From Vezdaea acicularis (Eukaryota): 64,000 nt of DNA. The stretch is from positions 1 through 64,000 of the forward strand of contig JAPEUI010000092.1 in the NCBI GenBank assembly GCA_026025075.1, read 5' to 3'. Shown here piece by piece: positions 1 to 64,000 of the stretch. Position numbers and translations under genes: made by a program. The notes under the pieces were generated by a model that searched no databases, was not told the origin of the DNA, and saw only the letters and a program-made list of their open reading frames with translations. Within the stretch, counting starts at the first letter, position 1. The number at the start of each line of letters is the position of its first letter.

Positions 1-590
1 TTTCTTTCGTACACCGCCGGGGGGGGGGGGGCAAAGATGTCGGAATACACTTCGGCGCGTGCGTGAAGCGGGGTTGAGGTGGATTCGGACTTTTGGCCCC
101 GCACTGTACCAGTGCCAGCTTATGCGCTCACTTCCGGCAATGAATGACTATGATGGGGTTAGAGGCGTGATGGAAGCGAACGGGCGATACGGATGGAGTC
201 ATGCAGGGGCGCGCAGAAAGTATTGACGGCGCCGTGTGGAAGTATCGATGAGTGCGGAGGAAGAGAAAGGATAGAGTACAGTAGACGTCCGATTCATAGC
301 ACCCATCCACAGGAGTCGTAGTAACAGCAGCAGCGAACAACCGCGTCCATAAAAAAATGGCCGCCAAAACAACGCCTATACGCACACACCCCACAAACGC
401 GACCCACCAGCGCCAATTTCCGTTTCCGTGAGTAAGAGAAAAGGGGGGGGATACAGGTGAGAACGCCGGAAAGATAGTCAGTCCACAAAACACCTGATCG
501 CCAGCACCAGCACCAGCACCGAGCCTCCTCCGGATCTAAGATCTCCGTCCGGATATATGCACAAAATATCCCACCCCCCTCCCTCCCTCC

Positions 591-3500
591 CTACTTCCCG
601 CCTCCCCTGCCCCCACCAAGGGCCCTACCGCCCCGTCCCAGACTTCCCCCCGCGCGGGTCCGCTCATCATAAACCCTCGTGACCGCATCACGGAGGAAGG
701 TCGCACGCGTCATTCCCTTAGGCGGGGGGGTCCAGACATTCCATCCGTGCTGGGCAGCGACGAGGAAGGCCTCATTGCCAGGGAGAAGAGCGGGGGTGGC
801 GAGTTCGAGGATAGCGGAGGGGCCGAGGGTGAGGAGGTGGTGCGTCCATTCTTCTGTCAAGGGAGTTAGTAAATCAGGTTGTATTTGGATGGGTGGATGG
901 ATGGATGGATGGATGGATAGAAAGGTGGAAAAGGGGGAAGTGGTATGCTTACCGAGGACGAGCTTTTCCTTGTCCGGGCCACCGATGATAACTTCTTCCT
1001 CCACGGGAGCAAAGACGCCGAATTCTCTCGCAAAACACCGTTTCTCCTCGCGGAGAAGCCCCTTGATCAGCACGCCCAGACACATCCACACCTCCGCCAT
1101 ATCGCACATCTCGCGCGGCTCGAGGCCCCCCGCATTGCCTCTACCGAAACTATCGCCCACCCCGAGAAAGACGCCTTGCGTCTCCCACTCGAGCGGGCCA
1201 AGACTACTACTTGAGCTGGGCTTGGCGTGCGCGACGAGACCGCCGCGTAGCCAGTCGAGCTGCGCGGAGAGCTCGTACTCGCGGCCTTTGCCGCTGCCGA
1301 AGATCTTGCAGAAGGACCATACGCGCCAGAAAGCGTCGTCGAGCTCGAGGGAGCGGCGGTCGTCTTCGCCGGCTAATGCGGAGCGCGTCTCGGCCCGGAT
1401 GTAGGGGGCGCAGCGCTCGAGGATGAGCGATTTCAGGGCGACCATGGTGTACAGGTCGCGGGTGTAATAGGTGAGGTAGGTGGAGGGGGTGTATTCGGGC
1501 ATGGGTGCGGCGGAGAAGGGTTCGTGTTGCTCGTGCTGCTCGCAGGCGGGCGGGGTGATCTCGCGCAGCTCCCAGGCGGCGGGCGACATGGCGCGGAGAG
1601 CGGATTTCATCAGGCGCAGCTCATGACGCTTGAACGTGCGGTAGAAGCCCTTGCTCACGACGGCCGCGGAGAAGAGGTCCTGCAGGTTGTCGAGAGATTC
1701 GAGGATGCGCAAGAGGACCGCTTCTGCGGCGGAGGGGGTGATGGTGCGTTCGCCGTCGCGCTCTTGCTGGGCTCGGAGTTCGGCGTAGGCTGATTGGGAG
1801 CTGGGCATATTGGCGTACATGTCGGGGATGTCCGAGACGGCAATGGAGCAGAGTGACCGGACAGTCGCGGTGCTTTTGGGGCGGCTGCGGCGTTCGGCGA
1901 TCTCGGACGCAAAGTCGGGGATAGGTGGGGGTGGGTACATGGATTGGTAGACGGAGGCGGCGGTGCTAAGTGACCAGCGGGACAAGCGTTCGGACTTTTG
2001 AGAGGACTTCCGAGAGAGGGCGTCTTTAGATCTACTGGACGCTTTGCTGATCATGCGTTTGTGCAAGGGCTCCTGTTGGCGTGCCCGTGCCTCCTCGACA
2101 ACGTTCTGGGTCATCTGGAGGATGGCTAGTCGATGGTGAACTTCGAGAACGGCCGGATCTGGCTTTGCTTCGGCGGAGTCAATGCTGGTGTTGGGGCTGT
2201 GGGGCAGTGACCTCGAATGTCTACGCTCGTGCATCATGACCGGCGACGTCCTCCCCAGGAACTTCTGGGCCTTCGTAGAGTACTGGAAGGTGCTTGCGTC
2301 TGTGACTGATGAATGCCGGGAAAGCGAATTGTTACCCAACATGGAACCTGTCGGCGAAAGCGGCCTTAGCTGGTTAGCCACGTGCGCTGAGAGCCGTAAA
2401 CTTCTCCTAGACCCCTCGGAAGGATTCGGTGCCGCTGGTACTACTGGAGGAACTGGGGGAGATCGGGAAGACTGCGACACCGTCGGCCCATGCGCAACCT
2501 GAGGAATCTGAAAGTGCTCATTCAACACCGGACTATCGGCACGGCATGAGCCGTAATCGATAGATCTCGCGTCTTCCGAGATTGTTGAAAGATGTATTTC
2601 CAGCTCTAGTTCTAGCTCCTCCATTGCTTGGTTCTTTTCTTCGACGGGAAGAGGCTGCGTCATCTGGAAGGCTTGGTCGAGCGCATCTAATTCGTTGGTG
2701 GAATACTTGCTGGTCAAGGAGCTCCTTAAAGCGCCGGGAGCGGTCATCCATGGTGCCGGCTTCCTAGGAACCATGGCCACCACCGGCGGTTGAAGCAAAG
2801 GAGAAGCAGACCTCGCGGCCGAGGGGGCAGAGCCTTTCGAGATTGTGCGTGAAGGAGGCTGGCCACCGGGTTTAAGGGGCTCCGGCTCCATTTTCATCGC
2901 CGAAGGTTTCCCCAGTGGCATCTCTAGATCAGTCGGCTCTGGTGGTAGTGGCTTCCTATCCAAGTCTCTCAGACCGTATTTCTCCCTGATCGCTAAAGGT
3001 ATTGTCGGCATCGGCGGTTGTGACTCGTCTAGAACTCCGGCCCGGGCTGGCGAGATTATCGAGAAAGCAACGCTTCCTGTAGTACTCAGAGGTCGCCCAT
3101 ATTCCCCATGGGCGTTAGCGTCGTCGTCGACACTGGAGATAGACGATCGCTTGCTGTAACAAGATCGGTCGTCATCCTTGCTTTCATCTGAGGATGTTGT
3201 TGAGGATGACGTCTGCGCGGAACGCTGAACTTCATCCGACTTCTTCGTCTCTGACCCGAAACCTAGGCTTTTCAACGCCGGCAACGTTTCATCCATGGGC
3301 TGCGAACTTTCTTCATGGAGAACCGCAATCGTGATCGGCGCAGCTCGTGAGAAAGGTCTCAGGCTCTTCTTAGGTCTGGGTCGTTCATGCGAGTTAGCTG
3401 ATTGGGACAACTTTGGATTCGTCGAAGCAGATCGACTGATATGGGGTCTTGTGAGGCCTTGTAAGGTAGGAGTGGCGCTTGAAGATTTTGAATTAACCAT

Positions 3501-4502
3501 CAGAGGCGGGCGCGCCAAAATCGGTGTTGGAGCGCCAAGGCCAAGACAAATTGATTCGGTCGATGTATTCACACTAGAAACTCTCCGCAGGCCCGTGAAC
3601 CTTTTGCGATCTGGTATCGATAAAGCAGGTGACGAGAGACTAGTGCCGCTGGCCGCTACAGAGTCAATGCTTGCTTGTTTGCGTAAGCCACACCCAATAG
3701 TTTTCTTGGGCGCAAGAGGGTCCGACCGTAGCAAGGCTTCCGGCGCTGAAGGCGTTCGCAAAGCAACGATTGACTTTGAGTGGTGGTTTTCGGGAATGAT
3801 CAAGTTGATCTTCGGCCGCTTGTCCTTGTGTGAACTGCGCCGTGTAGGTTCGTTGCCCGCTGCCTTCTTTTCTCGAGGTTCCTCTCTTGCGCAGCCACTT
3901 CCTTCAGTCTTTGGATCGAGAGCTGTAGGAATTGGCGGGTTTGCCCAGTGAGGTGTCCCATCCAACCAAAGTCCCATAAAATCCGGATGAACCTCTCCCT
4001 CCTTGTCAGTGACCTCTGTACATGCCACTGACGCTCTGATCTCGGAATAAGTCGGTAGCCAATCTCTCGTATCGTTTGTTACCGTGGATATCGACATATC
4101 AGGCGTTTTAGGTTCCGATGGGTGCGGGGACGAGCCAGTGCTCAACGATGGAGTGTCTGTCAGCCCGAAGAACCTCTTTCGAGGTTCGGTAGTCTGTTTT
4201 GACATTTGTAACGATTGTAACGCTGGGGTGAGCTCCGGCTCGGGGGTAGCTCGTAGTATTTGTCCATCCACGCTCTTCTTCTCACGCAAGTGGCGTTTCA
4301 TGTCCTTTGAAGACAATGACGATGCAAGAAACTTCATAGTGGCGATTCCAGAGCTTCGATGTCGAGTAGAGTTCGCCGCACTGCGCCTTGAAGCCTGGCA
4401 TGTACAGATTTTCTGCGCCTTGCGTCTGCTGCGCCTTGTTTCCCAGAGATCGATTGATGGCTGAGATGTAAAGGAACTCAGGGAGGTTCCAGAGAGAGCC
4501 AT
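591..4502 (-). CDS. Large Ser/Pro-rich protein with C-terminal F-box-like region (uncharacterised Pezizomycotina-type protein)
   Basis: 1303-codon ORF with a long low-complexity N-terminus and a globular C-terminus (AEAVLLRILESLDNLQDLFSAAVVSKGFYRTFKRHE resembles an F-box helix bundle). One in-frame intron 854..952 (GTAAGC...ACTAAC...CAG). The 5' end may extend further upstream. Confidence 0.75.
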   Translation of the reverse strand: MALSGTSLSSFTSQPSIDLWETRRSRRKAQKICTCQASRRSAANSTRHRSSGIATMKFLASSLSSKDMKRHLREKKSVDGQILRATPEPELTPALQSLQMSKQTTEPRKRFFGLTDTPSLSTGSSPHPSEPKTPDMSISTVTNDTRDWLPTYSEIRASVACTEVTDKEGEVHPDFMGLWLDGTPHWANPPIPTALDPKTEGSGCAREEPREKKAAGNEPTRRSSHKDKRPKINLIIPENHHSKSIVALRTPSAPEALLRSDPLAPKKTIGCGLRKQASIDSVAASGTSLSSPALSIPDRKRFTGLRRVSSVNTSTESICLGLGAPTPILARPPLMVNSKSSSATPTLQGLTRPHISRSASTNPKLSQSANSHERPRPKKSLRPFSRAAPITIAVLHEESSQPMDETLPALKSLGFGSETKKSDEVQRSAQTSSSTTSSDESKDDDRSCYSKRSSISSVDDDANAHGEYGRPLSTTGSVAFSIISPARAGVLDESQPPMPTIPLAIREKYGLRDLDRKPLPPEPTDLEMPLGKPSAMKMEPEPLKPGGQPPSRTISKGSAPSAARSASPLLQPPVVAMVPRKPAPWMTAPGALRSSLTSKYSTNELDALDQAFQMTQPLPVEEKNQAMEELELELEIHLSTISEDARSIDYGSCRADSPVLNEHFQIPQVAHGPTVSQSSRSPPVPPVVPAAPNPSEGSRRSLRLSAHVANQLRPLSPTGSMLGNNSLSRHSSVTDASTFQYSTKAQKFLGRTSPVMMHERRHSRSLPHSPNTSIDSAEAKPDPAVLEVHHRLAILQMTQNVVEEARARQQEPLHKRMISKASSRSKDALSRKSSQKSERLSRWSLSTAASVYQSMYPPPPIPDFASEIAERRSRPKSTATVRSLCSIAVSDIPDMYANMPSSQSAYAELRAQQERDGERTITPSAAEAVLLRILESLDNLQDLFSAAVVSKGFYRTFKRHELRLMKSALRAMSPAAWELREITPPACEQHEQHEPFSAAPMPEYTPSTYLTYYTRDLYTMVALKSLILERCAPYIRAETRSALAGEDDRRSLELDDAFWRVWSFCKIFGSGKGREYELSAQLDWLRGGLVAHAKPSSSSSLGPLEWETQGVFLGVGDSFGRGNAGGLEPREMCDMAEVWMCLGVLIKGLLREEKRCFAREFGVFAPVEEEVIIGGPDKEKLVLGKHTTSPFSTFLSIHPSIHPPIQIQPDLLTPLTEEWTHHLLTLGPSAILELATPALLPGNEAFLVAAQHGWNVWTPPPKGMTRATFLRDAVTRVYDERTRAGGSLGRGGRALGGGRGGGK
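887..917. repeat. (GATG)n microsatellite inside the intron of the F-box-like gene
   Basis: ggatgggtggatggatggatggatggatgga read directly. Confidence 0.9.
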
Positions 4503-7500
4503 GGTGGTGTGATGGCCGTGTTTCTAATGTACTGTGCGGGCCGTGTTTTGAATCGTAGGCGAAAGGGACCTGCAGGCAGCATCACGTTTAGCAAGCAGTT
4601 CACCTGCAGTCGCTCCAGGGAGCGGGAGGCGGGGAAAAACTTACCAGAGATTGAGCTTCGTCTGCTAAATACTTCCGACCGCACTTAGCCGTTTGATCCT
4701 GCACCAATAGTGGCAGTCGGCCTTCGGGTGTCGAGTAGGGATACGCGCGGGATGCCGTCCGCCGTCAGGATCGAGCTGTTCACCTCCTTTCCCCCAACCG
4801 TAAATCTAGACTCGTGATGTCGCCCTATACGAAGCGCCTACAGGAAGGAGATTGTTATGGGAACTGTCGACAACAATGGAGGAGCGGGTACGGGAGGGGT
4901 TCAACGCCGCGACGATAAAAGTTTAACCCGTTCTGACCGCGGAGGAGGGTTTGCGCGCGGTCATATACCCTAGCTGTGGTGCCATATACAGCACCGCATG
5001 CGCCGCGAGCTTCGATGAAAGCGAAGACATCGCCCTGCTGATCCGTCATGATACCAGTCGCCGTCCGTTGACGCCGCGAGGCTGGTCGATGGTGCCGGGT
5101 GCTTCCAACCGAGCAAGTACGTATGTGATCCCGGATATACGACTGACATCTGCTAAGGCGTCTGATCATTGGTCCCAGATCGGCAACTTTCCACGACACG
5201 GCTGAAAACGAGCGAGAGCGGGGGGACCCAAAGGCCTTGCGCCCACCTGGTGCGTTCGGGCGTGAAGAAAGTGGACAATCATCCCACCATTAGCGTTTGA
5301 TCTAAGTACAGCACCAACGTGTGGCTGGTCCAGATCCTCGAATCTAGTCAGGAACAGCGTGAGGCCCCAAACCATTTTACGGCGCAAGATGTCACCCATC
5401 GCGACGATGGGGTGAGCGCCGTGGCACAGACAGACAAGAAGAGCCTAACGTCAAAATGCTTTTCTCTTTTCTTCCACACGGCTTACCGCACAGAGTGAGC
5501 GAGGATGAGGAGTGACAAGAGGATGAGTGCAAGTTAGCGCGAAGGGCGAGGTTCCTTCCGCTAGCCTCTTGGGGCTAGATGCTGCTTTGCCACGAGCCTA
5601 GCGACGGGTAATCCGAGATGGTGGGGGAACGGAGCCTGTGGTTGCTCAATCGCCTCCAGAGCAGCGCAAATCCGGCCCTGGTCCACACGCAATTATCCGT
5701 GCTTAGTGTTGGCAGCCCTCCAAGGTTGCAGGGGCCGATTTTGAGAGGCTTTTGGAACGTGTTTCATATTGCCCGTCCGACTTCGTATACAAGGGCACAG
5801 TATTCGCCCCTCTCTCGCTCGAATAGCCATTGACTCTGCCAGTTCGATTTCACAAGTATGAAGTATATCTCGATGCGATGAAGTGGGCTCAGCAACGAAC
5901 AGACTGTATGGTGTAGATGAAAGTCGAAGGAGCAAGACACCGCAATCTCTCAACTTCCCTTCGCTCTGGAAGCAGTGAGCTGGATCTTCTGAGTTTTCCG
6001 CGGATTTTCTTTTGCATGGGCAGCTTTTCCTCGCGCTAGAAGCACGTTGTCTGCCCGCAAAACTCTGTCCTCAAGAGGTACCCCTTGCCGTCCGACTCTT
6101 TCGCCATCGCCATGCGAGAAAGGCTGGGATCTTCTAACGAGGTGGTTCGTGCGCAAGCATCGCATGGCCGCACGTCCTTTTGCTTGTTCGTCCCTTGTCT
6201 AGGGTGAAATGGCCGAGAGCCGAAAGTCTCCCCCTCTTTGCGTATGGCGAATCATCGCGAATCGTAGATGTCTCACGGAAGTAGTATACGTGATAGAGCT
6301 GCGCTCACTCGTATGCAGGCGAGGGATACGACTTGTCGTTACGTCAATCTCAAGATGAGAATCCTTGAACGACATCCAGGCTTGCTACATGGGTCTCTCT
6401 TGATCGCCTGACGATGACCCTCAACGCACCCATACAGTTTGTAGAAAGGACTGAATATGTCTCCGCTGTTCATGAACGTCGTCGCCGAACTGATACTAAA
6501 CTTTTCGAGAAGACCGAAGAGTTCCCGCTCCTTCTCTGCTCCCTTTGCATGCCTACTTCCCAAACAGTTTTGATTTCGCCGCTATCCGATAGAGGAGGTT
6601 GATAAATCTGATGCGAAGGCGAAACTGCCCAATGGCCTCCACAGGCGAGGCCCCGACCGAGCAGACCAAACGCTGGCGTCAATCCACGGTAAGCCACATG
6701 ATTGGCGCTGTTACGGATAAATAGAAGCCAGTCCTCGATACCAAAAGTGTCAAGTTTCTCGGCCCCGTGCCGAGCGACTCAATCTCCGTGGGTGCGAAGC
6801 CGCTGGTGTGACCGTGCATTCGCATATGCCGTCGGATCTTGGTAGAGAGGGCTGCCTGTGCTGCTGACGCGTGGAGATGAGCGAGCGAGACCATGGTTTC
6901 GACCGATCTTCATAGAGAGTTACCGTGGCGTCCGGGGGTGAACGGAAAACTCAATTGATCGTCGTTGGCAGGGAAGAATCTGAAGCTGGTGCTAGGCGTT
7001 TGAGGATGCGATGGGGGCGTGCCAGAAACAGAGCGATCGTCTCACAATCGCCGTGAACCTTTTAGAGACGACCTATTGTGTGCGAATAAAGCAGTACCAA
7101 AATTGGGATATACTCAAGTGGTCAAACGCGTTCGATCTTTGATGTGACGTCCATGTTGTATTAATACTTTTCGTCGTTTCATTCGACGAAGAATCTAAGG
7201 GTAGCAACTTGGTGGCGTTCAGGGCGAAGCTCGGTTATGGCACGGACTGTCTTTTTTGGAAACTCAGGCCCCTTTCGGAAACGCAGGTACGCGGCGCAGA
7301 GCAGAGATCAGAAGGACCCATTACTGTCTCCACACAATATCAGTACTAGTAGTACGGGATCATAGATGCGCCTTATTGATTGGAAACATACGCCAGCTTT
7401 TTTGATCGCAATACATCCGTGGGCTTGTTGAATTTCTCATCGCAAAAATGTAAGCCGGTCATATAAACGCGTCAATTTATTCTATTACAGGTCCCGTGAA

Positions 7501-8017
7501 GAACTAGCTACTTGTCACCGTTTTGGGGCGCGAATCCGTACCTAAGCTATCTGTATGTCGACATGAAGACAACAACTTCATATAGTACTAGGGACCGTCT
7601 TTTGTTCAACGGCAAATAACCAAGACACCCGCGTTTTTGAATTAATGACTCTGATGTTCACACCACACCACCTTTTTCGCCGCTCTGAGACTGTATGCGA
7701 TTTTCGAAAGCAATGCACTGCACAGAGACCTGTCCTCTTGTCGATATGTTCCATTTGTTATGTTTGAGTGCAGTCTGCAAGTCCTTTTCATCGATCCGGT
7801 CTCTCTTTTGCACAGCAACGCCAACTAGATAGTCACCGTACAGTTGCTGTACCACAGAAAAGCGCATTGAGAGATCGTTGGAGCATGAAGAAGATGGACA
7901 AGGGTTATGGGCCGTGAAAAATCGGCAGAAAAGGTCAATTGGTCACATGAATTAAGCTTTGTGGACATTCGACTCATTAACTCAAAACGTAGGTTATTTA
8001 AGTCCTTTGCCGTTTTC

Positions 8018-10505
8018 TCAAAGCTCGAAGATGGGTTTTGCGCGAGAGACTCTGCCTTTTTTATCCTAGTGTGTAAATAAGTCTAGTTGGCTTAGACTTC
8101 ATGAGACTGGAGGGAAGAGAGCACTTACAAGCGAACCATTCATGAAACCCAGGCCATCCCGACCAATAGAGACAGGCAGAATATCTTCTGGAAAGCCCAT
8201 AAACTGCGCGAACGACTCTTGTATACCAGCTTCGTCTTTGGTTGGGGCCAGCACGTGTTGAGCATCACCGGTCAATCCGTCATCGGCTAGGGCAAGTAAT
8301 TCAAGTTCTAACGATTCATGCTTAAGCGCGGAAAAGTCGGGCCCTCCTTGAGTTGTGGGTGACAGTGCAAGGTCGTATTCCTTTTGATGTTCAGCCGATG
8401 TTTCTTTCCTTTCAAACGAATGAAGAGGTCTGAAGGCGCTCTGGTGAGGATTCGAGTGTGTACGGCGGCGGTTTGGTAGAACTTTTCCAAAGCTCACCTT
8501 TTTGCTGATACGCTCGGTGGCATGCAATGGGGGTGGTTGTGGGGCCCAGACGCGATCTGGGTGATATTCCCAATACGATTTGAACGGGTCTAGTCTGACA
8601 AATTGTCTTTCCTTCGCAGAGTTTGGCTTGTGCTCCTTCATGGCAGGAGGAGGGCAAACCCAGCTTGGACGTGGCACTTGGGCTTGAGATAGACTCGGGC
8701 TTCCAAGACCTGCTGTTCGGCGAAAATCTTGGGTATTCGGCTCGGAACGGATATTATCCAACTTTTTCGATGACTTCTCGACCGCCTCAATTCTGGCAGA
8801 TAGCGGTTTAACTTGATGTTTTGGAGCCTGAATTCTTTCCCTTTGTACTTGAACATTTTCCGATTGTTCTTGATTCTGTGCCGCCTTAACTTGAACATGT
8901 TCTGCAGTTGCTTGAAGCCTTTTCCCCTGCACCTGGGATGGTCCCATTCGTATTGCCAACTGTCCACTAGCTGTCTTTACCTGCTCTGTTGGCTTTGCTG
9001 AGAGTCTATTGATTTCAGGGGTCTGGTTCTGGATACCTCCAATATTCAGGTTTGGGGCAACAAACCCTTTGTCAAACTTTCTGGAAGCTTTCAGCTTTTG
9101 CGGATTGGTTTCGATTACTTTTTCTTTTTCTCGATTACTCCATTCTGAAACTGATATATCTTTTTCCTGTTTGAACAGCTCCTGCCCCATGATAGATGGT
9201 TCTGAAACTCTTTGTTTAGGCAGCCTTTGTGAAGTCTTTGTTGAAGCTGCCTCGAGTATGCTAGTTTTGGCTAGTCTCTGGCTTTCTCTCCGCTCTTTAG
9301 CGAATAGAATTGCCTCTCGGGTTTTATGATTTTGAGGGCTTTTTTGAAGACCAATCTTGTTGCTTCCGTTCGCATTTTCGAATGCCCGAAAATCCTGAGG
9401 AAAGGTGGGCACCACGTTATCACAAGCCCTTATTTCGTTGTTGACAGGATTAATATTTTTGTTGGCCAATTGTCCATTCAGATTCATGGAAACAGGAACA
9501 GTCGTCTCATCCATCTTTAGCTGCTGAAAGCTCTCCCCAACAGCAGACACATCATCCTTGACAGGTTTTGAAGCAGTCAGGGCGATTTCAACAGTATTTG
9601 AGTTTTTTTTGTTTTTTCGATGAGTAGTTGAGTTATCTAAAGCTTCTCCCAAAGCTCCATGACTGGTGTAGGCTTTGAGCAAATCTTGAGAATGTGTTTG
9701 AACGGCAGGCGAGTCCTTTTCACCATTCGCTGAAATAGCGCTCGCGCGGTTTGGTTTTGATTTCTTGCGTCTCTTTCGAAAGACCGCCGAGTCATGATCT
9801 TCTGCCTTCCGCTTACTGATCCTTTCAGGAAGGTAGTTGGGCCCAGGGCTTTCTGCTGAGTCCAAGGATTCAACAGTGCCCCGGATAACTTTTCGAGGTG
9901 GGCTAACGGCTACACTGAGATCAGTGGTAGCTTTCTCGCACTGTTCCGTAGCAGTCGTTGTATTTTGCAAGGAATGTACTTGAACGTTCACTTGGCTCGG
10001 TGTCTCTGATAAGAACAATGCATCTTTGGTGAATGCGTTGGTCGCTGGATTTTCCCCAGATCTCTGCGGTGGTTTAGCTACTTCATCTTCATTAATGATT
10101 GGTAGTAACACTTTAAAAGTCTTCGCGGTACAACGTTTTAGAAGATTTCCGATGGGGTCAAATAGCTTGACAGGAGTCTTCTGAGCAGCCTTCAAGCGCT
10201 TAATTGCAGCTGCGTTTTTGAATTTAGCACTCCAGTGCTCAATTACATCAGCCTCGTTGCAACCAACACTAGATCTATAAGCAGCTGTCTGAAACGAGAA
10301 TCTGCAGGGCTCACCAAAGTTTTTCTCGAGCAGATGCGGTGAAAATCGGCTTGTTGCAATTTTTGCATCTCGCACGCCGGCCTTTTGAAAGAGATGGCAT
10401 TGAGCTAGGCTTAGGTTGAAGTTGCAAAGTGTTTTCATCTGGAGAGTTTAGCATTTTACTTGATGGTGACGCACGAAGGGATCCACTAGCATTGAGCATT
10501 TCCAT
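8018..10505 (-). CDS. Uncharacterised, probably nuclear protein with a putative C4 zinc-binding motif; 5' end unresolved
   Basis: Long ORF 8099..10438. Intron 8066..8128 (GTAAGT...TAG) joins ...GLGFMNGSL to DKKGRVSRAKPIFEL* (stop 8018-8020). Intron 10269..10314 joins ORF 10311..10505 to give RCKNCNKPIFTASAREKLCVGC. Basic NLS-like FRKRRKKSK. Confidence 0.65.
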
Positions 10506-12202
10506 TGGTATTGCATCGGTGGCTGCATATAGCGTAACACGCAGTTATCCGGCCGTAAGTGCCTTCACAGTTGGCTGGGAGACCTGAGACTCCTGACTAA
10601 ATCTGTTTAGGGCCTAAGTCGCGAGAGTCTGGTCCTGCACCAATAGCTAGGATCTACAATCACCCCTAATTCCAGATACAACCCGCAAGCTTGCCTGGAA
10701 GAAGCTTCAGTACAGCAAACGCAAAATTTACACATTGAATGAGCTAAAGGCTTTGACTAAGTTGCCAGGACTGTTTTAAAGAGGTTTGAGCGTATATCTA
10801 GCATCCTGCGCGCTCCGTCCCAGGATCAGCAAAGTAGGATAAAAAGGCTTCTTAAATATGATAAGTATACTCTTCAAGCATCGGTGACTACAGCTTGAAG
10901 GCTATGCAATGATGTCTCAGGTCTTTTCAGTTTTTCAGGTCTTCATCCTGCTGTCCTAGGAGGTTCACACTTTTGGAGACTGTCGTCTACACTGTTGACA
11001 GTATCATGAAGAAAGAAATCTTCTTGTGTCAACGCAGACTCTCTCAACTACCGATGCCCTTGGGCAAAGTCAAGCAGCCATGCAAGGGATCGCAGCTGGC
11101 TTAGGCAGGTATTACGGTTCAAAGCGGTCCTTTCCGTCACTGCCATTGGCACCAGCTCGTGGGAAGGTAGAGATGAAGCCCCATAGAGTGACTGTTGTCA
11201 TATGCACCGAGTGTTCCAAGGTATTAGGCCTATAAGCTTAAGGCCCAAACCGTCTTGCCACTTGGAACTGCCCTTCAACCAACCAGGAGGCCTCGCAGGT
11301 GGACATGCTTAGCGCTGTAGGAATAACGGAGAGCCTAGGATGAAGAAGCGTCCTTTAAACACTTGATCAAAGGTGCCTTGTACAGCTAAAAGAGGGACCA
11401 TCGTAGGACATGACGCAGTCTGACCTTTTACCAAATTCTCATCATCGGCAACTCATTGGAAGGTGTTTAGGATGACATTTTCTTGCCAAATCAAGAACGC
11501 ATTTAGAATTAAGAATGGTGAAAAATCAGTGCGCGGATGATTTCAAAATAGTGAAATGTAACACTGAAAAACTTACTTGATTATCGAGTGTCTGATCATG
11601 GGCACCGACGTATTCCAAGTATCTGCCTTTTTCCGCTATTCGGCTCTTGTCCGTGTCCAGTATGTGCTATGGACTTTCCTGGTAGCAGAAGAATGGCCTC
11701 CACTTCCTACAGATCATCGGATCTCGAATCATCAGGCTCATATATGCTGTTTGCGGGTATCTATCTCGTCGTAATGTGGACGCACCCTCTTTGTCCGATC
11801 AACATAGAGTCGCAAGAATACATTCTGGCTACCCGTGTTATTGGGTTATATTGACATCCGTAAGAGTGGTAACTTCGGGCTTGGATATGTCGACGCCATA
11901 TTCCGAACGCAGATAGGAAGTGAAGACGCAGCAGGCCGCTGTGGACGGAAGAATACATTAGAGCGTACCTGTCAAATGGAGGGATGGAATAGTTTCAAGC
12001 CACACTTTGGGAAGCGAAAGACGTCGGATGCACTTCGCCTAAGTTATGCAGCTCATTGAAAGCGAATTGCCCTTTCAGGCAATTAGAAGACGTCGGACGG
12101 GAAGAGACCCTGCATCACAACTTTCCAGGCCCGCAAACTGCAACAGGTATGCTTATAACTAAAGAATATATCTAGAAGAGAAGGCTACTGGAATCTGGAG
12201 CC

Positions 12203-13697
12203 ATGTCATCGGATCTAGCTGATAAACCACAGCCTGGTCAATGGCCTGTGGATCCCCAGGAAGATGTGCCTATATCCAAAGATCGCATCTGGGTAGACGG
12301 CTGCTTCGACTTCAGTCATCATGGTCAGTAGCTTCAAGACTACCAGACTGCCTGTGAGCAATTCGTCTGACCATTCTAAGGCCATGCGGGTGCAATGCTC
12401 CAAGCACGACGGATAGGAAAGGTGCTGCTTGTGGGTATCCATTCAGACGAGGAGATTTTGGAAAATAAAGGCCCCACTGTTATGACCCTGAAGGAACGGT
12501 AGGCTCAACTCCGGGCATGCCTCTAATCTACCTCAATAACTAACATTCGACTCAGTGTCGCCGCTGTCGATGCCTGTCGGTGGTCTTCTCTTTCCGTGCC
12601 CTTCGCACCATATGTTACTTCACTCCCCTGGATATCTCATTATGGGTGCTACTTTGTTGTCCATGGCGACGACATCACATCAAATAGCAGCGGAGAAGAC
12701 TGCTACAGATATGTCAAGGCTGCTGGTAGATTTCACGTAGTGAAACGAACACCAGGGATATCGACGACCGACCTCGTTGGGCGCATGCTGCTATGTACGA
12801 GGAACCACTTTATCAAATCGTTGACTAAAGTGTTGATTGGCGAGGAGGGGCCTGGATCAGAAGCTGAAAGGAAAACTATGGGCGCACAGATGCTTCAAAG
12901 AATCAACGACTACGCGAGCGATGCGACGGGCCTTGAGCCAGGACCACCCGTGTGGACTTGGGCGGGGTCAGCGATAGCAATGCAAGAGCATATTGCAGAG
13001 GAAAAGGGGGCTTTCAGCACACTTGTTGCAGGTGTGGGACCTCGACCTGGGCAGCGCGTGGTCTACGTTGATGGAGGCTTTGATCTGTTCTCTTCAGGCC
13101 ACATTGAATTCCTCAGATTAGTGAATGGTACAGAAGAAGATGCCGGCCGAAAAACTGGCTGGTATGAGGCGAGCGCAAAAGCTGAAAGGATACAACGCAC
13201 TGGCGAAGACTATGGCCCGGTCTTTATCGTCGCTGGCGTTCACGACGACGAAGTTATCAATCATTGGAAAGGAGTCAACTATCCAATCATGAATATATTC
13301 GAACGTGGGCTCTGCGTCTTACAATGTCGGGTATGCCTTCTCGTACCCTTCCGTGAGATCAAGCTAAACATTATAGTACATCCATTCGGTGATCTTCTCT
13401 GCTCCTTTCACTCCAACAAAATCCTACCTCAATAATTTCCCATATGGTGTCCCCAAGGCTGTCTACCATGGGCCCACCGCGTTCATGCCGCTCACCTATG
13501 ACCCTTACACAGCTCCGCGGGAGATGGGCATCTTCAAACAGGTCGGCAGTCACGAATTTCAGGGGGTCAATGCTCAAGAAATAGTCGGCAGGATTATGAA
13601 GAGTAGAGATCGCTACGAAGCGAGACAAAGGATGAAGGCCATGAAGGCAATTGGGGAAGAAGACCAAAAAAAGGCTGAGGGTACATTAGATTCATAG
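12203..13697 (+). CDS. ECT1: Ethanolamine-phosphate cytidylyltransferase
   Basis: Two CTP-transferase domains: WVDGCFDFSHHGHAGAML and YVDGGFDLFSSGHIEFL, plus KRTPGISTTDLVGRML. Introns 12324..12380, 12499..12555, 13331..13376. Confidence 0.95.
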
Positions 13698-14322
13698 GAC
13701 TAAATAGAAAAAAGCTTGACCCGGAAGTTCGTGATTGTCTCCCGTATGAGGCAACCAAATGGAACATAGGAAAGAGAAAGAACGCTTCTAATTTGATTTC
13801 CTTCAGCGTGAATTTACAAACCTCCCTAATAAATTTCATTCTATACACTACCTACTGAGTGGAGCTCTCCTCTACCCGACCTATTTCTTTGCGCAGGAAA
13901 TAGTCACTAGACACGCCTTTTCTGCAATCAGATCTTGATTCACACTTATCGCATGATTGGAGGAACAAAGGCGAAGAAGCCCTATCTATTACCCACAAAC
14001 AAATGCAAGAATTTTACCCAGGCCTTTAAAGCCTCCATATCAACAAGAGTCACTCACATCCGGAAAAGAAATCCTTCAGCTGAGTTGCTAAACTCTATAA
14101 CTATGGAACTGTAGACTTGGATCCGTATACTTGCACAATAGGCCGCCGGGACTTTTAGAGGTAGGGGAAGTACCCCTTTATTAACCTAGGGGGTCACTCC
14201 TTCAATCGACCTGACTAAGCTCTCAGTCAGCCTCTTACGACTCGGGGGTCTCACTTGCTTCTTGAATAGCTTGCTAGCATGAGAATCAGGTGAATATCTC
14301 GTATACTCTAAGATGATACTCC

Positions 14323-14490
14323 TGTCGTAACTCGGGGAATCTTATATCGTACAAGCCCAACCCTCTTATTTCTTTGGAAAGTTCATCTCGCCTGCTAGTA
14401 ACACCTCATCTTATGTATCTTCGCGCATCTTCCGCATCTATCGCGCCCCGCAAGATCACTCGCGCGACAGACGCGAGTATGCGCGTAACA
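14323..14490 (-). mobile_element. Possible LTR-retrotransposon LTR relic (168 bp)
   Basis: Minus strand begins TGTTACGCG and ends GTTACGACA (TG...CA termini). Internal TATAAG and hairpin ACTCGCG/CGCGAGT. No target-site duplication and no gag/pol ORF seen. Confidence 0.3.
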
Positions 14491-14675
14491 TCCTACAGAA
14501 GATAAAGAGAAAGCTGAAGCCGTGCAAACACCCTAAAAACTATACAGGCAAGAGCCTCCCCCCCCTCCCCCAAACGCCAGACATTCGCAAAGCTCCTCTT
14601 CTCATCGACAGCCCAATACACCATCCCTTATCCACCTATCCCATCTTCTTCATCCCCATCCCACCCACCCCTCCC

Positions 14676-15541
14676 CTAAGACGTACTACTAGACACACTC
14701 AAGGACGAAGTCGTCGAGCTTGAGCTCGTCACCTCAGTATAGCTAGTACTAGTGGTACTCTCCGCGCTCACAGGGACGGTAACGCTCACGACATAGACCT
14801 TCGACTTAATCACGCAGACCTCGATCTCTGCGTAGTGTGGACACGGGGACTTTGCGGGCATGGTGGTAGTTTGGAGGGTCATAGGCGTTGAGGTGCTGGA
14901 GCTTGTGGTTGTGCTTCCCACTTCGGTGCAGATGGCGCATTTCTCAGATATGGTTGACGTCTCTGTTGTGGTAGATATCTCCGACGTGGTCGATGTGGTA
15001 GATGTGGTAGATGTGGTTGACGTCTCCGATGTTGTAGATGTCGCCGACGTGGTCGACGTGGTACTTAGCTCAGACGTAGTTGACGTCGCCGGCGTCGCCG
15101 TCTGCGAATAGCTAGAAGAGCTCGTACTCCCCCCTCCGCCATACCCATAAAAGCCCAACTGCCCCTCCACACAGCCCTGACTCGCCTGATACCCCTCGGT
15201 GATACAACTCTCATACGTTTGAAAAACCGCCGTTTCGCAATCAGTATACGCCGTGGAATGGTTAGTGCAGATACTAGCGGCGCCAGCGGTGAGGCAGGTG
15301 CTGTCTTCGGTCTGCAGGTGTTCGCAATAGGTCTCCGTCGTGAAGGTGATATACCTCGTCATTGAGGAAATGCAGGAGGGCGAGGAGCCATAGGGGGTGC
15401 AGAGCTGGTTGGCGTACTGTGGAAGGGTTAGAGAGGCAGCGGTGGTTAGGGGGGGGGAAGAGGGCGTACGGAGGAGGGAGTGTTTTGGGCGGAGGCGCCT
15501 GTAGCGGCTAGGGCGAGGGCGAGGACTGTGGCGTAATACAT
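14676..15541 (-). CDS. Secreted Cys-containing, Ser/Thr-rich (mucin-like/cell-wall) protein
   Basis: ATG 15541 gives signal peptide MYYATVLALALAATGASA. Intron 15417..15469 (GTACGC...CTAAC...CAG) splices into ORF 14676..15362. Cys-rich N-terminal domain followed by TTS repeats. Confidence 0.8.
14955..15090. repeat. Degenerate 9-bp coding tandem repeat (Thr-Thr-Ser units)
   Basis: Repeated gtggtagat/gtggtcgac units encoding STTSTTSETSTT. Confidence 0.8.
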
Positions 15542-16052
15542 GGTGGTAGGTTTGTATTGCCGTATTAAGGCTAGGATATTAGGGTTAGTATATTAGAATG
15601 AGTGTAGGCAGTAAGTGCTAAAGGAGCGTGAGGGCAAGGAGCCAAAAGAGTGACTGGAGTGGGCGACAAAAGCGAGGAGTTGATTTCCTGCGGTTAGTAA
15701 AGGGCTGAGGAGTAAGGAGGTCATGGAAGGGGCGCTGCATGATATACGCGCCCTCCTGTGTTTGTTATGGTGGTGCAAGATTGGTATGTGTCGCGAGGAA
15801 TGTGTGGATAGGAATGTGAACAGGATAGAGATGCGCAGTGTCACAACCGAAACGAAGAGAAATTGCGGTAATCTATCTGAATTGGTCTTCCAGTTATGTG
15901 GAGGAATGATAGAGGTAGAGGAAATGATGCAAACCTCCATTTTGGCCATCTTGGCGTGTTAGTGACTGTTGATATGCCTCCCCACCTAGACGCCATCATA
16001 ATACATTACCCCATGAAAGGTGATCCAGTAATCTCTCACATATCCCACTTCA

Positions 16053-17751
16053 TCAAAGCGTGGCTGCCAAAATCCATATTCCCATAACCCCTGCAATCGC
16101 CAGCCAGTCATGCCACAAAGAAGAGGCCGCTGCACGCACCTTAATGGTATTCACGCTAGCACCAGTAGAGGAACCTGCAGCATCCGAGTTCGTACCAGTC
16201 ATGCTACCAGCCGCACTTGAGGCAGTGACAGTCACTGAATCTGTAAGTGTGCTCGTGGTAGTCAGACCGGAGCACAAATTTTCCACGGCGTTAGCTCCAG
16301 TGATCAATCGCTGACCGCACGAAAGCCCGCTCGGACAACACGCATCCCACGGACACTTCGTATAGCCTGGGACGCAAGGGTTTGGATTATTGTATGTTGG
16401 ATTTGGCGTAACGAGTGTGAGGGTTTCCGGGATAGCAATCGTAATGCTGTTTCCGTTTACGACAGTTGTGGAGCTCGTGGCTGGGCAGTTCGTTTTACCG
16501 CAGTCCCGACCAATGCGGCAACATCCACCATTATAGTTGTAGGCATCGCAGAGGTAGTAGTCGCTAGGACAGACCGTACCTGTGGTAGTTGAAGTCGCCT
16601 GCGGAGTAACTTTCGCAGTCTGGGTGGCTGTGCCGCGGAAAGGGGCGCCAAAGCTACTCCCAGGTGAAGGGCAATCTGTCGCACCACATTCCTGGTCTGT
16701 TCGACAGCAACCGCCGCCTAGCGTTGATGGACATTCCCGATATGCGGAAGCACATGGAGTACTAGATGATGGTGTCGCAGTAGTCGAGATGGTAGTAGTC
16801 GACGCGAAGGAGCCAGCAGCGGAGGAAGTTGGAACAGGCGGGTTGGACAACTTGCCGCTAGTTGGATAGACTGTTGTTATAACGGAGAGCTGCGGTCCCG
16901 GCGCACCTGCCAATATTGGTCAGTACAATTTCCACAATTTACAGCCAGACATACTCACATCCTACATCCACACAGACGTACAGGGGGATACAACATCCGC
17001 CTCCTAGATTGTCGCTACATAGTGTAAATCCCAGATTACACGAGGTCAGATCTCCACTACAAGCCTTCATCTTTGGGCAACAGCCAACATCGCCTAATCC
17101 TGTGTCTTGAATGACATGGCAATCTTCATCGAGAGAACAGCAGCTGTTCGGACGGCCAATAGCGCCACAATCAGTGCTTCCCACCGGACAGGAGAAGTTG
17201 TCCCTCTTCATCAATCCAGTAATAGACATCTCTTCCGAGCGCCCAATCATACGAGAGATGAAGCTTTCGTAAGCGTTTGAGCGCCGTACTAGTGAGAAAT
17301 CGTGGTTGGTATGCCTGTTGAAAGGGGGCTTGAACGTGTATGGGGCTGAAGAATTGCCATAGCTTTCCCACTCGTCATCCTCAGCTGCCCTTGGCCGTAA
17401 CTTAGACATTTCGCCTACAGATTCATTACCTATTTCTTGCTCCTGTCTCTCACCGGAGAATCTTGCCGAGTCGTTATAACTGTATAATATATCGTCAATA
17501 TAAGGATAGTATTTTGCTTCTTCGTCCAGCGGAAGTGCCCTTATGACAACATGTCTCTCATAATCATGAGGACCATGCAGATTTTGAATATCACGGCGAA
17601 ATTTCGGACCATCTTCTGGCCAATACTTTGCATCGGCTGGTAGATTGTAAGGCCATCGATGTTCGAGGTTGGCGTAGGCGGGCGAATGTAGACTGCATAC
17701 GCAGAGTAGCAACAAAATAGGAGCCCCAATCAAGCTTAAGGCCTTATACAT
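16053..17751 (-). CDS. Putative GPI-anchored Cys-rich cell-surface protein
   Basis: N-terminal signal peptide, repeated C..GGCC modules, Ser/Thr stalk and hydrophobic C-terminus (WLAIAGVMGIWILAATL). Intron 16907..16958 (GTGAGT...CTGAC...CAG). Confidence 0.85.
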
Positions 17752-18537
17752 CGTTTTTTGAAAAGGGTCGCCTGAATGGACTAAGCAAACTCCTCTGGAA
17801 TAGATTATTGTTATAGCTCCTCTAGTGCTGTCGTAGAACTTAATCGCCCGGACGAGCTATGGTTGCCAATTACATATCCCCATGCCAGAAGAGAAGCATC
17901 ATGAAAGAAGTGAAATACCCCAAGACATCAACCGTAAGCTGCCACATTCACCCAGCGCTCAACGTCGCAGTGAATGGGCAAGTTTGCGACAATAGGACAA
18001 AAGGCGCCAAATGCGCTGTCATGGCACTACCGCAAACCTTCGCAAATCCCATGGCTGGCAAAATCCTGTTTGGATCGTCATGCAAAAGCATGGGTTGGTC
18101 CGCCGTCTGGGCACGCTAAGACGGGTTATCGCGAATATGATTGCCGCTTGTTGGTAAGGATTTGGATGATACCGTTGCGGCCTGCATGTAGGACAATAAA
18201 TGTTCGTGATGTCGGTTTGGTGTTTCCAGGTGCCGCCTGGTGTGGCTTGGCAGCTGTCACTTGAATTGGTTGAAACCTTGCAGCCAATAAGAAAAGCAGG
18301 GGTAAAGGAATATTTAGGAATACACAAGATGCGGTTGTTTCGCCCATTTGTCATTCAGGATTTGAGAGTTTGCTACTGAACAGTTTCACATACATCGACA
18401 TGCGACATACCGTCCAACATTAATCTAACCCAGACCACTACAGAACGCTAAACAACGTGTACAAAAACCAGAACATACATTGACAACATACATTGACTTG
18501 TAGAGTACCCATAATATCCACAGTCAGTCCGACTATT

Positions 18538-20473
18538 CTATTCTTCATCTACAGGGGCCTTTGGTCTGGTAGGAGCAAACTTGCTCTTCTCTCTGAGCTT
18601 ATGGCCGTAGAGGTAGAACAGAACCGGTATTGGGACAAGCGCCGCGGCTACGCATCCAAGGAGAGTCGACGCCCATTGAATTCCCATACCATCAAACATG
18701 TAAGTCGCGAACAAGGGGAAACAAGCTCCAGCAAGTGATCGAAGAAACGTATTTCCAGCAATAGCAGAGGCCGCACTATGGTGAATGCATTAGCAACGAA
18801 GAGGGGAGATATGTGAAGCAAGACTTACAACATAAGATAAGCATCTACGATATAATTAAGGGACTGGAGGAAGATCGAGAGAAGTCCGAAGCCCGTAAAC
18901 AGGCCAGAGACGGTAGGCGCCGCCCAGTGGATTGATTTCTTGTACGCCGTCCAACCAAACCAGAAAAGACCTATTGCAAAAGAGACGCCACCAATGATGA
19001 CGGGAGGCAGACGCCACTCAGGCACGGGGACGTTGTTGTTCTTGCTGAGTTTACGATTATACGAAGGCTGTGTCAGGGCGATATAAACACCGGAAAGGAG
19101 CATGCCTATGACCATCCCGATGAAAGGTAGTCCTCCAACACCTGGGCCCCATCCGCGGACTTTTTGAAACGCAAGAGGATATGCCGTCAGAAAGAGATAC
19201 AGTAGCCCATATATGAAGGACATGTAGATCGAGATAGCGAGGACGATTGGTTCGGTGAAGAGAATACGTAACGGACGGCTAAAGTTTTTGGAAACGAGTT
19301 CTCTGAAGTCCACTTCGATTTCTTCTTGCTTCGCGTGAACACCCCAATTGGCTGTCCGTCGTCTTATTTCGTCTGCTTTGGCAACAAGGATGACGGGAGG
19401 GTATGTCTCTTCGAGGAAAAACAGGTTCAGGACGAAGGCCGCCGCACCCATAATTCCAGTAAGGTATTCAGTCCATCGCCATCCTAACTTGCTCTGGACG
19501 ATGAAACCACCAATGAAAGGGGCTAGAAGGGGTCCTGTGAACACAGTCATAGAGAACACAGTGATGGCAAGCCCACGGCTACGATTACCAAACATATCTG
19601 AAAAGACTGCAGCAACGACAGCCAATGGGCAGGCACCGAAGAATCCGCCAAAGAATCGACAGATAAGGATGGTCTGGAGATCTTTTCCTGTGGCAACTGC
19701 AAATTGAAAGATCGTAAATCCAAACATAGATAAGATAAGCGGCAGACGTCTCCCCTTGAGTTCCGAGAAGGGTGCCCAGAAAACAGGTCCAGTTGCGAAA
19801 CCTAGGACGTAAAGGGAGACACCAAGTGTTCCAACCTCTTGAGATACGCCATATTTTTTTGCGACAGATAAAGTAGCCGTGGAGAAGATACTGCTTGTAA
19901 AAGCCGAGACCAGGGTAGTGTAGCCAAGCATGACAGCAGTGCCAATCCTGAGCGTTTGTTGTTAGTACATTTTTACAGAGCATTGGCAGTAAGTTCGCAG
20001 ACTCACTTCTTGCCAATCTTCCAATTCTGAGCGTGCATTGGGTCATGTTCTCCATCAAACTCCACGACGTATTCCTCTCTCTCAGGTAGCGGTGGAGGGA
20101 ACGGCTTTCCAGCGCCCATCTCTGGTAAAGGCCTCTTTGCTTGTCTCGTCCTCGTCTTGCTCGCAGCAGTTAAACCTACTGTGCCGCTATGCTGGCTGCG
20201 CTGTGTATGGATCCGGCTCAAGGCAGTTTCGTTCCGTTCAAGGGAATGATAAGGCTGGTCTGGCTGCGTCGATTGACGACTCATCCTGTCGCGACGGGAC
20301 ACCGAGTTTCTGGAACCCGAAGAGGACGACGATGATGTTGAAGATGCTGTCCTTGTTCTTTCAATCTCATCGTCGATGCCCCGTTCGACCTTTGGGGCCG
20401 GCTCAGGCTCTGGAAAGCGACTAGGGCTGGCATCTCGCTCGGCCTTCTCAAGATCTCGGTCGACTTCGTCCAT
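18538..20473 (-). CDS. MFS drug:H+ antiporter (DHA1, Tpo/Flu1-like multidrug/polyamine transporter)
   Basis: Motifs [46 protein letters not shown]. Introns 19948..20006 and 18776..18828; last exon ends ...PVDEE*. Confidence 0.93.
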
Positions 20474-22118
20474 CGTGAGGCTCAGGAACTTTGAGCCAAG
20501 AAATCCGATGATATAATAGACTTGGGGCGCGTCCGCTCTTACTTAAGCAACTTATGCTTATGTTACGCGTTGTTGGCTTTCCCTATCAAGAGACTTGACG
20601 CTGGCGGACGTGCTCGCGGAAGTGCTCGGATGTTCTGTTTCGGGACACAGCCGAGCTAGTCGGATTGTGTAGGATTCGCACTCCAAGTCCTGATTACCAT
20701 CCAGAAAGAGTGCCCACGACCGAGGTAATAGAGGCTATCAATTATGAGATTATTGCAAGTTCTTCTGTCGGCGGGCAATGCGACGTTTACGTCGTCATCA
20801 CTCGAACCTGGATGAAGATTACTCACCCAGTAGAGGAATCTGATCTACGCTAATCGTGGACCCCTCCGGCTAAGCTTTTGGCTCAATGATTACGATTGGT
20901 CAATTGGATCAAACGGAATGCCACGACTAAAAGTCTCCGACCCTCGCGCAACAGGAGAATCAATTGAACACCGTCTTACGACTGGTACCTGGCAAGGAGA
21001 AAGAGTCGCCTTTTATCGTCGGCAATATGCTCTAGCTTCATCGTGCAACGGACTCGTCTTCAGCGAATTCCGTATGCCTCGGACGTCATCGCAAACTTTC
21101 CCATATGGCCCAGGGGTGCCGCACGAACCGAGTGATGCGTTATCTCCGAGTGGCTGGTAGCGATATCGCCAACGCCAGATCCCAAGGCCTCGGCAAAAAC
21201 AGAGAGGATTACCTCGACTCTTCTCCTGATGGTAAGGAGCTGGATGCCGAGACTATTTTCAGACCCTATGCGACGAGAGAGGCAGCTCTGGAGGCTCACA
21301 CGTGACCGTGACTTTATTCGTCGCGCCTTCACCTTCGAGACAGGCCCAAACGCACTCTGCCACGAATCCCCGCATATGAGACGGGCCATTTCCGGCGTTC
21401 CACAAAACACCACAGATCTCAAATTCTGGGCCACACGTTTTAATTCCTCATCGAATTGACTGGCTGACATTAACGGGGCCAAAAGGCTGTCGAATGAACG
21501 TCGAACAGTCGATGTAGAGCACCATTCGAGCATCACGTGAGCCGTGACTTTTTGCGTCTGACTTGGATGGGAAACTGAAAATTCTCCATGTTTGCCTTCT
21601 AGCCAACGGAATTGGCCGGAGCAAACAGATTTTGGCCTTGCATCTGCTCAAGAACAAAGGACTCGAAGCGCACGGCGTTATAGCTCGCAAACAGACTCTT
21701 CTACGTATCGAATCTGCCTTTGAGGTAGCCATCTCGCCCAACAGCAATCGCCTCATAGGGCGCAAGAGCTATCGCTAAATGCAGATCACCGTGATAGTCG
21801 TACGTGTACCTGCGACGGTATATACAAGGCGCCACGCTAGACCATAATGGAACAGTATAGTGAAAGATGCAACAGGCCGTCTTTAGTTGATTGTAGAGTT
21901 TGATGGCATTCAAACGCGCAGAAATTGAAATCGGAACGTTGAGCCAGGGCTACGGCATCAAAGACGTCGCAGGCCGTACCACGCCGGCCTAATATCGGAG
22001 CGCATAGTGGGGCACGCAAAAATATTTCGGGAAAAAGTCTGCCCCACTATCGTCATCTGCATGCCCTCAACCAAGACGTCTAACGTCAATCGTACACAAC
22101 AGAGGCTCTTCGCAATTG

Positions 22119-22141
22119 CTCTCTCTCTCTCTCTCTCTCTC
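22119..22141. repeat. (CT)n microsatellite upstream of ADE12
   Basis: ctctctctctctctctctctctc read directly. Confidence 0.9.
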
Positions 22142-22240
22142 CGCCATCACGCGCGCCGCACGCCATAAGTACCACTGCCGCCGCATGAAATAACACCTCG
22201 TACACTACACTTCCCCACACCGCGCACTCGTCCCACCACC

Positions 22241-23576
22241 ATGTCCGCAACAATCGTGCTCGGCGCACAATGGGGCGACGAAGGCAAAGGCAAGCTCGTC
22301 GACATCCTCTCCCGGAGCTCATCCCTCTGCTGCCGCGCCCAAGGCGGGAACAACGCAGGCCACACCATCGTCGCCGACGGCATAACCTACGACTTCCACA
22401 TCCTACCATCCGGGCTCCTCAACCCCTCCTGCATCAACCTGATCGGCGCGGGCTGCGTCGTGCACGTCCCAAGCCTCTTCGCCGAGCTCAAGTCGCTGCA
22501 GGATAAAGGCTTGGATACGACGGGAAGGATCTTTGTCGCGGATAGAGCACATGTTGTTTTTGATCTGCATCAGTTGGTGGATGGGCTCGAGGAGGGCGAG
22601 CTAGGCGGGAAGGCTGTGGGGACAACCAAGAAGGGCATCGGGCCTGCGTATGCATGTAAGGCGAGTAGGAGTGGGGTACGTATGGGGGAACTGGCGGACG
22701 AGAAGGTGTTTGCGCGGAAGTTAAGGAGTATGGCGGAGGGGTATCGGAAGCGGTATGGCGACCGGCTGGTCTACGACGTCGAAGAGGAGATTGAGCGGTT
22801 AAAGGTACACTTCCCCACCCATACCCCCTGACCAACCAACTAACCCACCCCCCACCTAGACCTACCTCCCCGCCCTCCTCCCCCTCCTCCTGGACCCCCT
22901 CCCCCTCCTCTCAAAATACACCAGCAACCCGCATACCCCCCTCCTAATCGAAGGCGCCAACGCCCTAATGCTCGACCTAGACTGGGGCACCTACCCCTAC
23001 GTAACCTCTTCTTCCACAGGTCTCGGCGGGATCTTCACCGGCCTCGCCCTCTCCCCCCTCTCCATCTCCTCCATCATCGGCGTCGTAAAATCCTACACCA
23101 CCCGCGTCGGCGCCGGGCCCTTCCCCACCGAATCCAGCGCGCCAGACGCCGGCGCAAAGCTCCAGCGCATCGGCCGCGAATGGGGCGTCACCACCGGCCG
23201 CCAACGGCGCTGCGGATGGCTCGATCTCGTCGTTCTGAGGCACTCCTGCCGCGTAAACCACTATACCAGTCTCTGTCTCACGAAACTCGACGTCCTGGAC
23301 TCTTTCCCCGAGATCCATGTCGCAACCGCGTACGAACTCGATGGACAACTCCTCGATAACGAGTCTTCCTATCTGGCGGATTTGGACCAGTTGCAGAGGG
23401 TGAAGGTCGTTTATGAGGTTTTGCCGGGCTGGGAACAGGAGACGACTGGGTGTACGAGCTGGGACGACTTGCCGAGTAGGGCGAGGGAGTATGTCGAGAT
23501 GGTCGAGAAGGCTGTGGGGGTGCGTGTGGGCTGGGTGGGGACCGGGCCGGGGAGGGAGAGTATTATCGTGCGGTAA
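22241..23576 (+). CDS. ADE12: Adenylosuccinate synthetase
   Basis: Signature motifs [60 protein letters not shown]. Intron 22805..22859. Confidence 0.97.
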
Positions 23577-24584
23577 GGCTCAGGGGTCTGATTGGCCGTC
23601 CGGGAAGGGAAGCGGGGGGAGGAGAGAAAGGGGAAATGATAGAAAGAGGGGAAGTCATCCTACTTTCTTTCGCCTTGGCTAGATAGACGAATAAAGAACG
23701 GGGACTTCATGAGCACAGCAGCATAGACACAAGTGGGGATACCATGACCCCACATATTCATCACCGCACGCCCCAAATTCTCACACACGGACCAGAGCAG
23801 AGCAGAGTAGAGCGAGATGCAAACCAACAATCATGACATTCCATTATCCATCATAACCCATACCCCTTTTCACTCCCTTCATTCATCTTCTTCGTCTGCA
23901 AAAAGCCGAACCCCACCTCAACCCAGTCTAGCCCACATCAACCATTCAACGCAGCGCGGTATATACAGGACCACTCCCCCTACTCCCCTCCGCACAACAA
24001 TCGACTTGCTCGCGAAAAAACGGCGCCGAAACGCGTAGAAAGTTGTGAGCAGAGCAGAATAGAAGCGAGCAGAATAGAACGGAACAGCAAAGAAAAGGAT
24101 GCACGCGACCCAAAAAGAGCTCCCCCCCAGAAAGATGATAATTCCAAATTCTAGTAAGCATGCGTGATAACGCCCATGAGCCAGCAACCCCTTTTGCCCC
24201 CTTGAAAGTCAGATGATAGAGATCAGATTCTAGATGGAAAAAGCGAGTGACCGGTCCAGAAGGAGGGGGTAATGCGAAGTCTTTTCTGCACTGCCCCATC
24301 TCCCTCCTCTCTTTAATAGTCGGAAAAAGGAGGATAAATTGGCCAGAAGTGGACAGGGGCGATCAAGACGGCGCAATCCTACCCCTGGGCCCAAACATGA
24401 CCTGGAGGAGGTATTCGCGCCGGCGCCGCTTGGCCGGCTGACCCGACACGTCCGTCATCGACCTCCTCATCATCCCCTCGATCCCGACCATGCCGTCCTC
24501 GACAGCCAGGCTCCCCCTTTTCCCCGCACCTCTCATCCCCCACCCAGGGTCGGCCGCGAGCGTCGCACCCGCGGCCATCGACCG

Positions 24585-25760
24585 TTATAAGAGGCCGCCC
24601 TCGTCTTCGATGTGGAGGGCCGCGGCCGGGGCGGAGGGGGGAGGGCTCCTGCTTTCACGGAGCTGGCTGGCGATACCGCTGCTGGCGCCAGAGAGGTTCT
24701 TCTTCTTCCAGCCGAGCTTGCCGGTCATTTTCTTCCAGCTCGTCTTCGGGCTTCCGCCGTTGCCGCCAAGGTCGGTGGTGGGCGGGGTGCTGGGAGGAGT
24801 CATGGGTTGCTCGGACGGAGAGGAGGCGGAGGCGGAGTCGTCTGTGAGCATTTCGCCCGAGACGGAGCCGGAGAGGTTCGAGTTGCTGTAAGAGCTCGCG
24901 TTGGGGGAGAGGCGCGAGGCGGAACTGCGGCCCGTAGCACTGGCGTAGGGGTGTGTGATGTGAGAGCCGGTGGAAGAGTAGGAGGATGCAAGGTCGAGCG
25001 AGGGGCGGGGCGGAGAAGATTCGCGACGGGGGCGCCGCGAGCGGAGGTTTCGCTCGTCGTAAGATTGTTGTTGTGGCGGGACGGAGAGGTGTTCGTCCGA
25101 GTGGCGGAAGGATTGTGAGAGGTTGGAGTGTGCGGGGTGTGCCCGGCGCGAGTAGCTGTTCAGAAAGGGGACGAGCACGCTTTCCTCCATGAGTTCGTAG
25201 ATGATTTTGACGGCCGGGTCGAGAGTGTCGGGTGAGGGTGGGGAGAGCTCGTTGGGCAGGTTGAGGAGCGTGTCCCGCACGTCGGAGGGGAGATTCACTT
25301 CGCGCGGGCCGTTCGGGGTGATGTATGCTTCTAGCAGGCGCTGCCAGAGCATACGCACGTATTGGACATTGTCCTCGTTGGGGGGGAGGGAGGCGGCGGT
25401 CGAGGACATCTGGTTGAAGTGCTTTCGGTAGCGCGAGGCATCCATAGTGAATTCGAGGGTTTCGAGGCAGTGGTTTTGAGAGAGGTATGCCATGAACGCG
25501 CTGAGGGTCCACGGAGGAGGTGCCACGTTCGAGAGGATGTCGGCCAATGTGGGTCGTCGCGGGCAGTACGGGCCGTCATAATGCGTGCCTTTGGGGATGG
25601 CCACGCTGAGCGGGCGAGAGGGGAAATTCTCGCCCGCGGACATGGCGCCTTCGTCGTCAGCGTCGCAGTCCGATATCACGGACGACGGCGTCGGCGATGT
25701 TTCTCGTGATGATGCGGATGAGTATTGAAGAGACGGGCGACGCTGTTTCCGATCGATCAT
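24585..25760 (-). CDS. rgsA: Regulator of G-protein signalling (RgsA/Rgs2-type)
   Basis: RGS domain PPPWTLSAFMAYLSQNHCLETLEF...YITPNGPREVNLPS...ELMEESVLVPFL; single-exon 391 aa. Confidence 0.88.
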   Translation of the reverse strand: MIDRKQRRPSLQYSSASSRETSPTPSSVISDCDADDEGAMSAGENFPSRPLSVAIPKGTHYDGPYCPRRPTLADILSNVAPPPWTLSAFMAYLSQNHCLETLEFTMDASRYRKHFNQMSSTAASLPPNEDNVQYVRMLWQRLLEAYITPNGPREVNLPSDVRDTLLNLPNELSPPSPDTLDPAVKIIYELMEESVLVPFLNSYSRRAHPAHSNLSQSFRHSDEHLSVPPQQQSYDERNLRSRRPRRESSPPRPSLDLASSYSSTGSHITHPYASATGRSSASRLSPNASSYSNSNLSGSVSGEMLTDDSASASSPSEQPMTPPSTPPTTDLGGNGGSPKTSWKKMTGKLGWKKKNLSGASSGIASQLRESRSPPPSAPAAALHIEDEGGLL

Positions 25761-28700
25761 GGCGGTCCTGTGGGAGCGTGGAACGTACTGATAGTCCTCG
25801 GAGGCCTCGACACCAGGTTCAGGACAACGCTTCGGTTTTCTGGGGCAAAAGGAATGATGCTTTCGAGATTTCGGAGGATTGTTAGAAGGGCAAGTGTTAT
25901 CGAACGTGGATCAGCATGAATGCTCTCGCATGCGGATTCGGCGATTTTGAGATGGTACGGGTATCGTCTTTAACACGAATCGGAGACGGACGCCAGATCT
26001 GTTTGCTTCGGATATGCCGCAGAGAAGAAGGTCCTTATGTCACAGGCGGATGGGCGACGTCTGTGCTCGTCGGTTGGAAGCAAGTTGCCGACAGCCGTCT
26101 GGACGGTGTCCCCCAAATGATGAGTCCTACACCAATGACTGAAACCTAAGCTTTTCCGCGCTCGTGAAACGGAGGGGGACCAGCGAGTTGGCGGAGACGC
26201 GCAGCGGTCGAAACGTCGACACGGGCCTTGCAACGCTCGATGGGTTGACGGCGAGGTTGTTTGGCCAGCGCTTGGAGGGAAAATGCTGTTTTGTATGGCA
26301 ACCGGACGTATTTGGTGGATTCGAGGGAGGTTTTGAAGGTGGCAAATGTGCCGAACGGAAGGCGGGTAAGGACGGACGAGGATATGAGGGTTGATACAGC
26401 CGGGCTCTTCTTCCCGGTACCTGTTGATGGTCGGAGAAGGATGTAGCGGGAACAGTGGTTGCTTTTGAGGAACGACTGCTGCTTATTGCGGCGGGCGAGG
26501 ATCACGGTCGTGCGAGGCACCGCGGAACGTTTCGAGCGGATGACAGAAGGAAATAGGGTCGGGACGATGAAAGGGGAAAGGGAATGAACGACATGCCTCT
26601 CCTGGCAATAGAGTTTTGGAACGGGGAGTGCAGAACGTGGGATGGAGAAAGGCGAAAAGGTGGACTGTGGAATGAGGTGGAGTCAGGAAGGCCACTGCGG
26701 TATGATGCGAGGATGAATAAGAAGCCACGGACGGGTGTCGAGCAAAGAGGCAGGTGGGCAGGCATCACGAAAGGGCGAAGGCGACTACGGGGCGAGCCAA
26801 ACCCGAACGGGAGGATCGTCTGAGGGCGAAGGAAAAGTAGTCGGGTCCGGTGCGTTCTTGCGTGGTGTCTTGCCTCCTCTGACCGTCTCTCACGCAATTG
26901 AGCCGCTGTACGAGTGACGCCGCAGCGCCCTTTGGAATGGATGGGCAGAGAGAGAGACAGGCAGACAGCGCGCGCTGCAGCGGGGGCTCTGAACTCTGTC
27001 CGTCATCGGTTCTGCTCCTGCGGTCCTCGCTGCCTGTCTGCCTGGCTGCCTGTGTCTCTTCCTGTCTCTTTCTCCTCTCACTCTCTCTCTCTTTCGCCCT
27101 CGCCGACATCCTTCACAGTCCGCCTCGCGTTCGTTTCTGGCTCGGTCAAGTCACCAGCAGCGCGGATGATGCGGTGGACCCGCACTAAGGGCGACCGGCC
27201 ATCCCTGCGGGCTGCGGCCTGCGGGCGCGCTCCACTCGAAGCCTTCTGGAAACGACGCTCGCGAATCAGCGGCGCCGCTAGAAGGCTCCCCGAACGCGGC
27301 CGCGGAGGGCCACGGGCGCGCCAAGCCCCGTCGGCCCTGCCGACCCCCCGGTCGTCCTTCTCCCCGGCTGCGTCAGGCGACTGGGATATAACGTTGCTGC
27401 TGCCCGCCAGTCATCGCTCGCCCCTCCCCACTCGACGCCAGAGCGTGCAGCGAACAGCGTGACGGACGATCCAGCGCGCATCCCTCGACAGGCCATCGAA
27501 AAAAAGGGACGAACGGGCTACTGTAGCGAGCCAGGCGTGAGACCGCATCGAGGACGAGGGAGTTCGATGGCAGCAAATTACAGTCTGCAGCGAGAGCATG
27601 CACCGCGTCGCTTCGACGCGCGCAGAAGGTTCGACGTGATTGCTTCTTTCTGCGGCCGCCGCATTCCTGGCCCAACAAACGGTGCAGCGAGAGGGAGTCC
27701 GGCGAGTTCTGGTGCTTCGTGAACATGAACATGAACACGCTTGCATCCTCACCCAGTTCTGAGCCCCCGAGATGAGCCAATCCGAGGCCGTCGCAGTGCC
27801 TGAAACGAGAAGTGAAAGGAAAATGATATGAAAGGGCGCACGGTCGATGGGGGGTTTTGCGATGTGTGCACGGCGGTCGTGGACGTCTTGCCCCGGATTG
27901 GTCATCTCGTTCGTTGGCTCGGACTGCCCCCGACCGGACCTCTGGGCCTGCGCCTGCGCCTGCCACGAGCGACGCCACTGGTTGGCCCGACCCATGGGCT
28001 CGCCATCGCATGCGACACGACGTAGCACCCGTCGCACAGAGTGGACTCGAACGAGGAAGCCCATCGAGCCCATCGTGGCGCGAGAACATCGTCCCAACTC
28101 CCTCGTCGATACGGGCTCCAAACACCTACAGCCGTCGGAGGGTGGAACCGCCAATTCCGCGTCCAGCATGGTCGTCGTCGTCCTTACGCCCTTTGGGATC
28201 CAGCGCTACTGTAGTCCCACACACCCATGGATGGTTTGCTTGTCGCCGCCGGCGTTAGCGTGCTGCCTGAGGTGGTGCAGCTTCCGTGTGCGTCAGAGAC
28301 ATGATTCCACATCCGCATGGATGCCCGGTGGTACAAGTACCATGTTCGGTATTCCAGTCTAGTAGCATATGCCATGCAATCCCATGGAACTGCAAAGAAT
28401 GAAATACCCATGGAGCCAAAGGAGCCATGTGTCCTGCCAGACTCGAACGTGCAGAAAGGCCAAGGCTAAGGCTTTCGTCGTCAATCTGACTGAGGCGCAC
28501 GGTTTCAACTCAACGCGTGTTTTGCCCTGAGCGGCTCTCAGGTAACTATGCAAAAACGAAAAGCATTCGATATCTCGGCTCGTACACCCGCCTGTCTGAC
28601 AAAGATAACGCAAGAAACAAATCATGCGAATAGATAGCCAAGTTCCTCTGTGCTGAACGCACTAAAAGCTTAGATCGCTACCCTGCGTCGGGGACTTTGA

Positions 28701-30031
28701 TTGTAAAAACTCGAAGCGATTTGGATTTCCCCAATCCGAGTGCTGTCACATGACGGTTTTCTTGCTGCCCTTATCAGACAAGAAACTAGCCCGCAAGCGC
28801 AATCCATCACCAAATTTGTGATGGATTTTTGATAATCAAATTGAGTCTCATAGTGCATGTGCTGGCCCTCGCGACTGGTAATATCAATTTGGTCCTGAAG
28901 GAAGTAGTTGGTGAGTCGCTTCGAAGCTTTCCCCCCATTCTGAAGCGCCTCGCGGCCTCTACCAAGCCTGGTTGACAGATGAAAAATGCGCTTTGGCTGA
29001 TAAGGCTACGCTAACAAGAAGCAAGCTATCATGAAAGCTGCAAGTGTCTTCATCTTCGATTTGGGGACGTAATTCCATGAGTCTAGTCCAAACCGTATTC
29101 TAGACGCGCTCCGCGCATTCGATACACCCACCGTTTTTTTTTGTCGAAACGTGCCAATCAGCTGGTGAGCTCATTCCCCAATAGTGTTAAGGTTCGTGGA
29201 AGGATCACTCCTAGAACGCGGCTCTCTTGCCGCCACCGCACGGACCAACACAATACGAGAAGGATCGACAGGTCCCTACGGAAGGGTTCTGGAAAATTGC
29301 CTTAACGGGTGATTGCCCCGAAGTCTAAAACGCGCACCATCAACGGATCAGTGGGGATATTTCGACAAGCTACTTACACAGAAAGGGGGCTTCATCCGGC
29401 TATTGAGTCAGACATATATGTATGTAAATAAGCACCATAAGTCGCATCTTCATTGCTAGATCATCGCGTCAACGAGCTCTTTCGACAGTCGATTCAACGT
29501 TGAGGATCAAGGTGTGAAACCCTGGCATCGAACCGAGCAACACTCAAGATGTACCCTGTGTGCTGAACTTTAGGTGCATCGGAAAAGTGATAAACATCGC
29601 CTCCTTTGAATAAGACGGGCCAGAGGAGATCGGCAACCCTGTGTGGCATTGCCAGATTGATAGATTGCTTCCTGCAATCTATTTCTCTTCTACAAAAGGC
29701 TCTCTTATTGTCTCTTCCTTGATAACAACAGCGAGAGAACTTTTACTAGTTGTACACATGACACTGGATCGGCTCGGTCGGGATCGCCGATAGGGTTAGG
29801 CCCCCATTCCATGGCTCTACCTGCGTCGTTTGTGCGTGAGCCATCCTGATTTGGGTCTTGACAGCGCTTATTCAGTAATCGCGTACGGGCGTCTATATCA
29901 GGGCATATTCTGCCTTGTGACAAGCAGTTTGCGGGATAAGCTGGAGTTCAAAGGTCCATCAGCAAAGGCGGCTGACTATGTCAATAATTGTGGTGAAGAC
30001 TTGAGAGTATTGCGCGTTACCAAGTAGCACG

Positions 30032-31869
30032 CTAAGTTCGCAGCATGACCCGATAACCTGAGCGAGTTTCCAATGCCGCAGTTTCCAAGTCCCATCCTAC
30101 GTCTTTGAGCCTACCAATATAACTAGGGAAATTTCGATTGACGTTTTTCAGCATTTCACCAATCAAGTCTAGTATGTCTTGGGGTGGCGAGGTCAGCCTG
30201 AGCCTAGTTTTGCGAGACTGGAGCTTGTGTTGAGCCGCAAGTGCATGAGCCCATGCTTTCAATTGGGACTTGACAGAAGCGCTCGTCTTTAGGACGATGA
30301 CGATACATCCCTGGCGTTGATCAGGCCATAACATATATTCTTCACCTTGGAAGATTTTAGCGATGCTCTTAACGTCGACGGTTGATGAAGAAGCTGCTGC
30401 CTTGGCTTGACTCTGGGATCCTATGGCAGTAAGGAACTGATCGAAAGATACTCCAATGCGACAGTAGCCTAGTATTGTGGATCCTTGCCACCGAAGAACT
30501 CCGTCACGTTCAAAGATTCGTTCCTGGATGGAGACTTGTTGAGGTGTAAGCACCTGGTCGGCTTCTAAGAGTGACGAAAGTATGAGATTAGCTCGCTGTC
30601 GGTTTAAGGTTCGCATTTTGACTGCTCGTACAGCAGCGTAGTTTGTCCCGAGGTGTACGGCCAGAAGAAACAACAGAGCTGCCCAGGTTGCAAATGGGGA
30701 TGATACATAAGACACGATGAAACTTCCAGCCTGTTCCTCTTAGCACAGCCCCTTTTCGATCTCATACTGAAGGCCTACCAGCATGCCCATCAATGAGATT
30801 ACTGTTTCTTGGCTGGAGTCTTTCTAGGTTCCGTCAGCCAGACTCAGATGTTGGTATGGGAGGAGGGGATGCTCATCGACTCAAATCATGAATAATGTAG
30901 GACGCTACTAGGAAAGACAGCTTACCGCGTTGAGTTCTCCAAGATTGCCCCATCGAGCAAAGTGAGCACTTAGACTTGCCTTGCTGCTTCCTGCAGAGAC
31001 TCCACATAGTGCTCGAAGTACGGAAGAGAAACTTAAGACTAGCACCCTTGCAGACTTTGAGAAACTGGGTGAGAGGCAGTCAAGAATCATAGCGGTATCA
31101 TTGAACACATCAGCAGCCAATCTATACATCTTGCACTCAGGCTCAAGTGAAGTGCCTAGTCTGTGCGCGAAAAGAATGGTTGCTACTCGGCCCATACTCT
31201 CTTGGAGAACGGTTAAAAGAATCGCTGCGGTTGGGGACGCTGATGCGTCGCCCACACCAACACCTATATGGCTGCTAGTACCCTTTACGAGATAAATGAA
31301 TTTAGGATGAGATCTATACCCTGAAGCACAGCTCTAGATGACAATAACCCTGCGATAGAGCTTGAAAACGCTTGTAAGGAGTCCTGTTGTAATTAGTGCG
31401 AAGAATCAAGCATTGTTGGAGCAACTAACATATACTTGATATCTATAAGTAACGCAGTCTTAGTTAGCTTTTGATTTAAATTCAAATTGGTCTCATCTCT
31501 ATCATTATGATATGTTAAGACAACTAGAATAAGGCAGAGGATGTCAATTTCGTGGAAACAACTTCGAGCGGCAATGCGAGACTTGGGAGTTGGGAATCCT
31601 TGCGTACTCAAGATAGTCATCGGTGACACTATGAGGATAGCCTGCGGGCAGGAAAACTGCCAGTATCGTCTCACATATCGATTGGGTTCGTCGAGTTCGC
31701 TGAAAGGATCCATCAGCCACCTATCTAAAGGGGCTATGAGGCGCCACCAACATACTATCCTGTCTATTCTAGAAATCTTGACTTTGGAGTCAGACTGAGA
31801 CTCAATGTAAGAAGCTGTAATTTTTCCAGCGTCATTGCTTTCTATTATCTCCAGTCCAACTGTAGCCAT
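30032..31869 (-). CDS. RUS1 / DUF647 family protein (root UV-B sensitive; vitamin B6 homeostasis family)
   Basis: Spliced protein contains FLPAGYPHSVTDDYLEYQVYDSLQAFSSSIAGLL, KMYRLAADVFND, LGELNAKDSSQETV, TLNRQRA. Introns 31700..31755, 31443..31607, 31384..31429, 31264..31319, 30824..30925, 30731..30778. Confidence 0.9.
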
Positions 31870-33212
31870 TGTCAATAGTCTAGAAGGTGAATATTTGCGA
31901 CAGAGCAAAACGATGTGGGAAGTACGTGTTCCACCTTGGAAGCCATCTTTAACCGGATCAGCACACCTGACTTCTTGTCCCCAGAAAATTCACGCATGAT
32001 TTCGGAGATTCTCATATATGATTTTTCCATGTTTAAATATGTGTATACGTCCTATGATGCTCATTGATCTTGCTTATGTCAACTTTTGGATTGGCTAACC
32101 TATATGGAGACAACGTATGAAGGAGGACGCCATATCAGAAATCTAAGCCAGAAGATAGTACATGGTATCCGAGCAAAAGCCCTTTAAGATTCGCGACCCT
32201 AGAATCAAACAGAAAGGAAATGCATTGTCCTCGTAAATCTAGCACACCTTAACTCCAAGAACAGATCTCTCAAGCCTTGCTGTTAACGGCCCTTTTCATG
32301 CTACCAAGCTAGCACCAGCTGTGTCGATAGCTTCTATCTCTGTTTCTGACCAAATCGTACGCTGGAATCGTGCAGGAAGCTCGCTTCGATCGAAGAACTG
32401 GCCCGCGGGAGCTTCGACGGGACCTAAGGACTCGCCTGAGTGGCCACCAATCTGTCCACCAACGCCTTTGTAGGATGATTGATTGTTGAGTGGCCCATGT
32501 TGTTGAGCCTTTGATCTATATGCTTTAAAGGAATCTGGAAGGGTACCTGCTGGTGATGCAGGATGCGTTTGTGGGGTATGATCTATGGTCTCTAGTGTTT
32601 ATATTATTAGCCCAAGTTCAGAAGAAAATTTTTCTAAAGGCTGGTTAGGGGCCAAATTAACATACTAGGAATAGACCGCTTTCCTATGAAATGGATCATT
32701 GGGGTCCTGTGCTGGGCAGCAGCTTGCCATAAAGTCCGCGTAACTTTCATCTCGGAAAGAATTATTAGTCTAGCCTTAGCTGAGTAATGCCTTAAGATAT
32801 ACAATTGAATCCCAATTGAAAGTGAGGGAGAAGAGAGCTTTTAGGATTAGCCAAGGTAATAAGAGCTGGGCGATTGAGTCAGAAGAATGTCAAGTCTGTG
32901 CGGCAGTGGTGTCCTGATAAGAAGCAATAATTTGTGACGCAGTGCTTAACGTTCGGCTAAATAATCCCTGGATCGTCAGCCCGGCCGGTGGCGGCCACCA
33001 GAATTTTAAAACAGCGCAACCACGCGAGAAACAAAGCGAAATGGCCCGCCAGAAGATTACATGAGGTACTGCCTCTCCCAAATTGCGCGACGCGGTACTG
33101 CAATTGCTTTTGTATCTTGGGTGCTGGGTGTGCCATACTTTCTGGTCTGCACGTGGTTATCTCAAATTTGTAGGTTCGCAGACCGGGCTGAATCTGGTAG
33201 GCCCATACAATC

Positions 33213-34105
33213 ATGCAAGAGCTATCACTCTTTGCGCAGATTCCTGTGGATCGATACGAGCAGGTGATGAACGTTCTTGCTGGCATCTCAGCAATGCAGC
33301 CAAGCGAGGTGCGGGAGAGGCACTTGATCTTTAAGCCGAGAAGGAAACCGAATACTGCAGCTCCTAAAATTGGAGGATCTCAAGCTCTCGAGACCCTAAA
33401 GTCTCAGACACCACAAAAGAGTCAGAGCGAGTTGTTTTACTTGAAGCTCGTAGGGAATATAAGGAATCAACAAAGCTCGAGAAGCGAGGCAAATCAAGGA
33501 ATCAAAGATGTGGAAGCTCCTGTGGAAGGAGAAACTCTAGTACATAGCGGACGTTCATTCATCGGCCATACCTTTGACTCGAGCAAATCGTCATGGACCA
33601 TGCGATTTTCCGATCTTCCAGAAGTCCCAGGTAGGCGACCAGTCACGCTAAGGATGGTCACAGATGTTACTTTGAGCGAAGGGAATGTATTGGACTACAT
33701 GAATGCATTTGGTTATGAGTATAAAATCAAAACGGTTTCAGCATGGAGTGTGAAAGACTGACGAAATCTAGCTTCATGTCGGAACATTGTCTGGAAGGAC
33801 AACAGTTCGTACATCATAACGTGATCCTTCTTATTCATCGCCTTCTACAGTATCCTCCTGAAAATAAGCCGGACAATGGACAAGCACTACCGCCACGTGA
33901 GAAAGCACCAGCTCTTTCCTCTTTGAAACCTTTCGACCCCAGTGGAGCATATGTTTTACAGGCGTCTGTTCGTATTCAGCCTGGCAGCAAACCGGAGACT
34001 GTTGATACCGGTATGAACGAATTGAGGGTGTTTCAAGACATGATGAGAGGTGTCATAGGATTAGATCTTGGTGATAGATTAGCTCTTGATACTAGAGTGA
34101 AATGA
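33213..34105 (+). CDS. MED18: Mediator of RNA polymerase II subunit 18 (Srb5)
   Basis: MQELSLFAQI...LAGISAMQP...ERHLIFKP, WTMRFSDLPE, DPSGAYVLQASVRI, C-terminal DRLALDTRVK. Intron 33719..33771. Confidence 0.9.
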
Positions 34106-34453
34106 GGAGAAAGTACGAGTACTCAGTAGGATACCGAAATACGTTCCAGGCAGTGGACCCAGACGAAAATTGGACCAGCTTCACAAACTTGGCGACCACT
34201 CTCCAGATTGAAGGAAGAGGACCGTGCCCCTTTTGCTCTTTGATTCTATTGGAAGCTATGATGGCTAGGGTCTAATACGAATTAGAGTGTCGAGCAAAAC
34301 CCGCGTATGCTTATTACGCGTTGTCAATATCTACGCATTCGTCGGTACCAAGTTTCTGTTATGGTGGCCAGAAAGATATCTGCTAAGATAGATATCTATG
34401 AAAGCAATCTTTACGTGGATTTAGAAGTAAATGAACTCAAAATTCGTTCTCTT

Positions 34454-35507
34454 CTAAGATAACTCTTTCTCCTTTTTCTCTAATCTAATAGTTGTAAGGG
34501 CAGCGCTTAACCTGCACATCTCAACCGCATCCTCACCAAGAGATCTCCACATCTTATCTACGTTATTCTCAAGCCCGATTCGCTCGGCCGTCTTCAAACT
34601 TCTAGGGTCGATGAATGGAGCGAGACATGACCAGACGCCTTGTGCAGTATCAAAGAATATGTCGATGCCTACATCTCCAAGACCCTTTATTTCTTTGAGA
34701 AAAGTGCGGATCTTCGGGGGCGAAGAGGAAGCGCGTTTAAGAAGATTGTTAAGATCCCCTCCTGCGGAATTGAAAGAGTCAGATCCCAAAACTAAACATC
34801 ATCATAAGTGTCGATTCGAGGTGATCGCTGACCATTGCCTTACAAGCATCCTAAGTTCCCGTATACGAGATTTCTACAGGACCTTGAGGATTCTGAAAGT
34901 GTTGAAGAGACGAGCTTAAATACATACCATACTTATCCTGCACCAAATTCACCAAATCACCCAATTCCGTTGCTGTCTTCTCGCGGTACCGGGTGTACCC
35001 GCCATTCGTTAAGACTTTCGTTCTTTCCTCCCATGTGCTCCTCTTTAATACTTCAATATCATGATATTCAGCCTCGATTAAGCACTTCACGCTCTTAAAT
35101 GCTAGCTGGTGTGAAATGCGTGCTGACGTAAGCATCGCATTGAGAACAAGCGCCAGGATATTCTTGGGTGTTGGTGAGACAGGATCAGATATACGAAGGT
35201 CTTCCAGGAGGAGTGTGCCATAGCTTGACAAGATTGAACGAAGTTTGGGATTGGCCGTAATGGGCGCCTCTCTTACTTCTGCCTTCTGCGTAAGGTCTGC
35301 CTGGTTATTGGTCTTATGCTTCTTGTGGGAAGGCCCTTCTTTGGCAACCTTAGGGTCGTCTTCTGCTTGTTGACGCTTCTTTGCAGTAGATTTAGTTCGG
35401 TCCTTCTGATTACTGGAGCCTTTGGCTTTAGAAGTCTTTGGAGTAGACACCATGGGACTCGTGCCTCCATTTGACCGGGCTTTCTCTTGCGCTCTGGTCC
35501 GAGCCAT
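34454..35507 (-). CDS. Uncharacterised helix-hairpin-helix (DNA glycosylase/endonuclease III-like fold) protein with basic N-terminal extension
   Basis: Intron 34762..34927 (GTATGT...CTGAC...CAG) joins two ORFs: LTSARISH...TWEERTKVLTNGGYTRYREKTATELG...KYGGDLNNL...LKEIKGLGDVGIDIFF. Confidence 0.8.
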
Positions 35508-35968
35508 GACACTTTACGTTGGACTACTTCTAAATCCTAGCTTTGTGGATCATATACCCATACATATTATATAGTGGAGACTAGCACGACAGCCATGCGT
35601 TGCGAGCATAGCAACTGAACCAATCGAAGTTGTTTAATGACGTGCGAAACACCTCACAGTGCTTGCAGTCGGTTTTGCGCTACCGCCAGCCAACAAGCAC
35701 ATCGAAGCATGAGCTATAGATCTGATGTCTTTGTGTATAATTTAGCTTGTATTCAACAGAAAGTACATCTACTAGCTGGTTTGATTTTGCAGTCAAACTT
35801 TTTAACTTTGGAATTCTCTGATGCGAAAATAATCTGCGCAAATTCAGGACTTAATCCATGGCGAACCACATGCAAGAATTCTGAAAGCGTGAACTCAAGC
35901 ATTAAAGGCCCACTACTATTAGTACTCCGTAAGCAACCACGGCCAACAATGAGCATGAGCTGGTGGCC

Positions 35969-37766
35969 ATGTCGGATGCTGCTAACGCTCCTCTGATCTT
36001 ACACGACTCTGAAGTAGAGGACGATCATGTATCTGAGCATGGCAGCGAAAGGCTCGTGGGAATACAAGAAAGCGAGCTTTTAAGGCCGAGCCTTTTTGTG
36101 TGGGTCTTGACCTTCATTGCCGGGATAAGTGGTGTTCTTTTTGGCTACGAGTGAGCGTGCAACTCTTATGGGTATGTATACATACTAATACTGTGCTGTA
36201 GTACTGGTGTCATCTCCTCAACCCTTGTTTCGATCCATTCTGATCTCTCCGGGCACGAGTTGACAGCATGGAACAAGAGTTTTATCACGTCTTCTACCCC
36301 TCTCTTTGCGCTCATAGCTAGCCCTATAACTGGCATTCTGGCCGACAAGATTGGTAGGAAGAACGTCATCTTGGCTGCCGATGTTCTCTTCATCGGAGCC
36401 GCGTTATGGCAAGCTCTTACAAATAGTCTTTGGGGTATCATAGTTGGCCGAAGCATAGTCGGGCTAGCCATTGGCGCAGCAAGTCTGATTGTTCCACTGT
36501 AGGTTATATTGGAAGACTGATCAATGAAACCTTGGCTGACTGTCACAGGTATATTTCAGAGCTATCTCCAAGCCCTTTCCGAGGCCGACTTGTCACACTC
36601 TCAATACTTCTTGTCACCGTGGGCCAAGTCATTGCTTATATAACGGGATGGCTGCTTTCCACAAAGTCGAATGGATGGCGGTGGATGGTCGGCATTGGGG
36701 GCATACCAGCTGTATTTCAGTTTATGATGATGTTGTTCCTCCCCGAGACACCACGCTACCTTGTAAAGACTGGGAAAGTTGAGAAGGCCCGAAATGTACT
36801 GGATAGGGTTTACGGCAGGGCACAATTATTGCATAACCTTGTCGACGGTGTCCTCCATAGTATTGAGGATGAGATCGAAGAGGAAGTGAAAGCAAAGCGA
36901 CGCCGATCTGTTCGCTCTGCTCCCTCAAAGTACCGGACATCATATGTTGCACGGATTTTCGGAGGAAGATGGACAGAGCTATTCCAGGTCCCAGGTAATC
37001 GGCGTGCTCTCATTATAGCTTGCCTCCTTCAAGGCCTTCAGCAACTATGTGGCTTTGTACGATCCCATCATTACCATCTAGTGAGGATCCTTACTAACAA
37101 TACTTTCGGTAGAATTCGCTCATGTACTTCTCTGCCACTCTTTTCTCCCTCTTAGCTTTCGATAACCCTACTCTCCCAGCCATCTCTATTGCCGTCACAA
37201 ACCTACTCTTCACCATTCTTGCGCTCGTTCTCATTGATAGGATTGGTCGGCGCCGTATCCTCCTTCGTAGCATTCCACTAATGATATTCGGACTTATCCT
37301 ATGCTCTGCAGCGTTCCTGTTCTTCTCCTTGCCTGCTCATCCAGACAATGATGAAGCTTCCAGGATTCCAAACGACGAGGCCGACCCAGATCCCCGGCTA
37401 TGGCCTATGATAATCGTCGCTGCCATGATTGTATATGTCGCTGGATATGCGCTTGGGCTTGGCAACGTACCTTGGCAACAATCAGAATTGTTCCCGCTCT
37501 CAGTGCGGTCTCTCGGCTCGTCGCTGTCTACCGCGACAAACTGGGGCAGCAACTTCATTGTGGGGATGACGTTCTTACCAATGATGGATGCTCTCACGCC
37601 TTCCGTTACTTTTGGGATATATGCTCTGATTTGCGCCTTTGGGTGGTTCGCCGTTCAGCGCATCTACCCTGAGACAAGGCGGCTGAGTCTGGAAGAAGTT
37701 TCTGGGCTGCTCAAGAACGGGTGGGGCGTCAAGGAGAGCTTGTTGAGAGATAGCTCTACAAGATAA
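35969..37766 (+). CDS. Sugar-porter family transporter, myo-inositol transporter-like
   Basis: GVLFGYDTGVIS, ADKIGRK, YISELSP..RGRL, PETPRYL, QQLCGFNSLMYFS, PWQQSELFPLSVR, PET. Introns 36151..36201, 36499..36548, 37057..37112. Confidence 0.92.
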
Positions 37767-37949
37767 TAATGTTATTCTGAAAAACCAAATAACAATAATA
37801 ATTGATTCAGAGCAGTGCCTATACTACCGCCAATGAAGACTAGTAATACAAGCCAATTCAAAACATGTATCCCGCCAACCAATGTCTAAAGGTACTGACA
37901 AGCAGAGGACTTGGAGAGGTCCTGCTTGGTATATGCCCGTTTCAATCAA

Positions 37950-40862
37950 TTACCGCCCTACCTTACTTGAGGCCTTCGAGCTCTTTCCCCAAGCCTCCTC
38001 TGTCTCTCTTAGGAGTTTGTCCCTTTCAAATCTCTGAGCAGCCTCCAGACTCTCCTTGAAATCCATAGTGGAGGCCCGTAGGGGTGTGGCTGCCGCCGTT
38101 GAAGCGTTCTCTGTCTTGGGGAAGTCTACGCAGTCGTGATACAGGTCAGACCATACTTGAGCATTTGTGGGTATCTCGACTTCGCCCGCGTTCTTGCTCT
38201 CTCCCCAGGATTGTTTTAAGGGTTTGCTTCGCCGAAGCTTAGGCTTATCAGAGTCTTCAGATTCCACCGGTTCCTCGTCTTCGGACGGGGCTGGTAAATC
38301 ATATTGAAGACCAATAGGCGGAAGTAATTCTAATTCGGGATATTGCAAGAAACCACCGACTGCAACTGAAGAGCGATGGCCGGTAATAGTCTGCTTGAAG
38401 TCCACGCTATGCGAATAACGAAGTCTGTCGAGTCTCTTCATCACATTCTTGCCAAAATTTAAGCTGCGACTTTTTCTCTTCACTCGAACCTTATCTGAAG
38501 TGTTGCCTGCTGATATCTCAGTTTGAACTGCGAAGTCTCGAGTCACCACAAGGTCTTTTGAACCTGCGCTAGAGGTACGTTCGTTTCGAGTATGGCTAGG
38601 ATACTTGCTCCAAGAGGCTGTCGATATATTAAGGGATATGGTTCGGCCTCTTCCTCTACTCGGTGTTGTGGAAATGCGAGAACACGCGCTAGAGTTGCTG
38701 ATGACCCTCTTCTGAAGTTTAGCTGACCCAGCTGACGTTGGGGCTACCCGATCGTCCCTAAAGAGGTCTTGATTCGATACTTCGATAGTAGAATCTTTCC
38801 TTGTAGGACTGTATTCCTTGGGTGGCATCAAGCTTGACGCTCTCGATGCTCGCCGCCATATGGAAGTAGGAGACTTCAATAGGGGAGAAACTGATCGCTT
38901 TCGTGCTGCTTCTTGGGCGTGATTACGGAGAGCCTTCTCCCAGACTGACGAGCCATTGTCACCTACAGTCTTATCTGGATCAGAATTGGGTTGGAAAGCA
39001 CGCTCTGAGCTTCTTTCAGCAGTATCCCATCCGTTAGTGTCGCCATCTAAACCTGCCATATCATTACCAGATAGTTGTCTAGACTGTATTGAGTCCTCTC
39101 TAGGGAGGCCTTGTTGGAACCTAAGGATTCGCATACGCAGAGAAGCCTTTCCAAGCAGTCCATCTGCCATATTAGCGTCAGTCAACTTCATGTTTTCTAA
39201 ACTAGCAGATCGAAGGTCTTGAACGGGCCTAGTGTCTAATCCATTGTTTATCATCTTCTGAAATCCAATAGGTGATTCGAGCAGTAGACCCATTGGGTAA
39301 TCTCCAAATGACCTCCTCAACAAAACATGGTGAATTATTGGTGTATGGAGTCCAGATGCCTCTGGGCTTGACATAATACTGTTCCTTTGAGAGGAATAAA
39401 TTGACGAAGCGCCACCGCTTACAACACGACCCCAGGTTTGAGGAATTTTAGAGCTTGCAAAGCTAGAATATTGCTGATGATAAGGTCTTGGAAACGTACT
39501 GCTCCAGTCTGATTTCATTCCTCGATGGTCTTTTCCCACTTGCGGAGGTTTTCTCACCTCGCGTGAGGGTTGAGCTGTATCGAGGGTTGGAGACAAAAGA
39601 TGGGGTCGCGATCTCTGGATGTAATTTCTGAAGTGTTTATCATTCTCGACAACAACAGTACCTGCGCTCAAGCTCCTTGCCCCTTCGAGGCTGTGATCTG
39701 GGGCTAAGGGAGTCGATGTATCATTGTATTTGGAGAAAAACAGATCAGAACGCGCATTATCGTTTAGAGCTCTGTTGAATTCGACTAAAGGGACGCCTCG
39801 AAGCCAACGGCTGGGTGATAATACTGATTCAAGAGCCTCTGAACTACCGTCTCTTGCGGAGAAATGAGGTGGGAAATGAGGATGTCTGTCGCCCGGGATG
39901 GATAGCATTTGCAGCTCTTTAGAGATAGAGGGAGTAATACTGGGCAATCTCAGGGGCTCTAATACTGGGGGGCGTGGAACTTCATCTTGCCACTCTCCAA
40001 GGTACATGCCCTCATTTGCAGCAACAGGAAACAATGTTGGAAGCTGTCCCATTGAAGCCCTGAGGTGGTGAGCTTCTGCACTGTTCTTGAAATGCGAGTA
40101 TTGTTGAACTGGCTGATCCCTATCTATTATCTCTTCTTCCTCTAGACTACTTGAGTGTTGTGCCAAGGGTTCAACTCTCGAATGATTGATCCCACACTGC
40201 GCTTGCAAAGATTGTGCTAACGAACGTGTACTATCTTTTTCGGAGTCTTCATCACCGTGCCTTTGCTTGCGTTGAAGGTTCGTCAGTGCAGAGGCGAGCT
40301 CGCCCGGAACGATGTGCGCAGACAGAGCCTGTCTGCTGCGATAGGTGCTTGCAGGTCTTGGAGTTGAGATAGGTCTTGCGTCTTCGTCGTATCCCATAAG
40401 GCCGTCATTCAGGAGCTGTTCGTAAGTAGTCCGACTATGTAGTTCTTTAAGTTCCGTTTCTCTATCACTTTGGAAGCGACCTAGCTTTGAAGACTCGGAT
40501 CTCGAGAGGAGCTTCAGTCGCGGCGACTTTTCCAATATCTTCTTACTTAACCTTCTAAGACCCTGAATTGGAGCTTCGCCTGCAATTCTGCTTGTGACCT
40601 GGAGGTCTTCAAGGGCTCGGCTGTGCTCCTTAGGACGCTTAGCAGCCGAAAGGGCATAACCTGCATTTTGTAAGGACTCGCCGAAGATATGTTTTAATGC
40701 ATGTGTGGCTTCAGGTTCTTGCTGGTGACGAGATACAGGGGAGTCATCTGGCTGTGGTACTTGTGTAAGACGATTCCGGGCAATGGGAGAAGGGAACTCA
40801 GCATGCTCGCCGTCATCATTTCGAACGGATGCATACTGGCTCATACAGCAGAAATAAGACAT
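37950..40862 (-). CDS. Uncharacterised, largely disordered Ser/Arg-rich protein (970 aa)
   Basis: Single long ORF. Short motif-like segments in the C-terminal third (SWSKYPSHTRNERT, RSSVAVGGFLQYPELELLP, VWSDLYHDCV). Confidence 0.8.
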   Translation of the reverse strand: MSYFCCMSQYASVRNDDGEHAEFPSPIARNRLTQVPQPDDSPVSRHQQEPEATHALKHIFGESLQNAGYALSAAKRPKEHSRALEDLQVTSRIAGEAPIQGLRRLSKKILEKSPRLKLLSRSESSKLGRFQSDRETELKELHSRTTYEQLLNDGLMGYDEDARPISTPRPASTYRSRQALSAHIVPGELASALTNLQRKQRHGDEDSEKDSTRSLAQSLQAQCGINHSRVEPLAQHSSSLEEEEIIDRDQPVQQYSHFKNSAEAHHLRASMGQLPTLFPVAANEGMYLGEWQDEVPRPPVLEPLRLPSITPSISKELQMLSIPGDRHPHFPPHFSARDGSSEALESVLSPSRWLRGVPLVEFNRALNDNARSDLFFSKYNDTSTPLAPDHSLEGARSLSAGTVVVENDKHFRNYIQRSRPHLLSPTLDTAQPSREVRKPPQVGKDHRGMKSDWSSTFPRPYHQQYSSFASSKIPQTWGRVVSGGASSIYSSQRNSIMSSPEASGLHTPIIHHVLLRRSFGDYPMGLLLESPIGFQKMINNGLDTRPVQDLRSASLENMKLTDANMADGLLGKASLRMRILRFQQGLPREDSIQSRQLSGNDMAGLDGDTNGWDTAERSSERAFQPNSDPDKTVGDNGSSVWEKALRNHAQEAARKRSVSPLLKSPTSIWRRASRASSLMPPKEYSPTRKDSTIEVSNQDLFRDDRVAPTSAGSAKLQKRVISNSSACSRISTTPSRGRGRTISLNISTASWSKYPSHTRNERTSSAGSKDLVVTRDFAVQTEISAGNTSDKVRVKRKSRSLNFGKNVMKRLDRLRYSHSVDFKQTITGHRSSVAVGGFLQYPELELLPPIGLQYDLPAPSEDEEPVESEDSDKPKLRRSKPLKQSWGESKNAGEVEIPTNAQVWSDLYHDCVDFPKTENASTAAATPLRASTMDFKESLEAAQRFERDKLLRETEEAWGKSSKASSKVGR

Positions 40863-41587
40863 CGCTCATGATTATGAGAGACTGAACGATATACCAAAAT
40901 AGGACAGCAAAAAAGCAATGCCGAGCTCTGAAGTACTGGAAGCAAAGTCGATGTGAGAAAGTCAAAAGCTCGAGAACAAAGACAAGTTGGCCAAAATTGA
41001 CATTGGCTACCTCGAGTAGGAAGTGTGACTTTCCCATAATGGAAGACACCTCATATGACTCCATACCTTCCTATGTTGAAATTGAGGTAGGAGATTACAA
41101 GAACCTGACATCCTAATTGGGGGTCAAGCGTGCGCGAGAATAGACCACCCGAAGAGCTACGTGGTCTTGATTGCATGAACATAGAGCGCGATGACGTTCG
41201 CGAGTTCAATGTGTACGCGAGTCAACTGTACATTTATTCCCAGCCCACTGTGAAGCTTTCAATTGAGAAGTGGTCCAAGTGAAAACCCCGGTTAGGTGAA
41301 GACCTGCCGAAGCTCCGAGAACGGAATTGCCCCACCAACCGATTTTGAAATGCTTTCGAGCGTTTCAACGACTTGAAACTTTGCCACCAAACCCTCATCA
41401 ACATTCAAGTCGAAATCGAGGATTAGATCGAATTAGTAGTGAACTAGAGAAGCATAGCAGTGATATATTCTCTCATTCTTTTCTCAACGGCTGCTATATT
41501 TGTAGCGCCTTCAAATTTCAAAGTGTATAAGACTACGGCATTGTGCGATTTTCACCTACCATCACAAGTCTCTTACGAACGAGCACC

Positions 41588-44149
41588 ATGGTTCAATCGT
41601 AAGTCAATGCTTGCTCTATGCTGGTGCGAAGTGTGAACGCAAATGGCTTACAATATTCCAGTTCTGTTTTGGGGTTTCCCCGCATGGGGGTCAACCGTGA
41701 CTTGAAAAAGGCGACTGAAGCATATTGGGCGGGAAAGCTCTCTCAGGAAGCACTCCTTGCTGAGGGGAAGAGGCTCCGTCTGGAGCACTGGAATATTCAG
41801 AAGAAAGCTGGTGTAGACATTATCCCAAGCAATGACTTCTCCTTCTATGATCAAGTGTTAGATCATATACAGCTGTTCGGGGTAAGAATGATGGCGGGCA
41901 GCTACCATGGATATATCTCAACGCTTACCATGGTTTATTTTAGGCTATACCAGAGAGATACTCCACACATAAGCTTACCCTCATCGATGAGTTCTTCGCC
42001 ATGGGCCGCGGTTTGCAAAAGCCTCAGGAAGGAATCGATGTCTCAGCTTTGGTCAGTCAGCATCAATTCGCCTCTACGATTCTTCTAAGACGCCTACTAA
42101 TTCCATTCGCATTATAGGAAATGGTGAAATGGTTTGACTCTAACTACCATTACGTTCGACCCACTCTTCAAGATGGACAGACCTTCACCCTTCATGTAAA
42201 TCCAAAGCCGGTTGTAGAGTTTCTCGAGGCCAAAGCCGCAGGTATTACGACCAGGCCTGTGCTTGTTGGGCCAGTTTCGTTCTTGACCCTTGCCAAGCCA
42301 GACAGAGGCCAGACGATTGACCCTATCACCTTATTGGAAAAGCTCTTACCTATCTATGAAGAGCTACTAGTCAAGTTGAAGGATGCTGGGGCCGAAACTG
42401 TACAGATTGACGAGCCCGTCCTTGTATTCGATTTGCCCGAGAAGTCAAAGACCGCTTTCAAACCGGTATATGAGAAGCTATCCGCCCTAGGTGGCAAGAT
42501 CCCGAAGATAGTATTGGCCACATACTTTGGGGACATCGTCCATAATCTCGACGCCTTACAATCCCTCACCTCACTTTATGCCATACATATCGACGTTGTT
42601 CGGAACCCAGAACAGCTTGAGACTGTTATTGGTGCGCTCGGGCCCCACCAAACCCTGTCACTAGGCGTTGTTGATGGTCGAAATATATGGAAAACGAACA
42701 TGCAGAAGGCGATCGCGCTGGTAGAAGACGCAATTCAAAAACTTGGAAAAGATCGCGTCATCGTCGCAACCTCTAGCAGTCTTCTGCACACTCCTCACAC
42801 ACTTGCCAGTGAGAAGCAACTTGATGCCGAAATCCGGGACTGGTTCTCTTTTGCTGTCGAGAAAACAGAGGAGCTAGCCGTGATCGCCAAGGCTGTCAGT
42901 GAAGGCCCAATCTCAGTCAAAGAGCAACTCGATGTCAATGCAAAGTCTGTTAAGGCTCGCGCTAGTTCGAAGTTTACCAACGATTCGGCGGTCAAGGAGC
43001 GACAATCAAAAGTCACTGAAGAGATGTATAATCGACAATCCAAATTCACTACGAGAATTGCTCAGCAGGCTAAGCATCTCAAACTGCCCTTATTTCCTAC
43101 TACTACAATTGGATCTTTCCCCCAGACAAAGGACATTCGAATTCAAAGAAACAAGTTTACGAAAGGTGAGATTACCCCTGAACAATACGAAAAGTTCATC
43201 GAAAAAGAAATCCAAGATGTGGTTAAAATTCAAGACGAGCTTGACTTGGATGTTTATGTCCATGGCGAGCCCGAGCGAAACGACATGGTACAATATTTCG
43301 GCGAGAGACTCAAGGGCTATGTATTCACCACCCATGCATGGGTCCAAAGCTATGGGTCTCGCTGTGTTCGCCCTCCAATTATTGTTGGAGACATATCCCG
43401 TCCGGCTCCGATGACTGTGAAGGAGTCCAAATACGCTGCGTCGATCTCAAAGAAGCCGATGAAGGGGATGCTCACTGGCCCCATTACTTGCCTTCGTTGG
43501 TCTTTCACTCGCGATGACGTTCATCAGTCTGTACAAGCAGAACAATTGGCTTTGGCGCTACGCGACGAAGTCGTTGATCTTGAGGCTGCAGGCATCTACG
43601 TTATCCAAGTCGATGAGCCAGCTCTTCGGGAAGGGCTTCCTCTTCGTGCTGGGAAGGAGCGGGATGCGTATTTGAAATGGGCAGTGCAGTCTTTCCGTCT
43701 CTCAACTGCCGGTGTAAAGGACTCGACCCAAATCCACTCTCACTTCTGCTATTCCGAATTCCAGGACTTTTTCTATGCAATCGCGGCCTTGGACGCTGAC
43801 GTCCTGTCGATTGAGAACAGCAAAAGTGACGCTAAGTTGCTCAAAGTCTTCGTTGATGAAGCTTATCCGCGCCATATCGGTCCTGGTGTATATGATGTCC
43901 ACTCGCCTCGTGTTCCGAGCGAGCAAGAGATCAAAGATCGCATCGCCGAGATGCTTCAGTAAGCAATTGAGTTCTTGAATTCGTTGATCGCAAGCTGACT
44001 ATATGTGAAGATATCTTAAGCCAGAACAGCTGTGGATTGATCCGGACTGTGGTCTTAAAACTCGTCAATGGGCGGAAACGAAACAGGCTCTCACTAACAT
44101 GGTGAACGCTGCTAAGTTCTATAGAGCGAAATACCCGAAAACGGCCTAA
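41588..44149 (+). CDS. MET6: Cobalamin-independent methionine synthase
   Basis: [46 protein letters not shown], zinc ligands HFCYSE and PDCGLKTR. Introns 41599..41661, 41882..41943, 42052..42117, 43959..44010. Confidence 0.98.
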
Positions 44150-44553
44150 GCTATTGAGCAGAGATTGCACTCTGCATTTTCATGGATTGGTCACAACTAT
44201 TCAACAACATGATTTCATTGAGTTTTGGTACGAACGCATTTCTAAAAGTGAGCGCTGAACGATTTCAACATCGGCGTTGCAGGGACTTCAAGATTTACAT
44301 GTGGCCTAGGATTGGGATTTCTTCCAAAGCAGCTTCATCCGCTGAGAGATGTTCTGCTTCGTTCAACAATGAGGTGCATTATTTGCGATATGTGAACGGT
44401 CCCATGCTCAACCGGGTGCCATCATTCTAGATGCTAGGAAAATGGTTTAGATCTGCTTCATACATGCGAGATCGCTATTCAGTTGCTCAATACACGTGCG
44501 CCTAAAATATGCTATGAACTAATCATTAGCCTATTCTTGACGCGATGTAATGC

Positions 44554-45873
44554 TTAAAAGTGATGTCTTTCTTCTAGAGTCCATATCCTGACCTCGCCAT
44601 CATCGCCTGTACTAATGATTATTTCTTCGCCGTCCCTTTCCCGCCCCTTGTCCCACCTTGATGCCCAACAAACATGGTTGACCTCGAAAACGCCATGCGC
44701 CCCTTCAAATTCCGCTAGGATAATCCACTCTGTCTCGGTATGGTTGGAAGACTCCCGCCGACCATCCTCCGTTCCCGTCTCCGCTTCCGTCTCCGTCTCA
44801 GTCATAATCGTATCGCTATCCTGCTCGGCCGCTTTGGTATGCCATTGTTCCTCAAATACTACTATCCTTCCATCTCCACCCGAGGCTACTATTCTACCAC
44901 TCTTCTTACTCCATGCCACACTATACACCTCTCGTTCAAACTTTTTTGGCAGGAGCGCCTCACATATCCATTCTTCCTCTGCTGAGCTCGTTCGAAGTAT
45001 CGACGGAATACGTGTTTTCGCTGTGGACGGCTCTAGTCCTTCCTTAAAAACCCTCCTCCATATTCGTATGGTACTGTCTGCTGATGCTGAAGCTATCCGA
45101 GGCCCAGATCTCCGTCGTCGCTCTTGGTGCGCTAGTTGCTTCTCTGAAAGCTCCTTGGACTCGTTCAATGCCGGAGTTAGCGGCTCAAAGTCTATTGCCC
45201 ATACCGTTGATTCGTGACCCTTCATCACCGATACACATGTCCAGTCCTCCATATCTTCCTTATAGAGTCGTACGGTATCATCGTAACTGCTCGAGGCTAG
45301 CAATTCCTCCTCCGGATGCCAACATACACATTTCACGTCGGCTTCATGATCTTGCAGCACTGCGATCGTCTCGAAGTCATCGACGTCAATTTCCTCCCAT
45401 ATCCATACGCTCTTATCCCGGGAGCAGGTTGCCAGATACTGCCCCCCAGCGCTCCATGAAACAGACTTGATCTCAGATTCATGCCCATCTAATACCACAG
45501 CGAAGCGCCACTCGTCGTCATCTTCGTGATTCTCCCCGTGGTCAAATCCCTGCCCATCCTCATTGCCCGAATCACGTATAACTCCTGACTGATTATCATC
45601 ATATCTCCTCCAAATGCCAGCGCTCGCATCGAAACTTCCCGTCGCAAGTACGGACTCCCCTTTGGTATTTGGCTTCCATGCACATGATCGTATGGAGCGC
45701 TTGTGGCCTCCCTCAACTGTCGAATGGAGTTTGAAGTTTTGGAGGCTATAGATGCGCACTTGGCGGTCTGAGGAGCATGTTGCAATGAGGGGCAATGTGG
45801 GGTGAGGGGCCGAGAGCCAAGCGCGGGACAGGGACGCGGGGGTCAGCGTTGAGAGTGGTTTGAGTTCGACCAT
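44554..45873 (-). CDS. CIA1: Cytosolic iron-sulfur protein assembly WD40 protein Cia1
   Basis: GGHKRSIRSCAW, ATGSFDAS, LDGHESEIKSVSWS, LATCSRDKSVWIWE, HEADVKCVCWHP, SSSYDDTVRLY; intronless 439 aa. Confidence 0.94.
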   Translation of the reverse strand: MVELKPLSTLTPASLSRAWLSAPHPTLPLIATCSSDRQVRIYSLQNFKLHSTVEGGHKRSIRSCAWKPNTKGESVLATGSFDASAGIWRRYDDNQSGVIRDSGNEDGQGFDHGENHEDDDEWRFAVVLDGHESEIKSVSWSAGGQYLATCSRDKSVWIWEEIDVDDFETIAVLQDHEADVKCVCWHPEEELLASSSYDDTVRLYKEDMEDWTCVSVMKGHESTVWAIDFEPLTPALNESKELSEKQLAHQERRRRSGPRIASASADSTIRIWRRVFKEGLEPSTAKTRIPSILRTSSAEEEWICEALLPKKFEREVYSVAWSKKSGRIVASGGDGRIVVFEEQWHTKAAEQDSDTIMTETETEAETGTEDGRRESSNHTETEWIILAEFEGAHGVFEVNHVCWASRWDKGRERDGEEIIISTGDDGEVRIWTLEERHHF

Positions 45874-46399
45874 GATATAGGGTCGTGGAATCTATCAGGC
45901 TTTGTGGAAGATTACTGAGCCTTCGTGTGAAATATTCACGAGAAGAGATATGGAGGGAGACCGCATTGCTAGTATTTGAGGCACAGGTTGTGCCTGTCCC
46001 ATGGATGTCATCGGTAGTTCGCGCGGCGCGTCAATCCCGACGCTAGCGTAGATATATCGTGGGGTAGAAAGCATTCATTCTCTCTAGGTGCTCAGACAAT
46101 TTCCTGCGTTTCATTCTACACAAATTTAAAAAGCAGAATTGGTGGCAACCCATCTCCTGGGTTGGTGTAGACTTTCTCTGCTCCCCTCGGCGCGGAACTT
46201 TGACGCGAGTCAAAAGCCCCGAGCAACATTTTGCCTACGCTTCTCTTAAACCGTAGCATCTTGAGAACTGCATAAGGGGATTCAATTACTTATCCAAATA
46301 TCTGTCTGCAGATCTGCGGCTTGCACTTCTTCTCATACTCTCTCCCTCGTGCTTCACAGCTTCTATAGCCATAGGAGAATACTTCGCATTCATGACATC

Positions 46400-47379
46400 A
46401 TGGTTCTTGTAGAGAAATGGATGCCGCCCTCAAGGGAAAATTGGGAATTGATAATGTGGTCGTGGCAATTCTTCCCTCTCGTAAGGCGCTACATTTACAC
46501 TATGAGTCTGTTCAAAGATATCTGTATACTGACGACGCCTCATAGCTGACAGCTGCACAATGGATTACGGACTATCAGCCAATGGGCAAGAGTTCGATTG
46601 TATCTAGGTTCAATTTACCAGGCAAATTCGCTTGGTTCACAATGGAGGTTCCATCTTTGCTTGTGATCTCCTACATTATGTACACTTTGCCTGAGGAACT
46701 TGGTCTTTCAAGCTTGCCAAACGAAAATTGGCTAATGGCCTCTCTATATGTTCGAAACGTCCTAAGCTATACTGATTGCTTCTTGCTGATATTAGTCTAG
46801 GTGATCCACTACATCTACCGAGCAGTCCTCGCTCCTCTCATACTAAACCCAACAATGTCGCCGATCCATGCTTTCCCTTGGGTCTCTGCCATCTTCTGGC
46901 AGGTCATGAATGCTATCTCATTAGGCGGTTGGCTTGCAGGCTATGGTCCTGTCACTAAAGCCGAATGGCACGGCCATTATGCCTGGATACAGATCGGGCT
47001 TGTGATTTGGACTCTGGGTTTCGCGTCCAACATTTGGCACGACGACGAACTCCGCGAGATCCGGCGCGCCGCTCTTCGGGCACAGAAGCGCGAGGCCGAG
47101 AAGACAGGTGAACCAATCAAAGGGGTCGAGAAAGTCTACCAAATGCCTGAAAATGGCCTCTTTAAGATTATCCTCTTCCCTCACTATTTCTCAGAGTGGA
47201 TCGAGTGGGCCGGTTATTGGATGATCGGTGGGGGTGCTTGTGTGCCTGCGAGATCGTTCATGTTAAACGACATCTCTACCATGCTGCCTCGGGCCGTCCA
47301 TGGAAAAAAGTGGTACATCAACAAGTTCGGGAAGGAGAAAGTCGGAAGCAGGAAAGCTGTCGTACCAGGCATCATCTGA
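46400..47379 (+). CDS. 3-oxo-5-alpha-steroid 4-dehydrogenase (steroid 5-alpha-reductase family)
   Basis: AWFTMEVP, IHYIYRA, NIWHDDELREIR, YQMPENGLF..ILFPHYFSEWIEW, MLPRAVHGKKWY, RKAVVPGII. Introns 46481..46545, 46750..46800. Confidence 0.92.
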
Positions 47380-50257
47380 TATGACCGAGTGGCATTAATG
47401 GCAGTGGTATCCTTTGTCAAAACGATACTGCATGACAGAGCATCAAGGACCTGCAAATCAATTGGCTGAAAAGGCTCCCTTTACCTTATGTAGGGGGTCC
47501 CTTTATCTGGGAGTTGTGCAGAATTCAAAACTTTTATGCTATCTGCCTAATTGGACACTCGTACTATATCTGGGCCTATTGCCCCACTGGAACGGTGGAG
47601 AGTCGTCGTGTGATGGTCTGGCAGGCAGGCAAATAGAAACAAGGTTTTCTCAGGGGGTTTAGTGTACGGGCATAATACCGGCATATCTTCATCAACATTG
47701 CGGGCCGGCTCTATCGATAACCAGCTGCATCATGTCCGCGAGCGGTTCTCAACAGTGGCCCTCTCCGCATCAAGGCAGAAAGCAGGAACCATGGCTCGTA
47801 TTGAAGCTATGGGCCAAGGACAAATGATCAAGCTGCCCGCGAACCCAATTGCGCTACGGTTGACGCTGGAGTTTAGGCGGAACTTCGAGCCGGCATCCCC
47901 TTGGTTTCAATAAGTGCATCTTAGGTCGATCGAGGGGCTTAGAAGGATTGCGGCTGGTCGGATGACCGGCTGGTCGGAGGAGCGGCCAGCCTCCTTCTTC
48001 GCATCTCTTATGCCGCCGAAGCGGTCATTGATGCTCTAATTGTCCCACAAAGTAGCTGTTCGCGACGGGACGCGTCAAGTTGCTCCATGGTCGTTACCCG
48101 TCGCGATAGACAGATCATGCAGCTTACCGTGGTGTTCAGCCTAGCGAGCACGGATCTACGCTGTCAGCGCTCTGACTCGGGATGGCTGGCTGGCTCGTGC
48201 CCCTCGTGCTCGCGTGCTCTCACAAGCTTCGTCCAACGTCTATTCATGTGTCGCACCAAAAAGATACGAACGTGCTCCGTTTAGATGTGGCGAAGACTGC
48301 TTCTTGTCCTGTATCCCAAGGATCTAGAGCGGACGAACATCGCGCCTCGTATTTCTCGATAGCGCCAGAGGCGGGACTGCGTGGGGAATCGGCAATCTCG
48401 ATCTTTCGTATGCGCTCAAATGAGCGCCTCTGCCTAGCTCCACAAAGGACCGCTCGAGAGCTAACTTCGGCATAGGAACCGAATTTTACGGAGCTCACGA
48501 GCATTTGTGAGCGAGGCCGCGGACCCACGTCCACGGGGACGAAGGCGTTCGCCATTTGCTAATCTCGTATCTCCCCAGAAGGACGTCTCTTTCATGATCA
48601 TGAACGGTGCTTCGCAAGGCGAATAGAAGGTCCTCTAGGTGAGGGTATTGGCATCTCCATTGAAACATGAAGAGCCCCTTCGCCGACATTTCAACCGAAG
48701 AATGATGCTCGCAAGACCACCAGTGTGCCTCAAATATCTTCTGATATTTTATGCCAGATGCTGTACCATCAAAGCTAAAGAAAAGAGCGCCATGGGGTAT
48801 CATCATACAAGCCGGGCTGGCAACGCGTCCTTGCGACTCGGTTTCGCTCCTGTCGAACCTCGGACGCTATCCAGGCCCGATCCATAATCAAGACGCCAGC
48901 ATTCAGGGGCCCATTTCTGGTGGCGTCCATAGCCTCGCATCTCGCCGCGCCTCGCTTCCGGCAATCTGCAAGCCTGGAGGCTTTCCCATCTTTCGCAATG
49001 TTGCGGTCGTCGATCATCACCGCTTTCTTTTTCGTTGCATCAGGCATGCCAGAGGCACCTTCTCGCGCTCTCTTGCCCAGCACACAACTGTCTCTCACGA
49101 TAGCTAGGGATCACTTGTTGCGTCCTATGCCACTACCTTGCTCGCGAGGGGTACATTCGCAGGATCCATTGGTCACCCTTCCTATGTCACTGGTTGAAGA
49201 GGTGGTTTGGGATGGTGGCGGGCCAAGCGAGGGCTGGTTTACGGCTGGGGAGCCCATGATTTGTCCGGATGATACAAGCCCCCAACGGGGGTGCTCCTGT
49301 CTCATGTGCGTGACTGCCAGGGCAGCGCACCGACCTTTCTGTGAAGGCAGCAGAGATCAAACCGTCTTCTTTAGTGGGTGATATGGGATCGCATCTTCAG
49401 AGGTCGGTCTTCGTTGAATGCGACAATCATTTATGAGGATCATTGACGAGCTGAGGTGGGAAGTGCTTCACGCTGCGCCTGTGCAAACAGCGACCGTGCG
49501 CAGATCGTTCAATCGATAGTGGGAGGTGCGCTCGCTCGAGGGACCCCTGTCCGGACGACGCACGCCTCTCCGCCAACGAGAGACCGATATTACAAGCCCC
49601 GCCAGGGGCCTATCGCTCCATTTGGACTCGAACAGCTGTAGTGCTGTGGGCATGGCGAGCAGCGATGGCGTTGCTCTTCGAGCTTGGAGGCGCCGGCAGA
49701 TCCAGGAAATCAGCTTGTCGTGGGTGGCCCTCGATGAATTGACCTGCTCCCACTATTCAGCTCTTCCAAATCTCCTTGCCCCCAAACCTCTCTCGTTCTT
49801 GCAACCTCATTCCAACCTCTACATCTTTGCTCGCAATTGCCTCAAGCGCTCGCTCTCGCGCCGTTTCAACTCTCGTTTGCTGATACTCGACCTTGGGGAG
49901 CCCGGATGCTCGACAGGATTCGCTCGCTCTTCTGTCGGAACATCTAGACGCGACAACCTTGAGGTTCTCGGCAGCTCCTCGATGCGAGCGGATCGGTACT
50001 TGTCAGGGTCTGATCCTTTGCGCCCCACCTCCCAATTATCCTCGCGGGGACCAAAATTTGACGAAGCACTGGGGTGTCAGTGCGGTGGCTAAGGCCTAGG
50101 CACGTCTCACGACGTGTACTGTTCTCAAAGAGTTGGTGTCGGTGTCGGTGATCGAGTTCGTCTTTAAGCCTTGATACATCTCCTGTGCGCCAGAGTTGGG
50201 CCCAAGAAACCTTACCCAAGCTCCTCCATTAGGCGACGACCTCGACATTGAGACAAG

Positions 50258-52971
50258 ATGGACCAATTCCAGGTCTGGGAGGGTCAAATCGTACCGCGCA
50301 CCTTCAAGGGCGGTTTCGTCTTCCTTTCCTATCTTGTTAGCTATGTTGGATCCTGGACGACCCTAGAACTATTAGACAAGAGGACGGCGGTACGGGGCTC
50401 GTACAATTGGTATGCCACGACACCTCTTCATTTAGGCCTCACTGCCATACACGAATATGTGTTGACTGTATATTTTATAGGTACATCCTGGTGGGCTCGG
50501 CGATATCGATGGGGGGAGTTGCTATTTGGTGCATGCACTACATAGGAAACCTTTCGATCATCCTCGGAAATGGGGACGCCCAAATACAACTAACGTACAA
50601 TGCTGGCATCACGACTGCCTCATTTTTCGTTCCCGTTTTGGTCCTTCTTGCAGCGTTCTTCATAATCGGCTCGAACGAAAAGGTGCGGCAGATACGTGTA
50701 ATACTTGGGGGAGCTCTTGCCGGCCTGGCTGTATGTTCCATGCACTATGTGGGACAAGCGGCCATTTCGAATTATGACTGCGTATACAACTTCCAATACG
50801 TTGTCGGTTCAGCGATCATTGCAGTTCTTGCGTCTGTCATCGCATTTTGGGTGTTCTTTGTCATGAGGGCCGCGTGGAAGAATTCGTGGTGGAAACGAGC
50901 TCTGTGTGCTAATGTGCTCGCTGGAGCAGTATCTGGGATGCACTGGCTGGCATCGGTGGGCACACAGTATAGGTACAGGCATCACCAGAGCATAATGATA
51001 GGGACAGCAAGGCGTACGACAATCATCTTCGTCATAGTCCTGGTACGTCTTCAGAGAATCCATTCTAGGAGTTTTGAGGTCTAATACTATCTTTATCTAG
51101 TCCATATTTGGGTGCATAGTGCTGATTGCACTCGCCATGCTGGCACAACAACGACGGAGACGGTCGGCAAATCGAGCTCAGCAGGTTGTATTAGCCTGCG
51201 CGACGTTTGACTCTCAGGGGCGATTGCTCGTGACTTCGGAGGGGCTTTTACCAAGTCAAAAGATTACCAATTCTTATGTTGAGCGGGTATGTCGTAGAAG
51301 CCCTTTCCCCCAAGGTCTTCGTCCATTGCGAGGATATCTAACGTAATCTTTGCTTTGTAGTCTTTTGATGATATATTCACCATTTCGCATCCAGTCTTCC
51401 TCTGGATATTTCGTACTACTCGGAACTGGCGGGGAATTGCAGAGCTCATACCTGGGATGCGAAGTCACCTCCAAACCACTGCAGCAAAGAGTGGCTCTGG
51501 ATCAACTACACAAAAGTCTACACCAGATCCATCCAATGAGGATGAGGGCGTGGAGGATTATTCAGTGGTCTTCCGAGAGCTGTTCTGCGTTGCTGCATCA
51601 GAACTAGCAGAGCAGATCAATGAACCCCTTGAGAATGTTGGAGTACTATATGATGAGATCATCAGCACAGGCACCATCAGCAAGTATGGGCAGGATCAGA
51701 AAAGGGGTTTGTTTGGTTATGGAGAGGACCTTGAACGTGCGGGACCAATTCCATTTGTGTTCGGACGAGGCCAGGTTCTGTTCGTAGTTCGACGTACCAA
51801 CAAGAGCGAAGCAGCTCGGCTTCAAGCCTCAGGCTTCCGCTTTGCTGGTGCACAGAATGTGGTCGATATTCTAGCACGAAGTATGCAAGTCCAGCGGGAT
51901 GAGCTAGCCGCACACATCGAGAGCATGCAGCGATACTCGAAAGGCGACCATATACTCAACCCAGGAGTGCACATGGCTTGTTTCGCCATCCGCGCGTCTG
52001 TCCGTGGCGGCTTCGACGTCCTGGTCCGTCGCGACGCCAAAAACCAACTCCCTACGATGCAACTCCCAATCGCCTCTCTCGAGCCATGGCACCGAGAGTT
52101 CCTCTCTCAAATGGAAAACTGGACGGTCTTCAACTGCTTAAATTGGTTACGCTCGAAAACGACGTTCAGCTCTATGGCGGAACAGACATTTGCAACCCAA
52201 GTCTTTGATACCATCGTTGCCCTGGCCGACGAAATTGGGGATCCCTTCTTCCACGACGCTCTATTGACTACAAACCCCTACATCCTAGCCCCCTGCCGTG
52301 GCTTCGGCGACTATCCCAAACCAGGCCGCGCCTCCCTCCTCGCCTTCCGCATCATCGCCCCAATCCACTCCCGCGCACCACACGGCCGCCTCACCTACTC
52401 CCCCCTCTCTTTCTTCCGCACCCAGCAGCACGTCTACAGGAACATGCCCGACCACGACGTCTTTGCGCGCAAGATTCACCGCGAGTTCGCCCCGATCGTC
52501 GAGCCCAAGAAGAGCCTGTCCTACGCGACCGAGCGCGTTCGCAGCCCCAGCTTGACCGCCACCGTCAGTACCCTTCCCCCCAGCAGCCCCACCAGCTTGG
52601 CCTTCCTTGTCCCCACGCTCCATCACCCGCCCCGCGACGGCCAGAAACGGCCAGATCTCAAGGCTCACAAATCCTGGTTCGGCCTCTCTCCGACCAACTC
52701 TTTCGTCTCGGAGAAGAAAGAGCGGAAAATCGTATCGCCCCCGCTCTCCCATACCGACGCGAGCAGCGAGAAGCACCTCATGGACCATGCGGGTAACCCC
52801 TTCGGCGGCATCATGGTCAGTCAGGAGGTCAGTGTCGATGTGAGGGAGGTGGGCAAGGAGAACGAGGTCGAGCTCTCGGCGATGGGCACGTTTGGGAGTG
52901 CGGTATGCGAGATGGATGATCCCGAGACGTTTGTCGATTTGCTCTTCGAGGCCGCTGTTGAAGGGAGGTGA
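50258..52971 (+). CDS. MHYT-domain integral membrane protein (putative sensor) with long cytoplasmic C-terminus
   Basis: SYLVSYVGSWTTLEL and three MHYT-type repeats (IWCMHYIG, CSMHYVG, SGMHWLA). Introns 50410..50480, 51043..51100, 51287..51360. Confidence 0.88.
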
Positions 52972-53659
52972 TCCCGGCCTTCATCATCATCATCATCGTT
53001 AGGTGGTTTGGAAGCCTCACCTCTTCGTTATTTTGGGTCAGACGCCCTTTTTTTGTTTTTCTTTCGCGGTTTAGCGCTCGCATGGCGTCGGATGGGGACA
53101 GGGTCTGGGTCTACTTTTTTGTTGGTCATTAAATGACTATTTGGTTTCGCTCTGGTATCAACAGAGCCGATGGGAATACCCCGTTTGCATGCAGCCTGGT
53201 TGGCTGGCTGCTGCTTGTATATAGGATGGAATGGAGATGTGAGGATGGTGTAGATAGTGGGGCATAAGGCTCATATCAAAAATATTGGATGTGTGATCAG
53301 TTTATTGCTAGTGTGATGTGGATTATGATGTGATGGACGCCCAGCTCTAATGGGCGGTGTTCATGCAATTGGTACAAGTCATTGGAGGCTTCCTCACGTC
53401 TAGAAGGGTTCTATTTTGAGGTTTTAAGGTGCCGCCAGTGCCAGGTTGTGGGGGTTTTTGCAGAGGATGCTCATGTGGAAAGCGGAAATGGACTTTTTTC
53501 GAGCTTGTGGTGGACAATGGGAGGTGGTTCGGGGATGTTCAGGGGTGGGGAAAGGGCTTTTGAGCCGCTGGATGTTGGTTGGTGATAAGGGCGGGTGACA
53601 GATTGGCATGGTGATACTTGCTTTGGTGTCAAGAGCTGCATTTCAAGTTACACAAAACG

Positions 53660-54185
53660 CACCTCGAAAGGTCGAAAGCTGTTTCGGGAAATATTCTGAT
53701 CTATTGCCATGACTTAGTAATTCGTAGGACTTCAAGAAATCCTCAAGTCTCATCTGTCTGATATGAATTATCATTAATTGCATCTAGGGGATCATTGGCC
53801 ACAAAGAATATGGGTGATGCAAAAGTTACCCGGCCTCCTCACGGTCTTGGATGGGCACGCGGCCCCCGGAAGACGTGAAGAGGTGCTTGCATCAAAGTAG
53901 GAGAACGCCAAGAGCGTACTACCATATCAACAGACACATGTGGAACAAAGAGTCACAGTACAGGTAGTTGGTACTGCGTGAGTAGTCCAATGCACAAATA
54001 TCACAGAAAATCTGTACGCCGGAAGCGAACCCGCGATGCCCACACGAGATTCAAGGAATCCCGGGGCCAAAAGCAGGATTAGAAAGGCGTTCTCATCAAT
54101 TGGTTCGCTCTCGATCTACTCGGGAATGTGCAGAGACAACGGATGCTTCTAGTGAGGAAGCGTATGTACTCCGGCATGGGTATGT
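53660..54185 (-). ncRNA. Candidate structured non-coding RNA of unknown class (possibly a large intron-hosted snoRNA)
   Basis: Dense set of helices favouring the minus strand via G-U pairs (e.g. CCTCTTCACG 53883-53874 / CGTGAGGAGG 53843-53834). No credible ORF. Flanked by splice signals. Confidence 0.4.
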
Positions 54186-54459
54186 TGAGGACCTGGACAA
54201 TAAATGTGAAGAGAAGACAGAGAAAGAAATGTACGGTAGAATTTCAAGCGCTCGCTACGGTGGGCGGGAGGGAGTGGGATGGGAGATTGTCGTGGTCATT
54301 GGTAGAAGGATGCCTAGTGAGGCTTCACGAAATGGGAAATTTTTATGTTTACTATAATCAAAAGCTTCGGTAATCTATTCACCTTAATGCGTTACAGTAA
54401 ACTTCTGATTTGGACCGTTATTGTCCGGAGAGGAACCCTTTGATGTTCATATGGTGGGG

Positions 54460-54474
54460 CGCGTCAGGTCGCGT
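54460..54474. promoter_or_regulatory. Two MCB-like CGCGT cores upstream of pnk1
   Basis: gcgcgtcaggtcgcgtc about 125-140 bp upstream of ATG 54598. Confidence 0.35.
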
Positions 54475-54597
54475 CTCCCCGAGAAATTTGTTCACGTCGT
54501 TGCTCGCACCTTGGGTCGTTCCAATGACTTCGTGAACCCATTCTTGCGAGCTACTATCACAAATAGCACGCTAGATATACGATCATTCACAAGGAGA

Positions 54598-56729
54598 ATG
54601 TCAGGTTTACGATCGAACAGAGGTCAGAAGAGGGGCTCAGAAACGCGAGGTTCCTCAATCTCCCCTCCACCTTCCAAGCGGAAAGTTCCAGGTAGCATGA
54701 CGAGTAAGTTCTTTGAAGACATATACCAATCTCAGCTCCTTTCAGCCTGTTGAACTTGAAGTAGAGGATGCAGTTGCCAGTTTCTTTACGCCAAGTTCGA
54801 AGAAGGAACCGGAGAAGACAACATGGCAAACTCGTCATCAGACGCTGCTCGTGGCTACATATAACCAAGATACCAAAGAAGATAGCCTAGAAAAAAGTGT
54901 ACAGCAGCGAAAAAAGCGGAAAGTTGCTGCGTTTGATCTGGTAACTACTATCCATGGTCACAGTATGTAAAATGGAATGAGCTCTATGTTAATGTCCGAC
55001 TGCAGGATTCCACCCTCATTGCTACAGCAAGTGGGAAACGGTTCTCGAGTGATGTTGGAGACTGGAAATGGTGGCATACAAGTGTACCGGAGACGTTGAA
55101 GTCATTGCTTAGCCAAGGGTACGGCCCATTTCGGCTTGAAGCCCCCCTTTCTCTACCAATGAATGCTAAGGTTGTCTATATGTAGCTACATAATTGTGGT
55201 CATGAGCAACCAAGGAGGGATCAAGCTGGGAGACCCAAAATTCGTTAAACAAGCGGAAAAACGTGTCAATAACTTCAAATCCAAAGTATCAGCCATACTG
55301 AGTCGCCTTGACATGCCAGTTACCCTCTATGCTGCCACAGGACAAGACAACTATCGTAAGCCTTGCACCGGCATGTGGGATGAGATGCTCAAAGATCATG
55401 ATTTACAAAGTGCTGGAAGCATTGACCTTAAGGCCTCATTCTTAGTTGGTGACGCTGCGGGTCGTTTGGCTTATGGTAAGATGCCACAAGATCATTCTTG
55501 CTCGGACAGGTAAGTTTACCTGGTGAAGTCAAGAATTAAAGATAGTCACTCTAATGCCTCTCAAGAAATTTTGCTGCAAACGTCGGGATAGGGTTCCATA
55601 CACCAGAAGAATACTTCGCCAAAGAGTCGCCGAGACCGTTCACTAGAGATTTTAATCCAGATGACTATATTGTTCAAGCTATAAACATCTTAGGTGACAC
55701 TCTAGTCGAGATATCACCATGGATCATTAGCTAATAGTTCTCAGACCCGCCTACCTTCAGCAAGGAGTTGCGTCAGGAGATCGCTCTCTTCTGTGGAAGT
55801 CCTGGCGCTGGCAAATCAACTTTCTACTGGAATTATCTGAAACCGCTGGGATACCAACGCGTCAATCAGGATATTCTGAAAAGTGTAGGTGGCGATCATT
55901 CCAACGGTTAAGGAGGGTTTCAGACAACCAACGCTCTCGGATATTTTCTTAATTCTCATCACTACTTACATTGTATCATGTATCTGGCCATTACTAACAT
56001 GCCCCCCACATCTTAAATTCTTAGGTGAAACCTTTTTAGACCATAGCTGACAATCAATAGCGTAACAAATGTGTCCAAGCTGCGAAGGTATTTTTGAAAG
56101 ACGGTAAATCAGTTGTAGTAGGTAAGCGTTTGATACCGGCCCCTTCTCTGAGCCTTGCACGAATATTGTCTCACGGTGAATGTGGTCTTTGATGCAGACA
56201 ATACGAATGCCGAGCCAGACACACGAGCGATGTGGATACAGTTGGCTCAAGCGCATGCTATCCCAATACGATGCTTCTATTTTACAGCAGACCCGAACCT
56301 TTGCCGTCACAATAATGCTGTACGAGCTCTGAGCGGAGATCTGGTAAGTTCTTAACTTGATTGGAAGCTCTCACTCCTTCAGAGTAATTATAGTAGCTTG
56401 TATCAAGGCAAGTCCTTGCTGAACAAGTGGCGTATGCGACTAACAGTAGATCTTCGATAATATAGATGAACCCAGAGGATCGCACGATCCTTCCGCAGGT
56501 TGCGTTTACGAGCTTCAGGGCACGCTTACGCCCACCTACCAAGGAGGAAGGGTTTCAAGAGATTTTCAAGATTGACTTCAAGGTAAGTTCAGAAATCGCT
56601 ATTCATCGGGCAGCCGTCAAGCTGCGATGCCGGACATATCTCCGAGAAGGATTTGGCTGACAAAGATTACGCTGTCAGTTTGAGGGGAATGATGAGCAGC
56701 GGCTGGCATGGAGCAGGTTCTGGATCTGA
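54598..56729 (+). CDS. pnk1: Bifunctional polynucleotide 5'-kinase/3'-phosphatase
   Basis: HAD motif AAFDLDSTLI, SNQGG, YRKPCTGMW, VGDAAGR, P-loop CGSPGAGKSTF, VVVDNTN. Nine introns: 54704..54764, 54941..55005, 55119..55185, 55510..55565, 55694..55744, 55885..56060, 56122..56197, 56344..56465, 56583..56678. Confidence 0.95.
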
Positions 56730-59706
56730 CCGTGAAAATGCGTCAATTGTAGGTACAGCGCGTTCGATAAAAATCTGTGCAGCCTCGTGCATATTTACAC
56801 TTTAGGATCAATTCCTAGATAGCGTGCGCGTTCCAGCATGAGACCCAACGCGGGGTGCATTGTGCACGTCCGTAACATGACACGCCCAATCTATCATGTC
56901 CAAGCGGTTTGCGCAATAGCTTCTGCAAGGCAAGCGACCTAGGCCTCAGCATTCCGACTTTGCGCCGAGGGGACATCTGCCTACATGCGTTCTATTTTCT
57001 TCTTGATGCAGTCCCCGCCGCTCGTACACTTCAACAATACGGAGAAATGCGGAGGAATGCGGAGGAGTGCGCAGGGACGCTCGTGGTGACAGCTCCCCCA
57101 GCTTCGACAGGATAACGACGGTAGTACGACCCATCTACGTGCGGTCTACCTTGCTTCAAGGGCATTTGCGCAACATCAAGTTAGTATGACAGGCGTGGAT
57201 GTTGGTATCGCAACCCTATTACGCCTACCACCAGCGCTGCCTATAGGCGGAACGTGCAGCCATGCGCAGGTAAGAGGCTAACGGCAGTCCGACACGTTGC
57301 GCCAGGGCTGGGCGAGGCGGTCAAAGGCGGGTGAAAGTGGTGCAAACAAAAACCCGCACAGTGCCTATTTGCACAAAGCTCGACAAACCTGCCGAGCACT
57401 CGCTAAAGCCAGTGAGTGGCCGGGCCGTCGCCACGCACAACGTTTTATGCAAGGACGAGATTCCTTTCACAACCTCCACCACTGTGGTTGGCCCAGCACA
57501 TGCATTATGCATGTGGGAGCGAATACGGTGCTCTATACAGGAATTTCGAACGATCACCATCGCGTCATTGGACCTTAGCTGTGTTGAATTTCCTGGTTCC
57601 CATCCTGATGAACGAATCACTTAGAAACAATAGGGGACGAGATTGTGAGACGCTCCTTCTATGAGCAACAGCGCGAAAGGCAATGAAAGAGCACCAAAGA
57701 CTGGAAAAAAGCACAAAACACCTAAGTGACCTTTCCATAAGATCTTATCGTGGGTCCCATCAGGTGTTGACACCTCTCCTAGTGAGTCTGGACGGGTAGC
57801 GACATCTCTGGCATACGTGGGTCAAACGCGTATGATTAGTTGATTGTCACATCACACTACAACTCTGGCTCTCCTCGACCATTAACCCTTTGCTTCTGAC
57901 AATACCCGCTGATACGCAAGGGTTGTTTTGTACAGGGTCTACCTAATCTATGCGGGCAGATGAGGTCTACCATTCCACTGCCTTTTCATGGTAAAGCCGA
58001 GAAAGAAGGGTCCATGTGTAAAGGTTGTGAAGCGACGTGTTGGCCAATATTGCCAAGCATTGGGCATGCAGCCGAAGGAAGCTGCCCGTGCGCTCAATTG
58101 GCCCACGAAAACCGGGATCAAGCCTGAGCCACGGACCGTTACTTTATTCGAAGCAAAACAGGATGATCGCTGCCCTTCCGAACCGGCAGTTATGGGCCTT
58201 CAGTTTGGAGCGCAGGAACTTCCTCAAAGTCCCTTCAAGCGAGCAGACACCTCTGGATCTGTTTATCCCTCTGGAACGCCCATCGCTGAGCTTGCCAAGC
58301 TCACGAACTTCGAGCTGGGGAGGTGAGGTCACGCAATGGCCCTTGCGATCTTGCCAGCACATCCGGGTATTCCGCTGCTGAGTTGTACGGAGGTTCTCGT
58401 GGAGCCTTGGACGACACGCTTTTAGGCTGGTCAAAGGACCGAAGGCATTCGTTCTCCCACTTGGGACTCGGTTTCGAGGAGGATTAGCACCATAGACTAT
58501 GCTTACCCTGACCTGCATCTTTCTGTACATACGCGGGACTGGGACCAGGACATAAGCTGCTTCTAAAGATATCAAGCTCCACTGGTCAAGGGTGGATCTG
58601 GCCATCCGAAGCTTCGTTCTGCTTGAACCACCTTGCAATCAGCCAGGGCGTTGAGGGCTCTTAGTGCTGAGCATGCGCTCTCCTCGCCGACGTCGGATCA
58701 TTCTCAAACTCACTTCACAAGCACTTTGATGCCCATAAGCTGGGCGAGAGAACGGGCGGACCCCAAAAGCGGCGGTCAGTATAGTTCCGATCCTTCTAAG
58801 CAGCAGAGCCGACGGTTATGATTGGCCGCCCGCTCCGAAGGAATCTTGGGTCTGACGCCCCACCGATTGCTCCCGCTGTAGGTACGCGAGACATGCAGCG
58901 CTTGTTTGGGGCACCGTCAAGACGGTGTGGAATGCGGTCGCGCTCTGCGTCGAACGAGAACAAAGGACGGCTTTTACCTAGGAGTACATCGGTTCGGATG
59001 GTAGGAAGAATCGGATGGGGCACCTTTATGGTTGACGATGCGTTATCCTCGACCCATGGAGACCAGGCTTGCGAGGTTTGCCATCAGCACATGTTTGTTT
59101 GCACACCCCCTTGGCGTGAGGTGGAGACTGTGTGGAGCAGCACTAGATCGCGGCAGTCTCTTCCCCCGAGCGAGGGCTCTTCAGCATCGTGTCTCTTACA
59201 AGCGCATCGCCATGACATCAAAAACATCTGTGGAAGCCCACATTGGCGGGAATCTAATCGCGATAAGCTACCCAAGCTACTGAAGCTAGGCGTAGGGGCA
59301 ACGGTTTTCCGCTCCTGGCTAAGAATTTAGACTCGTCGGAATGGACTTACCGGCCGGGTCCCAGGAAAAGTGGGAAGAAACCCGCTAGGCCCTCGCCCTT
59401 TTTCTCGCCTTTTTTATGAGACGGCGACGGTGATTGGCCACATTGCCCCACTTGACTGGGTCCGCCGGTCACTTTTGCTTTTAGACCAGTCGTCTGATTA
59501 GAACTTTGCGCTGTCTCGAACCCGGGGGGGGGGAATGCCTCGAAGAAGACCTCCCACCTCGATCTCTTCGTCATCACCGCTCTTCGACGTGCGCAGTCCT
59601 ATTCGAGGGCTTCCGTCTTGGCCTTGCTACCGTCACACTTGTCTCGATCATGGAATTTGACACGTCCGCCAAGGTAGTCACGAGGTATCCGCATTACACC
59701 TGGCTC

Positions 59707-59709
<3 letters not shown>

Positions 59710-59740
<31 letters not shown>
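59710..59740. repeat. (GA)n microsatellite
   Basis: About 15 GA units read directly. Confidence 0.95.
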
Positions 59741-59742
<2 letters not shown>

Positions 59743-60779
59743 AGGTGAGAAGAAAAGGGAATGGTACAAGTCAGAAGTCCCTCGTCGTGCTGGGTGCACC
59801 CGATGTGCAGGGACGCGGAGGCGATGGAAGCCACATCACCCACGTCCCTTGTTCCTGCCACACCACCCAGGCCTTCTCCCACACCTTCGCACCCTGACCA
59901 GCACACCCTGTTCATGCCCCGGCGAGAGAGGGACGGTTGCGCCGCATGACTAAACGTCGTGGCTGCTCGGCCTTCGTTGATGAATCCTTTCGAGCGCGAC
60001 GGGCTTGGGTGAACAGCGACCCAGGATGTGATCTAGGATTCCGAGGAGCAGAGGAAGGCCTCCCCCGTCCTATACTCTCCACCATCGCTGTTCCCGTACA
60101 CACTCTCTAGCCTACCATTGGATCGCTCGCTCTACTTGCCCCGGTGCGCCCCACCGACCACTGTCGGGCATCTGGGACGTGCCCGTCGAAGGACGTAATG
60201 TTGTGCGAGGAGCGCGAGCGGAGTCAAAATGGGAGAAGAAGGTTAAGAGCGAACGGACAAGGCGTTAGTCATGCCATGTTCCATCCCATCGGTACCTTGC
60301 GAAGTCACTGCATTTCCACGCACGGAGCCGGGCCCTTTTGCGCCCACCACAAAAGCAAAGTGCGCCCGCTCCCACGCTGGCCGTCTTGCGAGAGTTTTCA
60401 TACAATTGCTCCACGTCCCTTCTTTGCTCTCTTTCCTGGCTAACAATTGCAGCCCCGTGGTGGTAGACTCCCGTCTCGAACGAGTCTGCTGTCTACCAAA
60501 GCAGGCTTCGTGCTGTGCGTGTTTCTCGTTTCGGTCCTCTGAAACATTGTATTGGATGTGCGACGCTGACGAGCGACCAGAAAAAAGTTCGCGACACGCT
60601 CGTACCTGCGTCCAAACAATACTTGGAGCGCCTCTCTGTCGTGGCACCACCCCTCGGACACACCGCACTGTCTATACCTTCGGCCGACGCTCCCCACCTC
60701 AGACTATGGCGCTCTGCATCCGCTGAGAGCAGCAGATTCGAAATAACATTATAGAAAATTTGCTTTCTACGAAGCAACA

Positions 60780-62477
60780 ATGCCGGAAACTTTGCGACCA
60801 TTGTTGCTACCGAAGCTTGTAGAGAAGAAAAAAGCTGGAGAGAGGGCAGAGATCGATAGAGATCCTGGCGCAGATCTTTCGTCGTCGTTTTATACGCAGA
60901 ATTCGTCAAGTTCCGAATTCTCGATGCCTTCAACACCTACATTCTCCACCAGGGGACATTCCCGGCTACCGAGTTCGACATCGTCCCTTGAGAGCTCGTT
61001 TCAGACATTTCCCGGATTGGTCCCATCATCACCGACTTCTTATGATCGGTCTGACACCTTGAACTCGGCGAAGCGATCCTTGCCAGATGTGGAAGAAGAA
61101 CCACAAGAGCAGGACGAGGACTACGACATGTTCGATGATACTAGCGATCTCTATGATTGCTCAACCTGTAAGCTTTTCTTCAACGCTCGTTCCTGATATC
61201 AATACATGTGACTCACTTGGTTTGATGTTATAGGTGATCGTGAGGAACATTATCATGTCCAGGAGTCGGCGATCCATCCATCGTACGCTTCATCACCTGA
61301 AATGGCGTACGACCTCGCAGACGGCTTTCTCAGTGATTGCGATAATTCATTGAGCCCCCGCGTGAAGAAACGTCGTTCGGGCGATTCAACCTTCACTGGA
61401 ATCACAAGTCGGCTTGTTGACCACTTCCCATCTTTCTCGCGTCGCTGGCGGGAACGCAAGACGAGTCTTGCAAGGGTCAGGGTTGATACCCTGCGCGACT
61501 CGGCGCCTTCACGCGCCTGTTCAAGTCGCTCACCATCGTTAACAAGCATAATCGGCGTTATGAAGGCTGATCAGCTCGAAATGCAATTGCCCTCATCTCC
61601 TAGATTGAGCTTGGTTGAAGAGCCAAAGAGCGCTGCAGGACCTGAGCCAATAAACATTCGGGAAAGAGTTGTCGATCCAGACGAAGAAAACCATGGCCTA
61701 GCGACAACACCACTGCTACCGCCCTTGATGGTACCTGAATCTTCGTCGGCTGCGATCGTGCAGTCACCTTTGCAGTCACCAACTGTTGCTGAGCCACGAG
61801 AGTCATTCTCACTAGTCAACACACCTATTCACACACCCACAGTCGCTGGGGCATCCTCACCGCTACTCTCAAATAGACCCTCAATCTCCTCATTCCATCG
61901 CCAACACCTCAATCACCTATCACCCTCGAGCGAGATTCCCCCGATATTCATTGCCGATATTGGTGACGAGTGGGCAAACAAACTTGGCCACGCGAATTAT
62001 AATATCCACCCCGAACCTTATCTCCCCGACGCCTTTGATCTACACGCCTGCAAAGAATTACGGAGTAATTGGGAACAGGCGCGCACTAATTATACCAAAC
62101 ACCTCGTCCGGACCGGTGAACACTACGGCACTACTTCCAACATATATAGGCTCACGGAAGAGAAATGGCTCGAGGTTGACGCCGAGTGGAAGAAGAACAA
62201 CGACTTTGTAGTTGCCAAAGTCTCTGAAAACGCCGAAGATGCAATGCATCTTCGACAGAACACATCTGAACCTTGCGCACTCATGAAGATCCCGTCACTC
62301 AACGATCCAAAAGGAAAGTTCCCAAAGCTTGGCGACGAAGAGATCGTCGGTCCGATGGTTCAGCACGCATCGCTACTGCAACGGAAACCCTCGAAGAAAG
62401 CGAAACTCTTGAAGTTTCTGCAAGATGTCAAGTTCCCATCCGGCGTCATGATGGGGCGATCTGACAAGTCGACATAA
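60780..62477 (+). CDS. Uncharacterised Pro/Ser-rich fungal protein
   Basis: Two ORFs joined by intron 61168..61233. Globular-looking C-terminal block DEWANKLGHANYNIHPEPY...TGEHYGTTSNIYRLTEEKW...KFPKLGDEEIVGPM. Confidence 0.85.
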
Positions 62478-63016
62478 ACCTTAGCGCTTTCCCGCAGCTT
62501 CAACAGCGAGTTGTTAACCTTCCTTTTTAATTTGTCTAATACACGGTCGACACACGAATTTCCTTCTCTTATGATACACTCCTTAGATCCTGTTCTCCTT
62601 TGTAAAGATACCCAGAAAGTTGGTCATCTCACGATTCTCCTAGTCTTAGAGTTGTCGGCGACAACGTGTGCATAGAGAGGACAGCGTTTGGGTTTGGGAC
62701 GGTAGAAAAGGAGGGGGAAAGAAAGGAAAAGTTCACGGCTGGCGCAAAACCACTTTCCCTTTGTTTGACACGGGCTTGTCAGCCATCTTCCCTTGCGTAT
62801 TTGAAGTTGTATTGGCGGCTATGACCTGTTGCACACTCGGAGAGATGTCAACACGGGAAAGCGCAGTCTTATCAGAGATGCTCGTTTCGCTCTGAGAGCG
62901 GGGCAATACCATATATTTGCCATATGCCTCTTCGCTGAGTTAATCCGTGCCCCTTCGACCCCAACGCCTGCCGGATACACACCCCTGCTAGCTTCAACTG
63001 ATCCGCTCCAAGGCTC

Positions 63017-63035
63017 TTCGCGTACACTTTCGCGT
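63017..63035. promoter_or_regulatory. Tandem MCB/SCB-like elements upstream of rtt106
   Basis: ttcgcgt-acac-tttcgcgt (minus strand ACGCGAAA and ACGCGAAG), about 115-130 bp upstream of ATG 63148. Confidence 0.45.
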
Positions 63036-63147
63036 ATCATGTCCCGTTGAACCTCAAGCCCTTGTAATTGTAATAGTCCATGCTCCTGAATTACTTGATT
63101 GCTTTGCTTCTAGCCCATCGGGCGGTTCAGCAGTCACCTTGTTGTTG

Positions 63148-64000
63148 ATGGCCGACGCTCGGTTGATAGATTCTGCCTTCAGGCAGGATCCAACCCTCCT
63201 GAAAGCCGTCCTCGATGCGATAGGTACTGCGCGCGTCCCATTTAACATCGCAAACCTCCAGCCTAAACACTGTTTTGCTGATCTTCATCCTCTCTTCTAG
63301 CTCAAACGCCCCAGCAAGCCCCTCTATTTAATTCCATATCACGCCATGTCCTTAATGTCTCCTCCTCTTCGTTCTCGGAAAACGGTCCTGCGGCTAAAAA
63401 GAGACGGTTGGATGTGCCATCTGGGAATGACCTCGCCCATCGCCCATCGACCGAAATACCAAAATGGAGAGATCCTCAAGAGCACGCTGATACTGTTATA
63501 CCAGATCTCTCATTCTCCATCCCACAGCGGAAGAAATTGACGCTTGAGTTCACGGACAACGGAGTCCGCGCAAAGAATCCCTCCACTCAAGGTATAGAAT
63601 TTGGCGTCTCCTGGGGTGACATCGGTATTCCTCCCCCTATAACCTCCTCTCGTTTGAAGCCCCTTGCTGACCAAACAATTCTCCAGAGCATATAGCCCTC
63701 GTCCCTGTCCCGGACAAAGCAGCCCGTTTCCTCAACCTGATCATCTTTCCCTGCTACTCCAGCGGCATCCCCTCTACCACATCAATGGCTACTGAACCAA
63801 TCCTCATTTCTTTCCCCGAACAACCTCCGAATACACCAACTGGACTGCCCCTTGGAACCACAAAGACTACCTTCACAGCATTGCAAATCATCAACTGCCA
63901 CCCCTCCCTCAAACAAGCGAACCAGCCCACCGCCGACGAATTCGCCTCCGCCATCCCACAGCCCCATCGCAAAGACGAACCAGCCTACCATGCAAAATGC
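63148..64000 (+). CDS. RTT106: Histone chaperone Rtt106, 5' part (runs off the window)
   Basis: MADARLIDSAFRQDPTLLKAVLDAIAQTPQQAPLF...PAAKKRRL...DLSFSIPQRKKLTLEF...IEFGV...LVPVPDKAARFLN matches the filamentous-fungal Rtt106 pattern as I recall it. Introns 63224..63300, 63625..63686. Confidence 0.8.

Follow-up and report, generated by a model that had tools for sequence, protein, structure and literature searches.

The structured RNAs that most closely resemble the locus described here were reported by Gao, Jones and Rivas (2021; PMC8216456). The sections of that paper drawn on here present eight new stand-alone structured fungal RNAs, none of which had an Rfam entry at the time. In the same sections, Intergenic structure 2 of Pezizomycotina is represented by 223 sequences with 24 covarying base pairs, has an average length of 144 nt, and is described as having no H box (PMC8216456). 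H/ACA snoRNA 3, at 161 nt, is listed there among the new RNAs, and single-hairpin H-box RNAs that do not carry the full set of H/ACA signatures are likewise said to occur in Pezizomycotina (PMC8216456).

The locus of interest lies in a 64-kb stretch of DNA (hereafter the window, which means the whole stretch that was analyzed), where an uncatalogued, RNA-like gene is probably present. It is situated between two genes on the plus strand, the upstream one of which encodes an MHYT domain (50509-51081, E 3.6e-22) and the downstream one a PNK3P domain (55163-55510, E 3.3e-29). When a fragment of the PNK3P protein was compared with the ESM Atlas, the best cluster was named "Pnk1 family" and its commonest phylum was Ascomycota, which can be used as a lead; an upstream open reading frame (ORF) of 504 aa gave no usable match in the same resource. 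Thus, it is reasonable to describe the setting as upstream of pnk1 in an ascomycete. The first candidate ATG of pnk1 is at 54451 and the likely one is at 54598. Our preferred explanation, to which we assign a probability of about 0.5, is that a small, stable noncoding RNA of ~165-175 nt is encoded by its own, stand-alone gene at roughly 54007-54183. The regions needed to follow the argument are listed below.

53982-54296, no strand: conserved island, intergenic, between the MHYT-domain gene and pnk1, as aligned with the contig of DNA run X6
54019-54180, strand not carried by the contigs: span covered by RNA contigs in the records of runs X5 and X7
53660-53981, minus strand: 3' two thirds of the ~0.5-kb RNA originally predicted, outside the conserved unit

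A Conserved Island in the Intergenic Region

The comparison draws on a search that returned seven sequencing runs from three studies: four moss-metagenome DNA runs (X1-X4), one other DNA run (X6), and two biocrust metatranscriptome runs (X5 and X7). Runs X1-X4 belong to the study from which the window probably derives and were therefore not counted as independent of it, and one of them (X3) is near-identical to it. Runs X5, X7, X6, and X3 were aligned to positions 52000-56000 at 80% likeness. Only one contig from X6, which represents a related organism, aligned to this region, at the depth of the flanks; it is 24,823 nt long and is syntenic across the whole of 52000-56000.

The island at 53982-54296 is the only intergenic part that is kept in the X6 contig at an identity of at least 80%. 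Its identity is 94.0% (over 315 positions, with 19 other letters and 2 gaps), which is above the values for the flanking gene pieces at 52000-53235 (90.9%, with 113 other letters and 21 gaps) and 54456-55997 (91.4%, with 133 other letters and 9 gaps), and the one-sided binomial p value for this excess is 0.04. On the side of the MHYT-domain gene, X6 carries 636 other letters where the window has 746 (53236-53981), and between 54296 and 54456 the 159 letters of the window stand opposite 161 other letters. The only island substitution with a position listed in the comparison is a plus-strand C-to-G change at 54097, which is common to X5, X7, and X6. This change turns the minus-strand word TGATGA (54098-54093) into TCATGA and disrupts one predicted pair in a weak hairpin at 54077-54097.

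Relatives and additional copies were also sought. When metagenomes were scanned with an 18-base word taken from the core, 18 loci were found, at which the matches stop after 18-21 identical bases except for one 34-base match at 85%, and all 18 are taken as chance matches, with no relative among them. Searches of the window revealed neither a second copy of the proposed small RNA unit nor another copy of 53660-53981. Together with the one X6 contig at the depth of the flanks, the former result favors a single-copy unit.

RNA Contigs and Coding Potential

The two metatranscriptome runs come from two biocrust samples of one study, and each provides a single contig at the locus. That from X5 is 151 nt long and lies at 54030-54180 (depth 18.7, two other letters), and that from X7 is 154 nt long and lies at 54019-54172 (depth 5.4, four other letters). 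Both contigs fall fully within the stretch, and no joint or loose end is reported for either of them. Logan contigs of these runs are generally short (mean ~116 nt; 174,459 records totaling 20.3 million letters), and therefore the contig ends are weak evidence for the ends of the RNA. Within 52000-56000, contigs from X5 and X7 are found only at 54019-54180, with none over 53660-54018, over 54181-54296, or over pnk1. Areas devoid of contigs were not counted as evidence, because a hole in coverage proves nothing. Since the contigs are confined to 54019-54180, they were not treated as DNA carry-over. Overall, the locus at 54019-54180 appears to be transcribed, and the contigs coincide with a span that is closed by two stacked helices, P1 and P2, in the predicted fold discussed below.

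Several short reading frames must be accounted for when evaluating this locus as a noncoding RNA gene. A 38-codon ORF on the plus strand (ATG at 54036) is not conserved, because the shared change at 54097 converts its TCA codon at 54096-98 to the stop codon TGA in X5, X7, and X6. A 32-codon ORF on the minus strand (ATG at 54177) experiences the same change as TTG to TTC, or leucine to phenylalanine, and matches no Pfam family. The plus strand also has a frame that stays open for 121 codons (53986-54348) and is roughly coextensive with the island; no ATG occurs in it before 54183, and it matches no Pfam family. Its comparison with 1.84 billion representatives gave one weak match (E 7.7e-4), to a 3693-aa protein that is matched in 52 stretches. 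Given the shared stop codon, the lack of Pfam matches, the lack of an early ATG, and the single weak match, the island was treated as noncoding, which it probably is. As a separate observation, the proposed unit is more conserved than the neighboring proteins and is represented in biocrust RNA samples.

Searches for Known RNA Classes

The whole 64-kb window contains no match to Rfam 15 at gathering score, and searches of 52500-55500 and 53980-54300 at E values up to 10 produced only noise. The best of these matches, to SNORA84, scored 15-15.6 bits (E 0.78), whereas the gathering threshold is 45. Models for U1-U6, U3, RNase P/MRP, SRP, and telomerase RNAs gave no match even at E values up to 10, and ARAGORN identified no tRNA or tmRNA gene in the window. 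The original prediction had described the RNA as unidentified, and the Rfam searches support it in that something RNA-like and uncatalogued is present.

Guide RNA motifs were sought directly in the unit at 54007-54183. The D box CTGA is absent from both strands, the H box ANANNA (A.A..A) has zero matches on the minus strand, and no C box of the form RTGATGA is present; the only TGATGA is the internal one at 54098-54093, which is not conserved in X5, X7, and X6. A canonical C/D guide, which carries its C box near the 5' end and its D box near the 3' end, was rejected for want of RTGATGA and CTGA. An ACA trinucleotide is located at 54015-54013, and the RNA contigs stop at 54019 and 54030. When the minus strand was constrained to an H/ACA-like fold, the result was 8.8 kcal/mol worse than the minimum free energy (MFE) structure, and the lower stem required for this fold has a pair probability of 0.0.

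Various other candidates were considered and rejected. Likeness to U1, U2, U5, U6, or U12, to the CR-I/CR-V elements of RNase P, to SRP helix 8, and to a telomerase template was judged by eye, mostly on known motifs. A tRNA-like 3' half was also rejected, in agreement with the negative ARAGORN result, and stretches of 8-10 nt with complementarity to rRNA-like words were dismissed as being within chance expectation. Six motifs of 14-15 bases from the unit do not occur in the literature covered by a full-text search. The locus could be one of the stand-alone Pezizomycotina structures presented in the sections of the report mentioned above (PMC8216456).

Predicted Fold and Strand of the Proposed Small RNA

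The elements of the proposed unit, and the donor-like word that bears on its interpretation, are as follows.

54007-54183, minus strand favored: proposed small RNA gene, ~165-175 nt, ends approximate, as suggested by the contigs and the fold
54170-54177, minus strand: 5' strand of predicted helix P1, ATGCCGGA, pair probabilities 0.65-0.99
54016-54023, minus strand: 3' strand of predicted helix P1, TCCGGCGT, seven Watson-Crick pairs and one G-U pair with ATGCCGGA
54102-54109, minus strand: 5' strand of predicted helix P2, AGCGAACC, perfect 8-bp match to 54024-54031, stacks on P1
54024-54031, minus strand: 3' strand of predicted helix P2, GGTTCGCT
54045-54063, minus strand: predicted hairpin CGGGATTC-CTT-GAATCTCG, most stable local element, pair probabilities 0.97-1.0
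54145-54161, minus strand: predicted hairpin GCTTC-CTCACTA-GAAGC, present in the MFE and centroid structures
54067-54072, minus strand: TTTTGG, rich in U, flanked by two predicted stems
54007-54015, minus strand: ACA (54015-54013), GA, and TTTT (54010-54007), directly after P1
54199-54229, minus strand: upstream flank with a CT-rich tract (54229-54209) and ATTTATT (54205-54199), within the island
54180-54185, plus strand: donor-like GTATGT, beginning where the X5 contig ends; second copy at 54162-54167

On the minus strand, the predicted MFE structure of 54007-54183 has an energy of -52.8 kcal/mol and a terminal helix that closes the molecule. The corresponding z-score is -1.55, with 13 of 200 shuffled sequences folding as well. 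The plus strand reaches a slightly lower energy (-56.6 kcal/mol; z -1.44, with 17 of 200 shuffles as good), and so the folding energy of the unit is not significant relative to dinucleotide shuffles on either strand. In the ensemble for the minus strand, the pairs of P2 have probabilities of 0.59-0.77. The stacking of P1 on P2 is the one feature that stands out: two adjacent 8-bp helices stacked in this manner were encountered in 8 of 2000 dinucleotide shuffles, a statistic that was picked after the structure had been seen.

Two short words within the unit recall known signals. The TTTTGG run (54072-67) is similar to an Sm site, but it is preceded by C rather than A. The 3' strand of P2 and the bases that follow it read GGTTCGCTTCC (54031-54021), which is B-box-like with one mismatch at a conserved A, although this likeness was judged by eye and about one such word is expected by chance in a sequence of this length.

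Within the stand-alone small RNA reading, the minus strand is slightly favored as the transcribed one, because the island is asymmetric with respect to the contigs in the X6 alignment, exceeding them by 116 nt on the 54180 side and by only 37 nt on the 54019 side. The minus strand also offers the CT tract and ATTTATT upstream and the run of four T residues downstream of the unit. ATTTATT sits 22-28 nt before 54177 (it reads AATAAAT on the plus strand), and together with the CT tract it may serve as the promoter of a minus-strand RNA. The plus strand carries a TATA-like AAATATCA (53996-54003) that is located ~25-30 nt before the starts of the RNA contigs. The counts of G-U pairs do not discriminate between the strands: five pairs in the minus-strand MFE structure of the unit, and seven in the plus-strand one, are G-U pairs that would become A-C on the opposite strand. 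Such pairs had been offered in the original prediction as an indication of the minus strand, an argument that loses its force in view of these counts.

If these features are taken together, the small RNA would be read from the minus strand, divergently from pnk1, and its transcription would be driven by its own conserved upstream flank (54184-54296), which includes the CT tract and the ATTTATT word ~25 nt upstream. The 5' and 3' ends of the RNA would pair to form P1 and P2, two stacked helices of 8 bp each, and these would enclose the very stable hairpin at 54045-54063, two weaker hairpins, and an unpaired stretch rich in U. The sequence ACAGA and the run of four T residues would follow the terminal helix. 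Like other small RNAs with paired ends, of the nuclear, nucleolar, or Pol III kinds, the molecule might work in trans as the RNA component of a ribonucleoprotein (RNP), and it would not be a canonical C/D or H/ACA guide.

Reassessment of the Predicted 0.5-kb RNA

The original prediction held that a ~0.5-kb structured RNA spans 53660-54240 on the minus strand and is embedded in a spliced noncoding host transcript. Its individual observations are accurate in that all five long-range pairs, the hairpins, and the splice-like motifs were located by script at the positions given for them. Perfect complementarity exists between 54109-02 and 54031-24, 53894-87 and 53822-15, 53929-23 and 53765-59, and 54094-86 and 53909-01, and the words GTACAT, TACTAAG, and GTGCGT, as well as ACAGAT at 53757, are likewise in place. 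Moreover, its two stacked helices bound precisely the conserved part that is covered by RNA contigs.

The larger claim fares differently. The minus strand of 53660-54240 has a folding energy of -160.8 kcal/mol, which corresponds to a z-score of -1.29 and is equaled by 8 of 100 shuffles, and the plus strand (z -0.92) is equaled by 19 of 100 dinucleotide shuffles. As one RNA of 581 nt, this region is unremarkable. The 3' two thirds (53660-53981) give a z-score of -1.78 on the minus strand, with 5 of 100 shuffles as good. Sub-elements chosen after the fact reach z-scores of -2 to -2.9, usually on both strands rather than on one, and these include the 80-nt hairpin at 53815-53894, for which the values are -2.75 on the minus strand (3 of 200 shuffles) and -2.62 on the plus strand. 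As a structure of 0.5 kb, the observed elements do not clearly exceed chance.

The proposed size of 400-500 nt is not sustained either, since conserved sequence and RNA contigs are confined to the 54019-54296 end of the interval and the evidence spans ~165 nt. Inside the stretch that is replaced in X6 (746 letters by 636) lie the 80-nt hairpin, the closing stem (53929/53759), and the G-ACA-GAT sequence at 53757. The same replaced stretch (53236-53981) includes the splice signals at 53719, 53701, and 53662 and the 3' partner (53909-01) of the proposed pseudoknot. Fungal splice donors usually have G at position 5, which the proposed donor GTACAT does not, and no joint is reported for X5 or X7 that would indicate an intron of a spliced host transcript. 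The suggested H/ACA-like character finds no support, given the missing H box on the minus strand of 54007-54183 and the energetic cost of an H/ACA-like fold.

Alternative Explanations

Some of the same evidence can be read from the plus strand. A short transcript might start at ~54019-54030 behind the TATA-like AAATATCA and have an exon end at 54179, immediately before GTATGT, in which case it would represent a noncoding upstream exon, carrying a short uORF, that belongs either to pnk1 or to an independent unstable transcript. The X5 contig fits this picture at both ends, as it begins 27-34 nt behind the TATA-like element and stops at 54180, the first base of the plus-strand GTATGT, and a de Bruijn contig would be expected to break off at an exon end, at which spliced and unspliced molecules part. 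Words resembling a branch site (CTTAAT) and an acceptor (TTACAG) are available upstream of pnk1 at 54383-54397, and folding of the plus strand is on a par with that of the minus strand. However, no joint or loose end is reported for either RNA contig and neither is seen running into a second exon, and 116 nt of the island, at 94% identity, would lie within the supposed intron, compared with only 37 nt upstream of the supposed start. Similarity to X6 resumes at 54456, ~140 nt before the likely ATG of pnk1 at 54598, which suggests that pnk1 has its own leader there. In addition, the uORF is not conserved, and the second GTATGT at 54162 indicates that the hexamer is simply repeated. We therefore regard a plus-strand leader exon or short transcript as a possibility that deserves attention without being likely. 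The island might instead be conserved cis-regulatory DNA, such as a shared or bidirectional promoter or an enhancer upstream of pnk1, with the RNA contigs being incidental. Its position 155-470 nt upstream of the first candidate ATG of pnk1 and the nonsignificant folding energy are compatible with such a role, but 315 nt of unbroken 94% identity would seem to exceed what a cluster of binding sites needs, and the depth of 18.7 in X5 is unlike what would be anticipated for unstable promoter transcripts. A purely regulatory function consequently seems unlikely.

Explanations that assign the minus-strand RNA to a different class are less attractive still. A noncanonical H/ACA-type guide of ~170 nt, with its ACA at 54015-54013, is suggested by the ACA, GA, and T run that directly follow the last helix, by an alternative 3' hairpin with a lower stem (54090-86/54020-16), an internal loop, and an upper stem that by eye would put the loop top 15 nt from the ACA, and by the fact that the least poor Rfam match, SNORA84, belongs to an H/ACA family. 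The single-hairpin H-box RNAs of Pezizomycotina, which lack full signatures according to the sections cited above (PMC8216456), provide a precedent. Nevertheless, the unit has no ANANNA on this strand, its hinge would have to span ~40 nt, and the alternative lower stem has a probability of 0.0 in a fold 8.8 kcal/mol above the MFE, and so this assignment is quite improbable. The larger version, an atypical H/ACA-like RNA of 400-500 nt (54240-53660) released from a host-transcript intron (54234-53701), can point to motifs that all exist and to the hairpin at 53815-53894, which only 3 of 200 shuffles equal. It is opposed by the whole-region z-score of -1.29, by the fact that the 3' two thirds are not kept in X6 at 80% identity, by the equally good folding of the hairpin on the plus strand, and by the lack of a reported joint or an H box, and we consider it highly improbable. 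Finally, the RNA might be a short message that encodes a peptide of 32 residues (ATG 54177 to a stop at 54078-54076, minus strand). This ORF falls within the RNA-covered span, and the change at 54097 is a missense change rather than a stop, but the ATG is only ~4 nt from the apparent RNA end at 54180, and the peptide is basic, unremarkable, and unmatched in Pfam. A peptide-coding role is thus very unlikely as well.

Implications and Comparison with Known RNAs

The existence of this locus is a reminder that fungal genomes, notably those of uncultivated ascomycetes that dwell on mosses or in crusts, still hold small RNA genes that have not been catalogued, of which this is probably one more. It constitutes a concrete candidate that is conserved and apparently transcribed, and that fits none of the tested definitions of C/D, H/ACA, snRNA, RNase P/MRP, SRP, or tRNA genes. 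A more general lesson is that most of the helices that can be spotted by eye across 0.5 kb of intergenic sequence do not exceed chance expectation. If the stand-alone small RNA proves to define a family, it would represent a new RNP component for fungal biology, whereas if it matches a published orphan structure of Pezizomycotina, evidence from RNA libraries would be added for that structure. As a bolder and rather doubtful conjecture, the unit might be the first recognized member of an undescribed ascomycete family of end-paired RNAs, possibly transcribed by Pol III and closed in the manner of Y or vault RNAs, that function as RNP scaffolds.

Several known systems share some features with the proposed RNA. 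Sm-class small nuclear RNAs (U1, U2, U4, U5) are similar in size and in having a U-rich run between stems, here TTTTGG, that is followed by a stable hairpin. They differ in that the unit matches no snRNA model of Rfam even at E values up to 10, has C before its U run, and is predicted to pair its 3' part with its own 5' end. Y RNAs, vault RNAs, and 7SL RNA resemble it in having a long terminal stem between the 5' and 3' ends and a short T-run tail, and the TATA-like ATTTATT ~25 nt upstream and the B-box-like GGTTCGCTTCC would also be in keeping with Pol III transcription. Set against this, the unit has four T residues only, its B-box-like word is mismatched and expected by chance, and no Rfam match was found. 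To our knowledge, Y and vault RNAs have not been described from ascomycetes.

Box H/ACA RNAs are comparable in length (~170 nt) and in that an ACA closely follows the final helix, and hairpins with internal loops are possible in the unit. In H/ACA RNAs the ACA lies three nucleotides from the mature 3' end. However, H/ACA RNAs are made of two independent hairpins, each with a pseudouridylation pocket 14-16 nt from its box, whereas the favored fold of the unit pairs its two ends instead, and the unit has neither an H box nor a match to an H/ACA family at gathering score in Rfam. The RNAs of Gao and colleagues, as presented in the sections drawn on here (PMC8216456), show covariation, whereas the helices of the unit are predicted by folding. 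Those RNAs were absent from Rfam at publication, and the unit is unmatched by Rfam 15. Among the systems compared, the intergenic structures of Pezizomycotina in the same sections (PMC8216456) are alike in being intergenic, stand-alone, similar in size, and, like the locus described here, apparently ascomycete.

Features in and around the stretch between the MHYT-domain gene and pnk1

The conserved island and its flanks carry several features, which are given here with their coordinates and strand.

50509-52971, plus strand: upstream gene with an MHYT domain (Pfam), then a 504-aa region
53815-53894, folding on both strands: near-perfect 80-nt hairpin
53986-54348, plus strand: open frame of 121 codons, lacking an ATG upstream
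54067-54085, minus strand: TCTAATCCTG, a word matching small-subunit rRNA in reverse complement
54162-54167 and 54180-54185, plus strand: two copies, 18 nt apart, of the donor-like hexamer GTATGT, which reads ACATAC on the minus strand

Compared with shuffled sequences, the hairpin folds with z values of -2.75 (minus strand) and -2.62 (plus strand). It lies in a 746-nt block that is replaced by 636 other letters in the related contig (syntenic DNA from organism A). No second copy was found within the window, so this hairpin could be a lineage-specific inverted-repeat insertion rather than an RNA element.

The open frame has roughly the extent of the conserved island, and searches with it revealed neither a Pfam family nor a real homologue among 1.84 billion representatives. 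The X5 RNA contig, a 151-nt metatranscriptome contig, ends exactly where the second GTATGT begins.

On the pnk1 side, likeness to the related contig picks up again at 54456. The start of pnk1 is ambiguous within 54451-54753 (plus strand): an ORF opens at ATG 54451, but the recognisable N-terminus, basic and Pro-rich, begins with the ATG at 54598. Downstream of this, near 54705, lies a GTAAGT.

Right behind the stop codon of the upstream gene (52971), deletions of 1-3 nt are densely clustered in the related contig (52981-53145), as expected for a 3' UTR drifting by indels. No Pfam family was assigned to the 504-aa region. MHYT is a bacterial signalling repeat by Pfam's description, and the gene is present here in what seems an ascomycete.

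The minus-strand word is the reverse complement of one from the "790 loop" of bacterial and mitochondrial small-subunit rRNA, and we take this 10-nt match to be chance.
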